A program made the position numbers and the translations under genes. Shown here one piece after another: positions 1 through 64,000 of a stretch of DNA of 64,000 bases. The notes under the pieces are model-generated. The model searched no databases. It was given only the letters and a program-made list of their open reading frames with translations, and had not been told where the DNA came from. Source of the stretch: Candidatus Micrarchaeota archaeon (GTDB taxonomy: Archaea > Micrarchaeota > Micrarchaeia > Anstonellales > Bilamarchaeaceae). Numbering within the stretch: the stretch's first letter is position 1; every line of letters begins with the position of its first letter. The stretch is from contig JBDRPL010000006.1 of assembly GCA_043827025.1 (NCBI GenBank), positions 14,204-78,203 on the forward strand. Direction: 5' to 3'.

Positions 1-27
1 CGAACAATGCAGAACACCCTGGGCTGT

Positions 28-465
28 TTATATGTAGTCTTCGCCTAGGTTTTCTTCGACCTGTTTGTTGATCTGTGCAGCAGTTTTCAATTCTCTCAGC
101 CTTTCTGTGGTTGTTATAAGCTGGTGTGAAATTTCTCTGTATTTTTTGGCAAGCTCTTCAACAGCCTTTTTTGTTGCCTCTATCCTTCTCCTTAATTCAC
201 GTGAGGCCATCTCAGCATCCATTTCTGTCATATATCCTGCTCCGATCGGTATGAGTATCTTTGTATTATACACATTGGCTTTTATGTAGGCTCCGCCGCC
301 TATTGGCACAAGCGAATCCTCTACCTCCAGCCTTTTTGCAGTGTTTTCTGCATTTATGAGGTCTAGGTTGGTGAGGCTGACCCTGTCAACTTCCTTTTGT
401 ATGAGCCTGAGCTGTTCTTCGTAGACTCTTCTTTCATACATCAGTGCATTTGGCTCGTTTTTCAT
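28..465 (-). CDS. pfdA: Prefoldin alpha subunit
   Basis: Coiled coil-beta hairpins-coiled coil with LVPIGGG and ILIPIGAGY motifs; conserved position after L20e; TAATG stop/start overlap. Confidence 0.93.
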   Translation of the reverse strand: MKNEPNALMYERRVYEEQLRLIQKEVDRVSLTNLDLINAENTAKRLEVEDSLVPIGGGAYIKANVYNTKILIPIGAGYMTEMDAEMASRELRRRIEATKKAVEELAKKYREISHQLITTTERLRELKTAAQINKQVEENLGEDYI

Positions 466-641
466 TATGCCACCTTCTGCACTTTTCCTATAATGACTTC
501 TCTTCTCGAAAGCCTATTGGTGGATCCGAAGAGCGCATAGGTTTTGTCTCTTGCATCCTTTTCGCTCTTTGCCTCGATTTCTTTTTCGAACACTCTTTTT
601 TGATCCTTAAATTTCAATTGTCCTGAAACATTGAATTTCAT
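465..641 (-). CDS. rpl18a: 50S ribosomal protein L18Ae/L20e (LX)
   Basis: FEKEIEAKSEKDARDKTYALFGS motif; start moved to ATG 641, which follows a GGTGA RBS. Confidence 0.9.
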   Translation of the reverse strand: MKFNVSGQLKFKDQKRVFEKEIEAKSEKDARDKTYALFGSTNRLSRREVIIGKVQKVA

Positions 642-672
642 ATATTCACCTTTGTTTATCATGATTATTAGA

Positions 673-1332
673 TTATAAAAATCCAAGCGATTCCTCGATT
701 CTGCCGAGTTCGTGCGCAGTTGTCTCTTCGCCTGCAACATACCCCTTGTCATTTGCAGTTAGCCCTACTGACACGAAGCCTACACCCTTGTTCACTGTGC
801 CCTTATTGCCATCTACGCCCAATACAGACCTTAGGAATTCCAATTCCTTGTCATTTGCAGCATAGTTGGTGAAGAATCCTTTGTTGTTGCAGATGCAACA
901 ACTCCCTACGGTGGAATGTCCTGCTATTTTTGTTTCTATGAGTTCTACCCCGAGTACATCTTCGATCTTCTTCTTTTCTTCCATGTTGACAAATCCATTT
1001 ACAATTCCTTTTTTGTCATTCACTGCGATATTATTGCCAAGCGCATTGTTCTTTTCACTTGAAACATGCACATTCATGCCTAATTGTTTTATCATCTTTA
1101 TTTCGGCCTGTGTTGTTATGTTTGGAAGCACTATGCCATTCGAGTTCATCAAGACATATGCTCCAATAAGGTTGGTGTTTCCTATTGTGGTGTGCACAAG
1201 TTCTGTCTTTAGGCTTTCTTTTATCTTCTGCCCTAGTTTTTCCGGACAGTCTGCAGGAACCAGCGAAAGCTTGTTGTTCGAGCGTATGAATAATCCCAAC
1301 CAGGGATTCCCGTAATATATGCCTGTTTTCAT
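673..1332 (-). CDS. eif6: Translation initiation factor 6 (aIF6)
   Basis: GNPWLG, NSNG, GNNIAVND, GTVNKG and TTAHELGRIEESL motifs; operon context. Confidence 0.96.
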   Translation of the reverse strand: MKTGIYYGNPWLGLFIRSNNKLSLVPADCPEKLGQKIKESLKTELVHTTIGNTNLIGAYVLMNSNGIVLPNITTQAEIKMIKQLGMNVHVSSEKNNALGNNIAVNDKKGIVNGFVNMEEKKKIEDVLGVELIETKIAGHSTVGSCCICNNKGFFTNYAANDKELEFLRSVLGVDGNKGTVNKGVGFVSVGLTANDKGYVAGEETTAHELGRIEESLGFL

Positions 1333-1730
1333 TTCTTTTCTTCCTTCTTTTCATTGCCTGTGCTTGTCGGACCTTTCTGCTCCTTTGCAGGCTTAGGCGG
1401 TTCCGTTGTTTTCTCCTCTTTCTTCTGCTCGTTTGCCCCTTCCTTTTTTTCCGCCTTTTTAGTTTCCTTTTCTATTTTTTCATCAGGAAGATAAACGCTT
1501 GCCACTCCATCTCTAACTATGACCCTTACCTTTATTTTTCTTGGAGGTTTTTCTATACCTCTGCACCATACTGAGCTGTTCAGGGCATTGCTGAGCTTTA
1601 CATCGTCCGCCTTTGTGCTCTTTCCGATGAAATCGCGCAGTATTTTCACAGTCCTTTCAGTTCTCCTAGTCCTAGTGTACTCATAGGATTTTGTAAGATT
1701 TACATTGATAACTTTTTCAACATCAGCCAT
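1329..1730 (-). CDS. rpl31e: 50S ribosomal protein L31e with K/E-rich C-terminal tail
   Basis: LNSSVWCRGIEKPPRKIKVRV motif; ATG 1730 after GGTGA. Confidence 0.93.
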   Translation of the reverse strand: MADVEKVINVNLTKSYEYTRTRRTERTVKILRDFIGKSTKADDVKLSNALNSSVWCRGIEKPPRKIKVRVIVRDGVASVYLPDEKIEKETKKAEKKEGANEQKKEEKTTEPPKPAKEQKGPTSTGNEKKEEKK

Positions 1731-1739
1731 TCGAATCAC

Positions 1740-1892
1740 CTAATCCTTGATTTTATCCCTTCTCCAGTTCCTTCTGCTGTTGTTTGCCTGGACTTTTCTT
1801 TTTGTCCTTATTGTGACGAATATCGGAAGCCTTCGATTCTGCTTCTTTGCCTTTGCAAGGCGCCCTTTCTTTTCTGAATCCTTTTTACTCAT
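1740..1892 (-). CDS. rpl39e: 50S ribosomal protein L39e
   Basis: KKGRLAKAKKQNRRLPIFV...RRNWRR motif; start at ATG 1892. Confidence 0.95.
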   Translation of the reverse strand: MSKKDSEKKGRLAKAKKQNRRLPIFVTIRTKRKVQANNSRRNWRRDKIKD

Positions 1893-1918
1893 AAAATTCC
1901 CTCGTGAATATTCTATTT

Positions 1919-2209
1919 TCATTTCCTGTTGAATGTTATAGTTGGCTGCCTTTCTTTTTCAGAAAGGAGCGTCTTGAGGATCTGCTTCAATTCCTCGTCA
2001 TTGATTTGTCTTTCTATTCTTTTATATATTGTGATTATGTTCTTCGCAGCCCCGAAATACAGGTCTTTGTTTGCGACCTTTACATTCGTTATCCGGCTAT
2101 AAGCATCTTCGGTGAGGGCTGCCCTGAGGAGGCCATTTATTTTTTCTTCGACTTTTTTAGCCTCTTCGCGTTCGTTGGAGCCTTTCTGCTCTTCATTCTG
2201 TTCAGGCAT
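1919..2209 (-). CDS. PDCD5-family dsDNA-binding protein
   Basis: LRAALTEDAYSRITNVKVA...INDEELKQIL pattern; canonical position between S19e and L39e. Confidence 0.85.
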   Translation of the reverse strand: MPEQNEEQKGSNEREEAKKVEEKINGLLRAALTEDAYSRITNVKVANKDLYFGAAKNIITIYKRIERQINDEELKQILKTLLSEKERQPTITFNRK

Positions 2210-2609
2210 TCATGATCTCCTTTGCTATCTGGTCCATGAGTTTTCTTCCCTTTGCGCTCAGTTCCCTTCCCCGTTTGGTCTTTACCAGGTATCCTGCAGT
2301 TTCAAGTCCCTGCAAAGCCTTTCTTATGGTTGAACCTCCAGTAGGTCTGTGGTGTTCTGGGGCGAGTCCGTTCTTCTTTCTTCCGCCATAGTGCCTTCTC
2401 ATCCTTTGAGTTCCTATGTGGGTATTCACATATGCTTGTCTCATAAGGGATGCGCACCTAATCTGCCAAAAGTTGCTTTGTTCTGGCGGTCGTTCGCAGT
2501 GCGGACCAGTCTTCACAAGCCCTACGAATTCCGGCTTTTTTATTTCTGAGAGCTTTTCAGCGAGTTTGCTGATCAATTCGTTAGGATCTACGTCTAATGC
2601 TGTTACCAT
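2202..2609 (-). CDS. rps19e: 30S ribosomal protein S19e
   Basis: VKTG-HCERPP, YGGRKKNG, GGSTIRKALQGLE motifs. Confidence 0.96.
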   Translation of the reverse strand: MVTALDVDPNELISKLAEKLSEIKKPEFVGLVKTGPHCERPPEQSNFWQIRCASLMRQAYVNTHIGTQRMRRHYGGRKKNGLAPEHHRPTGGSTIRKALQGLETAGYLVKTKRGRELSAKGRKLMDQIAKEIMNA

Positions 2610-2847
2610 TCATTATCACCATATTTTTTTCATTTCTATTCCTAATCTATGCTTAAAATAGGAGTATAAACTCTAAATACATCAATTTTAAAAGATATTT
2701 ATTCTTGATCGGAATCCTCAGATTCCGATGCTGAAAAATTTTTTATTAAAATTTTTCACTCCTTTTTTTGCCTTCATTGTTATTCTTTGTGTCGAATCGG
2801 ATATTTTTCCGTTCATTTTTTATTATTTTGCGTTAAACATCTATTTT

Positions 2848-3735
2848 ATGAAAATCGTTGTGTCAGATACTCTGCTGCCCGAAGTGCTTTCAAAGATGGA
2901 AGGTATTGGGACAGTGGTTTACAAGCCAAATGACTTGAACAAGGAACTGGAAGATGCAGATGCTCTAGTGGTGCGTAGCGCTACAAAAGTCACCCGTGAA
3001 CTTCTTTCCCATGCCAAAAAACTGAAAGTAGTTGCACGTGCAGGGGTTGGATTGGATAATGTGGATATCCAGGCCTGCCAGGAAAGAGCCATCAAAGTAG
3101 TCAACACACCTTCTTCTTCAACCAATGCGGTTGCAGAACTTGCCATGTGTTTTATGATTTGCCTTCTGAGAAAGGTCTGCAAGGCCAATTCCTTGCTGAA
3201 GGGGGGTAAATGGGAAAAGAACTCGCTAGTGGGAAATGAGATTGCAGGAAAAACCCTTGGAATCGTGGGTTTTGGAAGAATAGGCTTCTCAGTTGGCCAG
3301 AAAGCCCATGCCCTTGGCATGAAGATTCTTGCATACGACCCCCATCCAAAGAAGATTGATTGGGTTAGCTTCGTTGATCTTGACACTCTTTACAAGGAGT
3401 CGGATATCATTTCACTTCATACGATTCTTGTCCCTGAAACTAGAAACATGATAAATTCGTCTTCAATAGCGAAGATGAAGCAAGGAGTTTATCTGATGAA
3501 TATTGCAAGAGGCGAGCTGGTTGATGAAAATGCATTGTATGATGCATGCAAGTCAGGAAAGGTTGCTGGCGCTGCCCTTGACGTTTTTCCATCAGAGCCA
3601 TATTCCGGAAAATTGCTTGGGCTGGACAATATTTGTGCAACTCCTCACATAGGTGCAAGCACAAACGAGGCTCAGAGTGGAATTGGAGAAGAGCTCATAA
3701 TCAAACTTAAAGAGGCCCTTTCCCCTTCAGGATAA
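2848..3735 (+). CDS. serA: D-3-phosphoglycerate / D-2-hydroxyacid dehydrogenase (no ACT domain)
   Basis: VRSATKV, RAGVGLDNVD, GIVGFGRIG, NIARG, TPHIGAST; probable start ATG 2848 rather than ORF-track 2728. Confidence 0.85.
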   Translation: MKIVVSDTLLPEVLSKMEGIGTVVYKPNDLNKELEDADALVVRSATKVTRELLSHAKKLKVVARAGVGLDNVDIQACQERAIKVVNTPSSSTNAVAELAMCFMICLLRKVCKANSLLKGGKWEKNSLVGNEIAGKTLGIVGFGRIGFSVGQKAHALGMKILAYDPHPKKIDWVSFVDLDTLYKESDIISLHTILVPETRNMINSSSIAKMKQGVYLMNIARGELVDENALYDACKSGKVAGAALDVFPSEPYSGKLLGLDNICATPHIGASTNEAQSGIGEELIIKLKEALSPSG

Positions 3736-3807
3736 TTCCACAGCTCTCCCCTTTCTTCTCCATAAGACTTTTATACCTTGTTTTTGTTATCTTTCACAGG
3801 TGGATTT

Positions 3808-4023
3808 GTGGAAATTCCGGAAGTAAAAAATTTGGTAGTACCAAGGCCATTTTCAGTAGGGGATGAGCTGGAAGTGACTATTGAGACTCATGGAAAGCAA
3901 GGGGATGGCATAGCCAAGAAAGATGGATTTGTCCTGTTCGTAAAAAATTCCAAGAAAGGAGATGTTTGCAGGATCAAGGTCATTGATGTTAAATTAACAT
4001 ATGCTATTGCAGAGAAATTGTAA
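3808..4023 (+). CDS. Stand-alone TRAM-domain RNA-binding protein
   Basis: GKQGDGIAKKDGFVLFV motif; GTG start after GGTGG. Confidence 0.88.
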   Translation: MEIPEVKNLVVPRPFSVGDELEVTIETHGKQGDGIAKKDGFVLFVKNSKKGDVCRIKVIDVKLTYAIAEKL

Positions 4024-4026
4024 TTT

Positions 4027-5247
4027 TTAATCATTATTTCTTTTCGCAATATTTAGGAATAATACTATCAATAGGATTCCGATCATTCCGAATTCGATGT
4101 ATGTTATCTTTGTCTTTTCTTCTTCATAACCAATGCCTTTCCTCATATTTTGGCCATTCACTGCTCCTGTTTCAGATGTGTTTCCATTATAACTCAGCAT
4201 CCTGCTTCTTATGATTTCGCTGTGGGTTAGGATATTTCCGAATTCGTCCATAATCTCGACTTCAAGCAGGTTATCTCCGATTCCTGGATATGTGGAATTT
4301 ATTTCATATGCGTAGCCGAATGTCTTGCTTCCTCTGAGCAGCCCTTTTGGGATCGTGACATTTTCATGGTTTTCCTTTGCTCCATTAGTTTGGTTCATAG
4401 TTTCAAGGGAGATTATTCTCTGCATTCCAAGAGAATCACTTTCTATGTCGAATAGGTGGAATTTCCATTCTTTGATTGTTTCATTGTTTAGTTTGACTTG
4501 GGACGAATATATTTCCCTGTTCGTAAAAAATATGCTGTCAAACCTGTTGTTCCTGAACCACTGCTCCCTAAGTACAGGGGCCACAAGGAAGTGCTCTGTA
4601 GATTCTCCTTCCACCTGGTATGTGGAATTTATGGCAACATCGCGAGTCATGCTGATTTGATCATCAGGAGTTGGCTGTAGCCCGCAGCCAACCACACCCT
4701 CTCCAAATGACTGTGGTTCCCACACCTCTCTTTTTCTGTCATATATGAAAGCGAACTGTACATTTATGCTGATTTGTATGGTGTCTTTTTCAGATGCTGC
4801 AAGTTCATTTGTGTTGAATGGTATTGTGAAATAAAATTCAGGGTTTTCGATTGTCTTTGTTATGTTCTTAAATACGAACTTTGCGATTGTTTGCACATTA
4901 TAATCTGCAAGTTCAAGGTTCGTCTTATCCACCTTCCCAAAGCAATAATATCCATCTTTAGAAGGTGTTTCGTCATGGTATTCTTCATCGTATCCTGAAG
5001 CAAAAGTCCAAAGGACATCCGGAACTTGCGAATAACTTATTCTGGAGTCTATGGATGGATCTATTGCAAGCATTGTTGCATTTGCAAAATATACTGGCCC
5101 TTCGGAATTGTTTTGCATCGCCGTATATTTGGCTGATGCTCCCACTAGCACATTCAGGTTATTCAATTCTACCTCATTTAGGGGGGGTATTTCATAGGTT
5201 GAAAAAATCAAGGTAATTGCCAATAGCATTGCAAGGGCACATTTCAC
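4027..5247 (-). CDS. Secreted/surface protein with C-terminal membrane anchor, function unknown
   Basis: N-terminal signal peptide, many N-x-S/T sequons, C-terminal TM plus basic tail. Confidence 0.75.
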   Translation of the reverse strand: MKCALAMLLAITLIFSTYEIPPLNEVELNNLNVLVGASAKYTAMQNNSEGPVYFANATMLAIDPSIDSRISYSQVPDVLWTFASGYDEEYHDETPSKDGYYCFGKVDKTNLELADYNVQTIAKFVFKNITKTIENPEFYFTIPFNTNELAASEKDTIQISINVQFAFIYDRKREVWEPQSFGEGVVGCGLQPTPDDQISMTRDVAINSTYQVEGESTEHFLVAPVLREQWFRNNRFDSIFFTNREIYSSQVKLNNETIKEWKFHLFDIESDSLGMQRIISLETMNQTNGAKENHENVTIPKGLLRGSKTFGYAYEINSTYPGIGDNLLEVEIMDEFGNILTHSEIIRSRMLSYNGNTSETGAVNGQNMRKGIGYEEEKTKITYIEFGMIGILLIVLFLNIAKRNND

Positions 5248-7130
5248 AAAAAGTCCTCCAGTTTTTCTAGAGTTACTAATTCTATTTGCCTATTGAACTG
5301 AGATACTCGCATACCTGCCTTTTCATCTTGGCTCATCTTTCCGATTGCTTCTTGTTTTTCGGATTCGCTTTCGAAAACCACGATGGCCCTTTTAGAAAAC
5401 TTGTCGCCAAAGAATCCGATCTCATAATTCTTGGTCACGAATCTATCTCCTTTTTCATGGAATTCTATTCCCTTTCCGATGAGCCTATCCTTTACCTTTC
5501 TTTTCATGGTGTTTTTTTCCAGATTTGCAGTGCCTATTTGATAGTACCCGTCATGCGAAGCCATTCTCTTTGACTTTTCCATTGACCTCAGTATTTCCTC
5601 GACGTTTCCTTCACTCACTTCTGCATCATCTGTAAAATGCTTCTTTAGTAATATGACTATTTCTTCGACAGTGATTGGTCCGTCAATGTCAAGGTCTTTT
5701 TTTGCATAGCTGAATATCTTTAGCAGCTCTTGAGGCCTTATCACAAGTTCTTTTCTGTTTTTGAATTGCGCTTCCGCAAGCTTTATTACATAAACAGGCT
5801 TTTTTATCATCTTCGTCCAGAGGTATATCAGGAAGATAACCAGTATTCCAGGAATACCATATTTTAGGTATGTGTCTATGATGCTTTCGTCATTATTATC
5901 TACAGTTAGCCCATAATCTGCATTTTGGTATCGTATCCATATGACATTCTTCCCTTTTTTCAGATCTGCCCTAAGGACTATTTGTCCGTTGGTTATGAAT
6001 GCTTTTTTTGTATTTTCAGAATCCTCAAGCCAGGCAAGGGCCTCGCCATTTTCTATCGGCTTTCCATCTATGGTGGCATCCACAGTTATGCGTTGGCCAT
6101 ATCTTTCAGCCAGACTCATTTCTATTTTTTTGATATGCAATATTCCGCCGCCTATTGTTCCAGTATCATCACTTACATCCACAATAAAATCCCCTGTCTG
6201 ATTCAGCAGGAACCTTTTTGAGAAATAGTTCTGTTCTATGACCCTCTGGAGTTTTTCCCTGGCGATTTCATATCCCCCCTTTCGTATTGTCAGGTAAGCA
6301 GTTCCATTGGTTTTGTTAAGGAAGAACTCATATTCTATTTGTTCTCCCGGGTAAATATCTAGGTATCCAAGGCTCAGGTCTTGTTTGTCCAGTAATCTAT
6401 CCAAGACCTTCATAGCTCCTGTTTTGTCAGGATATATCAAACGCAGATAATTATGCTGTGAAGCGTTCAAGTGGATTATTTCCATGGAATCTACATTCAC
6501 CACATATTTTTCTGCACCTCCAAATGATCCCTCCAGGATATCGCGGAATACATTGTCTTTTTTTGCAAAATAGTCTATGAGGTCCATTTCCTTGACAACG
6601 ATTCCAGAGTATTTTTCATCATACCATTCTAGCTTCTTCATTTCGATGTCGAATATGAGGTCCTTTCTTCCGATGTAGATTATTTTCGTTTCGGAATATC
6701 TATCAAAATTATCCAGGATTTCCTTTGGCATGGCTCCAGTTGGAATCACAAAAGTCCCATTTTTTGGAGCAAACGTCTCATCAACTATTTTTACCTTGTA
6801 ACCATAACCTTCTATTTCTTTGGCTTGCATTACCAAATCATCAAATCTCTCATATCCAAGCCCTCTTTTTCTGAGAATGTATATCTCCCTGCTGGGAAGT
6901 TCGTCTAGTAATATTGCAGTGATGTTTCCAGAACTTCCGTTCGCCAGGACTGCATATGCAATGTTGCCTATGCTGCCTATTTCAATTATCCCTATGCCTT
7001 CCTTTGCATTCTTCTGATCAGGTGCGCTGTTATTTCCTAAAAAAAGCACGAGCAATATCATTGAGAGAACAACAATTGCGATTCCCATCTCCTTTGCTTT
7101 CATCCAGTCAAAACCCCGATAACTATTCAC
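5244..7130 (-). CDS. Bitopic membrane protein: large extracellular region plus cytoplasmic wHTH-like domain
   Basis: N-terminal TM, second TM (YGIPGILVIFLIYLW), then a helix-helix-wing pattern; overlaps the pheS stop. Confidence 0.7.
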   Translation of the reverse strand: MNSYRGFDWMKAKEMGIAIVVLSMILLVLFLGNNSAPDQKNAKEGIGIIEIGSIGNIAYAVLANGSSGNITAILLDELPSREIYILRKRGLGYERFDDLVMQAKEIEGYGYKVKIVDETFAPKNGTFVIPTGAMPKEILDNFDRYSETKIIYIGRKDLIFDIEMKKLEWYDEKYSGIVVKEMDLIDYFAKKDNVFRDILEGSFGGAEKYVVNVDSMEIIHLNASQHNYLRLIYPDKTGAMKVLDRLLDKQDLSLGYLDIYPGEQIEYEFFLNKTNGTAYLTIRKGGYEIAREKLQRVIEQNYFSKRFLLNQTGDFIVDVSDDTGTIGGGILHIKKIEMSLAERYGQRITVDATIDGKPIENGEALAWLEDSENTKKAFITNGQIVLRADLKKGKNVIWIRYQNADYGLTVDNNDESIIDTYLKYGIPGILVIFLIYLWTKMIKKPVYVIKLAEAQFKNRKELVIRPQELLKIFSYAKKDLDIDGPITVEEIVILLKKHFTDDAEVSEGNVEEILRSMEKSKRMASHDGYYQIGTANLEKNTMKRKVKDRLIGKGIEFHEKGDRFVTKNYEIGFFGDKFSKRAIVVFESESEKQEAIGKMSQDEKAGMRVSQFNRQIELVTLEKLEDFL

Positions 7131-8467
7131 AACCTTGCTTTTTTAAGAAAGCCCAGGTCATTTTTATAGAATTCCCGTATGTCTTCCAGCCCTAAGAGCA
7201 TCATTAGTGGCCTTTCAAGACTAAGTCCCCATGCAAGAACTGGGTAAGTGTCTGCAAGAGGTATACTTACTTCTGGCCTGAACATTCCTGCCCCTCCCAA
7301 TTCCATCCATTGTTTTCTTGGTTCGAAATAAACTTCTATCTCAAGGCTTGGCTCAGTATATGGGAAGTAGCTAGGCCTGAATCTTATTTTGTCGAATCCA
7401 AGGCTTTTATAGAATTCTTTCAATATGCCTAACAAATCCCTGAATGTCGCACCTTCCCATGAGATTATGCCTTCTATCTGGTAGAACTCTGCAAGATGTT
7501 TGTAATCTGTAGCTTCATTCCTGAACACCTTTCCTATTGCAAAATATCTTTTTGCATCTCCCTTTTTTATCTTTGAAAGATATCTTGCGCTTAATGCTGT
7601 GGTATGTGTTCTTAGGACAAGCCTTTCAGCTTCCTCTTCCTTCCATTCGTATCCCCAGCCTTTTTCGTGGGCTTCCTTGACTTTCTTAACAAGTTTCGCA
7701 TCAGGAAGAGCTTCCTTTCCTTCAACATAGAAGGTATCTGCAAGTTCCCTTGCAGGATGGTCCTGCGGCTGGAACAAGGAATCAAAATTCCAGAATGCAC
7801 TTTGGACTATGCTTCCTTCCATTTCACAGAAGCCCATGGAAAGAAATGTTGATTTTATCTTTGATTCCAGTTTAGAGAGTGGGTGTTCCTTGCCTAAGGG
7901 TGCATTCTCGCTTTCCACGGAAATATCAAATCCTTCACTTATCTGAACTTGTTTTCCCGTGTACTCAATTATCACAGATTTTGTCGCCTTAGTCTCCACA
8001 AGCTTTCTGCGTTTGAGATCCTCAATGAGATGATCGTCTAAAATAGAGATGCCTGATTTTAATTTGGAGTACAATGTCTGGAATTTCTTTTCACTAGCAT
8101 CCACTTCCTGTGGATTTGCAGTAGGCACTACGATTCCCTCTTCTATCTTTATCCATTTCTTTGCATTTCCAAGTCCAAAACGCCTTTCATCCTGGGCCAG
8201 ATCACCTATCTTCAATTTCCCCTCACATGCCCTTTTGTATATATTGCTTTCAGGAGTTCCGTTTTTAGCATATTTTGCAAATTCTTCAGTGGGTACGAAA
8301 ACCTGGGTTTCTGTTGAGAAAAGGTTCAGGTATCCATTGGATTTGAGGGATTCGGATGCGCGCCTTACAGTATCTGCGTCAAGTCCTGTTGCTTGCACTG
8401 CTTCTTCCATTAGGCATTTCTTCTTTCTCATGATAAAGTCAAGTATTTCTTTTTCTCCCTTGTACAT
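7127..8467 (-). CDS. pheS: Phenylalanine-tRNA ligase alpha subunit
   Basis: FWNFDSLFQPQDHPARELADTF, LRTHTT, FRNE, YFPYTEPS, GAGMFRPE. Confidence 0.97.
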   Translation of the reverse strand: MYKGEKEILDFIMRKKKCLMEEAVQATGLDADTVRRASESLKSNGYLNLFSTETQVFVPTEEFAKYAKNGTPESNIYKRACEGKLKIGDLAQDERRFGLGNAKKWIKIEEGIVVPTANPQEVDASEKKFQTLYSKLKSGISILDDHLIEDLKRRKLVETKATKSVIIEYTGKQVQISEGFDISVESENAPLGKEHPLSKLESKIKSTFLSMGFCEMEGSIVQSAFWNFDSLFQPQDHPARELADTFYVEGKEALPDAKLVKKVKEAHEKGWGYEWKEEEAERLVLRTHTTALSARYLSKIKKGDAKRYFAIGKVFRNEATDYKHLAEFYQIEGIISWEGATFRDLLGILKEFYKSLGFDKIRFRPSYFPYTEPSLEIEVYFEPRKQWMELGGAGMFRPEVSIPLADTYPVLAWGLSLERPLMMLLGLEDIREFYKNDLGFLKKARL

Positions 8468-8471
8468 AGGC

Positions 8472-9317
8472 TCACTTTTTTGGTTTTACGCTGTTTAGGT
8501 AAAAATATGAAAAGAACAATATAATAAGTATTAGAATTATGGCCATGCCTTCATTGCTGTATACTGTGTTTTGAACCTTTTGGAACGAGTCTCTGAAAAA
8601 TCCGCTTACTTCAGAGTAGATCGTTTCTTCTGTTTCAAAAACAAGGACTGGGTTTGCAGGAGGCGTATTTGTCCACACCACTTGTTCCAGGCTCATTGGG
8701 AACTTTTCGTTTTCCAAGCCAGTACCCATGGGTTTCAGATCGCTCGGAGTTTTGATTATCGCGCCTTTTGGAAGCTCGATTATGACGATGTGGTTCTTAT
8801 CTATTATTGTCTGGTTTTTGTCTGTGGTGGTGAACAGCAGTATTTTGTCATTTAATGTATACCTGGTTGTTCTTGGCTTGTATTTTTCAAGAGTGAATAT
8901 CCCTGTTTCGCTTACTGGAATGCCGTCTGAATCCCGCTTTGGTTTTGCAATGTATTGTATCCATATCTCCGCAATACAGGCTTTTTGATAGACATTGCAC
9001 CTATTATCGTTTATAGGCTGCGGGACTATGCTTAATTCCTCCATGGCGATTCTTGAAGTGTCTATGTTGTATTGTATCTCTTTTACTCCTGTTACGTTGA
9101 ACCAGAATGACAATTCGTTCCTGTTGATTCCGCTTTCATACGACTGACGGTCTTCATCACCGGTTATGGTGAACCGTATCTTTTCATTTATTCTTGCAGA
9201 TCCGTCCTTTCCAATATCGCCTATTCCAACTTCAACTTTGTTGAAAGTGAATGTTGCAAAGCTGGTTGTAGCTATAATTATAAGGATAAGGCAGGCAATC
9301 GCAATATTTTTCTTCAT
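8472..9317 (-). CDS. Secreted protein with C-terminal TM anchor, function unknown
   Basis: Signal peptide MKKNIAIACLILIIIA; hydrophobic C-terminus. Confidence 0.75.
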   Translation of the reverse strand: MKKNIAIACLILIIIATTSFATFTFNKVEVGIGDIGKDGSARINEKIRFTITGDEDRQSYESGINRNELSFWFNVTGVKEIQYNIDTSRIAMEELSIVPQPINDNRCNVYQKACIAEIWIQYIAKPKRDSDGIPVSETGIFTLEKYKPRTTRYTLNDKILLFTTTDKNQTIIDKNHIVIIELPKGAIIKTPSDLKPMGTGLENEKFPMSLEQVVWTNTPPANPVLVFETEETIYSEVSGFFRDSFQKVQNTVYSNEGMAIILILIILFFSYFYLNSVKPKK

Positions 9318-9380
9318 GAAAAATATGTCGTTGATAACTAATTAAAATCTACGCTTTCATATTATCTCGGTGATTTTTCT

Positions 9381-10115
9381 ATGAAAAAACTAATAATTAT
9401 GGGATTGATCTGTTTTGCCTTGCTCTTTGGGTGCACTGGCAATCAGACAGGCACGGACCCTCTAATGAAACCTGCTGACACAACAAAGCCAGCAGATACT
9501 TTCAAACCTGTTGACACTACTAAACCTGTTGATACTGCCAAGCCTTCTGACACAGGAGATGCCATTCCAAAAACACTTTCTGCAACCGAGGTTGCGACGA
9601 ATTTCTTCAATAATGGGAAGGTTGCATCATGGAAGGTCACATATGAATTTGTTTCAGGTTCTCAATCATACGTCATGGTCCAATACAAGCGAGGGGGAAG
9701 TGATATGAGGACTGATCTCTCAATGCAGGGAACTGAATCAAGAGTTTACTTTCTTTCAGACATTTTATACTCGTGCAATAAACAAGGTGAAACATGGGTC
9801 TGTTATTCCATGGCAGGATTCGAAAGCGAAGATACCTTTTCAAAAGCAGTTGCAACATTACCACGCTATATGATAACCGAACTGCCGAGCATGCAACTTG
9901 CAGGTGTTGATGCAAAATGCTACAATCTGAAGGATGCTGATGGGTTGGAGATGGATTATTGTTTCTCTCCTGAGGGAGTGCCTCTTTACATAAGGACAGG
10001 TGCAACATCGCAGCTTCCCGAGGTAGTTGTAAAGGCAACCTCCTACAGCGCGCAGGTTACAGATGCTGATTTCCAGCTTCCTGCTGAACCTCAGAATATG
10101 GAAGATCTCTACTAA
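9381..10115 (+). CDS. Lipoprotein with KPxDTx repeat linker and a LolA-like/beta-rich domain
   Basis: Lipobox LLFG-C; GGTGA RBS; paired Cys residues; C-terminal VTDADFQLP. Confidence 0.75.
   Translation: MKKLIIMGLICFALLFGCTGNQTGTDPLMKPADTTKPADTFKPVDTTKPVDTAKPSDTGDAIPKTLSATEVATNFFNNGKVASWKVTYEFVSGSQSYVMVQYKRGGSDMRTDLSMQGTESRVYFLSDILYSCNKQGETWVCYSMAGFESEDTFSKAVATLPRYMITELPSMQLAGVDAKCYNLKDADGLEMDYCFSPEGVPLYIRTGATSQLPEVVVKATSYSAQVTDADFQLPAEPQNMEDLY
9468..9557 (+). repeat. Five degenerate 18-bp tandem coding repeats (KP[A/V/S]DTx)
   Basis: aaacctgctgacacaaca / aagccagcagatactttc / aaacctgttgacactact / aaacctgttgatactgcc / aagccttctgacacagga. Confidence 0.9.
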
Positions 10116-10142
10116 TTTTTTTATTTTCTTTTTTTAATTTTT
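10114..10142 (+). terminator. Oligo-T archaeal terminator
   Basis: Long T tracts immediately after the stop codon. Confidence 0.55.
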
Positions 10143-10158
10143 GAATCCGAGTGATTTT

Positions 10159-10746
10159 ATGACTGAGTACAAAACATTGGAAAATCTGGCAAAGGCATTC
10201 ATTGGAGAGAGTATGGCTAGGAATCGTTATACTATGTATGCAGGAATTGCCAGAAAAGAAGGGTATCAACAGATTGGCGATTTGTTCATAGTTACTGCTG
10301 AAAATGAATTTGAGCATGCGGAATGGAACATGAGGATGCTGAACTCAGTCATGGAAAAAACAGGCAAAAAAATCGAATTGAAAGTTGATTCTGATGTTTC
10401 TCATGTAGTGAAAACAACTGTTGAAAATCTTGCGTCTGCAATAGAGGGGGAAAATTATGAAACTACTAAAATGTATCCTGGATTTGCAGATGTTGCGCAG
10501 AATGAGGGGTTTGCAGATGTTGCAGCAAGGCTTCGTGCAATAGGAAGGGCAGAAGCACACCATGAAGAACGCTACACTAAGCTCATCGAACAAGTCAAAG
10601 CAGGCACTGTGTTCAAGAAATCTGAAAATGTGCAATGGGTCTGTTCAAAATGTGGCTATGCTCACGATGGTCTGACACCTCCATTAAAGTGTCCTGCGTG
10701 TGATCATGATCGTTCATATTACATGCTTAAATGTGAAAAATATTAG
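10159..10746 (+). CDS. rbr: Rubrerythrin
   Basis: AFIGESMARNRY, ENEFEHA, EAHH diiron motifs; C-terminal CxxC...CPAC rubredoxin domain. Confidence 0.96.
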   Translation: MTEYKTLENLAKAFIGESMARNRYTMYAGIARKEGYQQIGDLFIVTAENEFEHAEWNMRMLNSVMEKTGKKIELKVDSDVSHVVKTTVENLASAIEGENYETTKMYPGFADVAQNEGFADVAARLRAIGRAEAHHEERYTKLIEQVKAGTVFKKSENVQWVCSKCGYAHDGLTPPLKCPACDHDRSYYMLKCEKY

Positions 10747-10810
10747 AGGTGGGTGTTTGCTTGGGCAGGAATTCCCTGCAAATTGCGCCTATCTCTAATT
10801 CAGTTTTATA

Positions 10811-10825
10811 GAAAAACTTTTTAAG
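10811..10825 (+). promoter_or_regulatory. BRE + TATA box of a probably leaderless gene
   Basis: gaaaaac-TTTTTAAG about 22 nt upstream of ATG 10847, no RBS. Confidence 0.6.
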
Positions 10826-10846
10826 TCTCTATTTTCATATCATATC

Positions 10847-11272
10847 ATGTTTGAAGTATTCGATCTTCCTGTGGTGCGCCTTATTATAGCAGCCCTTGCA
10901 GGGCTTTTTATTGGGTTTACGCGAAGGAGGATGAATGTGGGTGGAAGGACATTTGCCCTTATTGCACTTGGTTCTGCGATTTTTACTATTGTTTCAGTTG
11001 AGACTGCGATTTATGCTGTTGAGGGAGGGCTCGTACCTACAGCTGACCCTACCAGAGTTATTGCCCAGATCGTTTCAGGAATTGGTTTCCTTGGCGTTGG
11101 AGTTATCTGGAAATCAAATGCGAGGGTTGGTGGATTGACAACCGCAGCAACAATCTGGGTCACAGCAGGCCTTGGAATACTTGCAGGCTTGGCGATGTGG
11201 GACCTTCTGCTTGCCTCGTTTGTGATATCCTTGCTTACACTTCATTCAAAACATGCATTGAAAGAAGACTAA
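10847..11272 (+). CDS. MgtC/SapB family membrane protein
   Basis: GGRTFALI, DPTRVIAQIVSGIGFLGVG, GLTTAATIW. Confidence 0.93.
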   Translation: MFEVFDLPVVRLIIAALAGLFIGFTRRRMNVGGRTFALIALGSAIFTIVSVETAIYAVEGGLVPTADPTRVIAQIVSGIGFLGVGVIWKSNARVGGLTTAATIWVTAGLGILAGLAMWDLLLASFVISLLTLHSKHALKED

Positions 11273-11306
11273 TCTTCAGCCAATAATTAGTTCTCCTGCG
11301 TTTTCG

Positions 11307-12173
11307 CTATTTCAATTCCTCGCACAACTCAGTTATATCCACATCCAACGAAGAATCTACCAATTCCTTTCCTTTCATCTGCGGAAGCTGGTCGTCATAT
11401 GTTGGCCTTAGCTCTTTATAGAATACTCCAACAGGCACCTTTGCATAATTAGTTTTCTGGTCTTCATATGCTATTTCCAATGCCTTCATCTTGTCTTTCG
11501 GAGTATAGCCTGCCTGTTGCAGGTCATAGATTCTTTCCTTGAACCATTGGTAGGAATTATGTTTATTGAAAGTAACGCATGGTTGGAAAACATCCACAAG
11601 TGCAAATCCCTTATGTTCAATTGCCTGCTTCATTATTGATTTCATATGAACAGGATCTCCTGCGAATGTTCTTGAAACGAATGTGGCCCCATTCACAATT
11701 GCATTTGCAATTGGATTGAACTGCACTTCGATTGAGCCAAAAGGCGTTGATTTTGTTTTCATTCCTTTTTTAGTAGTTGGCGATGCTTGGCCAGTTGTCA
11801 GGCCATATATCTCATTATTATGCACAATGTAGGTCAGGTCATAATTCCTTCTTGCGATGTGGATGAAATGCTGCACTCCTTCGCCATAACCATCCCCGTC
11901 CCCACCCATTGCAACAACAGTCAATCTCCTGTTTGCCATTTTTATTGCAGAAGCAAGAGGGAGGGGCCTTCCATGGATTCCTTCATATCCATATGTGTTA
12001 ATGTAGTGTGGGATCTTTGAAGAACATCCTATCCCTGAAACTATTACTGTGTCTTTTCTTTCTAGGTCAAGTTCGCTTAAAGCGCTTTTTATCCCCGTCA
12101 AAATACCATAATCCCCACATCCTGGACACCATTGGGGTTTTTCTTTTGTTGCAAATTCTTGTAATGCTGCCAT
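11307..12173 (-). CDS. korB: 2-oxoacid:ferredoxin oxidoreductase beta subunit
   Basis: WCPGCGD, SGIGCS, HGR, GGDGD, YGLTTGQASPT, QPCVTFN. Confidence 0.95.
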   Translation of the reverse strand: MAALQEFATKEKPQWCPGCGDYGILTGIKSALSELDLERKDTVIVSGIGCSSKIPHYINTYGYEGIHGRPLPLASAIKMANRRLTVVAMGGDGDGYGEGVQHFIHIARRNYDLTYIVHNNEIYGLTTGQASPTTKKGMKTKSTPFGSIEVQFNPIANAIVNGATFVSRTFAGDPVHMKSIMKQAIEHKGFALVDVFQPCVTFNKHNSYQWFKERIYDLQQAGYTPKDKMKALEIAYEDQKTNYAKVPVGVFYKELRPTYDDQLPQMKGKELVDSSLDVDITELCEELK

Positions 12174-12178
12174 TCCAA

Positions 12179-13993
12179 TCACTTCTGTTCCTTTGAATAC
12201 TTATCAGGACTGTAATACTCATAGTCCTCTTCCCTTATTACTATCCGCTTTTCTCCCTTGAATTTAGCCTTTTTCAACTTCTTGATCTCTTCCACAATCT
12301 CTTCTGCGAAGATTGGCCTTCCATCGTATCTTAAGATACAAAAGCCAGGCTCCCAGCCAGTTTCTTCCTTTAATACTCCTGCGAACTGCGCATTGTGGTT
12401 ATTCTCAATCATCACTGTTACTTTTGATTTTGAAAGCAAGGCAAGGATTTTTTTCTGATCCAGGGGGCATACATAAGTAAATACTATTGCATTTGCCTTT
12501 ATGCCTTCTTTTTCAAGCAACCCCAATGAGTCAAGCACGGGGAGTTTATGCGATCCCCACGTCACCAATGTTATTTCAGCATCCTTTGCCCCATAAACCT
12601 TTGGCAATGGAATATCTTTCAACAAGTCCTTTATTTTTTTGTCATTTCTTTTCTCGACCATCTTTGACCTTGTCATGAAGTCTTCAGTAGTCTCTCCTGT
12701 TTCACCATGCTCATATGAGCTTGCAACATGCATTCCATTTGGCTCGCCAGGGAATGACCTTGGCGAAATCCCATTATCTGTGAACATATATCGTTTGAAT
12801 CTCTTGCCAGCCTCAAGCTGTGGCAAACCATTTGCAATCTTTCCCCTTTCTATTTTGACATTAGTTTGGTCTATGTCTGCTGAGAATTGGCTTTCTGCAA
12901 GGAATTTATCAGATAAGAGAATCACTGGAATCTGGTATTTTTCTGCAAGGTTGAAGCACTCTGCAGTAAGGTAGAATGATTCTTCAACATCTCCCGGTGC
13001 AATCACAACCCTAAGGAAGCTTCCCTGGGATGAGTGGAGTGCAAACCTCAGGTCTGCCTGTTCTGTCCAGGTTGGCAGTCCTGTGCTTGGTCCGCCTCTT
13101 TGTGAAAGATAAACTACCAGTGGTGTTTCTGCAATCGCTGACATGCCTATGGTTTCAGTCATCAGTGCAAATCCCCCTCCAGAGGTCCCTGTCATGGCCC
13201 TTACTCCTGCATAGGCTGCACCTATTGCATAATTGACAGCAGATATTTCATCTTCGGTATGTTTCACAAAGATATCTGCCTTTCTTTCATTTACTGCAAG
13301 ATAATGAAGGACATTGGACGCAGGCGTCATTGGATAGGCAGCATAGATTTTCATACCCGCCTTTATTGCTCCAAGTGCAATTGCTTCGTTTCCTGCGAGA
13401 AACATCTTCCTGTTTTTTGAAATTGGCTTGACATCTTTCACGAGTTCATGCTTTGTCGCATTTATGAAATCAAGGCCTGCCTTTGCAACATCCAGGTTCT
13501 TTTTGACGATTTCATCACCTTTTCTTGAGAATTCATCTGTAAGAACCTGTTTGAGCATTTCAAAAGGATAGTCAACAAGTCCAAGTGTTGCGCCCATTGC
13601 AATGACATTTTTCATCATTGGCTCTGCACCCAAATCAGTTATTATTTTTGTGAATGGAATTGCATAGAGTTTGACATCCTTTCGTACATCAAGGCCTGCC
13701 AAATCAATGTTTGCATCATAAATCAATGCCCCATTTTTATTTATCTTGTCTTTATGGAAAAGCACTGCATCCTTGTTCAGTGCAACAACTATATCCACTG
13801 TCTTTCTTGGGCAATATATCTGTTTGTCTGAAACGTCGATTTGATATACGTTATGCCCTCCTCTGATAAGCGAAGGGTATTCAGGATAACCTACTACATT
13901 CAGGCCGCCTCTTGTGAAGAGCTTGCCCATCGTCCTTCCAGTGACAAACACACCGTCTCCGGCAGTTGCACCTATTTTCCATGTGAATTCCAT
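12179..13993 (-). CDS. korA: 2-oxoacid:ferredoxin oxidoreductase alpha subunit (gamma-alpha fused)
   Basis: YPSLIRGGHN, YPMTPAS, EDEISA, TSGGGF, QRGGPSTGLPT. Confidence 0.95.
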   Translation of the reverse strand: MEFTWKIGATAGDGVFVTGRTMGKLFTRGGLNVVGYPEYPSLIRGGHNVYQIDVSDKQIYCPRKTVDIVVALNKDAVLFHKDKINKNGALIYDANIDLAGLDVRKDVKLYAIPFTKIITDLGAEPMMKNVIAMGATLGLVDYPFEMLKQVLTDEFSRKGDEIVKKNLDVAKAGLDFINATKHELVKDVKPISKNRKMFLAGNEAIALGAIKAGMKIYAAYPMTPASNVLHYLAVNERKADIFVKHTEDEISAVNYAIGAAYAGVRAMTGTSGGGFALMTETIGMSAIAETPLVVYLSQRGGPSTGLPTWTEQADLRFALHSSQGSFLRVVIAPGDVEESFYLTAECFNLAEKYQIPVILLSDKFLAESQFSADIDQTNVKIERGKIANGLPQLEAGKRFKRYMFTDNGISPRSFPGEPNGMHVASSYEHGETGETTEDFMTRSKMVEKRNDKKIKDLLKDIPLPKVYGAKDAEITLVTWGSHKLPVLDSLGLLEKEGIKANAIVFTYVCPLDQKKILALLSKSKVTVMIENNHNAQFAGVLKEETGWEPGFCILRYDGRPIFAEEIVEEIKKLKKAKFKGEKRIVIREEDYEYYSPDKYSKEQK

Positions 13994-14126
13994 TTCATGA
14001 CCTCGATAATATGTAATAACCTGTATCTTGTGCCTTAATCAAGGTTCTAGAATTAGCAACTAAGCATTTAAAAACTATCTAAGAGGCATTCGACGTTAGA
14101 CGAACATTCCTTATTTCTCTATAAAA

Positions 14127-15335
14127 TTACCAATAGTTTGCTGTTTCTATGTATTTTTCGATCCAGTCGGCAACTGATTTCCCTTTACTGCTCCTAAGCC
14201 TTTTAACTTCTTTGATTGCCCATATCACATCTGCAGTATCTTTTCCATCTCTTAAAATGTCCAGGCATTTTTTGCCAAGCTCCCATAGCTTTACTCTAAG
14301 TCCGGGTATGCTGTTGATTGTTTCAAGTAGAAGCACTATCTGTGGAATATTGAGTTTTGCATTCATCAGTTCTTTTTCTGCAGATGCTCTTTTATACGGG
14401 TCTGCCAATTGGTCTTGTAGTATAAGGAAGGCGTCATGAGTTATCCTTTCTGCCTCTGGTTTTTTTTCAGTAGGTTCTGCCTGAGCCTGCTCTGCCATAT
14501 TTGAATTGCTGGATTGCAACATTGCCAGCACCTTATCAATAAATCTTCTTTCCAGAGGTGGGGGGGTTGAAGTCAAATGATATCTCAATACGTCACATAC
14601 GGCCTCTGCAGTTTCTTTATCAATTGGTTTTCCATTAATTGTTGCAATTCTTTGTGAAGGGATAATCAGAACCTTATTCATATCTTTAGGGTCTCCAATT
14701 GTTATTATTGCTTCAAAAGGACTCAAAACCCCTTCCAGGTCCAAACCTTCAAGCCTTACACTTCCTTTTGATGCTTCTTTGACTCCTCTTTCTATTTGCT
14801 GCATAAGCCTTCTATTTTTTCCATTGAGAAAAGCAATTTCTTGGTTAAGATCACCAACTTTAGGACATTGTTCTCCAAGACATTCTTTTTCAGTTGTTTT
14901 AGGATATCCATTTTTCAGTAGAAATTTTGCTATCCTTGCCTCTAAAAATCTTATTGTACGTTTTGCTAAACCACTTACATATGAGCTTTGGTGGTAGCGG
15001 ATCCTGTCATTGTTTAGGAATCTTAGCCCAGTTATTAGCTCCTGGATTTCTGCGTCCCTTGGTTCTTCGTCTTTGCTATGTACGATCACACGTCCCTTGC
15101 ATGGTTCAACGCTGGAATCATATGATTCTAATTCTAAGACTCTTTTTTCATGAATTTGTATGGATGTTGTTGTTGTACGGTTATCCCACCAAATTTCCCC
15201 CATTTTACGTGCAGGAAGCGTATCTGGAGGTAATTTTGCATTTGATCCAGGAGTTAAGCTGGTACTGGTTGTCTTGGGGGAAGTTGGCCCAAGTCCTTGT
15301 TTTGCTGGAAGTGCTTTTTGTTGTTGCGATGCCAT
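14127..15335 (-). CDS. Hypothetical protein (orphan, low-complexity N-terminus)
   Basis: 402-aa ORF, divergent from the next gene across a shared TATA; no motif recognised. Confidence 0.7.
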   Translation of the reverse strand: MASQQQKALPAKQGLGPTSPKTTSTSLTPGSNAKLPPDTLPARKMGEIWWDNRTTTTSIQIHEKRVLELESYDSSVEPCKGRVIVHSKDEEPRDAEIQELITGLRFLNNDRIRYHQSSYVSGLAKRTIRFLEARIAKFLLKNGYPKTTEKECLGEQCPKVGDLNQEIAFLNGKNRRLMQQIERGVKEASKGSVRLEGLDLEGVLSPFEAIITIGDPKDMNKVLIIPSQRIATINGKPIDKETAEAVCDVLRYHLTSTPPPLERRFIDKVLAMLQSSNSNMAEQAQAEPTEKKPEAERITHDAFLILQDQLADPYKRASAEKELMNAKLNIPQIVLLLETINSIPGLRVKLWELGKKCLDILRDGKDTADVIWAIKEVKRLRSSKGKSVADWIEKYIETANYW

Positions 15336-15367
15336 ATTAACACTAATATATAATCATAACCACAATG

Positions 15368-15375
15368 TTTTTAAA
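15368..15375. promoter_or_regulatory. Candidate bidirectional TATA box
   Basis: TTTTTAAA in a 62-nt gap between divergent ATGs at 15335 and 15398. Confidence 0.5.
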
Positions 15376-15397
15376 GACTTTCGTGCTGAGGTTAAGT

Positions 15398-16771
15398 ATG
15401 TGCGCACGAGTCATTAGCTTGGCTGACCGCCTTCATGCAAGGGCCAGCAGAGGCCAAAGGGCGCCGCTTGACAGGTCTGATTTTCTTCATCGTGTCGTTT
15501 TAGATGAATACTCTGCATTTCAACCCTGTGATCATCCTCAGAGGCTTATGCCTGTTCATGCATTTGAACCTGGAAATGCAAGACAGGTGGTTTCAAGACT
15601 TTCCAATCTTCCAGAGGGTCTGCCAAATGTTTTTACCGGTGGGCAAAGCATACAGAGGTTTAGCGGGGAAGTCAGAAGCCTGGCAGCCAGGAACCGTTCT
15701 GATTTCCTGACTGAGTTGGCCGAACTTTATCGTGTTGGTGAAGTAAGTTCTCCATTTATAATCTCGTCAACTACTGATGTTCTTAATTTTAGGTTCCAGA
15801 TGGAGCTTAATGGAATACAAAATGCAGAAGAGCTTGTAACTACAAGAAGGCGTCCTTTTGACGGCTCGATACTAACAAGTCCTGTGGAATTGGCAATAAT
15901 TGCTTGTGCTGTTGCACGGATGGCGAATTATGATGCGTTTCTTGCAAAACTCGATGTTGGTTACATACGATATGCTTTTGATGGCACTGAGCCGCATTAC
16001 ATGTTCCACGTTCAACCAGTGCTTGGGGTTTGTTTCATAGACCATGAGGGCATTGTTCAAACTTATCTTCCGGCAATTCCACGAATTGAGATGGATCAAG
16101 TAACTCCTGTTTTTGATGACGGTGGGGAGTTTCAAGGGTTTCAGGAAAAAATAACACAATATTCAGATTTCATAAGCCCACATACTCATTTGCCTGTTGG
16201 GGCATTTGAAATACTCTCTGATTGCGCAGCATTTGCAATTGCAAACATCTCGCAGTCAGACCTTAACAAGTTCCTTCTCACTGTTGATCTTGAGAGGTCT
16301 GGAGGTATCAGGCATCCTGTCTTTAACAGGCAAGGCATGCCTTTCGAAACGATGCTGCAGAGATTCAGGGACGAAGTCATGAAACCGTTGAAAGACAGCC
16401 TTTATCTCCTGCCTGAATTCGATTCACTTCAGGAAACTTTGGTTTCTCATCTTAATGAGGTCATGAGTGCATATTTCCATCGCTTTACTGTTACAAGGAC
16501 TTCCGAGTTGTTGAAACTGCTTTTCGAAACAGTTCGTGTTGGATTCGAGGCAATGGAACAACCTGCTGCCCTTTCTGAGACTGTAAAACAGATGCACACT
16601 ACTATTCGTATTAATACCCTGCAACGTGGAAGGCCTCGGGATTTCATTCTTTTTGATGGCACAATCAGGAATGCTTTAAGCGAACATTTCCCGGAATATG
16701 ATACTGGCAAATACATGAAGGAGATGCTTGGTGTTGAGATTCAAAAACCTGATTTTCATATCGTGAGGTAG
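15398..16771 (+). CDS. Hypothetical protein, possibly a degenerate transglutaminase-like fold
   Basis: ELAIIACAVARMANYDA...H.MFHV...FID resembles the transglutaminase core but lacks the catalytic Cys; start set to ATG 15398, downstream of the TATA. Confidence 0.6.
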   Translation: MCARVISLADRLHARASRGQRAPLDRSDFLHRVVLDEYSAFQPCDHPQRLMPVHAFEPGNARQVVSRLSNLPEGLPNVFTGGQSIQRFSGEVRSLAARNRSDFLTELAELYRVGEVSSPFIISSTTDVLNFRFQMELNGIQNAEELVTTRRRPFDGSILTSPVELAIIACAVARMANYDAFLAKLDVGYIRYAFDGTEPHYMFHVQPVLGVCFIDHEGIVQTYLPAIPRIEMDQVTPVFDDGGEFQGFQEKITQYSDFISPHTHLPVGAFEILSDCAAFAIANISQSDLNKFLLTVDLERSGGIRHPVFNRQGMPFETMLQRFRDEVMKPLKDSLYLLPEFDSLQETLVSHLNEVMSAYFHRFTVTRTSELLKLLFETVRVGFEAMEQPAALSETVKQMHTTIRINTLQRGRPRDFILFDGTIRNALSEHFPEYDTGKYMKEMLGVEIQKPDFHIVR

Positions 16772-16778
16772 ATTCATC

Positions 16779-17720
16779 ATGTATTCTCCCCAATTACACG
16801 TTCCAACAGTTTTCGATTTAAGATTGCGAATGTTCGGAGTAACTCTTGCATGTAATCATGGTTGCAGCAAATGCCTTACGGATGCAAAGCCGAATGGCGA
16901 ACAGATGCCTTTTGAATTGATTTCAAGGATTCTCGATTCAGGCATGAAACTTTACGACCATGGCATTTCATTGAGTTTTGGAGAACCACTTCTTTACCTG
17001 CAAGGTGAAAAAGACCTTGGAGATGTTGTCAAATTGTTCGCACTCAGGACGCATCACATTGGAATTCTCACAGGAGGTATATGTTTTGATGCTGATTCTA
17101 GCATGGAAAATGCTCTTAGAAAACTCGAAAGATTCAAGCATAAACTTTCATTTACTGTAAGTTTTGACTTTATTGAGAAGAATGAATGGTATGCCTGTCT
17201 TCTTGCCAACAAGACAATCCAAATTCTTCTTGGACATGGGTTCAAGGTTGAACATCTGCAGTCCTGCTATGTGCAGGGAGACCAGAATATGAAAGCAAGG
17301 ACAAAGTTTCTTACAGAGCAGTTGATTATTGATAATAGATTACGCGGATCATGCGATTATCTTCTTTCCGAAGCTTCAGCAATAGGCAGGGCAAGAAATG
17401 TTTCTGGAGTTCGTGAAAAATCGCTTCAGGAACATAACGATGATGATTGCGATGCAATGGGTATCTGTCAGTTGGATACTGAAAGAAAACTAGGAGTTTT
17501 GCCTAATGGGGACCTTACGCCCTGTGTGACTAACTTTGCCTCTAATATCCTGCCTTTTGGCAATATTCAAAAGGATTCCCCAGCTCAGCTTCAAATTAAA
17601 TACAAGGAATACGTAGCAGAGCTTCAGAAGCTCAGAAGAGAAGGCGATCCAAACAGAAAGCTTTGTTATCTGCACATGGAACGAGATATGAAGGCAAAAT
17701 CAATACGCAGGCACTGCTAA
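16779..17720 (+). CDS. Radical SAM protein with SPASM/Twitch-like C-terminus
   Basis: CNHGCSKC (Cx3Cx2C), GEPLL, IGRA, GVLPNGDLTPC...FGNI. Confidence 0.88.
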   Translation: MYSPQLHVPTVFDLRLRMFGVTLACNHGCSKCLTDAKPNGEQMPFELISRILDSGMKLYDHGISLSFGEPLLYLQGEKDLGDVVKLFALRTHHIGILTGGICFDADSSMENALRKLERFKHKLSFTVSFDFIEKNEWYACLLANKTIQILLGHGFKVEHLQSCYVQGDQNMKARTKFLTEQLIIDNRLRGSCDYLLSEASAIGRARNVSGVREKSLQEHNDDDCDAMGICQLDTERKLGVLPNGDLTPCVTNFASNILPFGNIQKDSPAQLQIKYKEYVAELQKLRREGDPNRKLCYLHMERDMKAKSIRRHC

Positions 17721-18787
17721 TCTAGAAACTCATCCCATATCTTAGTTACAATCAGTTTTTTGCATTCTGCCTTGCATCCAAGCAGTGATGAGAAGTTCGG
17801 TTTCGTTTTATTCCCGTCGCCAGAGATCAATTCTTTTATGTAGGTTCCAGCCTCTGCAGTAATATAAATATCGAACATATTTCGATTCTGATTTTCAACC
17901 TTCAAATCAATTATTTTTCTTTTTCGAATCTTATCTGCTCTTCTATGGGCAACCCTTGTCGGAGTTCTTTGGCCAATCACAGTTCCAACAAGCTCAATTA
18001 TCTTCTTTTCATCCTCTTCTGTAAATTCGCGGTCAAGTTCTACGGTTGCAAGATACTGCTTGTTGAAATGCGAATTGGAAACTAATTCAACACATCCACG
18101 GTCAACGAATCGCAGGTCGGAAATCTCCACCCCATTCACAATTTCTTTCCTTATTCTTCCAAGATCGAGTTTGTGCATCTTAGGACCTTTCATCTCCAAT
18201 ACGAATGCCCTTCCTGCAATATTGGTGACATCGACATCTTCACGGCCAGATGCATGCATATAATATTCACCACAATTCGAATGCTTCTTGAACACTTCAC
18301 CGACTATCTCTTCTATAGAAACATAATTCTTCCCAGTATCACTGCAATCATTGCATCCTTTTCCATTGCATCTCTTGCAGAACCACCTGCTTTGGGAGAT
18401 GCCAGGAATCAGTTTCCTGTATCTTCCGAAAACGAACAAAGGCTCTATTTCCCTAGATGTTTCCATCTTCTTGAAGTCAAAAATATATTTGTTAATCGCA
18501 TTGATTGAATAGTCAGCGCCAGTCTCTTTTATTATATGCGATATTATCTTCCTGTTTAGATAATTTTTCATGCTTTCTGAAAGATGCCTGTCCCATACTT
18601 TCTCTTCGTTGATGAGCCATTTCTTTGGAATGTAGGTTGAAATTGAAAATAAGTCTCCTTTACCAAGTTTTATATCTGCCTTTCGTACAAACTCTTCGAA
18701 TTTGTCTAGCGCATTTCCACAGATGCAGCAGTCTCCACTCTCAAACCTGTTTCCATTTGCAGAATTGCATGTTTTGCACAATCTCAT
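17717..18787 (-). CDS. pus10: tRNA pseudouridine(54/55) synthase Pus10
   Basis: GRYRKL.PGISQ, HASGREDVDV, QRTPTRVAHRRAD, AGTYIKELISGD. Confidence 0.95.
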   Translation of the reverse strand: MRLCKTCNSANGNRFESGDCCICGNALDKFEEFVRKADIKLGKGDLFSISTYIPKKWLINEEKVWDRHLSESMKNYLNRKIISHIIKETGADYSINAINKYIFDFKKMETSREIEPLFVFGRYRKLIPGISQSRWFCKRCNGKGCNDCSDTGKNYVSIEEIVGEVFKKHSNCGEYYMHASGREDVDVTNIAGRAFVLEMKGPKMHKLDLGRIRKEIVNGVEISDLRFVDRGCVELVSNSHFNKQYLATVELDREFTEEDEKKIIELVGTVIGQRTPTRVAHRRADKIRKRKIIDLKVENQNRNMFDIYITAEAGTYIKELISGDGNKTKPNFSSLLGCKAECKKLIVTKIWDEFLD

Positions 18788-18802
18788 CTTCAACCATCAA
18801 AA

Positions 18803-19147
18803 TTATAATCCAATATCCTTACGAGGCTCTGAAGGAAGGTCATTCTTGATTCTATATCCTTCGAGAATAAGCGAAGCTCTTTTCACCTTTGGTTCCCTTG
18901 CACCTAATTTTTTATTTCTCATTTTTTGTAAATATATCCCGAAATCAGCAAGCGTCTGCGATCCGTTTTCCACAAGTTGCCGCATGATGTCCACGACAAG
19001 CCCTTTCCCTTCAACATCATTTCCCCAAACAGTGAGTGCAAGTGAAACCTGGTTTATGAAATGTGTTTTATCAGTTTCGCTCATGCGTTTCCATATCTCT
19101 GCGATTCTTGTTTTTACCTCAGGATCAACATTTTCGAAAATATCCAT
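18803..19147 (-). CDS. Hypothetical protein
   Basis: 114-aa ORF tightly coupled to its neighbours, host-like composition. Confidence 0.7.
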   Translation of the reverse strand: MDIFENVDPEVKTRIAEIWKRMSETDKTHFINQVSLALTVWGNDVEGKGLVVDIMRQLVENGSQTLADFGIYLQKMRNKKLGAREPKVKRASLILEGYRIKNDLPSEPRKDIGL

Positions 19148-19462
19148 TTACACCACCCATTTTACTTTCCCTTGTTCAAGTGCATCCACCAGTTTCGCAA
19201 CATCTTTGATAACTTCCTGTGGGATCTCCAGCTTCTTCCCTTCAATTTCTACAGCAACAGGGACAGCGCCCATGAGATTTTTCTTAGGTTGTTGTTGAAG
19301 AGCTATCTTTTCATAATCTCTAAGTTGTTCATCAAGTGTTTGTTTCGGGTTTCTGGCACCGCCTTTGGTTGCTACTGCTTCAGTTATGAGGTCAGCTATT
19401 TCTCTGAGGATGTTCTTTTCAGTTTTCTTCTTTTCTTCCAGTTTCTGCTGAGGCGCCACCAT
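19148..19462 (-). CDS. Hypothetical protein
   Basis: 104-aa ORF abutting the next gene; TATA-like TTTTAAG upstream. Confidence 0.65.
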   Translation of the reverse strand: MVAPQQKLEEKKKTEKNILREIADLITEAVATKGGARNPKQTLDEQLRDYEKIALQQQPKKNLMGAVPVAVEIEGKKLEIPQEVIKDVAKLVDALEQGKVKWVV

Positions 19463-19529
19463 AAAACTTCACATTAGTCTATTGCTTGAAAATCTTAAAA
19501 GGGTATGCAATGGTGCAGCGATAAATATT

Positions 19530-21905
19530 TCAGAAAAACGACTCAAGCCCCTTCTGCTTTCCACCGACTTTCAGATCTGTCTCGTCAAATCCCAATTCCT
19601 TCAATATCTTCATAACTGCAGGAAGCAATTGGTTGTTTATATAATAATCCACATCGTAGTCTTTTGCAAACTCTAATGGTTCTGCCTTTTCAGATATCGT
19701 CTTACCTTTCTTAGTTACGACGTATCTTATTATGCTGCCCTTGGTTATGTCAACACCACGTTCAATTGCTTTCAAAGCTGCTGAAATCTCAGGGCTTTTT
19801 ATCTCGTATTTAGACGGGGGTTTGCTGATCTGGGTGCTGATTGCAAGTTCCTCAAGATTTACCTTGCCTTCCTTCAGTCGTTTGATCGTATTTTGCACGA
19901 TCTCAACTGCCTTTTCCTTGCTTCCGTCTTTCAATATAGCTTCAAGCACTTTCCTTTGTGTGTTGCGTGCTATACCTGACCAATCCCTTCTTACAAGTTC
20001 AAATCCACGTATCTTTATCCTTCCATCCTCACTTATCAAAGCATATTTCTTCTTTGCCCCGACATCTTTTCCAGCCACTTTCTTTGTGACAAAAACTCCT
20101 CGCGGATAGAATGCTTCTAACTCCAATTCCATTCTTTCAGGAAGCTTTTTGTTCACCTTTTCCATGAATTCAAGGACTTCGTTCTTGTGTTTGTAAATCA
20201 AAAACACAGAATCCGTGTCGCTATAAAGGACTTCCATCCCTTTTTTCCCAGCTTCTGCTATTGTATTCTGTATGTGCTCTCTTCCCCATGCAGTTGTGCT
20301 TGCACCACACTTCCTCGAATACCATCTTGCGCGCGGGTAGACGCTGAATCCATAGAAGCTATTTGCAAGTATTTTCAAGGAGAATTGTCTTGCGTTCAAT
20401 CTTTTGTATTCTTCAGAATCCTTACTAAGCGATTTCAGCTGTTTCTTTATTTTGCTCCTTGCCTCAATGACATCTTCAAGCACCATTGGGATTATTCCTT
20501 TTGGTTTTTTCATGAACCTGGTGCCGTCTGGGGCAACATGCACATCATTTGTTTCAGAATCAGCAACAGTCTCGGGACTTATATTATAGGATGTTATTAT
20601 GGATGGGTACAATCCCCTGAAGTCAAGCACTGCGATGTTTTCATATATCCCTGGCTTTGGTAGTTTTACATATGCTCCTTGTATTGGGTTGCCCATTCTT
20701 TCCTGGATTTCAGATCCTCTGGGTTTCGGAGGAATCACAAACTCATGCTTTGCAGCATTGAACATCAATAGCTGTTCTACTAACTGGCCGCTGGTAGATA
20801 TGCTAACTTCGAAAAGAGGCATCTTTGTAATAATGCTGAGCTCTTTTAATATTGGCAGGAATTCTTTTCCAAGCACGTCTGTAGCATCAGCATCCATTAG
20901 GGAATAATCAGCCAGTTCATCTATTTCGTTGCTGTCCCATATTTCCCAGATATTGAGTCTCTGGACCATCTTCTTTCCTTTTCCAGTTATTGATGCGTAC
21001 ACTGCTTCAAGAGTGTATTGATTTGTTTTTATCAGGCCTATGAATCCGAAGAACCTTGCTGGTGGATACAAGTCGATATGTATCCTTCCATTCAGCTTCA
21101 CACCATTTATCATGCCCTTGCTTATGCTTTTTATCTTTCCTGGCCACCTTCCGAATTGGAGATTCGTTCTTAGAATTTCTGATCTTTTTTCCAGGTACGG
21201 AAAATCGAAATTTGTTGAATTGTAGCCAAGCAGGACATCCGGATCCTCTTCTTTTAGCACTTTTCCGAATTCTTCAAGTGCTTCCTTTTCATTCTTTTTT
21301 GTTTTCACGAATTTGCGATCTGATCTCTTGTAAGTGGCAACGCCCCTTGTCTTTCCATGCCAACTTATCATTATTACAGGATCTATCTCTTCTCTAGGTG
21401 CGCCTTTTGGATTGTAGGTTTCTATGTCGAATGCAAGTGTTTTCAATGACATCTCTGTTTCTTCCTGGGATCTTATCTTCTTTATGAATTTCCCATCGAC
21501 TTCGTATTTAATAATTGAGAAAGGCGTCAACCCAAAATCAAGCATGAATCTTTTTGCAAATGGGATTGCGTATTCATAACACGTGAATGGCATGGCTGCT
21601 TTCAATACTGGGACGAACGCAGGCTCCCTGCAATATATTTTCAGAAATTTCTTTTTTTCCATTCCAAGTATCTTGGTTACCTGCTCTACCCTTTCCACTG
21701 ATGCAACCTCTCCGGTTTTGAGTGTTGCCTTGACTTTCAGAACAAGGTCTTTCTTTTCAATTGGCGCATCTGCATAAAAATATGGCAAGTATTTGTAGTA
21801 TCTTCTGCACGGCCTTTTCCCTTTCAAATAAAGACGTACGTATGTTTCATTGTCCTTGACAATATAATCTGCATCTATGAAATAAGCCTTCTTTAGCATA
21901 ACCAT
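19530..21905 (-). CDS. polB: Family B DNA polymerase (PolB3-type), no intein
   Basis: Exonuclease DIET and YN...FD motifs; DFRGLYPSII, KILANSFYG, YSDTDS, KKKYA; C-terminal PIP box QKGLESFF. Confidence 0.97.
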   Translation of the reverse strand: MVMLKKAYFIDADYIVKDNETYVRLYLKGKRPCRRYYKYLPYFYADAPIEKKDLVLKVKATLKTGEVASVERVEQVTKILGMEKKKFLKIYCREPAFVPVLKAAMPFTCYEYAIPFAKRFMLDFGLTPFSIIKYEVDGKFIKKIRSQEETEMSLKTLAFDIETYNPKGAPREEIDPVIMISWHGKTRGVATYKRSDRKFVKTKKNEKEALEEFGKVLKEEDPDVLLGYNSTNFDFPYLEKRSEILRTNLQFGRWPGKIKSISKGMINGVKLNGRIHIDLYPPARFFGFIGLIKTNQYTLEAVYASITGKGKKMVQRLNIWEIWDSNEIDELADYSLMDADATDVLGKEFLPILKELSIITKMPLFEVSISTSGQLVEQLLMFNAAKHEFVIPPKPRGSEIQERMGNPIQGAYVKLPKPGIYENIAVLDFRGLYPSIITSYNISPETVADSETNDVHVAPDGTRFMKKPKGIIPMVLEDVIEARSKIKKQLKSLSKDSEEYKRLNARQFSLKILANSFYGFSVYPRARWYSRKCGASTTAWGREHIQNTIAEAGKKGMEVLYSDTDSVFLIYKHKNEVLEFMEKVNKKLPERMELELEAFYPRGVFVTKKVAGKDVGAKKKYALISEDGRIKIRGFELVRRDWSGIARNTQRKVLEAILKDGSKEKAVEIVQNTIKRLKEGKVNLEELAISTQISKPPSKYEIKSPEISAALKAIERGVDITKGSIIRYVVTKKGKTISEKAEPLEFAKDYDVDYYINNQLLPAVMKILKELGFDETDLKVGGKQKGLESFF

Positions 21906-21969
21906 ATATCACAGGCTGTTATTTTAAAGAATACGAAAAAGAAGAATTATAAAAGAAAAAAATTTATAT

Positions 21970-22701
21970 TTATCTCTTCAAAGCGACTTCCTTGTCTGTC
22001 AATTCAGTAAGGACGTCATCGTGGATGAATCTCCTTCCACCAACCTTTACGTGTGGGATTCTTCCTCTATCGAGCCTTCTTTCGAATGCGTTTCTCTTTA
22101 TTCTGATTCCTTTTTTATGCATCTCTTTTACAGCTTCGCTTACAGAATAATAATTCTGGCTGATATGTGTCAATGCCTCGACTGCGTTTCTTGGAATCAA
22201 TCTTCGCGTTCCGAACTTTACAGAAGGTACGCTTCCTTTTTCTATTCTTCCTATAAATGCCCTGAAGTTTATCTTACCATTCGTCTTTTTGTATTCTTGG
22301 TAAGCTTCCCTAACCGTGTAAAAGTCCTTCTTCGTATTTAATATGTCGTCGAGAACTGATCTCGGTATGAATCTTTTCCTACCTACCTTTACGAATGGTA
22401 TTGTGCCACGCTCTATCCTTCCGCCGAATGCCCTGAATGAAATGTAAAGTCCATTTCCTTTCAGATAATCATATGCGCTTCTCACGGAATAGATGCTGTG
22501 CCTTGATTCAAGATCGTCTTCATTCACTCTCTGTTTGTAGAGATTTTGTGCTGCTTTGAAGACTGTGGCAACTGATCCGGAAAGTGATTTCTCATCTCTT
22601 TCCCTGATCTTTTTTATATTTTCCACATTCAGCATCTTGTAGTCTTCAACTACCCTATCGTTCGTATCTGTTTCAATTATTATTCTTTTTCCTCTTGGCA
22701 T
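21970..22701 (-). CDS. DNA-binding protein with three tandem excisionase-like (HTH_17/MerR-type) domains
   Basis: Three repeats Y[ST]V..A...AF..R[IL][ED][RK]G.[IV]P.VK[VF]G..R[FL]I. Confidence 0.85.
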   Translation of the reverse strand: MPRGKRIIIETDTNDRVVEDYKMLNVENIKKIRERDEKSLSGSVATVFKAAQNLYKQRVNEDDLESRHSIYSVRSAYDYLKGNGLYISFRAFGGRIERGTIPFVKVGRKRFIPRSVLDDILNTKKDFYTVREAYQEYKKTNGKINFRAFIGRIEKGSVPSVKFGTRRLIPRNAVEALTHISQNYYSVSEAVKEMHKKGIRIKRNAFERRLDRGRIPHVKVGGRRFIHDDVLTELTDKEVALKR

Positions 22702-22785
22702 GTTCACACCTTCATTTTGTTGTTAAGTATGGTAATACATTATTCCATAGGGTTTATAAATACTACCATCTTTCACTTCGTTTTA

Positions 22786-24039
22786 TCACTCTTTCCTGAA
22801 CCATAAACGGTACGCCCCATATACGAAAACGATTAATAAAATCACTCCACCTGCAACATATTCTATCGGGAGTCCGCTTTTTTGAGGAGGTTTGTCCCCA
22901 ACCGCCGTTTCGTTTTTAGTCTGGTTGTTGTCCACTGCTACTGGCGGGTTTCCAGGTATGCTTAGCCTGGCTTCAAGACTTTGCTTGTTTCCTTCTTTGT
23001 CGCTGACATCTATGACAATGGATACAATGCTTCCCTCAGTCTTCGGGATCTCTGCCTTGAATTGGTCTTTTGTAACAGGGTAAATCACCGCTTTTTTCCA
23101 ATTTCCTGATCCATCTATTTCATACTTCAAGCTTATACTTTCAGTTACCACCCCGCTGGCATATCCACCAGCATCCTTTACACTTATCAAAACTTCCGCC
23201 ACCTTCTCCTTAATCTGTGTTTTCAATAAGATTTCAGGCGGAGTCTTATCAAAAATGACTTCGTATTCTTTATTCAAAGAAAGATCCACTTCTATTGTTT
23301 TTTCACTTCCTCCGTATGTTACCAAGAGAGTTTGTTGGGCAGACATAATGTCTTTGAAGTTTGCCTCACCATTCTCGTCTGTTTGGTACCTCTTTCCCAA
23401 GAACTCTATTTCTGCCTGGACAGGTTTGCCATATTCATCAATTGTCCTGATTTTCATAGGATAGAAGTCGGCTCTTAGATTGACTGTTGAATCATCTTCT
23501 ACAAGTATTTGTTTCTGTATCTTTTCACCAGAAACTGTCATAAAAACTATATGGTTTCCTGGCGCAAGGTCAAAAGTTACCCACCCAGTTTCCCCACTGC
23601 TCCTTTCAATTCCATCAACAATTATCTTTGCATTTTTTATTGCAGCTCCATTTTGGTCTGTTAAAACCATGAGCGTCTTGTAGGTATTGAACCTCAAGTC
23701 TGTCCTTCCTTGTCCCACACCTATTGTTTTTGTTATGTTTTGTCCTTGGTATATGCCATTCACACCTATATCGCAATCCGTTCTCATAATCTCCTGTTCA
23801 GTATTGTAAATCATAAATTCCACAAGCCCGCTTGAATTTGTTGGCAGTGTCTTGGTTTTAGCTGTTTTATCATAGGCAATACTATATGTCAGGTATACCA
23901 AAGCGCCTTCAATGGGCCTTACCTTCGCATCAATTGCCCTGACTTGTATATCATCCACAAACCCAGGTTCACACACACCCATTGTTGCAAAACTCAGGGC
24001 GATGAAAATCATTAAATGGAGGATAAAACGTATTTTCAT
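22786..24039 (-). CDS. Secreted surface protein with carboxypeptidase-regulatory/Ig-like repeats and C-terminal TM
   Basis: Signal peptide; repeated D..G.PI..A.V and T...G.V.F motifs; TM plus basic tail. Confidence 0.8.
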   Translation of the reverse strand: MKIRFILHLMIFIALSFATMGVCEPGFVDDIQVRAIDAKVRPIEGALVYLTYSIAYDKTAKTKTLPTNSSGLVEFMIYNTEQEIMRTDCDIGVNGIYQGQNITKTIGVGQGRTDLRFNTYKTLMVLTDQNGAAIKNAKIIVDGIERSSGETGWVTFDLAPGNHIVFMTVSGEKIQKQILVEDDSTVNLRADFYPMKIRTIDEYGKPVQAEIEFLGKRYQTDENGEANFKDIMSAQQTLLVTYGGSEKTIEVDLSLNKEYEVIFDKTPPEILLKTQIKEKVAEVLISVKDAGGYASGVVTESISLKYEIDGSGNWKKAVIYPVTKDQFKAEIPKTEGSIVSIVIDVSDKEGNKQSLEARLSIPGNPPVAVDNNQTKNETAVGDKPPQKSGLPIEYVAGGVILLIVFVYGAYRLWFRKE

Positions 24040-24317
24040 GATAATACTTTAAACAGAAAGTATATAAATATGATGTTTTTCATCGTTAAATGTTAAAATC
24101 TTGTTTGAAAATACTATTTTTGTGTATTTTTACTATTATTTGCACATTTTTAGGGTCCAAAATGTGGTTTTGTACATTTTAAATGCAATATTTTGAATAA
24201 TGTCACATGAATAGTCAAATCATGGTTCATGTTTAGGTGGTTGTGTGGACCATAGAATCAGATGCCCAACAGAACACATAAGTACATTTAAGAACATTTC
24301 CATACACACTGTATTAT

Positions 24318-25010
24318 ATAAAACAATTACATGCTCAAAGTGCAAACGGAAGAAATCAAAGAACCATAGTTGCTCGCATTGCGACAACTACTACGGCAGC
24401 AATTATCGGATTACAGGGGTTGATGGGTTTGCCTTTAATTGAATCTGTTGCTATTGCACAACCGAGACCTGCTCCTACAAGGTTATATGATTATTCCACA
24501 AATCCTGTTAGGGAACTTTCTGCCGAAGAAGCAGTGTTAACTCTTAATAGAGCAGTTAATGATCTGGATAGTGCTCGTAGCACACTTCGCCTTACTGGAA
24601 CAAAAGCAATTCCCCTGTTAATTGAAAGATTGAGCAATCCAGATCTCTCGGTGAGAATTGAAGCTGCTGAATTGATTGGGAGTATCGCACGAGAAGATGA
24701 CAGTGTTGATCTTAATAATCCATATTTGTTTAAATGTTCTGTAGCAATTTCTCCGCTCACTGAAGCATTGAAGAGTTCTGATCCACGTTGGAAGTCACAG
24801 GCTGCTGAAACTATCGGAGTTCTGGCAGTAGCGGCACGCGAGAAATACGGTGTTCTTGCCTTTGAAACAGTCGATCTGTTCTCTCTTGCAATACCTGATT
24901 TAACTGAACTAAGCAAAGATACTGCGAATCCCATGGGGCAAGTAAATGCAGTCTGGGCGCTTCAGCGTATTGCTGCATGCATTCATGTTAATTCACAACG
25001 TGAGAAATGA
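24318..25010 (+). CDS. HEAT-repeat protein with N-terminal signal-like segment; start codon uncertain (ATA 24318, or TTG/ATG 24420-24423)
   Basis: AIPLLIERL..PD..VR..AAE.IG HEAT repeats; frame open back to 24282. Confidence 0.7.
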   Translation: MKQLHAQSANGRNQRTIVARIATTTTAAIIGLQGLMGLPLIESVAIAQPRPAPTRLYDYSTNPVRELSAEEAVLTLNRAVNDLDSARSTLRLTGTKAIPLLIERLSNPDLSVRIEAAELIGSIAREDDSVDLNNPYLFKCSVAISPLTEALKSSDPRWKSQAAETIGVLAVAAREKYGVLAFETVDLFSLAIPDLTELSKDTANPMGQVNAVWALQRIAACIHVNSQREK

Positions 25011-25038
25011 TATTTTTTACTTTTTTATAAATAAAAAA

Positions 25039-25221
25039 CGAGCTCGGTAGGATTTGTTCCATGGTAAAAGCCGCGTGGCTTTTGACCAATCCCTTTACTT
25101 TTGCCATTAGAAATCCTTGGTCCAAAAGTAATGGGCTTGAACCCACAACCTACAGGTTGCTCCAGCAATTTGGAGAAGGCTTCCGAAGCCTATCGCTCTA
25201 TCCAAGTTGAGCTACGAGCCC
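25039..25221 (-). tRNA. tRNA-Arg(TCG) with two introns (25158-25182 at 37/38; 25054-25136 at 58/59); CCA not encoded
   Basis: Acceptor GGGCTCG/CGAGCTC, D arm GCTC/GAGC, anticodon stem ATAGG/CCTGT, spliced T arm GTGGG-TTCAAAT-CCTAC; bulge-helix geometry at both introns. Confidence 0.93.
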
Positions 25222-25272
25222 GTAGCAATTATTTCTGTTGACAATTAGTTATAAATCTACCGAAAAAAGAAG

Positions 25273-26181
25273 TTATTTCGTAGTTATCTCACAACCCTTT
25301 TCAGTAACAATTATCGTATGCTCTGCCTGTGAAACTATTCCCTTTCCCGTATCTTTCAAAACAGGATAGCCTCGTATTACTTGGCTTGACAATAATTCTC
25401 GAAGCGATGCACCTACTAACATTTTCGATTTGAATTCCTTTCTTATCCATCTTTCTGCGAACGGTGTCATTCCGTAATTATCTAGAACATGCTTCAATAT
25501 CTGCCTTGTGTGCCTCATCCTTATTGGATTCGGACCGTAGATGCTGAATATCTCTACCTGCTCAGAATCTTCAACATATCCTGCTCCATTGGTTGCGAAC
25601 GGTTCTATTGCAAAAACATCCCCAACCTGGAATTGGTAGTTATCCTTTGTCTTTACACTTGGAACATCAATGCCTGCATGCAGATCATATCTTCTTATCA
25701 TATGGCCGCTGAGGTTGCTTATCGGCTTGAAGCCGAATGATTTTATTGTTTCTTCAACCACTCCGCCAACTTCACCATTTGTTATCCCTGGCTTTATCGT
25801 CTGCAATGCTTTTTCTAATGCAGCTTCTGAAGCTTCGATTAGTTTTTGATTTTTGTCACTCAGATCAACACTGTAGGCAGTGTCTGCAATTGCTCCGTTA
25901 AGGTGTGCGCCTATATCTATCTTTACAAGGTCTGTTTCTTTTAGGCATTGCTGGCACTCTACTTCCGGAGTGTAATGAGCTGCAATCTCGTTTATTGAAA
26001 TATTCACTGGAAACGCAACCTTCAAGCCTTCTTCTACAATCATCTGCTCTATTGTTTCTGCAATGTCAAGAAGCGGAGTTCCTATCATTATAAGCGACTT
26101 GCTTTCTTCTCTGATCTTTGAGGTTATTCGGCCTGCTTGCCTGTAATCTTCTAGATCTTCTTTTTCTTCTATTTCTTCCAT
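25273..26181 (-). CDS. map: Methionine aminopeptidase type II
   Basis: AFPVNIS.NE.AAHYTP, KIDIGAH, DTA, NLSGH, AIEPFAT, QAEHT. Confidence 0.96.
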   Translation of the reverse strand: MEEIEEKEDLEDYRQAGRITSKIREESKSLIMIGTPLLDIAETIEQMIVEEGLKVAFPVNISINEIAAHYTPEVECQQCLKETDLVKIDIGAHLNGAIADTAYSVDLSDKNQKLIEASEAALEKALQTIKPGITNGEVGGVVEETIKSFGFKPISNLSGHMIRRYDLHAGIDVPSVKTKDNYQFQVGDVFAIEPFATNGAGYVEDSEQVEIFSIYGPNPIRMRHTRQILKHVLDNYGMTPFAERWIRKEFKSKMLVGASLRELLSSQVIRGYPVLKDTGKGIVSQAEHTIIVTEKGCEITTK

Positions 26182-26259
26182 ATCTCAATTTCTGTTCAGG
26201 AGGGTTAAAAAAACTGAGCGAATAATCCTTATTTCTTTCTTTTCTAAGTATTATCTGTT

Positions 26260-28794
26260 ATGCCAACCCTAGTGGAATTGATCAAGGAGAGGTTCAAAGA
26301 CCTTACTGAAATACAGAAGCTAGCAATACCTAGGATTCTAAATGGCGAGAATGTTTTGATTATGGCTCCCACTGGATTCGGAAAAACAGAATCCGCATTA
26401 CTCCCTGTCCTCGAAAAAATAAATAAAAAAGAACCTGGCATACAAGCACTTTACATCTCACCGCTTCGAGCATTGTCGCGAGACTTGAAACAGAGATTCG
26501 ATTGGTGGTGCGACCGCCTTGAAATAAGCCATGATGCGAGAACGGGGGATACTACTGCTCATGAACGGACAAAGCACAGAAACAAGCCACCCCAAATATT
26601 ACTGACAACTCCAGAAAGTCTCCAAGCGTTATTCATTGGAAAAGTGATGCGTGAGCATCTTAAGAAGATAAAATTCGTCATTGTTGATGAAATCCACGAC
26701 ATTCTCGACACGAAACGAGGTTCGCAATTGTCAATGGCACTTGAGCGATTGGCAGAAGTTGCGAATTTCCAAAGACTGGGGCTGTCAGCAACTGTTTCAA
26801 ATGAAGCCGAAGCTGCAAAACTTCTTTTTGGAGAAAGGCAGTATGCAATTGCAGAAGTGGGAAAGAAAAGAGCGCTTGACATCACAATTGAGAATTTGCA
26901 TTCGCAGGATCAGCGCATCAAACGGCTCAAAGAACTTTCCGAAACCAACAGAAGCCTTATTTTTGTCAATACGCGTGCGATTGCAGAAGAAGTCGGAGCA
27001 ACGCTCAAGAAAGAAGGCGCTCCGATAGATGTGCATCATGGATCTTTATCAAAAGAAGTTCGATTAAGCGCAGAAGACAAGTTCAAATCAGGAGAAACCA
27101 AATCATTGATTGCAACTTCCTCACTTGAATTAGGAATAGATGTCGGAGACGTTAATCTTGTTGTTCAATTCTCATCTCCAAGACAAGTTGCAAGGCTTGT
27201 GCAAAGGGTTGGAAGAAGCGGCCATGCGCTTGACAAGACTCCAAAAGGTATCGTAATTACGACTGACCTTGATGACTATTTAGAGGCAGAGGCAATACTC
27301 TCGCTTCTCAAAAATGGATGGATGGAGGACAAAAAAGTCCAAAGAGGAGCATATGATGTCATCGCGCACCAAGTAATCGGAGTCTGCTTAGACAATTTCG
27401 GAAATCTTAACCTCCGAGATGTTCACAAAATTCTTTCAAGGAGCTATGCTTATGATATAAGCTATGAAAAGCTGAAGTTGGTTGCCCTTCAACTTTATTC
27501 TGAAAGCATTCTTTCATATAATGACAATGGAGACGAATTCCTAATAAGGCCAACTAGGAATGCGAGGGAGTATTATTACTCGAATCTATCGACTATTCCA
27601 AAGGAAAAGAAATACTTCATGAAGAATATTTCATCCAATTCGAATGTTGCTTTGCTTGATGAAAAGTTTGTTCTCAATCTAGAGATCGGCTCAAGTTTCC
27701 TTGCAAAAGGCCAGCCATGGATGGTCATAGACATCACTGAGAATGAAGTTCTGGTGGATCCAAGCGTTGCAAGTGAAATTTCCATTCCTGAATGGATTGG
27801 TGAAGAGATTCCAGTGGATCTTCAGGTTGCACAGAATGTCCTTGAACTCAGAAGACTGCGGAAAGAGTCAGACATGAAATCAAATGAGGCGGTAATGGAA
27901 CTTGTTGGCGAAGTAATTATCATTCACACCTGCCTTGGGACAAAAATAAATGAAACAATCAGCAGAATATTTTCCTACAATCTTTCAAAACTTGTTGGTG
28001 AAACAGTCCGTTCAGTTGTCGATCCATACCGAATCATTGTAAAACTTCCATTCCCGCTTGACGAGAAGCATCTGCTTCCTGCACTTAAAACTCCAAGTAT
28101 ACGCGCAACACTTGAACGCAGTCTGGAAGAATCATTCTTAATGAAGATGATGTTCACCCATGTTGCACGATTGTTTGGATTATTGGCACCCGATGCGAAA
28201 ATCTCAGGCCGTTTCATCTATGCAATGAGGAATTCAATTATTTATGATGAATGCCTGAGAACAATTTTCTCAAGGTTTTTCGATGTTGATCGCACTGAGA
28301 AAATACTTCCAGATCTAAAGATAAAGGTCGAAAAAAGAGAAAAGTTCTCAAAACTTGCGCAGCTTGGCATTGACAGGCTTTCAAGCGGTGAGGCGATAGG
28401 ATCATTTGAACCAAGAAAGGAGATGGTGATGGCTTTCAAGGAAAGGACACTATCCAAAACATTAGAGTTGCAGTGCCTTAATTGTGGCGCAACAAAACTG
28501 TTGTATCTTTACACTGCTCCAACCGACCCAAAACAGATTAAATGTGCAAAATGCAACCAACAGGCACTTACAATAAAAGGAGAAAGAAGAAGCGCAGAAG
28601 AAAAGGCACAGATGGCATCATTGATTAGAAATTACGGAAAGAATGCCTTGATTGCATTGGCAAGCTATGGTGTAGGTCCAAGGGTGGCGGAATACACGCT
28701 CAAGAGATTGCACAGGACAGAGGATGAATTCTATCTCGACCTTATAGAGGCGCAGAAGAATTTCATAAAAAACAAGAAATACTGGAAAATTTGA
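26260..28794 (+). CDS. lhr: Lhr-like ATP-dependent helicase
   Basis: APTGFGKT, SPLRAL, TTPESL, DEIH, SAT, LELGIDVG, QRVGRSGH, IPEWIGE; C-terminal Zn finger. Confidence 0.93.
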   Translation: MPTLVELIKERFKDLTEIQKLAIPRILNGENVLIMAPTGFGKTESALLPVLEKINKKEPGIQALYISPLRALSRDLKQRFDWWCDRLEISHDARTGDTTAHERTKHRNKPPQILLTTPESLQALFIGKVMREHLKKIKFVIVDEIHDILDTKRGSQLSMALERLAEVANFQRLGLSATVSNEAEAAKLLFGERQYAIAEVGKKRALDITIENLHSQDQRIKRLKELSETNRSLIFVNTRAIAEEVGATLKKEGAPIDVHHGSLSKEVRLSAEDKFKSGETKSLIATSSLELGIDVGDVNLVVQFSSPRQVARLVQRVGRSGHALDKTPKGIVITTDLDDYLEAEAILSLLKNGWMEDKKVQRGAYDVIAHQVIGVCLDNFGNLNLRDVHKILSRSYAYDISYEKLKLVALQLYSESILSYNDNGDEFLIRPTRNAREYYYSNLSTIPKEKKYFMKNISSNSNVALLDEKFVLNLEIGSSFLAKGQPWMVIDITENEVLVDPSVASEISIPEWIGEEIPVDLQVAQNVLELRRLRKESDMKSNEAVMELVGEVIIIHTCLGTKINETISRIFSYNLSKLVGETVRSVVDPYRIIVKLPFPLDEKHLLPALKTPSIRATLERSLEESFLMKMMFTHVARLFGLLAPDAKISGRFIYAMRNSIIYDECLRTIFSRFFDVDRTEKILPDLKIKVEKREKFSKLAQLGIDRLSSGEAIGSFEPRKEMVMAFKERTLSKTLELQCLNCGATKLLYLYTAPTDPKQIKCAKCNQQALTIKGERRSAEEKAQMASLIRNYGKNALIALASYGVGPRVAEYTLKRLHRTEDEFYLDLIEAQKNFIKNKKYWKI

Positions 28795-28818
28795 AATTTG
28801 TCTTTGTTGTTAATCTTA

Positions 28819-30267
28819 TTATCTGGTTAATCTGGTTACCCTTCTTTTCACGACTGGCGTTTCAGATGTCGGGGGCGGCCTGATGCGGATGTCACATGTC
28901 CGGTGTCGCTCACAAATCAGTCCTCCAAGAGGGCTGTCTCTTTGTGCTTTGTTTAAACCAATCCGATCGACAAACTGTCCCACAAACTCATGGTGCGCCC
29001 TATAGATTTGCAGGACGTCATTTTCCAGGACATTGCCAAATGTCGATCCTCTGGTACCTGGGCCAAGGCAGGAAATGGTTACGTCTCCATTTGCCCTTAT
29101 CCTAAATCTTGGCAGTGGTGTAGAAACATTCATTGTCTTGCAATAGTTCTTTATCTCCTCAGGTTCTTGATCACGTGGATAATTATAAGAAGCTCTTCCA
29201 TATAAAGAAGAAACAGTACGCCTGGTTGCACGTATAAAATATTCGAGCCCTAGTCGTTGTTCCATGTCTTCCAGTGCCTTTTCTGTTTCCTGAGTTATTC
29301 TTGGGCTGAAACGGGTGTCCCTGGGGTTCGGGTACATTACGTTTGAATATATCGAATGGAGCCCGACATCCATGAGTACTTCAACTGTTTCACGTATTCT
29401 TTCCAGATATCTTTCCCTGTTTTTTATTGCTATTGGGTTTATCAGGTTGAAGCTGAGGAATATGTTCAGGTCTCCGATGTATGGGCCGGATAGCGTTTTA
29501 AGGCCTTCAAGTATTTTCATGCCTGTTTTTCTGTTTTGAGGCAGGAGCCCTGCGGTGGTAAATGAAACCTGCACACCATAATCGGCAATGAGCCTTCTGA
29601 TGATTCCAGAGAGGCTGGTAGGGTACAAAAGCACCTCGCCATCTGAAAGGAATACATCTCGGCTGAATATTATCTCCTTGGAGTCCAGTAGTTCTGAGAG
29701 CAGTTCCTCTGGCATCAATTCGTCAGAGGGTTCTGCTTGGATTGAACAATAATCGCATTTACACCTGCATGTTTCGGCAACATTTATTGAACCTACAACC
29801 ATACCCAGGTCAGGCGAATCAAGTTCTAGCATTGGGTGGATGAAGAAGCCCGTGGCTGCAAATCTGCGCAGTTCTTTTTCAAGGGTACGGAGTTTTTCAA
29901 TCGCATCTTTATAGTCGTATTTGTCCCGATTCCTTTCATTTAAACCTTCCCTGCTTTTTTTCTGAATCTTGCCAAGGTATTTCAAAATTTCTGTTTTCTT
30001 GGTATCCATTGCTTCTATACTGCTGGCAGGATGTGCCTTTGCAAATACTCTTCTCAAGGTGATTGCCAGTTTTTCCAGCAATGCATATCCATCAAGCAAT
30101 TTATGCTTTTCTGATGGCATAAGCATTTGAAATCTTTTAAGAGGGTATTCAACAGGTTGGCCTGTCAGCAGATACATAACTTCCGAATAAAATCCATTGA
30201 ACTCTTGATAGAACTGTGACGGATTCATGTCAAGATGGCTGGGTTTATATCTTTTGTAATCGTGCAT
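28819..30267 (-). CDS. Radical SAM protein with helical N-terminal extension and SPASM/Twitch-like C-terminus
   Basis: CRCKCDYC (Cx3Cx2C), DGEVLLYP, YGRA, RIRANGDVTISC...FGNV. Confidence 0.85.
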   Translation of the reverse strand: MHDYKRYKPSHLDMNPSQFYQEFNGFYSEVMYLLTGQPVEYPLKRFQMLMPSEKHKLLDGYALLEKLAITLRRVFAKAHPASSIEAMDTKKTEILKYLGKIQKKSREGLNERNRDKYDYKDAIEKLRTLEKELRRFAATGFFIHPMLELDSPDLGMVVGSINVAETCRCKCDYCSIQAEPSDELMPEELLSELLDSKEIIFSRDVFLSDGEVLLYPTSLSGIIRRLIADYGVQVSFTTAGLLPQNRKTGMKILEGLKTLSGPYIGDLNIFLSFNLINPIAIKNRERYLERIRETVEVLMDVGLHSIYSNVMYPNPRDTRFSPRITQETEKALEDMEQRLGLEYFIRATRRTVSSLYGRASYNYPRDQEPEEIKNYCKTMNVSTPLPRFRIRANGDVTISCLGPGTRGSTFGNVLENDVLQIYRAHHEFVGQFVDRIGLNKAQRDSPLGGLICERHRTCDIRIRPPPTSETPVVKRRVTRLTR

Positions 30268-30386
30268 TTTTGTTTCTCCTAACCCTATTATTGCAGTGAA
30301 ATACTTAAAAATACATCGATTAACACATAGAATCCCGACTTTCCGATTTCATTGTTTTTTATATCTTTTCTTTCCATTATTATCTT

Positions 30387-30770
30387 ATGGGAATCCTTGA
30401 TCTTTTCAAAAAGAACCGCAGTTTGAAGCAGACGATTGTAATGCGCAATGACCTTAGCATGGGCAAAGGCAAGATTGCAGCACAGGCTTCACATGCTTCT
30501 CTTTCCAGTTTTCTTCGAGTCCGATCTAAATCATCAGATATTGCAGAAAACTGGCTCAATGAAGGGCAGAAGAAAATCGTTCTCAAGGTTGATTCAGAAC
30601 GCGAATTAGTCGAATTCTTCCAGAAGTGCAAGGATGCTGGCATTCCATGCGAGTTGATAATGGATGCAGGTCATACGCAAGTAGCCTCAGGAACAAAAAC
30701 ATGCTTCGGTGCAGGGCCATGGTATGAGAATGAAATCGACAAGGTACTCGGGAAATTGAAACTGCTGTGA
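30387..30770 (+). CDS. pth2: Peptidyl-tRNA hydrolase Pth2
   Basis: KQTIVMRNDLSMGKGKIAAQASHA, DAGHTQ. Confidence 0.96.
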   Translation: MGILDLFKKNRSLKQTIVMRNDLSMGKGKIAAQASHASLSSFLRVRSKSSDIAENWLNEGQKKIVLKVDSERELVEFFQKCKDAGIPCELIMDAGHTQVASGTKTCFGAGPWYENEIDKVLGKLKLL

Positions 30771-31558
30771 TTGACGTGTTTGATTTGTTTGATCAGGCAT
30801 TTTTGATAAAACTGGTTCTTTCTTTCCTTGTTTCAGGAGCCTGGGCAGTCTTTGCATTGAAGATTGCTGAGAAAACAGGGACGAAACTGGGAAGTATTAT
30901 TCTTTCATTGCCTTCAACAACATTATTCGCATTGCTTTTCATTGGATGGATCCAGGGAATGGATGCAGTGGCCCAGGCGGCATCAGTAAGCCTTGGGATG
31001 ATCGGAATTGTTGCAATGTTCCTGCTTATCTTTGTCAAGCTATTAGATAGGTTCAAACTGTCGGCACTTTTGTTTTCGATACTTGCCTGGTTCGTACTGT
31101 CAGTCATTCTGTTGCATCTTTCGCTCGGCATTTTCCAATCTTTTCTGGCAGGCGTGCTTCTTTTCATTGTTTCATTCATTGCGCTCAGGAGCATCAAATC
31201 CAAAACAACCAAAATAGAATCAACGGACATGCAAATGCTTACTCGTTTTATGCTGGTGGGTTCTCTGGTTTCCATTTCTATTATTATCTCCAAGCTGGCC
31301 GGCCCGCAATGGGGAGGAGTATTTGCCACGTTCCCTGCCATGTTCGCCTCTTCACTTTATGTTTCATACAATGCCTATGGCATAAAGTTCACAAAAGCAA
31401 TGGCTGCCAACACAACCTATGCATTTCCTGGTTTCTTTACATATGTGCTTGGAGTTTATTTTCTCTATCCGATCTGTGGACTTGTTTTGGGAACGATCTT
31501 GTCCTTCATAATCAGTTTAATTACTATCTACATATTTAATTTGATATTCAAGAGGTAA
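30767..31558 (+). CDS. Integral membrane protein (DUF3147-like, internally duplicated)
   Basis: About 8 TM segments; G...G.I.SLP and GP.WGGVFATFP repeats. Confidence 0.75.
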   Translation: MIDVFDLFDQAFLIKLVLSFLVSGAWAVFALKIAEKTGTKLGSIILSLPSTTLFALLFIGWIQGMDAVAQAASVSLGMIGIVAMFLLIFVKLLDRFKLSALLFSILAWFVLSVILLHLSLGIFQSFLAGVLLFIVSFIALRSIKSKTTKIESTDMQMLTRFMLVGSLVSISIIISKLAGPQWGGVFATFPAMFASSLYVSYNAYGIKFTKAMAANTTYAFPGFFTYVLGVYFLYPICGLVLGTILSFIISLITIYIFNLIFKR

Positions 31559-31562
31559 GAAT

Positions 31563-32099
31563 ATGCGCGTCCTACTAATTCACGGCTGGGGAGGAAGTGA
31601 TGAAAGGCACTGGCAGAGCTGGCTATGTGAAGAACTGAAGAAACAGAATATCGAAGTCCATTTTCCTTTGCTTCCTCATGCTGATTTGCCAAAACTAGAT
31701 GAATGGCTCACGGCTTTGGAAAAGGAAGTAAAAACATTTGGCGATGATCTTGTTCTGATTGGCCATTCACTTGGCTGCCCAACCATCCTCCATCTTCTGG
31801 AAAAGCACAAAGCAGGCAAAGCAATTCTTGTTTGTGGATTCGCAAAGGACCTCGGAATCAATGAGATAAGGGATTTTGTCAACAAGCCTTTTGACTGGAA
31901 AAAAATAAAGCAAAACTGCAAAGATATCCTTTGCATAAGTTCTGATAATGACCATTACATTCCAATTGAGGTCGCAGAGGATTTGGCAAAGAATCTTGGC
32001 GTGAAATTGATTGTCGAGCACAATGCGGAGCACATCTATGCACCTAAGTTTGGGCCTTATCCGAGAATGCTTGAACTTCTTTCATCTAAAAGGTCGTGA
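31563..32099 (+). CDS. YdeN/RBBP9-family alpha/beta hydrolase
   Basis: IHGWGG, HWQSWL, GHSLG, SDND, H triad. Confidence 0.92.
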   Translation: MRVLLIHGWGGSDERHWQSWLCEELKKQNIEVHFPLLPHADLPKLDEWLTALEKEVKTFGDDLVLIGHSLGCPTILHLLEKHKAGKAILVCGFAKDLGINEIRDFVNKPFDWKKIKQNCKDILCISSDNDHYIPIEVAEDLAKNLGVKLIVEHNAEHIYAPKFGPYPRMLELLSSKRS

Positions 32100-33035
32100 A
32101 TTCCTTCTCAATGGCCTCAGATTCAACTTATCTAATTTTTCCATCTCAATCGGATTAAGCGCAGCTCTCAAGTCTGCCTCTATCAGAACTGCAGGATAAG
32201 CGTAGCTCCTGCTTATCTTTGAAAGTGATTGCACTATTGTTGCAACCTTGTCAAATTCTTTTGTCAAAAATTCTACCCGTATTGGTGTATCATCCCCAAG
32301 AGGCCTCATGTAAAAGAAATAAATTTTTGCTTCCAGATCTTTTAGCACAGGTGTCTTCTTTTCAGAATATGTCATTGCAAATGTTCTCTCATTCTCATTT
32401 AGCATGTGGTGCATCAGTCCGATATCCCCGCAGAACTCTACACCAAACTCATGCGCAAACCTTTTGCTTCTCGTATCTTTAGTTACTCCGATCACCATCA
32501 CATTCTTTGCAAACAGCTTCTTGTAATTCTCAATCGTCTTTTTGTAGTTCTCAAATAGCAAACTCTTTTCATCAGGCCTGTCATTTGGCAAAGGAACAAG
32601 CGATCCGTCAATCATTACAATATCTGGAGAGAATTTATCTACAAGCTCAATTGCATTTTCTATCTCTTCATTCAATCGGATAAGGTTTCGAGAGATTAGA
32701 ACCTCATGTTCGTCAAGAGAATGTGAGACATGTAGTTTAGTTTCAGGTGCAATGGAAGGGTGGTGCTTGCATGAAACCAGCTTCGAATATTGATAAACAA
32801 AACTCACACCAACCGTCTTTGTCAAAACCACGTCGTAGCCCTGTGCTTCGCGCGCAAGCAATCCAGAATCAACTGCACAAATCTTGTAATTCATCTGTTC
32901 CGTTCCTAGCATATGAATCAATTCCTTTTCGATTTCAGAATTAGGATTTTTCGAACGTATTAGCTGCGCCCTCTCATCTATCTTGTTTTCAAGTTCATGG
33001 AGGTAAAGAATTATCTGCTCAATTTGTTCTGACAT
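32082..33035 (-). CDS. nurA: NurA-family nuclease
   Basis: CAVDSG, IDGSL, GVTKD..S, IRVE, YPAVLIEAD.RA. Confidence 0.88.
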   Translation of the reverse strand: MSEQIEQIILYLHELENKIDERAQLIRSKNPNSEIEKELIHMLGTEQMNYKICAVDSGLLAREAQGYDVVLTKTVGVSFVYQYSKLVSCKHHPSIAPETKLHVSHSLDEHEVLISRNLIRLNEEIENAIELVDKFSPDIVMIDGSLVPLPNDRPDEKSLLFENYKKTIENYKKLFAKNVMVIGVTKDTRSKRFAHEFGVEFCGDIGLMHHMLNENERTFAMTYSEKKTPVLKDLEAKIYFFYMRPLGDDTPIRVEFLTKEFDKVATIVQSLSKISRSYAYPAVLIEADLRAALNPIEMEKLDKLNLRPLRRNSRPFR

Positions 33036-33136
33036 GATTCTAATATGGATATTGAATCTAAATAAGTTATCTATACGGAACCCCTGCAGTTGGCTTAATA
33101 GAAAGCTATTAAAACCTCAGAACCTTAACAACTCTC

Positions 33137-33820
33137 ATGTCTTTCAAAGTCGACAGAATCCCAATAGGCATTCCGGGAATTGATGTGCTTATAGAAGGAG
33201 GTTTTGAAAAGAATTCTGCAAATCTTGTCCGTGGTGGTACAGGCACTGGCAAGACAATTTTTTCACTCCAATTTATCCACAATGGTCTTAAGAAAAAGGA
33301 AAATGGCGTTTACCTCAGTTTTTCAGAAACAAAGCAGGAAATCTATACGCATGGCCGTATGTTCGGATGGGATTTGGAGCGGTATGAAAAAAATAACAAC
33401 TTTGGATTTTTACGGTATGCACCGCACGAGGTTGCAAAAGTCGTTGAAGGTGGAGGGGGAACTATTCGTGATTTTATCGAAAGCATTGATGCAAAGCGTC
33501 TTGTCATAGATTCTTTGACTGCATATGCAATGCCGTTCCAATCCGATTATGCCTCAAATCAGTCTATACTTGAATTGTTTGAAATGCTTAGGGATTTGGA
33601 CTGTACGACCATAGTCACCTCAGAAACCAATGCGAATATCTCACTTGCTGACGATGAGAGGCTTGGGTACCTCACCGACGCAATCATTAACCTTTATTAT
33701 GTTAGGAAAGATTCCACCAGAAAAAGGAGTCTTGAAGTTGTAAAAATGAGAAACACTCATCATTCTGAAAAACTTCATAACTATCAGATAACCAAGAACG
33801 GGATCAGTATCAAAAGGTGA
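33137..33820 (+). CDS. KaiC/RAD55-like single-domain ATPase
   Basis: GIPGID.LIEGG, GGTGTGKT, LVIDS, VVKMR.T.H. Confidence 0.92.
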   Translation: MSFKVDRIPIGIPGIDVLIEGGFEKNSANLVRGGTGTGKTIFSLQFIHNGLKKKENGVYLSFSETKQEIYTHGRMFGWDLERYEKNNNFGFLRYAPHEVAKVVEGGGGTIRDFIESIDAKRLVIDSLTAYAMPFQSDYASNQSILELFEMLRDLDCTTIVTSETNANISLADDERLGYLTDAIINLYYVRKDSTRKRSLEVVKMRNTHHSEKLHNYQITKNGISIKR

Positions 33821-33823
33821 ATT

Positions 33824-36058
33824 ATGGAACGCGGACAGGCAAGCACTGAGTTTCTTCTTGTATTTTCCTTCATGCTCGTGCTTATCTTAGCAGTTGTTTT
33901 TATAACTCAGGAACAGGCAAGCAGCATCAGCCTTGTCAAATCACATAATGAAGGTGCGAATGCAGTGAATCAGATACTTTCCGCTGCAAAAGACGTTTAC
34001 TCACAAGGAGAAGGTGCCAAAAGGAAAATACTAGTTCAGATTCCACAGGGCTACGACCCTGCAAACTCCTATGTACGCGATAGAATAATCAATTTGAGGG
34101 TTGTCGGGTCAGATCATTCTGCAATAACCGAGTTCGATGTGCGCGGAACCCTTCCTTCTGAATCAGGAGGCCACTGGGTATGGGCGATTTCAGAGGGAAA
34201 TCGTGTGCGTATTGGAGATGCCATGCTTGAACTGGACAAGAATTCGATATATCTTTTGATGAGCAGCAATTCAACTGCAAGTACATCTTTTTCCATGACC
34301 AATATTTGGATAAGGTCTCTTGACATAAGCGCCAGTGCAGAATGGAATCCAGTAGATGTTGAGATGGATGGACTACCATCTTCATTTTCTCTTGGAGTTG
34401 ACGCATCAAAAAGCATAACTCTTGATTTTACATCAGGAGCTAATGCAACCGGAGAATATTCCGGCCAGATCAGTTTTATTGCAATTGATTCGGAAGGAAG
34501 CACTGAAACGATATATGTCCCAATTATAGTCGAGGTAGTCCCATATGGTTCATTGATTTCCGCTGACATACAAGGACCTCTTGTCACTAATATGCTTCAG
34601 TCCCCTTCACCTGCAATCAAAATGCAGCCTCTTGCAATATTTGCGGATGCTGATGATAGTTCCACTGGAGAAAGCACAATAAAGGGCTGCCAGATCGATG
34701 CAGATAATTCTAATAATTGGCAGAATATGCTGCCTGTTGACGGGACATATGATCAGACTACGGAATCCGTTGTCTTTAACTATACCAGCGGATTTGCACT
34801 AGGTTCTCATGTTGTCAGAGCCAAATGTACGGATTCTGAAGATAACATAGGGCCTACTGCCTATTACTATTTTGAAGTAGTTGAGTCAGATGCATTGGGA
34901 CCGATAGTAATCTCTATGAATCATACGGAATGGCCAACAACCCTTTCTGAAATCGTTGTGGGTGGCGTAGCAACTGATGCATACACTGGCAATAGCAATC
35001 TCGAGAGCTGCAGTGTCAAGGTTGATTCTGGGAATTGGAATGTAGTCATCCCTGTTGATGGGTCTTGGAATTCGCCGACTGAAAATTTTACATATAATGT
35101 AGGCCAGCTGGACGTGGGTTATCATACGGTGTATTATCAATGTACTGATGAATTGGGTAATGTGGGTGGCGTATATATTGACAGTTTCGGAATCGTTGAC
35201 GTTGACTTAATGGTTGTATTGGACAGGTCAGGATCCATGGCATGGTACATCGTGAATGTAACTAATAGTAACAGTGTTTCTGCCTCAAGCACAGGATGGT
35301 CATGGGTCAAAAGCATAGATGTTACTCAGAAGAACGGGGACCTTGCAAATATCACTGCAGAGATTAGGGCAAGCGCAGGAGGGTGCACAGCCTATTTTAA
35401 TGCAACAATTGATGGGGTGACTGTTGCAAATGGTAGCCGTACTTCGACTTCATATGGAAAGGTGGTGAGCAGTGCTGATCTTTCTGGTTATGATGCGCCG
35501 TACACAGTTGATCTTTGGCTGAGGCGTAGTTCTTCTGGGTGTACTGTCTATAACCGTTTTTTCGCATTGCAGCAGCCTCCTCAAAAAATGCAGGCTGTTA
35601 AAGATGCATCCAAGAATTTCATTGATATTGCGGGAAATGACATACAGGCAGGCCTTGTTTCTTTCAGCACAAGCGCAACCACGGATAAGACTCTTGCAAT
35701 GATGACTTCTGCAAACCAGGCAACTCTTAAGGCGGCAATTGATGCACTAGTTCCTTATGGCAGTACTTGTTTGGAGTGTGGGCTTAAATATGCAGCAAAT
35801 GAATTGGTTTCAGCAAGGGCAAGGCCTGAGGCAAACAAGGTCATAATTTTCCTTACTGATGGCGTTGGAAACGTAGGGGATTCAGTTGATGGCGCAGTGT
35901 ACTGCAGGGAACGTGATATCACAGTTTATACAATTGGATTCGGTGATGATGTGGATGATACAGAACTCACAAATATCGCGCTTCTCACAGGCGGGGATTA
36001 TTATTATGCGCCTAATGTTGAAACACTTACTGCAATATTCCAGAATATTGGCAAATGA
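33824..36058 (+). CDS. Pilin-like adhesin: class III signal, Ig-like repeats, C-terminal vWA domain
   Basis: RG|QASTEF class III signal; two D..GP...CTD...N.G repeats; MIDAS DRSGS...T...LTDG, VYTIGFG. Confidence 0.9.
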   Translation: MERGQASTEFLLVFSFMLVLILAVVFITQEQASSISLVKSHNEGANAVNQILSAAKDVYSQGEGAKRKILVQIPQGYDPANSYVRDRIINLRVVGSDHSAITEFDVRGTLPSESGGHWVWAISEGNRVRIGDAMLELDKNSIYLLMSSNSTASTSFSMTNIWIRSLDISASAEWNPVDVEMDGLPSSFSLGVDASKSITLDFTSGANATGEYSGQISFIAIDSEGSTETIYVPIIVEVVPYGSLISADIQGPLVTNMLQSPSPAIKMQPLAIFADADDSSTGESTIKGCQIDADNSNNWQNMLPVDGTYDQTTESVVFNYTSGFALGSHVVRAKCTDSEDNIGPTAYYYFEVVESDALGPIVISMNHTEWPTTLSEIVVGGVATDAYTGNSNLESCSVKVDSGNWNVVIPVDGSWNSPTENFTYNVGQLDVGYHTVYYQCTDELGNVGGVYIDSFGIVDVDLMVVLDRSGSMAWYIVNVTNSNSVSASSTGWSWVKSIDVTQKNGDLANITAEIRASAGGCTAYFNATIDGVTVANGSRTSTSYGKVVSSADLSGYDAPYTVDLWLRRSSSGCTVYNRFFALQQPPQKMQAVKDASKNFIDIAGNDIQAGLVSFSTSATTDKTLAMMTSANQATLKAAIDALVPYGSTCLECGLKYAANELVSARARPEANKVIIFLTDGVGNVGDSVDGAVYCRERDITVYTIGFGDDVDDTELTNIALLTGGDYYYAPNVETLTAIFQNIGK

Positions 36059-36067
36059 GGGAAACTG

Positions 36068-36448
36068 ATGAAGGGCCAGGTACTTACTGAATTTTTGATA
36101 ATCTTTCTTGTTTTCCTATGGCTCATACTCATATACCTCTATGTTTTTTCAGATTATTTTTCATCTTATCACTATAGCGACACCAATCTTCGCATATTCT
36201 CTTCATCTCATCAGCTTGCATCTGCCATAAACTCGGTTTTCATTGCAGGACCTGGGGCATCATATAATTTTTCAGCTGACCTGAACGATTTCGAGATAAG
36301 CATCAATAAGAATAGTATTACAGTGAATTTCGAAAACCGGACAACAAGCAGTGCTTCGCTGATAACTGAGAATGTGGTTTTGCTACACAATGTGAACGAA
36401 CCGGAAATTTCAATAAGGAACAATGGTGGGGTAATTGAAATACGCTAA
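36068..36448 (+). CDS. Minor pilin (class III signal peptide)
   Basis: MKG|QVLTEF followed by a hydrophobic helix. Confidence 0.82.
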   Translation: MKGQVLTEFLIIFLVFLWLILIYLYVFSDYFSSYHYSDTNLRIFSSSHQLASAINSVFIAGPGASYNFSADLNDFEISINKNSITVNFENRTTSSASLITENVVLLHNVNEPEISIRNNGGVIEIR

Positions 36449-36917
36449 AGGCCAAATATGGTCCACAGACCTTCTCATCGCTTCATTGGTGATGTTGGCT
36501 ATTTTTTTCATTTTTGTCATCAGCTGGAACAATCTTGGGTACAATTGGAATAGTTCGCAAATTCAGAACAAAATCTATTTTGCAGCCCTTTTTGCAAGCG
36601 ATGCCCTTATAGCACAGGACAGCGGCAACTGGGAGAACGAGGAAACATTGGAAAATGCAACTTCGTTTGGAATTGTTGGAGAGCGAAATGAATTGGATAA
36701 CAAAAAACTTAGCAGGCTTGCATCTGCAAATTATACTGTTGTGAAGGAAAAGTTAGGTATAGAGGGATATGGATTATTCATTAACATAACTAATGGTTCC
36801 GGAACTTTTTATGTATTCGGGGTCAAGCCAACGAACTACGATCAAACTGTGGTTGTAGAGCGGCTTGCAATCCTTAATGGCAGCGTTGTCAAGGTAAAGG
36901 TGAATGTATGGCAATGA
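36435..36917 (+). CDS. Minor pilin (class III signal peptide)
   Basis: KG|QIWSTD followed by a hydrophobic helix; TTG start. Confidence 0.8.
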   Translation: MKYAKGQIWSTDLLIASLVMLAIFFIFVISWNNLGYNWNSSQIQNKIYFAALFASDALIAQDSGNWENEETLENATSFGIVGERNELDNKKLSRLASANYTVVKEKLGIEGYGLFINITNGSGTFYVFGVKPTNYDQTVVVERLAILNGSVVKVKVNVWQ

Positions 36918-37333
36918 ATCCGGAGCATGCTATGAAAGGTTATATTTTTACACTTGACAGCATGTTCGCCCTCCTGTTGACCTTGACAATTGTCATCCTT
37001 ATCTCGAGCCAGGTTTTCGAGCCAAGGGTTTCACGAGACATGTATCTCAAACAAATATCTGAAGATACATTGACTGTCCTTGAGAAGAGCGGCGGCCTTG
37101 GCCAGTTCGCGACTGGAACCAACAATACTCCTGCGAGGGAAATACTTAGGCTAAGTAGCGAATCTATTTGCATAAAGCTGGAGCTCTATGATGAGCACTC
37201 ACTTAACAAATCAATTGTGAAGTCCAATTGCAATCAAAGCAGTAGTGGAGAGATTGAAGTTTTTTATCGTTTCTATACTCGGGGAAATGACAATTACTTT
37301 GTAAAATCGTATGCATGGTATGCAGGTGAATAA
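36914..37333 (+). CDS. Minor pilin (class III signal peptide)
   Basis: KG|YIFTLD followed by a hydrophobic helix; start 36914 (ATGA overlap) or 36932. Confidence 0.8.
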   Translation: MNPEHAMKGYIFTLDSMFALLLTLTIVILISSQVFEPRVSRDMYLKQISEDTLTVLEKSGGLGQFATGTNNTPAREILRLSSESICIKLELYDEHSLNKSIVKSNCNQSSSGEIEVFYRFYTRGNDNYFVKSYAWYAGE

Positions 37334-38161
37334 ATGAAGGGAATGCTTGTATCTCTGATCACATTGACTATGGTTGCAGTTTTGTTCCTGCTTTGGCTTT
37401 CTACAACAAAGGCATCCATGTATTTTGAAAATGCGCTTTCAGATTCATATCTTCATAGCTATCCTGGTTTTCTCGGAGACGATCTTTTTTATGATGTGAA
37501 TTCCATTGCAGGTCCGCAGATCATTCTTGATAAGGATAATTACACACGCCTTTTCATAAATGAGACTCTTCCAAAATCAAACATCTCCTCCAAGCTCCAG
37601 AACTATGCCTCTTTTGTAAGAAACATAGCTTCCAACCAATCTAATGCAAGCCTTGAACTTGATGTTTCAGGCATTGCGGATGGAACAACTGAATTGACGC
37701 TGATGCAAGATTACCTTTACATCCACAATTGGTCTTCAGGTGAAGTGAATTCGATTCATTTTCAGAAAATCGATTCTGATTCTGATGTCAACACCTATTA
37801 TATCAATGTGACAGTGCCTGCATACAGAAAAAGCCTAAACGATTTTGCATGGATAGAAGAAGGTGACATGAATGCGACATTAATCTATACTGATTACAAT
37901 GGCACAGTCACCACTCATGGAAGCCTGAGCTCTGCTGCAACCAATGATTTTAGACTTGAATATGAGCCAAATGGAAAACTCGAAATAAGGTTAGGCAGGA
38001 AAGTAAATTCAGGCGAACTTTACCTAAAAGCAACCAATGCAACAGTTACAGTCACTCTAATTGCCGTTCTTCCACTGAAGGACAATTCTGCAATGCAATA
38101 CAATGCAACCTTCAATTACAGCCATGCAGATGTAAGAAGGGATTCCTATGTCATGCGATAA
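37334..38161 (+). CDS. Minor pilin-like protein
   Basis: MKG|MLVSL followed by a hydrophobic helix; many glycosylation sequons. Confidence 0.72.
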   Translation: MKGMLVSLITLTMVAVLFLLWLSTTKASMYFENALSDSYLHSYPGFLGDDLFYDVNSIAGPQIILDKDNYTRLFINETLPKSNISSKLQNYASFVRNIASNQSNASLELDVSGIADGTTELTLMQDYLYIHNWSSGEVNSIHFQKIDSDSDVNTYYINVTVPAYRKSLNDFAWIEEGDMNATLIYTDYNGTVTTHGSLSSAATNDFRLEYEPNGKLEIRLGRKVNSGELYLKATNATVTVTLIAVLPLKDNSAMQYNATFNYSHADVRRDSYVMR

Positions 38162-38212
38162 TCCAAATACAAACGCAAAATCAAAAGAAATAGAAATAAA
38201 AACCTGAACAGG

Positions 38213-39931
38213 ATGGTAATAGCAATGTTGCGCACCCCTATAGATGACCTTTTGGAATATCTTGCAAAAACCAAGACTGCGAATCTCGAGCAGATTTCAA
38301 AGGACCTCAAGTGGAATGTCCATTCACTTGAAAGGGTAATCCGTATCCTGGAGCAGGAAAAATATTTGGATGTCAGATATGCCATCAGCCCGTTTTCCAA
38401 GACAACAATCGGGTTGAAACCAATTTCTGAACTCAAGGAAAAAATAAAGCCAAAGGGAAAGCCGGTTTCTGATTATGTCATCATGGATTCAGGCCAGCAT
38501 CCGCTTGCTAAAGTTTTCATAATCCAGACTCAGGACGATTCCAGACCAACGTATCTCATAGACATGCCTGAGACTTCAATGCCTATGAAATCGTATATCA
38601 ACATATTGAGGAATGAAATCTCCGCAGACCTTCTTGATGAAGTATCAAAGGACAAGATGATCGAATTGGTTTCAATAAGGCTGAAGCAGGACATGCCTAT
38701 AGATGAAAAGGTACTTCCAGAGATATCTGGCATAATGATCCGCGAGATGTATGGTCTCGGAGATATAGATATCTTGGTGAGCGATGTCCTGCTTGAAGAA
38801 ATAGTGGTCAATTCAGCAAAAAATCCTGTTGCCGTTTATCATAGGAAGTTTGGCTGGCTCAGGACCAACATATTTCTTGTTAGTGAGGATCAGATATCAA
38901 ACATATCTGCCCAAATCGCCAGGAGGATTGGAAAACAGATAAGCATACTCAATCCTATTCTTGATGCGCACCTTGAGACTGGCGATCGTGTAAATGCAAC
39001 CCTTTCCCCTGTATCTGAAGGTAATACAATTACCATGAGGCTTTTTGCAAGGGATCCCTGGACGATAGTTAGCCTGATAAGCTCTCACACATTCTCAGTG
39101 GAGATGGTTGCACTTCTCTGGCAGGCAATACATTACGAGATGAATGTCATAGTTGGAGGAGGTACAGGAAGCGGAAAGACAAGCAGTCTTAACAGCCTTC
39201 TTGCACTCATTCCATCTTATCAAAGGATAATCACAATAGAAGATACAAGAGAGTTGGTGCTTCCGAAGTTTCAGTGGAACTGGGTGCCAATGGTAACAAG
39301 GCCTCCGAACCCAGAAGGGCTTGGAGAAGTCACAATGCTTGACCTCGTCGTCAATTCTTTGAGGATGAGGCCTGACAGGATAATCATGGGAGAAATCAGA
39401 AGAAAGAAAGAGGCAGAAGTTCTTTTCGAGGCAATGCACACAGGACATTCTGTCTATGGCACAATACATGCAAATACTGGTGCGCAGGTGCTGAAGAGAT
39501 TGATAGAGCCTCCTATAGAGGTGCCTCAATCCGAGGTTGAAGATATAACTTTATTGATAGTCCACTACAGGGACAGAAGGAAGAATGTAAGGCGCGCTCT
39601 TGAACTTTCCGAAGTGCTTCCGGGCACTGATTCACCGAAAGTCAACCAGTTGTATCATTGGAGGCCGAGGACAGATACCTTCGAGACTGTGAAGGAGCCT
39701 CACAGGTATTATGAAGAGCTTAATCTTAACACAGGCATGACTCCAAATGAAATAATCGATGACCAGAAGAAGAAGCAGATGGTTCTTGAGTGGATGGTCA
39801 AGAATAACCTTGCAGATATAAATCAGGTCGGTCTTGTGATGAAGGATTATTATTCCGATGATTCGGACCTGGTTGATTCAATAAAGAAGAAATATACTCC
39901 TAAAAAGATATTTGGTGATGAACTCGTATGA
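38213..39931 (+). CDS. Type IV pilus assembly ATPase (VirB11/TadA-like) with N-terminal wHTH-like domain
   Basis: GGTGSGKT, TIEDTREL, LRMRPDRIIMGEIR, TGH..YGTIHA. Confidence 0.94.
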   Translation: MVIAMLRTPIDDLLEYLAKTKTANLEQISKDLKWNVHSLERVIRILEQEKYLDVRYAISPFSKTTIGLKPISELKEKIKPKGKPVSDYVIMDSGQHPLAKVFIIQTQDDSRPTYLIDMPETSMPMKSYINILRNEISADLLDEVSKDKMIELVSIRLKQDMPIDEKVLPEISGIMIREMYGLGDIDILVSDVLLEEIVVNSAKNPVAVYHRKFGWLRTNIFLVSEDQISNISAQIARRIGKQISILNPILDAHLETGDRVNATLSPVSEGNTITMRLFARDPWTIVSLISSHTFSVEMVALLWQAIHYEMNVIVGGGTGSGKTSSLNSLLALIPSYQRIITIEDTRELVLPKFQWNWVPMVTRPPNPEGLGEVTMLDLVVNSLRMRPDRIIMGEIRRKKEAEVLFEAMHTGHSVYGTIHANTGAQVLKRLIEPPIEVPQSEVEDITLLIVHYRDRRKNVRRALELSEVLPGTDSPKVNQLYHWRPRTDTFETVKEPHRYYEELNLNTGMTPNEIIDDQKKKQMVLEWMVKNNLADINQVGLVMKDYYSDDSDLVDSIKKKYTPKKIFGDELV

Positions 39932-40833
39932 GCCAGATGATAAAGATTCCTTTTTTGCTAGTCCCTCCGAAAGCAATAGAATCCCATAGCAGGCTCATGG
40001 CAATCGGCAGGGCCTCAAGAAAAATAACTCCTAATCTAAAGAATAATCTTCAGGCATTATATTATACTATTTCTCCGGAATCTTATTTCATGGCATGCCT
40101 TCTTTCATCGCTGGCATACATTTTCGTTTTTTGCATCCTGGTTTTTTCAGTGCTTTTAGTTTTCACTATGGACGCCCCGATGGATGACACATTCACAAAA
40201 TCCCTTGCCCTTGGGTTTATTTTTGGGTTCATGTTTTTCATGCTTTTGCTTATGTACCCCTCTATCCTTGTCAAGAAGATAAGTGCCAAGAAAAACAAGA
40301 ATGTTCTTTTTGCTCTGAGGGAGGTTGTTTTGAGCGTGGAAAGTGGCATAACCCTTTTCGATTCTATGAAGAATGTTTCCACAGTTGCAGACTATGGATT
40401 TGTTGCTGATGATTTTAGGAGGGTCGTGAAGAAGATAGAGTCTGGTTATTCTGAAAAGGAGGCATTGCAGGAGATTGCCATAACCAACCAGAATGAGTAT
40501 ATGAAACGGGCAGCATGGCAGATAATAAATTCTATTGAAACAGGTTCGCAGGTAGGCCCAACACTTGGAACTGTGATTGATGCGCTTGAGAAACAGATTT
40601 ATAGGGAAATCCGCATCTATTCCTCCAACTTGAATTTCATTATGCTTGTTTATCTTCTTGGTGCGGCAGCCCTTCCTTCAATTGGAATCGCTTTCCTTGT
40701 TTTGCTGTCTTTGTTTGGAGGGCTTGGAGTCGACACAAGCACAATTGGGCTTCTTGTTGGAACTTCAGTCGTTTTTCAGATTGTGGTTATAGGTTACGTC
40801 AACAGCACGAGGCCAGATCTTTTCGGTGGTTGA
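39928..40833 (+). CDS. Type IV pilus platform protein (TadB/TadC, T2SS-F family)
   Basis: TM-helical bundle-TM layout; directly after the ATPase. Confidence 0.88.
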   Translation: MSQMIKIPFLLVPPKAIESHSRLMAIGRASRKITPNLKNNLQALYYTISPESYFMACLLSSLAYIFVFCILVFSVLLVFTMDAPMDDTFTKSLALGFIFGFMFFMLLLMYPSILVKKISAKKNKNVLFALREVVLSVESGITLFDSMKNVSTVADYGFVADDFRRVVKKIESGYSEKEALQEIAITNQNEYMKRAAWQIINSIETGSQVGPTLGTVIDALEKQIYREIRIYSSNLNFIMLVYLLGAAALPSIGIAFLVLLSLFGGLGVDTSTIGLLVGTSVVFQIVVIGYVNSTRPDLFGG

Positions 40834-41817
40834 ATGCTTGAACACCTTTTCATTCCTATAGCCAGGCTTTTTGGCCAGGGTTTCATAACTAATGCAAGAA
40901 CAAAACTTTCCTATGCAGGTATCAGCACTGATGCAGAGGTGTGGCTGGGTTCAGCTATTTCATTGCCTTTGTTTGTATCTTTGTTTGGGGCTGCAGTAAC
41001 CTATCTTATGGTTCCTGTTAACAAGGAGTTCAACACCATAATTGTATTTTCAGGTGTCCTCATGCTTACCCTTATTTTAGGCTACATCGAGATTTTTTTC
41101 AAGATTGCCAACAGGGTGAAGAAAGTGGAGGCTGTGTTGCCTGATTTCCTTTTGCTGATAGGTTCAAATCTTCGGGCAGGCATGACGCCTTATTCTGCAT
41201 TCATGTCTTCAGCAAGGCCTGAATTCAACCCATTGTATGAGGAAGTGAAAAAACTTTCCAATGTAGTGAGCTCGAAAACATCTCTGGGCGAAGCCCTTTA
41301 TATGCTTACGAATAGGTTCGATTCACAGATACTTAGGAAAACAATCGGCTTGTTTTCAAAAGGTTCGAAATCCGGAGCTCATCTGGCTGACCTGTTGTTT
41401 TCCAATGCTGAGGAGATAAGGAAAATACACGAATTGAGGCAGGAGTTGATCTCATCCACTCGCTCATATTCCGTGTTTTTGGCATTCATCGTAGTTTTTG
41501 TAATGCCCTTTCTTCTTTCCATCTCCATCCATTTTCTCACTGTTTTTTCAACGATTCAAGAGGATATTGGCATAAGCGGAGATCTCAGTGCAGGCGTAAT
41601 CATATTCAGCGGCCAGGTGGGAATAACTTCTGAGGAAATGCTTGCAATAGCATCAATAACCCTTGCACTCACCACGTTCTTTGCATCTCTGCTTATGGGC
41701 GTCATCAACACTGGAAAGGCGCTGTATGGCATAAAGTACTTTTTTATAATGCTCCTTCCTGCATTCGTATTTTTCTTCTTTGCACAGCAGATAATACAAT
41801 CGACGGTTCCATTTTGA
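40834..41817 (+). CDS. Type IV pilus platform protein (TadC, T2SS-F family)
   Basis: VE..LPDFL...SNLRAGMTP..A...ARPEF motif. Confidence 0.9.
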   Translation: MLEHLFIPIARLFGQGFITNARTKLSYAGISTDAEVWLGSAISLPLFVSLFGAAVTYLMVPVNKEFNTIIVFSGVLMLTLILGYIEIFFKIANRVKKVEAVLPDFLLLIGSNLRAGMTPYSAFMSSARPEFNPLYEEVKKLSNVVSSKTSLGEALYMLTNRFDSQILRKTIGLFSKGSKSGAHLADLLFSNAEEIRKIHELRQELISSTRSYSVFLAFIVVFVMPFLLSISIHFLTVFSTIQEDIGISGDLSAGVIIFSGQVGITSEEMLAIASITLALTTFFASLLMGVINTGKALYGIKYFFIMLLPAFVFFFFAQQIIQSTVPF

Positions 41818-41880
41818 GATTTAATCTAAGACAACCCAATAGATTATAAGCATGCTCCCAGATAAATGCACGGTGAATTC

Positions 41881-42339
41881 ATGGTTAATATCAAAGGTCA
41901 AATCTCTACTGAATATTTAGTTATACTTGCAGTTGTATTGGTCATTGCATTGGTTGTTGTATATATCCTTAGCCAGTCTGTTGCAGGCGTTTCAGGCACA
42001 ATCGAAAAAACGAATCAGGCATATTGGGCAGGACAATCCCCCATTGCAGTCACTGGCTACACAGCATCAGGAGTTGCATTGAAATTGACATTGAAGAATG
42101 TTGATGCGCAGAAGTTGACTGTGACAAGCATTGCAGGAAGCGGAATCTCCACCCTTTCACAGAATGTCACATTTGAAATCGGTGAAGAAAAGGAAGTAGC
42201 TCTTGCACTTGACAGTATCTGCATTCCTGCAACGCCCTTTGAATATAAGGACATAACTTTCACATATGCTAAAGGCACTTCAACAGGTTTAGTGGAATCA
42301 GGGGCGAAATCCGTTATGGGAAAATGTGCATCTAGCTGA
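41881..42339 (+). CDS. Major pilin paralog 1
   Basis: KG|QISTEYLVILAVVLVIALVVV; own TATA and GGTGA RBS. Confidence 0.9.
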   Translation: MVNIKGQISTEYLVILAVVLVIALVVVYILSQSVAGVSGTIEKTNQAYWAGQSPIAVTGYTASGVALKLTLKNVDAQKLTVTSIAGSGISTLSQNVTFEIGEEKEVALALDSICIPATPFEYKDITFTYAKGTSTGLVESGAKSVMGKCASS

Positions 42340-42396
42340 GGCAGTTCGGAATGAAATATTTATAAGCGTATTCTCCCATACTCTTTTGGTGATATA

Positions 42397-42849
42397 ATGT
42401 TTAGTAAGAAAGGCCAGGTCTCCACAGAGTATTTAGTTATTCTTGCGGTAGTACTGGTTATTGCTTTAGTTGTAGTATACATACTAAGCCAATCAAGCAG
42501 CGGAGTCTCAAGCACTCTTGAGAAGACAAGTCAGGCATATTGGGCAGGACAATCCCCTATTGCAGTTACTGGCTATAAGGCAGCAACAACCACATTGACA
42601 GTAACCTTGAAGAATGTCGATGCACAGAAATTGACTGTTACGAATATCGTAGGAAGCGGTGTTACAGCATATACAACCAACGTTACATTGAATGTTGGTG
42701 AAGAAAAAGAAGTTGCATTAACCCTTCCAACTGCATGTACTTCAGGCGCTGCGTATGAGTATGATGATCTTGTGTTCACATATGCCAAAGGTGCATCAAC
42801 CGGCCTTATTGAAGCTGGAGACAAAGCACTTGTAGGAAAGTGTACATAG
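42397..42849 (+). CDS. Major pilin paralog 2
   Basis: KG|QVSTEYLVILAVVLVIALVVV; own TATA and GGTGA RBS; T-rich terminator follows. Confidence 0.9.
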   Translation: MFSKKGQVSTEYLVILAVVLVIALVVVYILSQSSSGVSSTLEKTSQAYWAGQSPIAVTGYKAATTTLTVTLKNVDAQKLTVTNIVGSGVTAYTTNVTLNVGEEKEVALTLPTACTSGAAYEYDDLVFTYAKGASTGLIEAGDKALVGKCT

Positions 42850-42974
42850 TTTCATTTTTTTTCATTTTATCTTTTTACCCTTTTACCCCTGTTTTGTCTA
42901 TGGGCTAATCCTTTCATAACGAATTAAAATCTAATCCTACAATAGTGCTACTATTCTTCAGGAGTGTGTTTTTT

Positions 42975-43976
42975 ATGAGAATAGCTATCAGCGGATTCGG
43001 ACGGATTGGAAAGATGTTTTTGCGTGCAGCAGTTGCCCAGAATGTTCTTGGCAATGGAATTGACATCGTTGCAATCAATACATTGAGCCCTATTGAAACA
43101 CATATCCATCTTTTCAAGCATGACTCTGCAATGGGTAAATTCAATGGCAAGGTCGAGATTGTGGATGGGGATCTAGTTGTCAATGGCCACAGAATCAAAT
43201 GGGTCAAGGAAGTCGATCCTCTGAAGTTGCCTTGGAAGGAATTGAAGATAGACCTTGTTTTAGAAAGCAGCGGAGAGTTCCGCTCTAGGGAAGATGCTGA
43301 GAAGCACCTAAAGGCAGGTGCACAGAAAGTCCTGATCTCTGCACCAGGCAAGGATGTTGATGCAACTATAGTTCCAGGTGTTAATGAGCACATACTCACC
43401 CCTGAGATGAAGGTTCTGTCGCTTGCATCTTGTACTACCAATGGCCTTGCCCCAGTTTTGAAAGTCATAGATCAAGTATGGGGGATAGAAAAGGGTTTCC
43501 TGAGCACCATCCATGCGTATACTAATGACCAGAGAATACTTGATGGGAGCCATAAGGACCTTAGGCGTGCAAGAGCTGCAGCTGTTAACATCATTCCAAC
43601 AACCACAGGTGCAGCAAAGGCAATAGGCCAGGTTTTGCCTCAGCTTGATGGCAAACTCGATGGAATCGCATTCAGGGTTCCAGTTATAGATGGTTCCATA
43701 AATGACATAACCCTGGTACTCAGGAAAGAGGCCAATGCAAAGGATGTGAATAAGGAATTGAAAAGGGCAAGCCATGAAGAGCTGAAAGGTATTATTGAAT
43801 ATACGGAAGAACCTATAGTTTCCTCAGATGTCATAGGCACCTCTTTTTCAGGGATAGTGGATGGTTTGCTGACAAAAGCGAATGGCAATCTTCTCAAGCT
43901 GTCTGTCTGGTATGACAATGAATTCGGTTATTCTAATAGGCTGGTAGATCTTGTCAAAAAACTTGCAAAAATGTGA
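42975..43976 (+). CDS. gap: Class I (bacterial-type) glyceraldehyde-3-phosphate dehydrogenase
   Basis: GFGRIG, ASCTTNGLAP, HAYTNDQ, RRARAAA.NIIPTTTGAAKA, WYDNEFGYS. Confidence 0.96.
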   Translation: MRIAISGFGRIGKMFLRAAVAQNVLGNGIDIVAINTLSPIETHIHLFKHDSAMGKFNGKVEIVDGDLVVNGHRIKWVKEVDPLKLPWKELKIDLVLESSGEFRSREDAEKHLKAGAQKVLISAPGKDVDATIVPGVNEHILTPEMKVLSLASCTTNGLAPVLKVIDQVWGIEKGFLSTIHAYTNDQRILDGSHKDLRRARAAAVNIIPTTTGAAKAIGQVLPQLDGKLDGIAFRVPVIDGSINDITLVLRKEANAKDVNKELKRASHEELKGIIEYTEEPIVSSDVIGTSFSGIVDGLLTKANGNLLKLSVWYDNEFGYSNRLVDLVKKLAKM

Positions 43977-43986
43977 GTGGTATTAG

Positions 43987-45003
43987 ATGAAGATACTCAC
44001 ACTAGATAATGAATTCATGAAGATTGCAGTGGATAACTTTGAGGATCTCTGGCATCTTGATAAGGTTCTGGAGCTAGGGGATGTGGCAGAAGCGTCTACA
44101 ATGCGCACAGTCAAATTCGGGAACAAGGAAGAGAAAAAGCCTGTTTTCATTGCAATAAAGATCGAGAAAATCGAGTTTTCAGAATCAGTTAATAGGCTTA
44201 GGCTACTTGGAAAAATTATTCGCGGAACACCTGAGGATCTTATACAGCTTGGAAAATATCATACTATTGAAGTAGAACCTGGTTCGAAGGTTGCCATAAT
44301 AAAGAAATGGAAGTCCTTTCAGATAAATAGATTGAAGCAGGCTGAGAAGGAGACCAGCAGACCCAAGATACGGGTTATTGTATTGGATGACGAACATGCT
44401 CTTTTTGCAGAAGTGCGTGGCAGCGGTATAAAGTATGGGTTAGAGATAAGGAATACGACTTCCAAGAAGGATGAGAAATATGAAGAAAGGGTACGCCAGT
44501 ATTTCGGCGACATAACAAAAGAGATCGAATCAACTAAAGAGAAATATATTGTTGCAGGCCCTGGCTTTTTCAAGGACAACCTCAAAAAATTCATACATGA
44601 TAAATACCCTCAGCTCCTCCAGAAGCTTATCTTCGAGAGTTGTAGCTATGCAGAAAGAAGCGGGGTTGATGAGCTTATGAAGAATGGGGCCCTTGAGAAA
44701 ATTCTTGGGCAGGAACGGATGCTGCAGGAAGCAAAAATGCTCGAAGAGTTCATGGCTAATGTGGGCAAGGACAATAATCTTTCTATTTATGGACTTGACC
44801 AGGTGAAGGATGCTGTGAATCATCATTCTGTGCAGAAGCTCCTTGTCCTGGACTCCTTATTAAGGAAATCCGAAGAAGTACAGCAGATCGTCGAAACGGT
44901 CGAGCATTTTGGAGGCAAAATATTTATATTTTCTTCTGAGAGTGATTATGGTATGCGTTTAAATGGCTTTGGAGGCATAGTTGCAATAGCCAGATTTAGG
45001 TGA
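43987..45003 (+). CDS. pelA: Pelota (aPelota) ribosome rescue factor
   Basis: EDLWHL, RLRLLGKI, GKYHT, AGPGFFK, FGGIVAIARF. Confidence 0.94.
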   Translation: MKILTLDNEFMKIAVDNFEDLWHLDKVLELGDVAEASTMRTVKFGNKEEKKPVFIAIKIEKIEFSESVNRLRLLGKIIRGTPEDLIQLGKYHTIEVEPGSKVAIIKKWKSFQINRLKQAEKETSRPKIRVIVLDDEHALFAEVRGSGIKYGLEIRNTTSKKDEKYEERVRQYFGDITKEIESTKEKYIVAGPGFFKDNLKKFIHDKYPQLLQKLIFESCSYAERSGVDELMKNGALEKILGQERMLQEAKMLEEFMANVGKDNNLSIYGLDQVKDAVNHHSVQKLLVLDSLLRKSEEVQQIVETVEHFGGKIFIFSSESDYGMRLNGFGGIVAIARFR

Positions 45004-45007
45004 TCAG

Positions 45008-46399
45008 ATGTCTGAAAACGGAAAAATGACAATTGCTAGAAAGGATTATCTCCTATGGGGAGGTTTGTTGTTATTGATAGTGCTTGCATCATATTTTTTG
45101 ATGTCCAGTCCGAACATTCCTGGTCCTGGTGAATTTGGGCCTTTAAACAAAACCAATACATCAGGTGTCATTCTTACTCCTGAGTTCGTGACTGTTTCAG
45201 CTGTTTCAATAAAAGCTGAAAATTGCGAGCTTTGCAAAGGCGATGAGAAGATGATTCAGATACTTAAGAACGCTTCATATTATAGTGATCTTAGGATAGG
45301 CGATGAACTCACACTTGATTATTCTTCTAAGGAAGCGCAGGATTATATCTCAAAATATAACCTTACTGTCTTTCCAACACTCATACTTTCAAAAGAGGCG
45401 AACCAAAGCCCGATATTCATGAAGGTTATGGATGCACCTAAATCACTCAGGGACTGGTCTATGGAATCCGATGGGGTATTTGTGCTTAGGAACCCTCCTG
45501 CACCTTATCAATCTAGAGGGGAGATGTACGGCATAGTGGAAGGCATTGAGATTGGAAGTAGCCAATGTCCAGCATGCACGGATTACAATCAGATCTACAA
45601 ATTCTTTAATCTAAAACAATTGTATTATACGATACAGAAATACAATGACACTGATCAGGAAGCCAAGGAGCTCATTGCCAAATACAACATAACTCAGATT
45701 CCTGTGCTATTGATTAACAAATCCATAGAGAAGAATGAACAAGATTTCGGTTACTTCAATGATTCCTATGGTGAATATTTTGATCTCCAGGGAGACTATT
45801 ATATCTTTAGGAATATTCCTCCGCCTTATTTTGACCTTATTGAAAATAGGATAAGGGAAGGGATGGTCAGTTTGGTTGAATTGAGCGACAGGTATTGCAC
45901 TGACTGCTATGCTGTCGCTGCGCATCAGCTTCTTCTGGAGGATGTCGGATTGTTTTTCATCAATATTGAACAATATGATATCAATGACATGGATGGATTT
46001 GAGATAATAAGGGAATATGGAATAAATAAATTTCCTACAGTGTTACTTTCAGAAGATGCAATGGATTATGCGAGAATAAGGGACAGCTGGCATAGGCTTG
46101 GCACAGAGGAGGCTGATGGCTGGCTGGTGTTCAGGAACATGACTCAAATAAAGACTACGAATTACACTTATCTGCCTGGCCCTACATTCACCCATTTTGC
46201 AGTGAACACATCCTCTCCTCTTACAGTAAGCATTGGAAACAGAACTGCTACCCATGTGGTTGGCCCATTCACTGCAACGACTCCGAACACATATGTTTTG
46301 ACAATAGTTTCAGCAGACAATGCAACCATAAGCAGGACGATCTCAGGGATGACAGATATCAATGTCGTCTATCAGGAAGGAATCTATATATTAAACTAA
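45008..46399 (+). CDS. Membrane-anchored protein with three thioredoxin-like CxxC repeats
   Basis: N-terminal TM; CELC, CPAC and CTDC, each followed by an I.[KE]Y.[IL]..[FI]P.[LV] motif. Confidence 0.75.
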   Translation: MSENGKMTIARKDYLLWGGLLLLIVLASYFLMSSPNIPGPGEFGPLNKTNTSGVILTPEFVTVSAVSIKAENCELCKGDEKMIQILKNASYYSDLRIGDELTLDYSSKEAQDYISKYNLTVFPTLILSKEANQSPIFMKVMDAPKSLRDWSMESDGVFVLRNPPAPYQSRGEMYGIVEGIEIGSSQCPACTDYNQIYKFFNLKQLYYTIQKYNDTDQEAKELIAKYNITQIPVLLINKSIEKNEQDFGYFNDSYGEYFDLQGDYYIFRNIPPPYFDLIENRIREGMVSLVELSDRYCTDCYAVAAHQLLLEDVGLFFINIEQYDINDMDGFEIIREYGINKFPTVLLSEDAMDYARIRDSWHRLGTEEADGWLVFRNMTQIKTTNYTYLPGPTFTHFAVNTSSPLTVSIGNRTATHVVGPFTATTPNTYVLTIVSADNATISRTISGMTDINVVYQEGIYILN

Positions 46400-46420
46400 A
46401 AAATAATTTTTTTATTTTAT

Positions 46421-47494
46421 TTAGGAACTTGTTATCATTTCCTGTTTTTTAGGAAGAACAAATTCGAATCTTTTTGCAAACTGCCTGTAGTGCCAATCCA
46501 TGTATCCTGCAAATCTTTTTGCAGCAAGTGTGCCAGGTATTCCAGCATATCCTTCGTACATGTGCGACCAGTTAATGCCTTTTCCACCATGGCATCGTAC
46601 TACCAGTGAAAGCACTGCATATAATGTATTATTTGTTATCTCATAGCCTGGCCCTTCCTCAGCTGGAAAATTCATCATTGCATAGCCGCCTAGTTTTCTT
46701 ATCGGACGGTTGAACATATACTTTTTTGCATATCTTGGATCTTTGTAATATGTATGTCTTGGTGTTAGCTGTATTCCGATCTGATATAAACCCACATATA
46801 CTGATTCACTGCGCTCTTTTTTCACTATCATAGTGGCATTCGGATAATAACCGCTTTCATGGTCAATTGTTGGCAAAATCCGTAATGGATCTATCCCATA
46901 TATATTCCCAATCATCACCGCGGCGATTGTTGCATGATATACGACTTGTCTTGTTATTTTTCTTTTTCCTTTGTAATATTCAAGCCTACCTTCTACAAAG
47001 TCATCTATTGCCTTTTCATTGATTCGCAATGACTCTGCAAGTGTTTCTGGAGTCACGCCTTCATGTGCGTTTACTATTCCTGCAAGTGTCCTGCACATTA
47101 CCTGGAAGTTTGCATTTTGGCTCATTTCAATCTCTAATTTTCTTCTCTCGTCATCATCCATAATAAGATCTGGATCTACAGTAGTCTCGCTGATTATGTC
47201 TTGATATTTTTTTGCTTCGTTTTCCCACCATTTTTTAGGTAGGGGTGATATTCTTTCCTTTATGTCAGGTACTGATTTCTCGAGAGCATTTGCTACTTCG
47301 CTTTCGCTATAATGCATTTTCTGTACTTCTGCCTCTGCCATATGGTAGATTCTTTTAATTTGTGTTGTGACTGCTCCTTCGGCTTGTGGGAGCATGATAA
47401 TATTGGCAAGAAGGGCAGTGCATGTACTAATTTTGCCTAGTATGCCTGGTTTTGAGGTATGACTTAAGCTGGGTGTTTTTTTTATTAATCGCAT
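46421..47494 (-). CDS. Lytic transglycosylase (SLT/lysozyme-like) domain protein, probably exported
   Basis: YGIDP...IDHESGYYPNA, GLYQI, NN.LYA..SL, W..MYEGY.G; hydrophobic N-terminal segment. Confidence 0.72.
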   Translation of the reverse strand: MRLIKKTPSLSHTSKPGILGKISTCTALLANIIMLPQAEGAVTTQIKRIYHMAEAEVQKMHYSESEVANALEKSVPDIKERISPLPKKWWENEAKKYQDIISETTVDPDLIMDDDERRKLEIEMSQNANFQVMCRTLAGIVNAHEGVTPETLAESLRINEKAIDDFVEGRLEYYKGKRKITRQVVYHATIAAVMIGNIYGIDPLRILPTIDHESGYYPNATMIVKKERSESVYVGLYQIGIQLTPRHTYYKDPRYAKKYMFNRPIRKLGGYAMMNFPAEEGPGYEITNNTLYAVLSLVVRCHGGKGINWSHMYEGYAGIPGTLAAKRFAGYMDWHYRQFAKRFEFVLPKKQEMITSS

Positions 47495-47532
47495 AACGTG
47501 TTTCTAAGTGGTTAAATTTATATTACTTGGTT

Positions 47533-48597
47533 TCAGACATATCCTTCAATTAGCACATCATCCTGTACTTGTTTGATTGCAATTGCTTTCAAATGCCAGG
47601 CATCCTTCATTTTTTCCACCCCTTTTCCTTCAAATAGATTTATGCCGTTTCCCAATATTTGGCATGAGATAAAAATAGCGATTTTGTTTATCAATCCAGA
47701 TTCAAGCATTGTTGTTGCCAATTCACTCCCTCCTTCCACAAGTATGGAAGTGATACCTATTTCACCAAGCTTCTCAAGCAATACTTTGAGGTCAATATGG
47801 CCTTCTGATGTTTCTGGCAGGACAAGGACTTCCACACCTTCTTTTTCCAGCTTCTTTCTTTTCTCCTTGTCGTGTTTTGCGCTTGTTGCGATTATCCTTC
47901 TAGCATTGGGTTCAATCCAATTATGGCCAACAGGTGCCTTAAGATAACTGTCAACAATTATCCTTATTGGGTTTTCAGTGCCTGATTTTCTAGATGTCAG
48001 TCTTGGATTATCTACGAGCACAGTATTGATTCCGACCATTATTGCATCATATTCGCTTCTCCAGGAATTGGAAAGCGCCCTAGACTGTGCATTAGATATG
48101 TATTTGGAATCGCCTGTCTTAGTAGCAATTCTGCCATCAAGGGTCATTGCCAATTTCAGCATGACAAACGGTTTTCTTGTCTTTATCCAGTGGAAGAATG
48201 ATTCATTCATTTTATTACATTCCTCGTCTTCTAATATTTTGGCTTCAATCCCCTTTTTCTTGAGTTCAGAAACACTGTTCACCTTTGGGTTCTTGTCTCT
48301 GCACCCTATGATGACCTCTTTGAGCCCAGCTTCAATTATTGCACTGGTGCATGGAGGCGTCTTCTCATAATGTGAGCAAGGCTCAAGCGTCACATAAAGA
48401 GCAGCGCCTTTCAGCTCTTCCTTGTTTTTAACTGATTTTATTGCAGCTATCTCAGCATGGTCTCCGCCGAACTTAGCATGAAATCCTTCTCCAATTATCT
48501 TGCCATTCTTTACAATAACAGCGCCTACTCTTGGATTAGGGGAAGGCCTTGCCTTTTTTGCAAGCTTCAATGCATGTTCTATATATTGGTTAGTCAT
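47533..48597 (-). CDS. ribD: Bifunctional pyrimidine deaminase/reductase (bacterial type)
   Basis: SPNPRVG, HAE, TLEPCSH..KTPPC, TLDGRIA, VEGG. Confidence 0.96.
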   Translation of the reverse strand: MTNQYIEHALKLAKKARPSPNPRVGAVIVKNGKIIGEGFHAKFGGDHAEIAAIKSVKNKEELKGAALYVTLEPCSHYEKTPPCTSAIIEAGLKEVIIGCRDKNPKVNSVSELKKKGIEAKILEDEECNKMNESFFHWIKTRKPFVMLKLAMTLDGRIATKTGDSKYISNAQSRALSNSWRSEYDAIMVGINTVLVDNPRLTSRKSGTENPIRIIVDSYLKAPVGHNWIEPNARRIIATSAKHDKEKRKKLEKEGVEVLVLPETSEGHIDLKVLLEKLGEIGITSILVEGGSELATTMLESGLINKIAIFISCQILGNGINLFEGKGVEKMKDAWHLKAIAIKQVQDDVLIEGYV

Positions 48598-48603
48598 ACG
48601 GGG

Positions 48604-49164
48604 TCACACTAGATGATCAAGCTTCTCTCTCTTTGTTTTTAAGTATTGCCTATTGTATTGGTTGGGTTTTATTGTAAGCGAGATACGCTCCACTACTATC
48701 CCGTTTTCCTCCAAACCTTTCATTTTGTTTGGGTTATTCGTAAGCAGTTTTATCTTCTTTATCCCAAAATATTCGATTATCTTTGCAGCCACTTTGTAAT
48801 CTCGATCATCACCATTGAACCCAAGTTTTTTGTTTGCATCAACCGTGTCAATTCCATTATCTTGGAGCGAGTATGCCTTTATCTTGTTCGCCAGTCCAAT
48901 ACCTCTTCCTTCTTGATCCAGATAAATAATCATGCCGCCTTCATTCCCAATTTGGGCCATTGAAGCTTCCAATTGCTCGCGGCAATCACATCTCAACGAC
49001 CCAAGCGTATCTCCTGTAAGGCATTTTGAATGGACTCGAACCAGCATTCCCTCTTTCGGTTCTTTGTTTGCAAGTACGATATGTTCGTTATCTTTTTCTT
49101 TGAATGCATATATGCAGAATTCTCCGAATTTAGTGGGAATCTTTGATTTTGCAACGAATTCCAT
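48604..49164 (-). CDS. ribA: GTP cyclohydrolase II
   Basis: RVHSKCLTGD..GSLRCDC, QEGRGIGL.NK, LLTNNP.K. Confidence 0.96.
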   Translation of the reverse strand: MEFVAKSKIPTKFGEFCIYAFKEKDNEHIVLANKEPKEGMLVRVHSKCLTGDTLGSLRCDCREQLEASMAQIGNEGGMIIYLDQEGRGIGLANKIKAYSLQDNGIDTVDANKKLGFNGDDRDYKVAAKIIEYFGIKKIKLLTNNPNKMKGLEENGIVVERISLTIKPNQYNRQYLKTKREKLDHLV

Positions 49165-49176
49165 AATTTCATCTCC

Positions 49177-50052
49177 TTATCTGAGCCTTTGGCAAAGCTT
49201 GATTGCTGCTATCACTGCGTTTCTTGCATATTCTTCTTTCCTTTCTTCTGCCTGTTTTTCATTTGCTCCAGGCCCTATTATGCCTAAGGTTACGGGCATG
49301 TTGAATTCCAGCGACAATCTTGATAATTGGTTTGCAGTTGAGTTCGCAATTACTTCATCGTGTTTTGTTTCTCCTTTGATTACTGCGCCCAGTGTAACAA
49401 TTGCGTCATTCCTTTTATCAAGCAATAACTTCTTTACTGCCAATGGGATGTCAAAACAGCCTGGAACAAAAATGATTTCGCCAATCTCGATTTTGTTCTC
49501 TGTGCAGGTTTTCTTCGCAACATTGACCATAAATTCGGTTATCTCTTTTTCGAATTCACCCACAACAAACCCAAACCTAATCTGTTTCTTCTTTCCCCAT
49601 TCACCTTCATCTTCGAATCCCTGTCTTATTCCTTTTCCAGCCTGTTCGATTAGTTTGTTCGGGTTAAGTATAATGTCAACTGCATTGCAAGTATGTTTTC
49701 TAATTCGATTCTCCGCGATTTTCATCACTTTTTGTTCATTCCATGCTTCAGTTTCAAAGACAAAGACTTCGATTATGTGCTTTCCTGAATTCAATTTTGC
49801 CTGCTGTATTGAAAGCGATGCTTCGTGTGCGCATTGCACATCAATCTTTGCTCCTCCGCCCATTCCCAGAGCCATTGCAATGTCACAGTCTTTCAGCAGA
49901 AGTTGGCATTCCACTGCCAAGTCCTTGAACCCAGGAACAGTCTTCCTTACGATTTGGATTTTGGCATTCGGATATTTTGTTTTGATCTCGTTAATTGCAA
50001 TTTCTCCCATATTCATCCTTGCGAACATCGTATCGATAATGGCGATTTTCAT
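49177..50052 (-). CDS. ribC-ribH: Fused archaeal riboflavin synthase (N-terminal) + 6,7-dimethyl-8-ribityllumazine synthase (C-terminal)
   Basis: N-half IDTMFAR, TVPGFKDL, CAHEAS, GKGIRQGFED; C-half VVGEF, VPGCFDIP, LGAVIKGETKHD, PVTLGIIGPG, QAEER; no stop between them. Confidence 0.92.
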   Translation of the reverse strand: MKIAIIDTMFARMNMGEIAINEIKTKYPNAKIQIVRKTVPGFKDLAVECQLLLKDCDIAMALGMGGGAKIDVQCAHEASLSIQQAKLNSGKHIIEVFVFETEAWNEQKVMKIAENRIRKHTCNAVDIILNPNKLIEQAGKGIRQGFEDEGEWGKKKQIRFGFVVGEFEKEITEFMVNVAKKTCTENKIEIGEIIFVPGCFDIPLAVKKLLLDKRNDAIVTLGAVIKGETKHDEVIANSTANQLSRLSLEFNMPVTLGIIGPGANEKQAEERKEEYARNAVIAAIKLCQRLR

Positions 50053-50070
50053 AAGTTTCACCTTATTGTC

Positions 50071-50700
50071 TTATCCTTCGATTATTTCCTTTCCTTCAAT
50101 CAGCACAAGTTTATTCTTCTCTGCGTACTCTTTGATTTCCTTCTTTGGAAGCGCATTTCCCTTTCCAAGCATCTCGCACAGCACCATCATCTCGATTCCT
50201 GCTCTTTTTCCAAGTTCAAGTGAAAGTTCTGTATGCCCTTTTCTGTTTTCAATTCCTCTTCCAATAAGAAGAAACACATGTCCAGGCGTGTAAAAGTTCG
50301 CAACCAATTCATCTTTCGTTTTGGTTTTTGATATTTCTTTAATTGTAAGCGCTCTATCGTTGTCAGGTATTCCAGTATAAACTCGTTTGTGATTTACAGA
50401 AATCGAAAAGGAGGGTTTATCTCCGTAAGCAGTTCTATTACATTTCATTCCCTTCAGCTTCGAGTTTGAACTCTCTAGGATATCAGCATAGAACTCCAAT
50501 CCAAGCCTGCCTGCCCTTTCCTTAGCCACAGCAAGGCAAATCAGTCCGCCAGCATCTTTTCTAAGTATTTCAACGTATTCAGGCTTTGCAAATTCAGCCC
50601 CAAAAACCAGGTCAGCTTCACCTTCACGCCCATCTCCATCATAGATAAGAATCATCTTGCCTTTTTTCAGTTCTGAGACTGCCTTTTCCACATTATCCAT
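50071..50700 (-). CDS. ribB: 3,4-dihydroxy-2-butanone 4-phosphate synthase (archaeal type)
   Basis: YD.DGREGEAD, GGLIC, YGDKPSFSI.VNH, TGIPDNDRA, PGHV, R.GHTE, CEML. Confidence 0.95.
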   Translation of the reverse strand: MDNVEKAVSELKKGKMILIYDGDGREGEADLVFGAEFAKPEYVEILRKDAGGLICLAVAKERAGRLGLEFYADILESSNSKLKGMKCNRTAYGDKPSFSISVNHKRVYTGIPDNDRALTIKEISKTKTKDELVANFYTPGHVFLLIGRGIENRKGHTELSLELGKRAGIEMMVLCEMLGKGNALPKKEIKEYAEKNKLVLIEGKEIIEG

Positions 50701-50714
50701 AAGTAGATATCTGT

Positions 50715-50738
50715 TAGTTACTTATTTATAGGTAACTA
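50715..50738. promoter_or_regulatory. Palindromic operator overlapping the TATA box of the rib operon
   Basis: TAGTTAC-tTATttATAg-GTAACTA; minus-strand TATAAATA inside, about 23 nt upstream of the ribB ATG. Confidence 0.6.
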
Positions 50739-50765
50739 CTAACTTATTGGTAATCGTTCGTACAC

Positions 50766-51080
50766 CTAAATCTTCTTCGTTTTCATCTCAGCAATGAAAC
50801 TGTTTGCCAATTCCTTTAGTCTAGGTTCCCTTGTCTTTTCTATGAATTCCCTTAGCTCGTAGATATGTCCATTCAAACCCTGAGTTGCATGTCCTCTTAT
50901 GCGGGCATCCTTTGCTTCAAGCGCGATCTTAAGCGTTGCCTTTGTTTCTTTTAGTTCAGCAAGGGCATCAACTGCTTCACAGCCTTGGTCTTTGGATTGG
51001 TCTTTTGATAGTGCAGTTTCTGTCAGCTTCTTAACAAGTTCTTTACGTTCCTTCTGTGTCATTTGTATTATTGGAAACAT
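50766..51080 (-). CDS. Small HEAT-like helical protein
   Basis: EAVDALAEL...L.IAL..KD.RIR..A pattern; TGATG overlap with the pyrK stop. Confidence 0.6.
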   Translation of the reverse strand: MFPIIQMTQKERKELVKKLTETALSKDQSKDQGCEAVDALAELKETKATLKIALEAKDARIRGHATQGLNGHIYELREFIEKTREPRLKELANSFIAEMKTKKI

Positions 51081-51889
51081 CAGTAATCCTCTTTTTTTCC
51101 AGAAGCCCCTCTGTGCACCTTTCCGAATTCGCCCATCTTCAAGATGTCTTCTGCATTGAATACTGGTCCGTCTCTACATACGGATTTTCCATTAAGATCG
51201 CATGAGCCGCATATCCCAATGCCGCATTTCATGTACCTCTCCAAACTAAGTTGGCACGGAATCTTCAGTTCGTCACATTTCTTTGCAAGGAAATACATCA
51301 TCTTCTCCGGACCGCATGAGTATATTTGATCGAATTTGCCTTTTTCTAATTCACTAGTGAGGCATTGAACTGCGTTGCCCTTGAAACCGCAAGAACCATC
51401 GTCCGTACTGGTTAGTACTTTGCATCCAAGTGACTCAAATTTCTTTTCATAAACCAGGTCTTTCTTCTCTCTTGCGCCAATGATTACAGTTGTCTTGACT
51501 CCATTTTCCTTTGCTTCTTGGGCAAGTGAGTAAAGAGGAACAACTCCATAGCCTCCGCCAACAAGGCAAATCTGTTTTCCTTTCAATTCGAAACCTTTTC
51601 CAAAAGGTCCTTTGAATGTGAACAGATCACCTTTCTTCAGTTTGTGCATCTCTGCGCTGAATGGACCGACATTCGCAACGCTGATTGTCAATGGCTTGGA
51701 TTTCGCAATTCCAATAGGCTTCTCACTAACATTTGGAATCCAGGCCATGATATACTGGCCAGGAACAGCATCGGTCAGCTCGACATCTATCTCGAATGTC
51801 TTGATTCTGTAATTCTCTTCACTAACATTAGTTATCTTTCCAGTTTTGAGTTTTGCGTCTCCGAATTTCATTTTATTCACATCAAACAT
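51080..51889 (-). CDS. pyrK: Dihydroorotate dehydrogenase electron transfer subunit
   Basis: PGQY.M.W, GPFGKGF, GGGYG, TDDGS, CGPE.M, ERYMKCGIGICGSC...CRDGPVF; start 51889 or 51871. Confidence 0.94.
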   Translation of the reverse strand: MFDVNKMKFGDAKLKTGKITNVSEENYRIKTFEIDVELTDAVPGQYIMAWIPNVSEKPIGIAKSKPLTISVANVGPFSAEMHKLKKGDLFTFKGPFGKGFELKGKQICLVGGGYGVVPLYSLAQEAKENGVKTTVIIGAREKKDLVYEKKFESLGCKVLTSTDDGSCGFKGNAVQCLTSELEKGKFDQIYSCGPEKMMYFLAKKCDELKIPCQLSLERYMKCGIGICGSCDLNGKSVCRDGPVFNAEDILKMGEFGKVHRGASGKKEDY

Positions 51890-51976
51890 AACTAGTGTAA
51901 GGACCAGATTAAAAGTTTTCCATTCGTTGTAGTTTATGTAGTTATGTTTATTAATTCTTCCTAACAACATTCCTCC

Positions 51977-52714
51977 ATGGCTATCAGTCAAACTACAGTG
52001 GTTCATGCCAGGCCTGGACATTCAACAAGAGAAAAGGCCTTTCAAGGAGTTACTCTTCTTTCAGATGCTGGGCGAAAAACCTTATTGGCAGGATTGCCTA
52101 ATTACCCAGAATCCAGAGAAGTGGCACTTGCTATGTGGAAGCTTTGTCCGAATTTAGCTCGTGGTTCTGCAGTAACTGCTGAACACATTCATAGCTATCG
52201 GGTTACAAGAACAAGTAATGTTGTTGTAGTTGCTCATGAGAACGACTTTCCTTTTCCTAATCAAAACAAATTCGTTGTTTATCCAAGACCAGAGCATTTT
52301 CCTATGTTTGTTCTTGCACTTAACAGTGTCAGGCCAGGCAGTTATGGCGAATTAAATCCTGGTTCCATAGGCACCTTGCGCACATCTTCATTTCGAGACA
52401 TTGTCTTTGACATACAAGCGCACTACAGGACCATTAATCCTTATAATTCTGATTCGCTTCCTCGTAAATATTCTACATTGTATGGTGGTTGGCGTATTCA
52501 TGTTATTGAAGAATTTTTAAGGATGGGCATATCATTAGGTTCCCAGCCATTTGAGTTCAGTTCTAATTTATTTGTGCATTCCGAATTGCACAATATCGCT
52601 ATTCTTCGAGACATCGTGTCTGTTCTATCTCGCTTCGGCATGTCCCATTCAACTGATGGTTCTAGGGTCGAACGAGTACAAGAGATTCCAGATTCCCAGC
52701 TTATGTTTGTCTGA
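51977..52714 (+). CDS. Hypothetical protein (orphan) inverted between pyrD and pyrK
   Basis: 245-aa ORF filling the gap; no motif recognised. Confidence 0.65.
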   Translation: MAISQTTVVHARPGHSTREKAFQGVTLLSDAGRKTLLAGLPNYPESREVALAMWKLCPNLARGSAVTAEHIHSYRVTRTSNVVVVAHENDFPFPNQNKFVVYPRPEHFPMFVLALNSVRPGSYGELNPGSIGTLRTSSFRDIVFDIQAHYRTINPYNSDSLPRKYSTLYGGWRIHVIEEFLRMGISLGSQPFEFSSNLFVHSELHNIAILRDIVSVLSRFGMSHSTDGSRVERVQEIPDSQLMFV

Positions 52715-52724
52715 GTTATCCCAT

Positions 52725-53651
52725 TTATCTATGCACAGCTCCAATTATCTCATTATAATCAGAGTATCCATGCTCTTCCATCCATTTCTCCATCTCATTT
52801 GCTATCTGCGAGAATGCTTCCTTTCCTCTGTAATAAACTGCTGTTCCTACTCCGATTGCAGAAGCGCCAGCCATCATCATTTCTATTGCATCCTTTCCGT
52901 ATGTGATTCCACCTGTTCCTAGGATTGGAATCTTAACTGCAAGATGAATATCGTAAACGCATCTAATCATCAGAGGTTTTATCTGAGGTCCGCTCATTCC
53001 TCCGAATTTGAATGTCAAGACTGGCGTTTTTCTTTCAATATCAATAACCATTCCTGGGCCTGCAGTATTGCCCATATTGATCGCATCTGCCCCGTTCTTT
53101 TCAGCAGCCTTTGCTAACTCTCCAATTCCCTGCGAGCTTGGCGATAGTTTTACAATTAGTGGAAGGTTTGTCTTGCTTTTTATTGCCTTTGTTATTTCTC
53201 CAACTGCTTCAGGAGTTCCCTGGCCTGCAAGCGTACCATAGCCAGGTGTGTGAGGGCAAGAGACCGCAGCTTCAAGAACACTGCATTTCAGGCTTCCGCC
53301 TTTTCGGGCAGCCTCGATTTTTTCAGCCAGTTGGCCAAATTCATTCGCATCCTTACCCGTAATACTCATAATGAGATGCTCTTTCCTGTTCCAGCCTGAA
53401 AACTCTTTAATTCCTTCGTCAATTCCTGGATTGCTTAGGCCAACAGCATTCAGGAATCCGTAATCGCATTCAGCTAATATTGGAGGTTTATGGCCAGTTC
53501 TTTCATCTTTTGTAAGCGACTTTATAGTAACAGCGCCTGCACCTTTCTCACAAACCTCTTCCAATCCAGCTCTAGTGACTCCAAGTATTCCAGAAGCCAA
53601 GATAAGCGGATTCTTCATCTCCATTCCAAGGAATTTAGTTTTGATAGACAT
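52725..53651 (-). CDS. pyrD: Dihydroorotate dehydrogenase catalytic subunit (family 1B)
   Basis: NPLILASG, LNAVGLSNPG, SCPH, VKLSP, GGMSGP.IKP, GTGGI. Confidence 0.95.
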   Translation of the reverse strand: MSIKTKFLGMEMKNPLILASGILGVTRAGLEEVCEKGAGAVTIKSLTKDERTGHKPPILAECDYGFLNAVGLSNPGIDEGIKEFSGWNRKEHLIMSITGKDANEFGQLAEKIEAARKGGSLKCSVLEAAVSCPHTPGYGTLAGQGTPEAVGEITKAIKSKTNLPLIVKLSPSSQGIGELAKAAEKNGADAINMGNTAGPGMVIDIERKTPVLTFKFGGMSGPQIKPLMIRCVYDIHLAVKIPILGTGGITYGKDAIEMMMAGASAIGVGTAVYYRGKEAFSQIANEMEKWMEEHGYSDYNEIIGAVHR

Positions 53652-53675
53652 GAGTATCTATTTGGTTTTGAGGGG

Positions 53676-54146
53676 TTATGTTTTAATTTCTAATGAGTAG
53701 ATGTCCAAATCCAGCTTTTTGTTGTTTCCCAGCCTTTCGATCATCCATTCTCGAAGCATTTTCTTTATGTTGCCTGATTGTTCTGCGAATGCTGAATATG
53801 TTTCCAATCCATCTCTAGAGTAGCATGATGAAATTATTGTGCAACCGCTATTAAGTACTGCATCATATGAAGTAAGCGAGGATTTCCATGCAACTTGTAA
53901 GAATCGGTTGTCAATCTGCTTTACTTCGAGAACTCGTTCACTATTCGAGACATGTTTTGCAAACAGGTTGAAGGCTTCGGGTTCAGAAGAATCTACCTTA
54001 TAGAGCGCCTTGACAATTCTTTTACTAGAATCAGGCGTATTATACGTTCTTCCGCTGATTTCGCGCACTTGCAATTCAGGAAAATGCGAAATCGCATCAG
54101 TGAACCAGCAGTCGTGGTGATGGACTCCAATCTCAAAGAACTTCAT
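53676..54146 (-). CDS. Sensor-type domain resembling the N-terminus of Bat/HTH_10 regulators; HTH absent (possibly truncated)
   Basis: H..DCW...S..P motif and G.E.Y pattern; no C-terminal HTH before pyrD. Confidence 0.5.
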   Translation of the reverse strand: MKFFEIGVHHHDCWFTDAISHFPELQVREISGRTYNTPDSSKRIVKALYKVDSSEPEAFNLFAKHVSNSERVLEVKQIDNRFLQVAWKSSLTSYDAVLNSGCTIISSCYSRDGLETYSAFAEQSGNIKKMLREWMIERLGNNKKLDLDIYSLEIKT

Positions 54147-54228
54147 AAATTATTTCGGAACGAAATGTTATATAAATAATCGCATGATGGATTAACATAA
54201 CTTTATTTAATCTATTTTATTATATCAT

Positions 54229-55419
54229 ATGGGGTTAGGTATGGACAAGTCGAATATTCACAAGTTGGTTTCTCTTACTTTTGACGAAGATCCAAAGGTT
54301 AGGATGAATGCTGCCACTTCGCTTTCAAGCAGCGAGGATCCTGCAGCTTTGTTCGCCCTTATGGAACTAAGTTATGACAAAGATATTGCAGTCAAGGATT
54401 TCGCCCAAAAGCTCCTCCAGGAGAAGAAATCCTCTGAACGGGAGTATATGTCCTTCGCAGAGATATTTTCAATGCCCCAAAGCGCTGATTCAGGTTCTGT
54501 TGATGAAAAGTCAATTTTAACACTTAAGGAAAGGGTACTTTCACCAATTACCCAATTATTCGAGAAGAAGCTTGGAAAGGAAAGGGCAGCGGCAGTCAAG
54601 CAGAAGATGATGCCGACCATCGAAAAAATTTATATGCGCAGCAAGGAGAGAAAAACTGATGATAATGGCAAACAGGCAATCCAAGAATTTCTTACAAGTT
54701 ACATGGAAGCAATCTCTGATCTTGACGTTGTCAAGGGTGTTGAGATAGAGCACCATCCAACTTCCCAAAAGGCAGATCTCCGCGAAAAACCTGGCAGAAA
54801 AAGGATGGAATTGCCAGATGTGGAATCCGTGTCGGATGATGGGCTTGAAGTTGTTGGCCATGCCACCCACTCCGAGATTTCAAAGGTTGCAAGCGAACTC
54901 AAGGATATTGATTCCATGGGTTTTGATGCAGAAGAGGAAAAGGAAGAGGACAAGCTCAAATCAATGCCCGACTCAATGTTCAAGAAAGCCTATGAGGTAA
55001 TGATGTTCTCTGGTGGCGATGAAAAAATAATGCAGGATGAGATGAGAAGGATGCTTGCCAATACCGAAAGGGATCTTAAGATGGCATTCGGACTTGCAAA
55101 GAAACGCTTCAAGGAGATAAATGTTACTCATCTAACGGAATTGAAAGACGGCATGAGGAATGTGTCGACGGATTTGCTCACCATCAAGAGTCTTGAAAAG
55201 CTGGAATTCATTGAAAAGAAGGCCAAGAAGGAATTCACCAAGGTCACAGTCAGCGATGACGAAGGCAGTGAAGGCCTTTTATATGTTTTTGACGACAGGT
55301 CCATTTGGCTTAAGAGCGGTATGAAGATAAAAATAGTGGGCGGAATAGTCAAAACATTTAAGACTGGGGAAACAGGGCTTGCCTTGGGTAAGAAAGGGAA
55401 TATTTATATTGTTTTGTAA
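54229..55419 (+). CDS. HEAT-repeat + acidic linker + C-terminal SSB/RPA-like OB-fold protein
   Basis: DEDPKVRMNAA.SL...L.EL..DKD..V; C-terminal LTELKDGMRNV...VSDDEG...LKSG..IKI.GG.VKTF. Confidence 0.75.
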   Translation: MGLGMDKSNIHKLVSLTFDEDPKVRMNAATSLSSSEDPAALFALMELSYDKDIAVKDFAQKLLQEKKSSEREYMSFAEIFSMPQSADSGSVDEKSILTLKERVLSPITQLFEKKLGKERAAAVKQKMMPTIEKIYMRSKERKTDDNGKQAIQEFLTSYMEAISDLDVVKGVEIEHHPTSQKADLREKPGRKRMELPDVESVSDDGLEVVGHATHSEISKVASELKDIDSMGFDAEEEKEEDKLKSMPDSMFKKAYEVMMFSGGDEKIMQDEMRRMLANTERDLKMAFGLAKKRFKEINVTHLTELKDGMRNVSTDLLTIKSLEKLEFIEKKAKKEFTKVTVSDDEGSEGLLYVFDDRSIWLKSGMKIKIVGGIVKTFKTGETGLALGKKGNIYIVL

Positions 55420-55459
55420 GTACTATATAGTCTCTAGTGTTTCTAATGGTGGTGTATAT

Positions 55460-55636
55460 ATGGAATTGACAAAATATGAATTAGCGCGTATCATAGGTGC
55501 AAGGGCTCTCCAGCTTTCAAGTGGCGCGCCGCCATTAATTAAAGCAAAACAGGACGTCAGCGTAATTGATGTGGCAAAACTCGAATTCGAGAACGATGTC
55601 ATTCCACTTGCAGTTCTAAAGGAAAAGGAGCACTAA
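55460..55636 (+). CDS. rpoK: RNA polymerase subunit K (Rpo6)
   Basis: LTKYELARIIGARALQLS.GAP. Confidence 0.96.
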   Translation: MELTKYELARIIGARALQLSSGAPPLIKAKQDVSVIDVAKLEFENDVIPLAVLKEKEH

Positions 55637-56228
55637 CCAATTCTAATTTGTAGTATTCAGCTTCTTCTTTTATCAGAACTCTTTTTTGCTTGTCTATCCA
55701 GGAATAGACCAATAGGTCTTTGGTTTCTGTTTTTACCTTGAAAGTATCTCTTCCGGAAATGTTTTCTGAGCCAATGGTTTTTAGGAAGATTTCTTCTACT
55801 TGTGAGGGTTTGCCATCTATCCTTAGCGTCCTATTGACTTTCCATTCCCAATCCTCATCAATAGCAAGCATCCATGGCTTGAAGATGGGTATTTGCGCAT
55901 TTGAGAGCACGAAATTGTTGCCCCCTGCCTCATTTCCATTCTTGTCAAGGCAGGGCACAGGCTGATCTTTGAGTCCTATTGTGCTAATCCCTATACAGGA
56001 GCCTCCTGATACAATCCCAAATGCAGCCTCTGAAGGGATTCCTTTTGCAGTGTACCTATATACATATTTTTCTCCAGGCACTAGCCCGAGCTTATATATC
56101 TTATAGAGTGGCGCTTCATCGAATGTCTGGCTTATAGTAATCTGTGGCTTGAAGAAAAGCGCTGAGAGTATTGCTATCCCAAGAAAAAGGACAATTGTTA
56201 TCATGAAAATATTAAGTTCCTTTTTCAT
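55599..56228 (-). CDS. Membrane-anchored hypothetical protein
   Basis: N-terminal TM from ATG 56228; beta-rich body; 3' end overlaps rpoK. Confidence 0.7.
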   Translation of the reverse strand: MKKELNIFMITIVLFLGIAILSALFFKPQITISQTFDEAPLYKIYKLGLVPGEKYVYRYTAKGIPSEAAFGIVSGGSCIGISTIGLKDQPVPCLDKNGNEAGGNNFVLSNAQIPIFKPWMLAIDEDWEWKVNRTLRIDGKPSQVEEIFLKTIGSENISGRDTFKVKTETKDLLVYSWIDKQKRVLIKEEAEYYKLELVSAPFPLELQVE

Positions 56229-56256
56229 GTTATATCCTTCTTGGGGCATCGCTCTT

Positions 56257-56775
56257 TTATTGGTTCCTAGCAATCTTTCCGAATTTTGCATAGGGTTTTG
56301 ATGAGGCTGATTCTAATTTGTGGAATGTTACCTGGGAAACGCGCATGCCTGCATGCAGTTTTATCGGGAATGGTGCGAAATTTACGATCTCCAGCACCTG
56401 GTGATTCGAGCTTCCAGGCTGGACTATTGCGGAAGTTATATGGACAGTCAAGCCCATCCTTGCATATCTGCTTCTTCCTCCAAGCAATCCCATTATATCG
56501 CGTGGCAGGGTTATCTTTTCAACTGTTGTTGCAAGGCACATTTGGTCATGTTGTAATATAATTTCCTTTGCAATTATTTTTTTGTTCGCTTCCTGAAATG
56601 CCACTTTATCCAGATCCACAACTTCCCCCTGAAGATATTTTTCCTTGAAGAAACCCCATTCATTGCTTAATGTAAGATCAACACTTGCCTGGCCTATCTG
56701 ATCAGGCTTTATCGGGCTTATCTTGATTATGCCCTTCTTTAGATGTTCCCGGATATCATTATCTGAAAGTATCAT
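56257..56775 (-). CDS. dcd: dCTP deaminase
   Basis: MILSD, ASVDLTL, GRSRYARMGL.VH, VLEI.N, GMRVSQ. Confidence 0.93.
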   Translation of the reverse strand: MILSDNDIREHLKKGIIKISPIKPDQIGQASVDLTLSNEWGFFKEKYLQGEVVDLDKVAFQEANKKIIAKEIILQHDQMCLATTVEKITLPRDIMGLLGGRSRYARMGLTVHITSAIVQPGSSNHQVLEIVNFAPFPIKLHAGMRVSQVTFHKLESASSKPYAKFGKIARNQ

Positions 56776-56886
56776 AAAGATATACTATTTCTTAAGGTAA
56801 TTAAACTTGAGCTTTTTCTATAGATGCTTCTCCCTGGTTGGCCTTCAGACTAACTTTTATATATTCTTTCGGTTAGCTATAAACAT

Positions 56887-57609
56887 ATGAAAATCAAGGT
56901 TATCCCAAACCCGAAGAAAGACTGGGCACTCGGAGTTGCAAAAGAAGTTGAGCAGCTTGTCAAATCCAGAGGCCATACTGTTTCAAAAAAAGATGCAGAT
57001 GTGACAATATGCATTGGCGGAGACGGAACAATCCTATATGTGAACCATAAAGGGAAGATAAGTGGTTCTGTTCTTGCAATCGGGAGCGATTCAAGCCACA
57101 TCTGCCAGCTTCACATCAATACTTGGAAAGACATGATTTTCGCATATCTTGGTTCAGGTAAGACCGAAGAGTATGTGATGTTGAAAGCTTCTGTTGGAAT
57201 TAAGGACTACTCAGTTCTGAACGATGTTGTCATTCATACTCATGATTACCGTACTATTAAATTAGATGTTCATATAGTGACTTACAAAAAAGGGCCGACA
57301 ACGCTTTTACTGAATCCTTTTGAAGGAGATGGAGTGATTGTTTCAACTGCAATAGGCTCAACAGCCTATGCCTATTCTGCAGGAGGTGAGGTCATCCTGC
57401 CTCAGACAAGCGAGTTGATCGAGGTCGTTCCGATATGCCCTTACAAAAGGAGATTCAAACCCATTTCCATTGACAAGGAATCTGACATTACGATTTCATC
57501 AGATAGGACAGCTGATTTCATAGTTGACGGCATTTACATAAAGAGACTTAAAGAAAATGAGAACGTGAAAGTGACTTATGGAAAGATGATTTCGTTCTTG
57601 ATCAAATAA
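56887..57609 (+). CDS. nadK: NAD kinase
   Basis: GGDGTIL, LND, GDGVIVST..GSTAYAYSAGG, VPICP. Confidence 0.92.
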   Translation: MKIKVIPNPKKDWALGVAKEVEQLVKSRGHTVSKKDADVTICIGGDGTILYVNHKGKISGSVLAIGSDSSHICQLHINTWKDMIFAYLGSGKTEEYVMLKASVGIKDYSVLNDVVIHTHDYRTIKLDVHIVTYKKGPTTLLLNPFEGDGVIVSTAIGSTAYAYSAGGEVILPQTSELIEVVPICPYKRRFKPISIDKESDITISSDRTADFIVDGIYIKRLKENENVKVTYGKMISFLIK

Positions 57610-57629
57610 TATTTTTGTAGAGTGATTGG

Positions 57630-57881
57630 ATGAATAAGGAAGATTTGGATCGCGGTTTTGTTGATGTGCGCGTAAGGATAAGCGGAGTCTACCAGAAGCA
57701 CAGGTTCATAGTTTCAGAGCTGACAAATGCTGCAGGGAAATTCAAATGCCTCATTGGTGATGATAGAATCCCACAGATGGAGCTTCTAAGGGTTGCAAAT
57801 GAGCTTGACATCCCTATCAAAACAACTTCGTCAATGGTTTTTCCAAAAGGAAAGAGCGGGAAGAATTTTGTCATTGTTTAG
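57630..57881 (+). CDS. Small hypothetical protein
   Basis: 83-aa ORF with GTGA RBS, co-oriented with nadK. Confidence 0.65.
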   Translation: MNKEDLDRGFVDVRVRISGVYQKHRFIVSELTNAAGKFKCLIGDDRIPQMELLRVANELDIPIKTTSSMVFPKGKSGKNFVIV

Positions 57882-58654
57882 GTTTCCTCATAATTTAACC
57901 CAAATTTTTCGCACAATTCCCTGACCTTCTTTTTCTGTTCCACATTTAAGTCATCCTTAACTACAATTACCTTAGTCACTTTTTCAACAGATTTCTCTAT
58001 TGCCTGTTTGAACGTGTCCTCGGCCAATGACTTCAGATGGTATTTTGGAATTATATGTCCGATCGCAACATTGTCTGGTTCGAAAATTATTTTTCTGAAT
58101 GGCTTTGCATAATGGTCGCCTCCGACTCCGAATGCAACAGGCCATTCAGCATTGTTTTCTATTGCTTCGATGACTGCATGCGCAACTATTTCACCAGCCA
58201 CAGTGTTTTGCCATGCCTCTTCATTGCTTCCGATCTCTACAAAAAGGATCGGCACTTTGCAAGTCGGACCATGATGGTCGACTTCCATTGCCACTTCAAA
58301 ATCAGGGAGTTTTTCTGCTGCCAATTTCTTCATTGTATTGACCATGATTTTGATCTTGCTTGCATAAACAGTATTCAATATCCTGTTCTCTCCTCTAAAA
58401 TCAGCCTTGTCCCAGTTGCCTGGCACATGGCACGTCAGCATTTTGGTTTCAGCCTTGCTTTTGTGAGGGCTCAGGACAAGGATGAGGTCTGTTTCAAAAC
58501 CAGTCGGCATGTCAAGTACTGATTCGACATCTGTTTTCATCATCCTTACCTTTCCGTAGTGCCAGAACTCGCCTTTCCTTTCAAACCCGAGTTTCATCAG
58601 GTGTTCAGCAATGTTTTTGCTTGCAATGTCTCTTTCAGTAAACAGTATCAGCAT
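57878..58654 (-). CDS. dtdA: D-aminoacyl-tRNA deacylase (archaeal DTD2)
   Basis: S.H.S, LTCHVPGNW, EVDHHGPT, FVEIGS, GVGGDHYA, GHIIPKY. Confidence 0.93.
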   Translation of the reverse strand: MLILFTERDIASKNIAEHLMKLGFERKGEFWHYGKVRMMKTDVESVLDMPTGFETDLILVLSPHKSKAETKMLTCHVPGNWDKADFRGENRILNTVYASKIKIMVNTMKKLAAEKLPDFEVAMEVDHHGPTCKVPILFVEIGSNEEAWQNTVAGEIVAHAVIEAIENNAEWPVAFGVGGDHYAKPFRKIIFEPDNVAIGHIIPKYHLKSLAEDTFKQAIEKSVEKVTKVIVVKDDLNVEQKKKVRELCEKFGLNYEET

Positions 58655-58662
58655 TTTATCAC

Positions 58663-59214
58663 CTAAGCCATTCCAAATAGCACTATTAGCACTATTGGTA
58701 TCAACACATTATCATCTATCCTTGTGGGCAAACCTTCAGCAAGCCCTGCAGCTATGCTGATGGGTATTGCTATTTTTCCAACGAAAACATAGGAAGCCAA
58801 TGAAAACAATATGAATGCCGCAGTACCTTCAAAGGTCTTCTTTTTATTGTATGGGAGTTTATGCCCACCTTTCCGCCCTATCACTGTTGAAATGCTGTCG
58901 CCTATTGCAAGTATCCAGATGCTTGCAGCTATCTGGTTAGGGTCTTTCAGGAAAGTTGCAATAAGGATTATTCCTACAAGATACCATGCAGGTGCCCAGC
59001 CTGCAAAAGGAGCACTTGGCCTTTCCAGTTTGTTATACATGAATTCGTAAAACTTGTTCTTCTCGAAGGTATGGTAATGTATCAATATCGAGCCAACTAG
59101 TAAGAGCAGAAAGCTGAAATAGATGAGATTGTCTCTTCCACAGAGCAATAATATTGCAAGCAGTATCAATCCTGCGATTGCATGCACAATTTGCCTGTTG
59201 AGTTCCTTATCCAT
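58663..59214 (-). CDS. Dolichol/polyprenol kinase family (SEC59/DGK1/VTE5)
   Basis: E..RQ.VH, GDS.ST.IG, KKTFEG, IDDN..IP. Confidence 0.88.
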   Translation of the reverse strand: MDKELNRQIVHAIAGLILLAILLLCGRDNLIYFSFLLLLVGSILIHYHTFEKNKFYEFMYNKLERPSAPFAGWAPAWYLVGIILIATFLKDPNQIAASIWILAIGDSISTVIGRKGGHKLPYNKKKTFEGTAAFILFSLASYVFVGKIAIPISIAAGLAEGLPTRIDDNVLIPIVLIVLFGMA

Positions 59215-59695
59215 TTTTCCACCACGAATCTATGAATAGGTATATGAGCGGAGCTATTGCAGCAGAAGCCGCGATATCCTCGAACCTGTGCACTCCTAGA
59301 TATATTCTTGTGAATGCAACGAAAAGAGCAAATAGGAGTATCCAGATGTAATCCTTTTTCCTTATGAATGCGGTTGCCAGGGTGAATACAAGTATGGTAT
59401 GCAGGCTAGGAAATGAATATCCGGAACAGCTTGTTTCAATTATCTTGGCATTTTCCAATTGGCCAGTGCAAGGCCGTTCTACATGGTAAATTTCTTTCAA
59501 TGCGAATCCGACTACTACTGCAAGCGCCAAAGCTGTCAATATTTTCCATCGCCTGTTATTCTTCTTCTCGACAAGCATCACAACTAGGACCAGTAATATG
59601 GCGAATATGTATTCGTTATCCAGAAGTGATGATACTAATGTAAGTGGTCCTGAACTCAGTCCGAATATCCATTGGCTTAGCGGATCCATTTTCAT
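59207..59695 (-). CDS. PAP2-family phosphatase
   Basis: K.....ERP, YSFPSLH, TRIYLGVH..ED. Confidence 0.9.
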   Translation of the reverse strand: MKMDPLSQWIFGLSSGPLTLVSSLLDNEYIFAILLVLVVMLVEKKNNRRWKILTALALAVVVGFALKEIYHVERPCTGQLENAKIIETSCSGYSFPSLHTILVFTLATAFIRKKDYIWILLFALFVAFTRIYLGVHRFEDIAASAAIAPLIYLFIDSWWKNG

Positions 59696-59710
59696 TTCAA
59701 CTCTTTTTCT

Positions 59711-61237
59711 TTAGAATATATCTATGAAATAATATGCAGCAATGCCCAAGATAGAGAGTATGCTGAAGTAAATGAATAGCGACGATCTTTTTTTATCTAT
59801 ATCTGATGAGTAGTATGAGACCAATGCAGCATATATTATTATGTATGCGGGGATTACCTGCTGGATCTCATGTATTGTGCCAGTGTTTGAGAGGAGTGTT
59901 TCGCCTATACTGTCAAGTATCTTTGTCACGGACTTTAGTATCATAGGTATGAGCAGGACTCCAAAGAAGAGGGTGTATTTTTGCATGGACACCATGGCCT
60001 TTCTTTCATTGGATATGGAGTTGAATTCTAATAGGTCCTCTGCAGTCTCGTTTATGCGTTTCACGTTTCCGCAATCAAGCGAATGCTTCAATGCGTTTGC
60101 AACCCTTTCCACTAAAGGCCCTTTGTTTCTCTCTTTGAAGTCATCAAGCACCTTATCTTCGCTCATATTGCTTTTCAATTGCCTCAGTGAAATTTCAGCT
60201 TCTTCTGACAATGGCATGCCCTCGTTTTCAAAAACATTGAAAACTTCTTCAAGGGTTGCGCTTTTTGGAAGCGAGGATGATGCCATGAGCGCATTAGGGA
60301 GCGCATTTTCGATACCTTCGATCCTTTTTTCTTTGGAATATGTCGGATAAAATATTGCAATGCACACTGCAATTGTTGCCCCAAGGAACAAATATCCAAT
60401 TTCAGGGAAAACAATGTATCCTAATATGGGTAATAGGATTATTGCGAATCGTTTGTCATTGTTTTTCCTTTCGAATACCTGCACAGGCTCATTCATTTTC
60501 ATGAGCTGGAGTATGAGAAGGCTTATCAGAGGGATGATCAGCAACATTATTGCCCTGACTGAAAATCCAGATGTTTCGATGCCTAATGGCGAACTGCCAA
60601 GCGAGCTCACTATGACGAAAAAAGTCGGGAGCAATGCAGATGATGCGATGAACAGAAGGCCAAAGATCGAACTTGCTGACACATATTCCTTTATACGGTG
60701 CCTTTGCTTGGAGAGCATGTCATTGGCTATCCTTCTTATTTCATTTCCTTTACCACCTGTTTCATAGGCGGTTATGAGCTGCGAAAGCGCAGTCCTTGTG
60801 TCATTTGATTTCATCTGCCTTGCCATAGAGTTGATTGCCTTTGAGATGGGAATTCCGTGTTCGGATTCGAGGCACATTGCTTGTATTTCCTGGTCAAGGT
60901 AGGAATCTGAAACAGCAGACATCTCCATGGCTTTTTTGAACGGAATGTTCATATTCAGCAGAGTTCCTATTGACCTAAGCATGAAAGGCATTTCTGCTTC
61001 CATTTGCCTATTTCTTCTTTCGTATTCCATTTGAGGCATCTTTGCTATTATGATGAAAATGAAAGAGAAGGCCACGATGGAAGCAACTAGATCAGAAAAT
61101 GTGAATACCAGGGTTGCCAACACCAGTGAAACAAAAAGAGCCATTGTTCCATATCTCTTGGAATCCTCAACATGGTTTATTTTGATTAGGTTGAGTGGAG
61201 GGAAATATCTGCCAATTGCCACCAAATTATTCAGCAT
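59711..61237 (-). CDS. Type IV pilus/T2SS-F platform protein with two TadC-like domains
   Basis: Two E..[ML]P..L helical domains separated by TM segments; TGATG overlap with the ATPase. Confidence 0.85.
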   Translation of the reverse strand: MLNNLVAIGRYFPPLNLIKINHVEDSKRYGTMALFVSLVLATLVFTFSDLVASIVAFSFIFIIIAKMPQMEYERRNRQMEAEMPFMLRSIGTLLNMNIPFKKAMEMSAVSDSYLDQEIQAMCLESEHGIPISKAINSMARQMKSNDTRTALSQLITAYETGGKGNEIRRIANDMLSKQRHRIKEYVSASSIFGLLFIASSALLPTFFVIVSSLGSSPLGIETSGFSVRAIMLLIIPLISLLILQLMKMNEPVQVFERKNNDKRFAIILLPILGYIVFPEIGYLFLGATIAVCIAIFYPTYSKEKRIEGIENALPNALMASSSLPKSATLEEVFNVFENEGMPLSEEAEISLRQLKSNMSEDKVLDDFKERNKGPLVERVANALKHSLDCGNVKRINETAEDLLEFNSISNERKAMVSMQKYTLFFGVLLIPMILKSVTKILDSIGETLLSNTGTIHEIQQVIPAYIIIYAALVSYYSSDIDKKRSSLFIYFSILSILGIAAYYFIDIF

Positions 61238-62559
61238 CAATCCAACCCATAGAATTCTTTCTGTATTTTTTTGTAGAATCTTGAAAACTCCTCATTCGTT
61301 TTATCAATTGTTTTCTCCCGTGTTTCAATTTCTTTCCTTGTCTCGCTTTTGTTTAAGTTCAATTTACTCCCCGCTATCTCAAGAAGTTTGTCGCTTATAT
61401 TGGTTTCAAAGCAATCCTTTTCGCTGTCATATCTTCCAATCAATCCAAGCTTTGTTGAATACAGTTCCACTGCCCTTCTCATCTCAATATTTTTTCTGTC
61501 CTTATAACTCAACATCCTTCGGAGGATCAGTATGTAATCTATGGACGAAACATTTCCTATGCCAAAACTTTTGATTCTTGCTATGGCTTCCTCTGAATTC
61601 TGTGCGTGGAATGTTGCAAAACTTCCTCTTGCCTGCCCTGATGTCAAAACATCGAATAACGCCTCAGTTTCCTTTTTGTTCCTTACTTCTCCGACTATAG
61701 TCCTGTCTGGCCTCATCCTCAGGCTATTATATATTAATTGTGATAAGTCAACGCCCATTTCTTCCTTCATAACCATCCTTACCTGGTGTTCATGAGGGAT
61801 GCTTATTTCCGGGGTCTCTTCAGTGATTATGACTCGTTCGTTTTTTGGGACAAATGAAAACAGCGCATTGAGGAATGTGGTTTTTCCGCTTGCAGTATTC
61901 CCTGCAATGAGCAGGTTGTTGTCACCTTGGACTATGAGCGAAAGTAAGGCCATGGTTCTCTTGTCAATCGTTTTGTTGAGGCAGAGCTCTTTTGGCGAGA
62001 TTGGAATTTCTCTAAATTTCCGTATGGTTATCTCGCCCTCTGAAACAGGGTCAAGGCTGGCATGCATCCTGGAACCGTCCGCAAGGGTCGCGTTCAAGAC
62101 TGGTTTCTGTAGTGTTATTCTTCTTCCGAGCTCACTTCCCATCTTGTTTATGGCTTCTTTTATCGCACTTTCTTCTGTGAAGCAGGCATTTGCAGTTTTC
62201 CAGCCTTTGTTCCTCAAAAATACATAGACGGGTTTATTGACTCCGATTACGCTTACTTCTTCCACTTCTGGGTCTTTGAGGATGTATTCGATGAATTTGT
62301 TTCCATATATGTGCGCTGTTGCGAATTCGCCGAGATATTCCTTCTGGTCAATGTCAAGCTGTAGCGAATTGTTCTTCGCATAATCAGAGATTATCTTTTG
62401 GATGAGCTTTTTGCATTCTTCTTTAGAACCTACCTTTTTCTTCCGTATCTCTTTCTTGAATCTTTCTTCTATTTCAACAACCAGTTTCTCTTCTTCAGGG
62501 CTTAGTCTGGGCAGTTCAATCCTATACTCCCCCTCTTCAAGTACTTTCCATCCTAACAT
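61237..62559 (-). CDS. Second VirB11/TadA-like secretion ATPase
   Basis: GNTASGKT, TEETPEI, LRMRPDRTIVGEVR, ATFHA. Confidence 0.92.
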   Translation of the reverse strand: MLGWKVLEEGEYRIELPRLSPEEEKLVVEIEERFKKEIRKKKVGSKEECKKLIQKIISDYAKNNSLQLDIDQKEYLGEFATAHIYGNKFIEYILKDPEVEEVSVIGVNKPVYVFLRNKGWKTANACFTEESAIKEAINKMGSELGRRITLQKPVLNATLADGSRMHASLDPVSEGEITIRKFREIPISPKELCLNKTIDKRTMALLSLIVQGDNNLLIAGNTASGKTTFLNALFSFVPKNERVIITEETPEISIPHEHQVRMVMKEEMGVDLSQLIYNSLRMRPDRTIVGEVRNKKETEALFDVLTSGQARGSFATFHAQNSEEAIARIKSFGIGNVSSIDYILILRRMLSYKDRKNIEMRRAVELYSTKLGLIGRYDSEKDCFETNISDKLLEIAGSKLNLNKSETRKEIETREKTIDKTNEEFSRFYKKIQKEFYGLD

Positions 62560-62577
62560 AGAATCATGTCTATTTTT

Positions 62578-64000
62578 TCATTCTTTTATTTTGTAGATTC
62601 TGAACTTGGGCATTCCATTGACATTGCCCATCTCTTTTACAAGCTCGAAGTTGTCCAGGAATTGCTGTGTATATGGCAATTCAATGCTTGTGTCTCCTGT
62701 TGGAATCGCAACTATTATATCATATTTTGGCGCATTAGTTGGGGGTGCAGGATCCAGATAAGTGTTGAGTTTTAGATATCTAACTCCATTTGCAGCCAAT
62801 CGTTCTTCATATTCCTGTTTGTCAGGTACTGAAAGCGGGTCGCTTATGCCTGCTAATTGGCCGTTCTGGTCAAAACTGTATTCCGTCATAAGCCAGTCCT
62901 GCGACCATAAAAGATATTTGACATCATATTTTTTCAGCAGCTCCTTTGTTTTCTGTGGATTAGTGCCATAAGTCATTATTGCCTGATCGATCATCCTTTG
63001 GTTCATGTCTATATAGGGGCTTGCATGCGCCCTTCTGTAAGACACTATCTTGCGTCCGCTTATGGCATTCAGCATGAATCCATTTTCATTCGTTGTAATG
63101 AAGACGTCATTTACATTAGTATTTGCCCTTATCCAGTTGCCCAACTCTATAAATGAGGGGTCAAGTCCCGTCTGCCCTACTTGTATCCATCTATCATTTT
63201 TCATTGCAGTCATATGGTCTGCGTAAAGCAATGTTGCAAATAATATCAAGACAACCATTCCTATTTTTGCATGGTTTTTGTTATTCACCTTGTCAAATGC
63301 CTTTGATGCGCCTATTGAAATAAGCATCACTGAAATCACGCCCAGTCTTTCAGCCATCATCTCCATGACAAAATGCTTGTCCATCAATGGCAATGTTATC
63401 AGAGGATGGATCATTGCAAGGAACCAGGCGATCAATACTATGAATGTGAATTGGTGCGCGTAGACAGAAGGTGCCGGGTCCCCAAGCTCTGCAGCGTTCG
63501 GTGGAGTGACCTTGACGTCATGGACTGTCCTGAAAACATGATACAGCCCATAAAGAGATAATGCAGTGAAAATCCAAGTCAAGCTACTTAGGTAGGGCAG
63601 CAATATCCATTCTATCTGCCCTAATATCATCTTCCAAAGCACAGTCGGATCTCTTATGTCTGGCCTTGTGAAGTCCTGGACATTGTTTGGAGTTTCTCCG
63701 TAGTTTATGAAAATCGGTTTGAACCAGAAAAGCAATGCTATTGCAAATCCTATTAGGAAAACAGACAAATATTTCTTCAGCAATTCGAAGTTTTCGCTTT
63801 CCTTGAAGTCCTCCAGTTTTTTGGATGCCATGAAAATTGGGATTACATAAAAATAGAGGAATGCAAGTCCGAATACTAGCATTGAATCAAAGAATGCTTG
63901 AGTATTGCTGAGGCCTGCAATTCCAAGGGCCACACCGCAGATAATTAGGTTGCGTTTGTCAGGTATTTTTATGAAATCAAATAATGTGAGAAGGAAAAGC
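62578..64000 (-). CDS. Multi-pass GT-C-like membrane glycosyltransferase (5' end outside the window)
   Basis: Frame open to the window edge; many TMs, then W...NT...DV, NAISGRK and LKKYDVKY motifs typical of GT-C extracellular domains. Confidence 0.65.
   Translation of the reverse strand, partial: LFLLTLFDFIKIPDKRNLIICGVALGIAGLSNTQAFFDSMLVFGLAFLYFYVIPIFMASKKLEDFKESENFELLKKYLSVFLIGFAIALLFWFKPIFINYGETPNNVQDFTRPDIRDPTVLWKMILGQIEWILLPYLSSLTWIFTALSLYGLYHVFRTVHDVKVTPPNAAELGDPAPSVYAHQFTFIVLIAWFLAMIHPLITLPLMDKHFVMEMMAERLGVISVMLISIGASKAFDKVNNKNHAKIGMVVLILFATLLYADHMTAMKNDRWIQVGQTGLDPSFIELGNWIRANTNVNDVFITTNENGFMLNAISGRKIVSYRRAHASPYIDMNQRMIDQAIMTYGTNPQKTKELLKKYDVKYLLWSQDWLMTEYSFDQNGQLAGISDPLSVPDKQEYEERLAANGVRYLKLNTYLDPAPPTNAPKYDIIVAIPTGDTSIELPYTQQFLDNFELVKEMGNVNGMPKFRIYKIKE

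Follow-up and report, generated by a model that had tools for sequence, protein, structure and literature searches.

A stretch of 64,000 nucleotides from a Candidatus Micrarchaeota archaeon (the window) carries what looks like one gene for two consecutive steps of riboflavin synthesis, which raises the question of whether a single chain unites both enzymes and, if so, what kind of assembly they form. The ribC-ribH fusion gene lies at 49177..50052 on the minus strand and runs from an ATG at 50052 to a TAA at 49177. It encodes 291 aa plus the stop, with zero internal stop codons, in agreement with the single uninterrupted frame claimed in an earlier note on this DNA. Starting instead from a GTG in the same frame at 50061 would lengthen the product to 294 aa, and the plus-strand frame at 49177-50052 contains many stops.

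The earlier note read the two halves as an archaeal riboflavin synthase (RS) and a lumazine synthase (LS), and proposed a domain search with profile models; that search placed both domains above curated cut-offs. More specifically, residues 2-150 matched TIGR01506 (ribC_arch, model positions 1-149 of 151) with 168.3 bits against a cut-off of 100.55, and residues 158-290 matched the lumazine synthase model TIGR00114 with 126.1 bits against 84.6, while falling short of the thresholds set for PRK00061 and PRK12419, which are bacterial models. Pfam reports two PF00885 stretches in the protein. The chain can be divided into an RS domain of the archaeal pentameric type (residues 1-150; 49603..50052, minus strand) with an ordered tail at A138-G150, a short linker placed by the RQG-to-Phe spacing and the lowest pLDDT values (residues 151-157; 49582..49602, minus strand), and an archaeal-type LS domain (residues 158-291; 49180..49581, minus strand). 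The best solved relative of the N-terminal half is the M. jannaschii riboflavin synthase 2B98 (E 3.8e-40; Foldseek rmsd 1.4 A, TM(target) 0.94), and that of the C-terminal half is B. subtilis 1RVV. By homology, an archaeal pentameric-type RS joined to a lumazine synthase is thereby confirmed.

Comparison with the stand-alone enzymes shows what the two halves have kept and what they have changed. The RS half shares with M. jannaschii RibC (PDB 2B98/2B99; TIGR01506) the fold, about 50% identity, the conserved motifs and the predicted ring interface. However, the M. jannaschii enzyme is a separate protein of 156 aa, whereas the RS of the fusion carries LS on its C-terminal tail and has F99 in place of His, W104 in place of Lys and E149 in place of Ala. 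The LS half shares with RibH (TIGR00114, PF00885; 1RVV from B. subtilis, 1HQK from A. aeolicus) the flavodoxin-like fold, the equivalents of F22, H88 and R127, the G-x-T phosphate-binding loop and the modelled pentamer interface. Unlike those enzymes, it lacks both the N-terminal arm and the loop between the last two helices, its capsid contacts are polar or acidic, and its N-terminus is covalently joined to RS.

The catalytic positions were assessed in an alignment of 116 fused proteins (the query and 115 of its best 120 homologues, with five near-duplicate or partial rows excluded). In the RS half, D7, T8, F10, D44, D71, C74, R116, H120 and R143 are invariant in 116/116. The conserved motifs DTxF, TVPGxKD, D71/C74, R116 and GxGxRQG are all present, and their residues are reported to line the RS active site (Ramsperger 2006). 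In the LS half, F167, G227, T229, H231 and R271 are likewise invariant in 116/116; F167, H231 (in GETKH) and R271 (in QAEER) correspond to F22, H88 and R127 of 1RVV, bearing out the Phe, His and Arg named in the earlier note, and G227/T229 form the G-x-T phosphate loop. Domain identity and intact catalytic positions together predict a bifunctional enzyme.

One departure had been noticed from the outset: against 2B98, the usual VFVHEDE indeed reads VFVFETE here, with Phe99 (49756..49758, minus strand) replacing the His of the VFVHE motif. A dead or weak domain (for example, RS through this change), or mixed rings built from the paralogous RS and LS domains, would undermine the bifunctional reading, and the query is also off consensus at E168 (Asn in 112/116) and N278 (Arg in 99/116). 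We consider such an outcome highly improbable. Position 99 is His in 104/116 and Phe in 12/116 of the aligned fused proteins; in a broader set of 140 rows, Phe or Tyr occurs there in 14, from several lineages, and 8 of those 14 are unfused; the His is thus no strict hallmark of the RS family. Covariation links position 99 to positions 42, 65 and 81, and we read Phe99 as a tolerated variant that is not peculiar to fused proteins or to the query. In addition, the genome offers no second RS or LS gene, the operon and its putative operator are intact, and the structure model described below pairs like domain with like, which speaks against hybrid rings.

A stop codon at the junction was the obvious way in which the fusion could have proved illusory, as the earlier note had pointed out. 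One Logan contig covers the entire operon with 0 differences and has no stop there, and it probably comes from the source sample, hence is not independent. Pieces from a second study match the sequence identically, with the RS-LS junction lying outside them. Assembly error or read-through was rejected on the grounds of 120 full-length homologues. One NCBI gene call for the same sequence (P0277) holds only the final 150 aa, from Ile142; given that it starts inside the RS tail, we read it as a probable mis-call. A conserved internal restart yielding free LS was also rejected, with a Met in the linker in just 7/59 fused loci. Where database names are given among the 120 best of 446 homologues, they are nearly always 'riboflavin synthase' alone. 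With fused proteins filed under RS-only names or as half-length calls, DPANN pathways can seem incomplete.

The genomic setting points to a working pathway. On the minus strand, the operon runs ribB, the ribC-ribH fusion, ribA and ribD. The ribB gene (50071..50700) encodes a DHBP synthase for supply of the four-carbon substrate (PF00926, 172.8 bits; TIGR00506 above cut-off), ribA (48604..49164) a bacterial-type GTP cyclohydrolase II (PF00925, TIGR00505 and NF001591 above cut-off), and ribD (47533..48597) a bacterial-type bifunctional deaminase-reductase (TIGR00326, 324 bits). According to the open text of PMC5397151, such a mix with bacterial-type RibA and RibD was already known for some archaea. 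The host genome (1.33 Mb, 91.6% complete) holds no other PF00885 gene and 0 matches to the trimeric riboflavin synthase PF00677, and the fusion is its sole candidate for both steps.

Upstream of ribB, a tandem palindrome (TTAC-N10-GTAR, twice; 50718..50753, minus strand) overlaps a TATA-like box and is a unique site in the genome. With 0-1 mismatch, it recurs at 50/58 family loci and 7/20 other loci, as against 0/1160 shuffles. The RbkR consensus given for Thermoplasmata and Thaumarchaeota in the text of PMC5397151 is the same, and Micrarchaeota are absent from Table 2 of that paper. The genome also encodes a 217-aa CTP-dependent riboflavin kinase (contig C2; L173:1486-2139, minus strand) in which PF01982 exceeds its cut-off and a MarR-type HTH is matched weakly, short of its own. 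Both parts of a candidate RbkR regulon, an HTH-fused riboflavin kinase and a palindromic operator, are present, which would extend this regulon into Micrarchaeota, and the pathway reads as one that is probably maintained and regulated.

With the survey for two-domain homologues that the earlier note had proposed, we asked how widespread the architecture is. The homologue search returned 446 proteins, the best 120 of which align over 88-100% of the query with 54-72% identity; the few organism names among these 120 belong to Micrarchaeota, with Ca. Bilamarchaeaceae and Ca. Bilamarchaeum among them, apart from a single Aenigmarchaeota. Across 401 scanned genomes of the phylum, ribC is present in 61 of the 75 genomes of the window's family, which the named members of the fused clade suggest to be Ca. 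Bilamarchaeaceae. Of these 61 loci, 58 are fused and 2 separate, and the last is truncated where its contig ends, such that 58/60 assessable loci are fused. In other Micrarchaeota families, the fusion was found in 1 of the 65 genomes over cut-off (L152). For these 65 genomes, the 29 loci that ranked highest by open-frame length and score were read (28 separate, 1 fused); in the remaining 36, no open frame exceeds 197 aa, which leaves no room for both domains. Of the 80 best among 320 GTDB loci, 6 were fused, 51 had ribC directly upstream of ribH and 23 had LS alone. The description of Bilamarchaeaceae in PMC8561730 does not contain 'lumazine', 'fusion' or 'fused' in its open text.

Two family members, L094 (G172) and L121 (G087), have unfused ribC and ribH. 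Both branch with genes of other families, and replacement by transfer is the likely explanation from the tree. Secondary fission was considered and rejected, with no case seen and the position of these two fitting replacement. Separately, RibB-RibA fusions occur in two other Micrarchaeota families (L086, L171), and no triple or longer fusion was found among 2528 candidates of 511-2000 aa, a count that weighs little as evidence.

The spacing between the RQG of RS and the Phe of LS in fused loci is 22-29 residues, with a mode of 24. This linker length equals an unfused RS tail plus an LS head, that is, a plain end-to-end join, and it therefore points to stop loss between abutting genes. We postulate that the stop codon between adjacent ribC and ribH was lost and that the resulting fusion then went to fixation within a single Micrarchaeota family. 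A FastTree built on 140 rows, with 7 duplicates dropped, gathered 59 fused rows into one starred group, with one further family member just outside it. A single origin for all RS-LS fusions was rejected by the AU test (p-AU 0.0006, 23 fused vs 43 unfused rows), while the main family and L152 were tolerated as one group (p 0.26); both values come from an LG+G4 quick tree with no mixture model, built on 66 rows drawn from the 140 plus 6 representatives.

Further analysis of representatives at 50% identity uncovered additional RS-LS fusions (P0123-P0131), of which P0129 is named Woesearchaeota. These proteins and L152 lack Trp104 and are dispersed among unfused relatives in the tree. The same enzymes also occur in reverse order, with a RibH2-like LS (PRK12419) followed by a pentameric RS (P0147, P0278-P0285; 9 clusters, 60-78% identity). 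The reverse-order proteins are Ala/Arg-rich and bacterial-looking, and a metagenome scan with them returned 13 loci that matched the RS half only. The reverse-order family suggests that archaeal-type riboflavin synthase may occur in bacteria. Collectively, these results indicate that the pair has been fused at least 2 times in the present order and once reversed, and that the fusion is a family trait with repeated origins, not a one-off.

The representatives held other architectures as well. One tandem LS-LS protein has near-identical halves and is possibly an assembly artefact (P0179), and an HTH-RS fusion and an LS-HTH fusion were seen (P0174, P0183). N-terminal extensions occur on LS (P0210, P0211, P0215, P0227, P0230, P0232, P0241, P0252, P0267 and P0268) and on RS (P0135 and P0136). 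The extensions of these archaeal-type enzymes span 130-350 residues, are Pro/Ala/Glu-rich and match no Pfam family; several of the extended LS have a conserved start motif in common.

We also used structure prediction, which the earlier note had suggested. AlphaFold2 models the single chain as two flavodoxin-like domains (pLDDT 93, pTM 0.75), with the lowest pLDDT blocks (60-76) in the linker region and the last two LS helices continuous over residues 265-290. A three-copy model scored 0.78, compared with 0.00 for the best of 3 controls; its runs share at least 97% of contacts, with a pLDDT of at least 87. The score mark was reached by 20/30 proteins solved as pairs and 1/23 solved as single chains, a calibration from which the three-copy model differs in copy number, and the three chains form an arc, with the ring unclosed. 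This pass may be explained by resemblance to the solved pentamers 2B98 and 1HQK. The model forms both ring interfaces, placing RS-RS and LS-LS surfaces between the same neighbouring chains, and the two rings can therefore sit in register.

The assembly that we consider probable from this model is a bifunctional homopentamer of two coaxial rings with a fixed contact between them, in which five RS domains would form one ring and five LS domains the other. The rings would stack head to tail, the active-site face of RS abutting the side of LS that points outward in capsids, an inter-ring contact would include W104, E149 and K213, and an icosahedral shell would be absent. The main gain would most likely be a fixed 1:1 stoichiometry and co-assembly. 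The earlier note had offered either a stacked double pentamer or a decorated capsid; the three-copy model and the fusion-specific residues favour the former, and the acidic or polar contact positions discussed below count against the latter.

Three residues distinguish the fused proteins. Trp104 (49741..49743, minus strand) is present in 60/60 fused vs 0/79 unfused rows and in 155/155 of a larger fused set. Glu149 (49606..49608, minus strand) occurs in 60/60 fused vs 7/38 unfused Micrarchaeota-type rows and in 154/155 of the larger set. Lys213 (49414..49416, minus strand), its candidate partner, lies on the LS face closest to the linker and is found in 59/60 fused rows, 14/38 unfused Micrarchaeota-type rows, 5% of 41 other archaeal rows and 154/155 of the larger set. 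By topology, the loop that holds W104 belongs to the active-site face of RS, at the C-terminal ends of its strands, and K208, K213, E249 and L290 occupy the N-terminal strand ends of LS, the side on which the linker comes in; from these positions, head-to-tail stacking is predicted. The strongest covarying pair (109-152) locates the exit of the linker on the helix that neighbours the W104 loop. We take W104, E149 and K213 as hinting at an evolved inter-ring contact, a lead and not a result; W104 could instead cover the active site of RS as a lid.

Alternatively, both domains might be active with their rings only tethered, like beads on a string, after a near-neutral stop loss in a tight operon, in which case W104, E149 and K213 would be marks of lineage or RS-site residues. 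Several observations are consistent with such a tether, which we hold to be unlikely. Abutting ribC and ribH genes are found in most archaea examined, and fusions arose several times; the independent ones lack W104, which implies that a special interface is not required for fusing. The three-copy output contains no identified RS-LS contact, its 25 best-ranked contact pairs all being LS-LS, and covariation between the domains, computed on 155 rows (Neff about 105), yielded no coherent patch. A permutation test for enrichment of fusion-specific residues on the facing sides, with a crude face coordinate and no correction for kinship, returned p 0.003-0.06 for RS and 0.003-0.05 for LS against unfused Micrarchaeota-type rows at six thresholds, whereas against all unfused rows it was not significant (p 0.14 and 0.11). 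Four unfused control clades showed no RS-high/LS-low pattern, and the fused set was also non-significant in that comparison. However, the three residues persist in 154-155 of 155 proteins in which the LS halves average about 52% identity, and no fission was seen in the family. The pTM of 0.75, compared with 0.53 for the reverse-order fusion, also argues against a loose tether, although weakly, given the 9-row alignment and disordered tail of the latter.

The lumazine synthase of M. jannaschii is reportedly a 60-mer. The fused LS could in principle build a T=1 60-mer that carries RS as 12 pentamers on the exterior of its fivefold vertices, in effect a heavy riboflavin synthase turned inside out. 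The RS/LS symmetry match would be exact, and LS N-termini point outward and tolerate fusions according to the open text of PMC7369331. The same text states that some archaeal LS form capsids, in disagreement with the text of PMC13376624, where archaeal LS are pentamers or decamers. In Aquifex, the pentamer-pentamer contacts are made by R21, R40, H41, L121 and I125 (PMC4737204, open text), and their equivalents here are E166, E185, N186, E265 and E269, position 265 being assigned by anchoring on R127 (an ungapped Aquifex alignment gives N264). R40E/H41E plus L121E or I125E yields pentamers according to that text, and the Glu change at L121/I125 alone gives expanded capsids according to the text of PMC7369331. 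In addition, the 128-134 loop of capsid-forming LS (Aquifex numbering) is absent from the fused protein.

Positions 169, 185 and 186 are hydrophobic in 41/41 non-Micrarchaeota stand-alone LS, but in only 2%, 3% and 17% of 60 fused LS; unfused Micrarchaeota show intermediate values (18%, 29% and 55%), which implies that the loss of capsid positions is largely older than the fusion. Position 265 runs against capsid loss, being hydrophobic in 68% of fused rows with Trp or Tyr in 36/60, and bacterial capsid rules may not be transferable to archaeal LS. On balance, the polar or acidic contact positions make a decorated capsid less likely than the double pentamer, and we regard it as decidedly unlikely.

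Channelling of a metabolite requires confinement. For these enzymes, turnover is 0.02-0.06 per second according to the text of PMC13151069, at which rate tethering alone should not channel. True channelling is a claim separate from double-ring assembly, and a less likely one. Head-to-tail stacking would leave the LS active sites facing away from the RS ring, and direct hand-over would therefore need the fivefold pore; both the route of lumazine from LS to RS and the pore as that route are debated, as the text of PMC13151069 describes. One can picture a cage-free, covalent and symmetry-matched 'heavy riboflavin synthase' in which one mouth of the LS fivefold pore is capped by the RS ring and W104 and E149-K213 seal the chamber, with lumazine passing through the pore to the five RS sites and the pyrimidine returning the same way. 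We judge this capped-pore arrangement unlikely. If true, archaea would have their own means of channelling between LS and RS, and the role of the fivefold pore as a conduit for substrate and product could be tested directly.

The nearest functional parallel is the heavy riboflavin synthase of B. subtilis and A. aeolicus, an RS trimer inside an LS 60-mer that couples the same two consecutive steps. It is a non-covalent 3:60 complex with an unrelated trimeric RS and a C-terminal signal, whereas the fusion is a covalent 1:1 pairing of paralogous pentameric enzymes, and the trimeric PF00677 cargo is, as noted above, without a match in the host genome. Such encapsulation is predicted in bacteria only (60/166 organisms), according to the open text of PMC13376624. 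The Brucella RibH2 decamer also stacks two pentamers of the same fold (PMC7369331, open text), but its rings are identical LS rings set head to head with no covalent link, in contrast to the covalent RS and LS of the fusion. Fused pathway steps are common, as RibBA and RibD show for the rib pathway.

The earlier note knew of no characterised example, and this still holds: no description of an RS-LS fusion was found in titles, abstract openings and passages of the open full-text literature. PMC5397151 marks gene fusions in its Figure 3 and supplements, and these, like the supplements of PMC13376624, could bear on novelty. The texts of the reviews PMC13151069, PMC10366380 and PMC13028884 mention none. 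The fusion is a real, conserved and apparently undescribed architecture that unites two known enzymes. With its natural two-domain subunit of 32 kDa, more than 100 homologues, and independent and reverse-order fusions, it provides a compact system for measuring coupling against the split enzymes. If the domains are merely tethered, it would be an ordinary operon fusion. The double ring proposed from the model would give archaea an alternative to the enzyme cage of some bacteria, and since both parent pentamers serve as nanoparticle building blocks, a natural double ring would have design value.

Several neighbours of the operon were also observed in the window. Directly downstream of ribD, a 357-aa ORF (46421-47494, minus strand) has no Pfam match, a signal-like N-terminal segment and an E-S-G motif that presumably resembles those of lytic transglycosylases. 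On the other side, pyrK and pyrD, which encode dihydroorotate dehydrogenase subunits, lie at 51080-53651 on the minus strand, with a 245-aa plus-strand ORF without a Pfam match between them. Farther away, at 39928-42849 on the plus strand, the translations reveal a pair of membrane platform-like genes and, after them, a tandem pair of pilin-like genes whose products have class III signal peptides.
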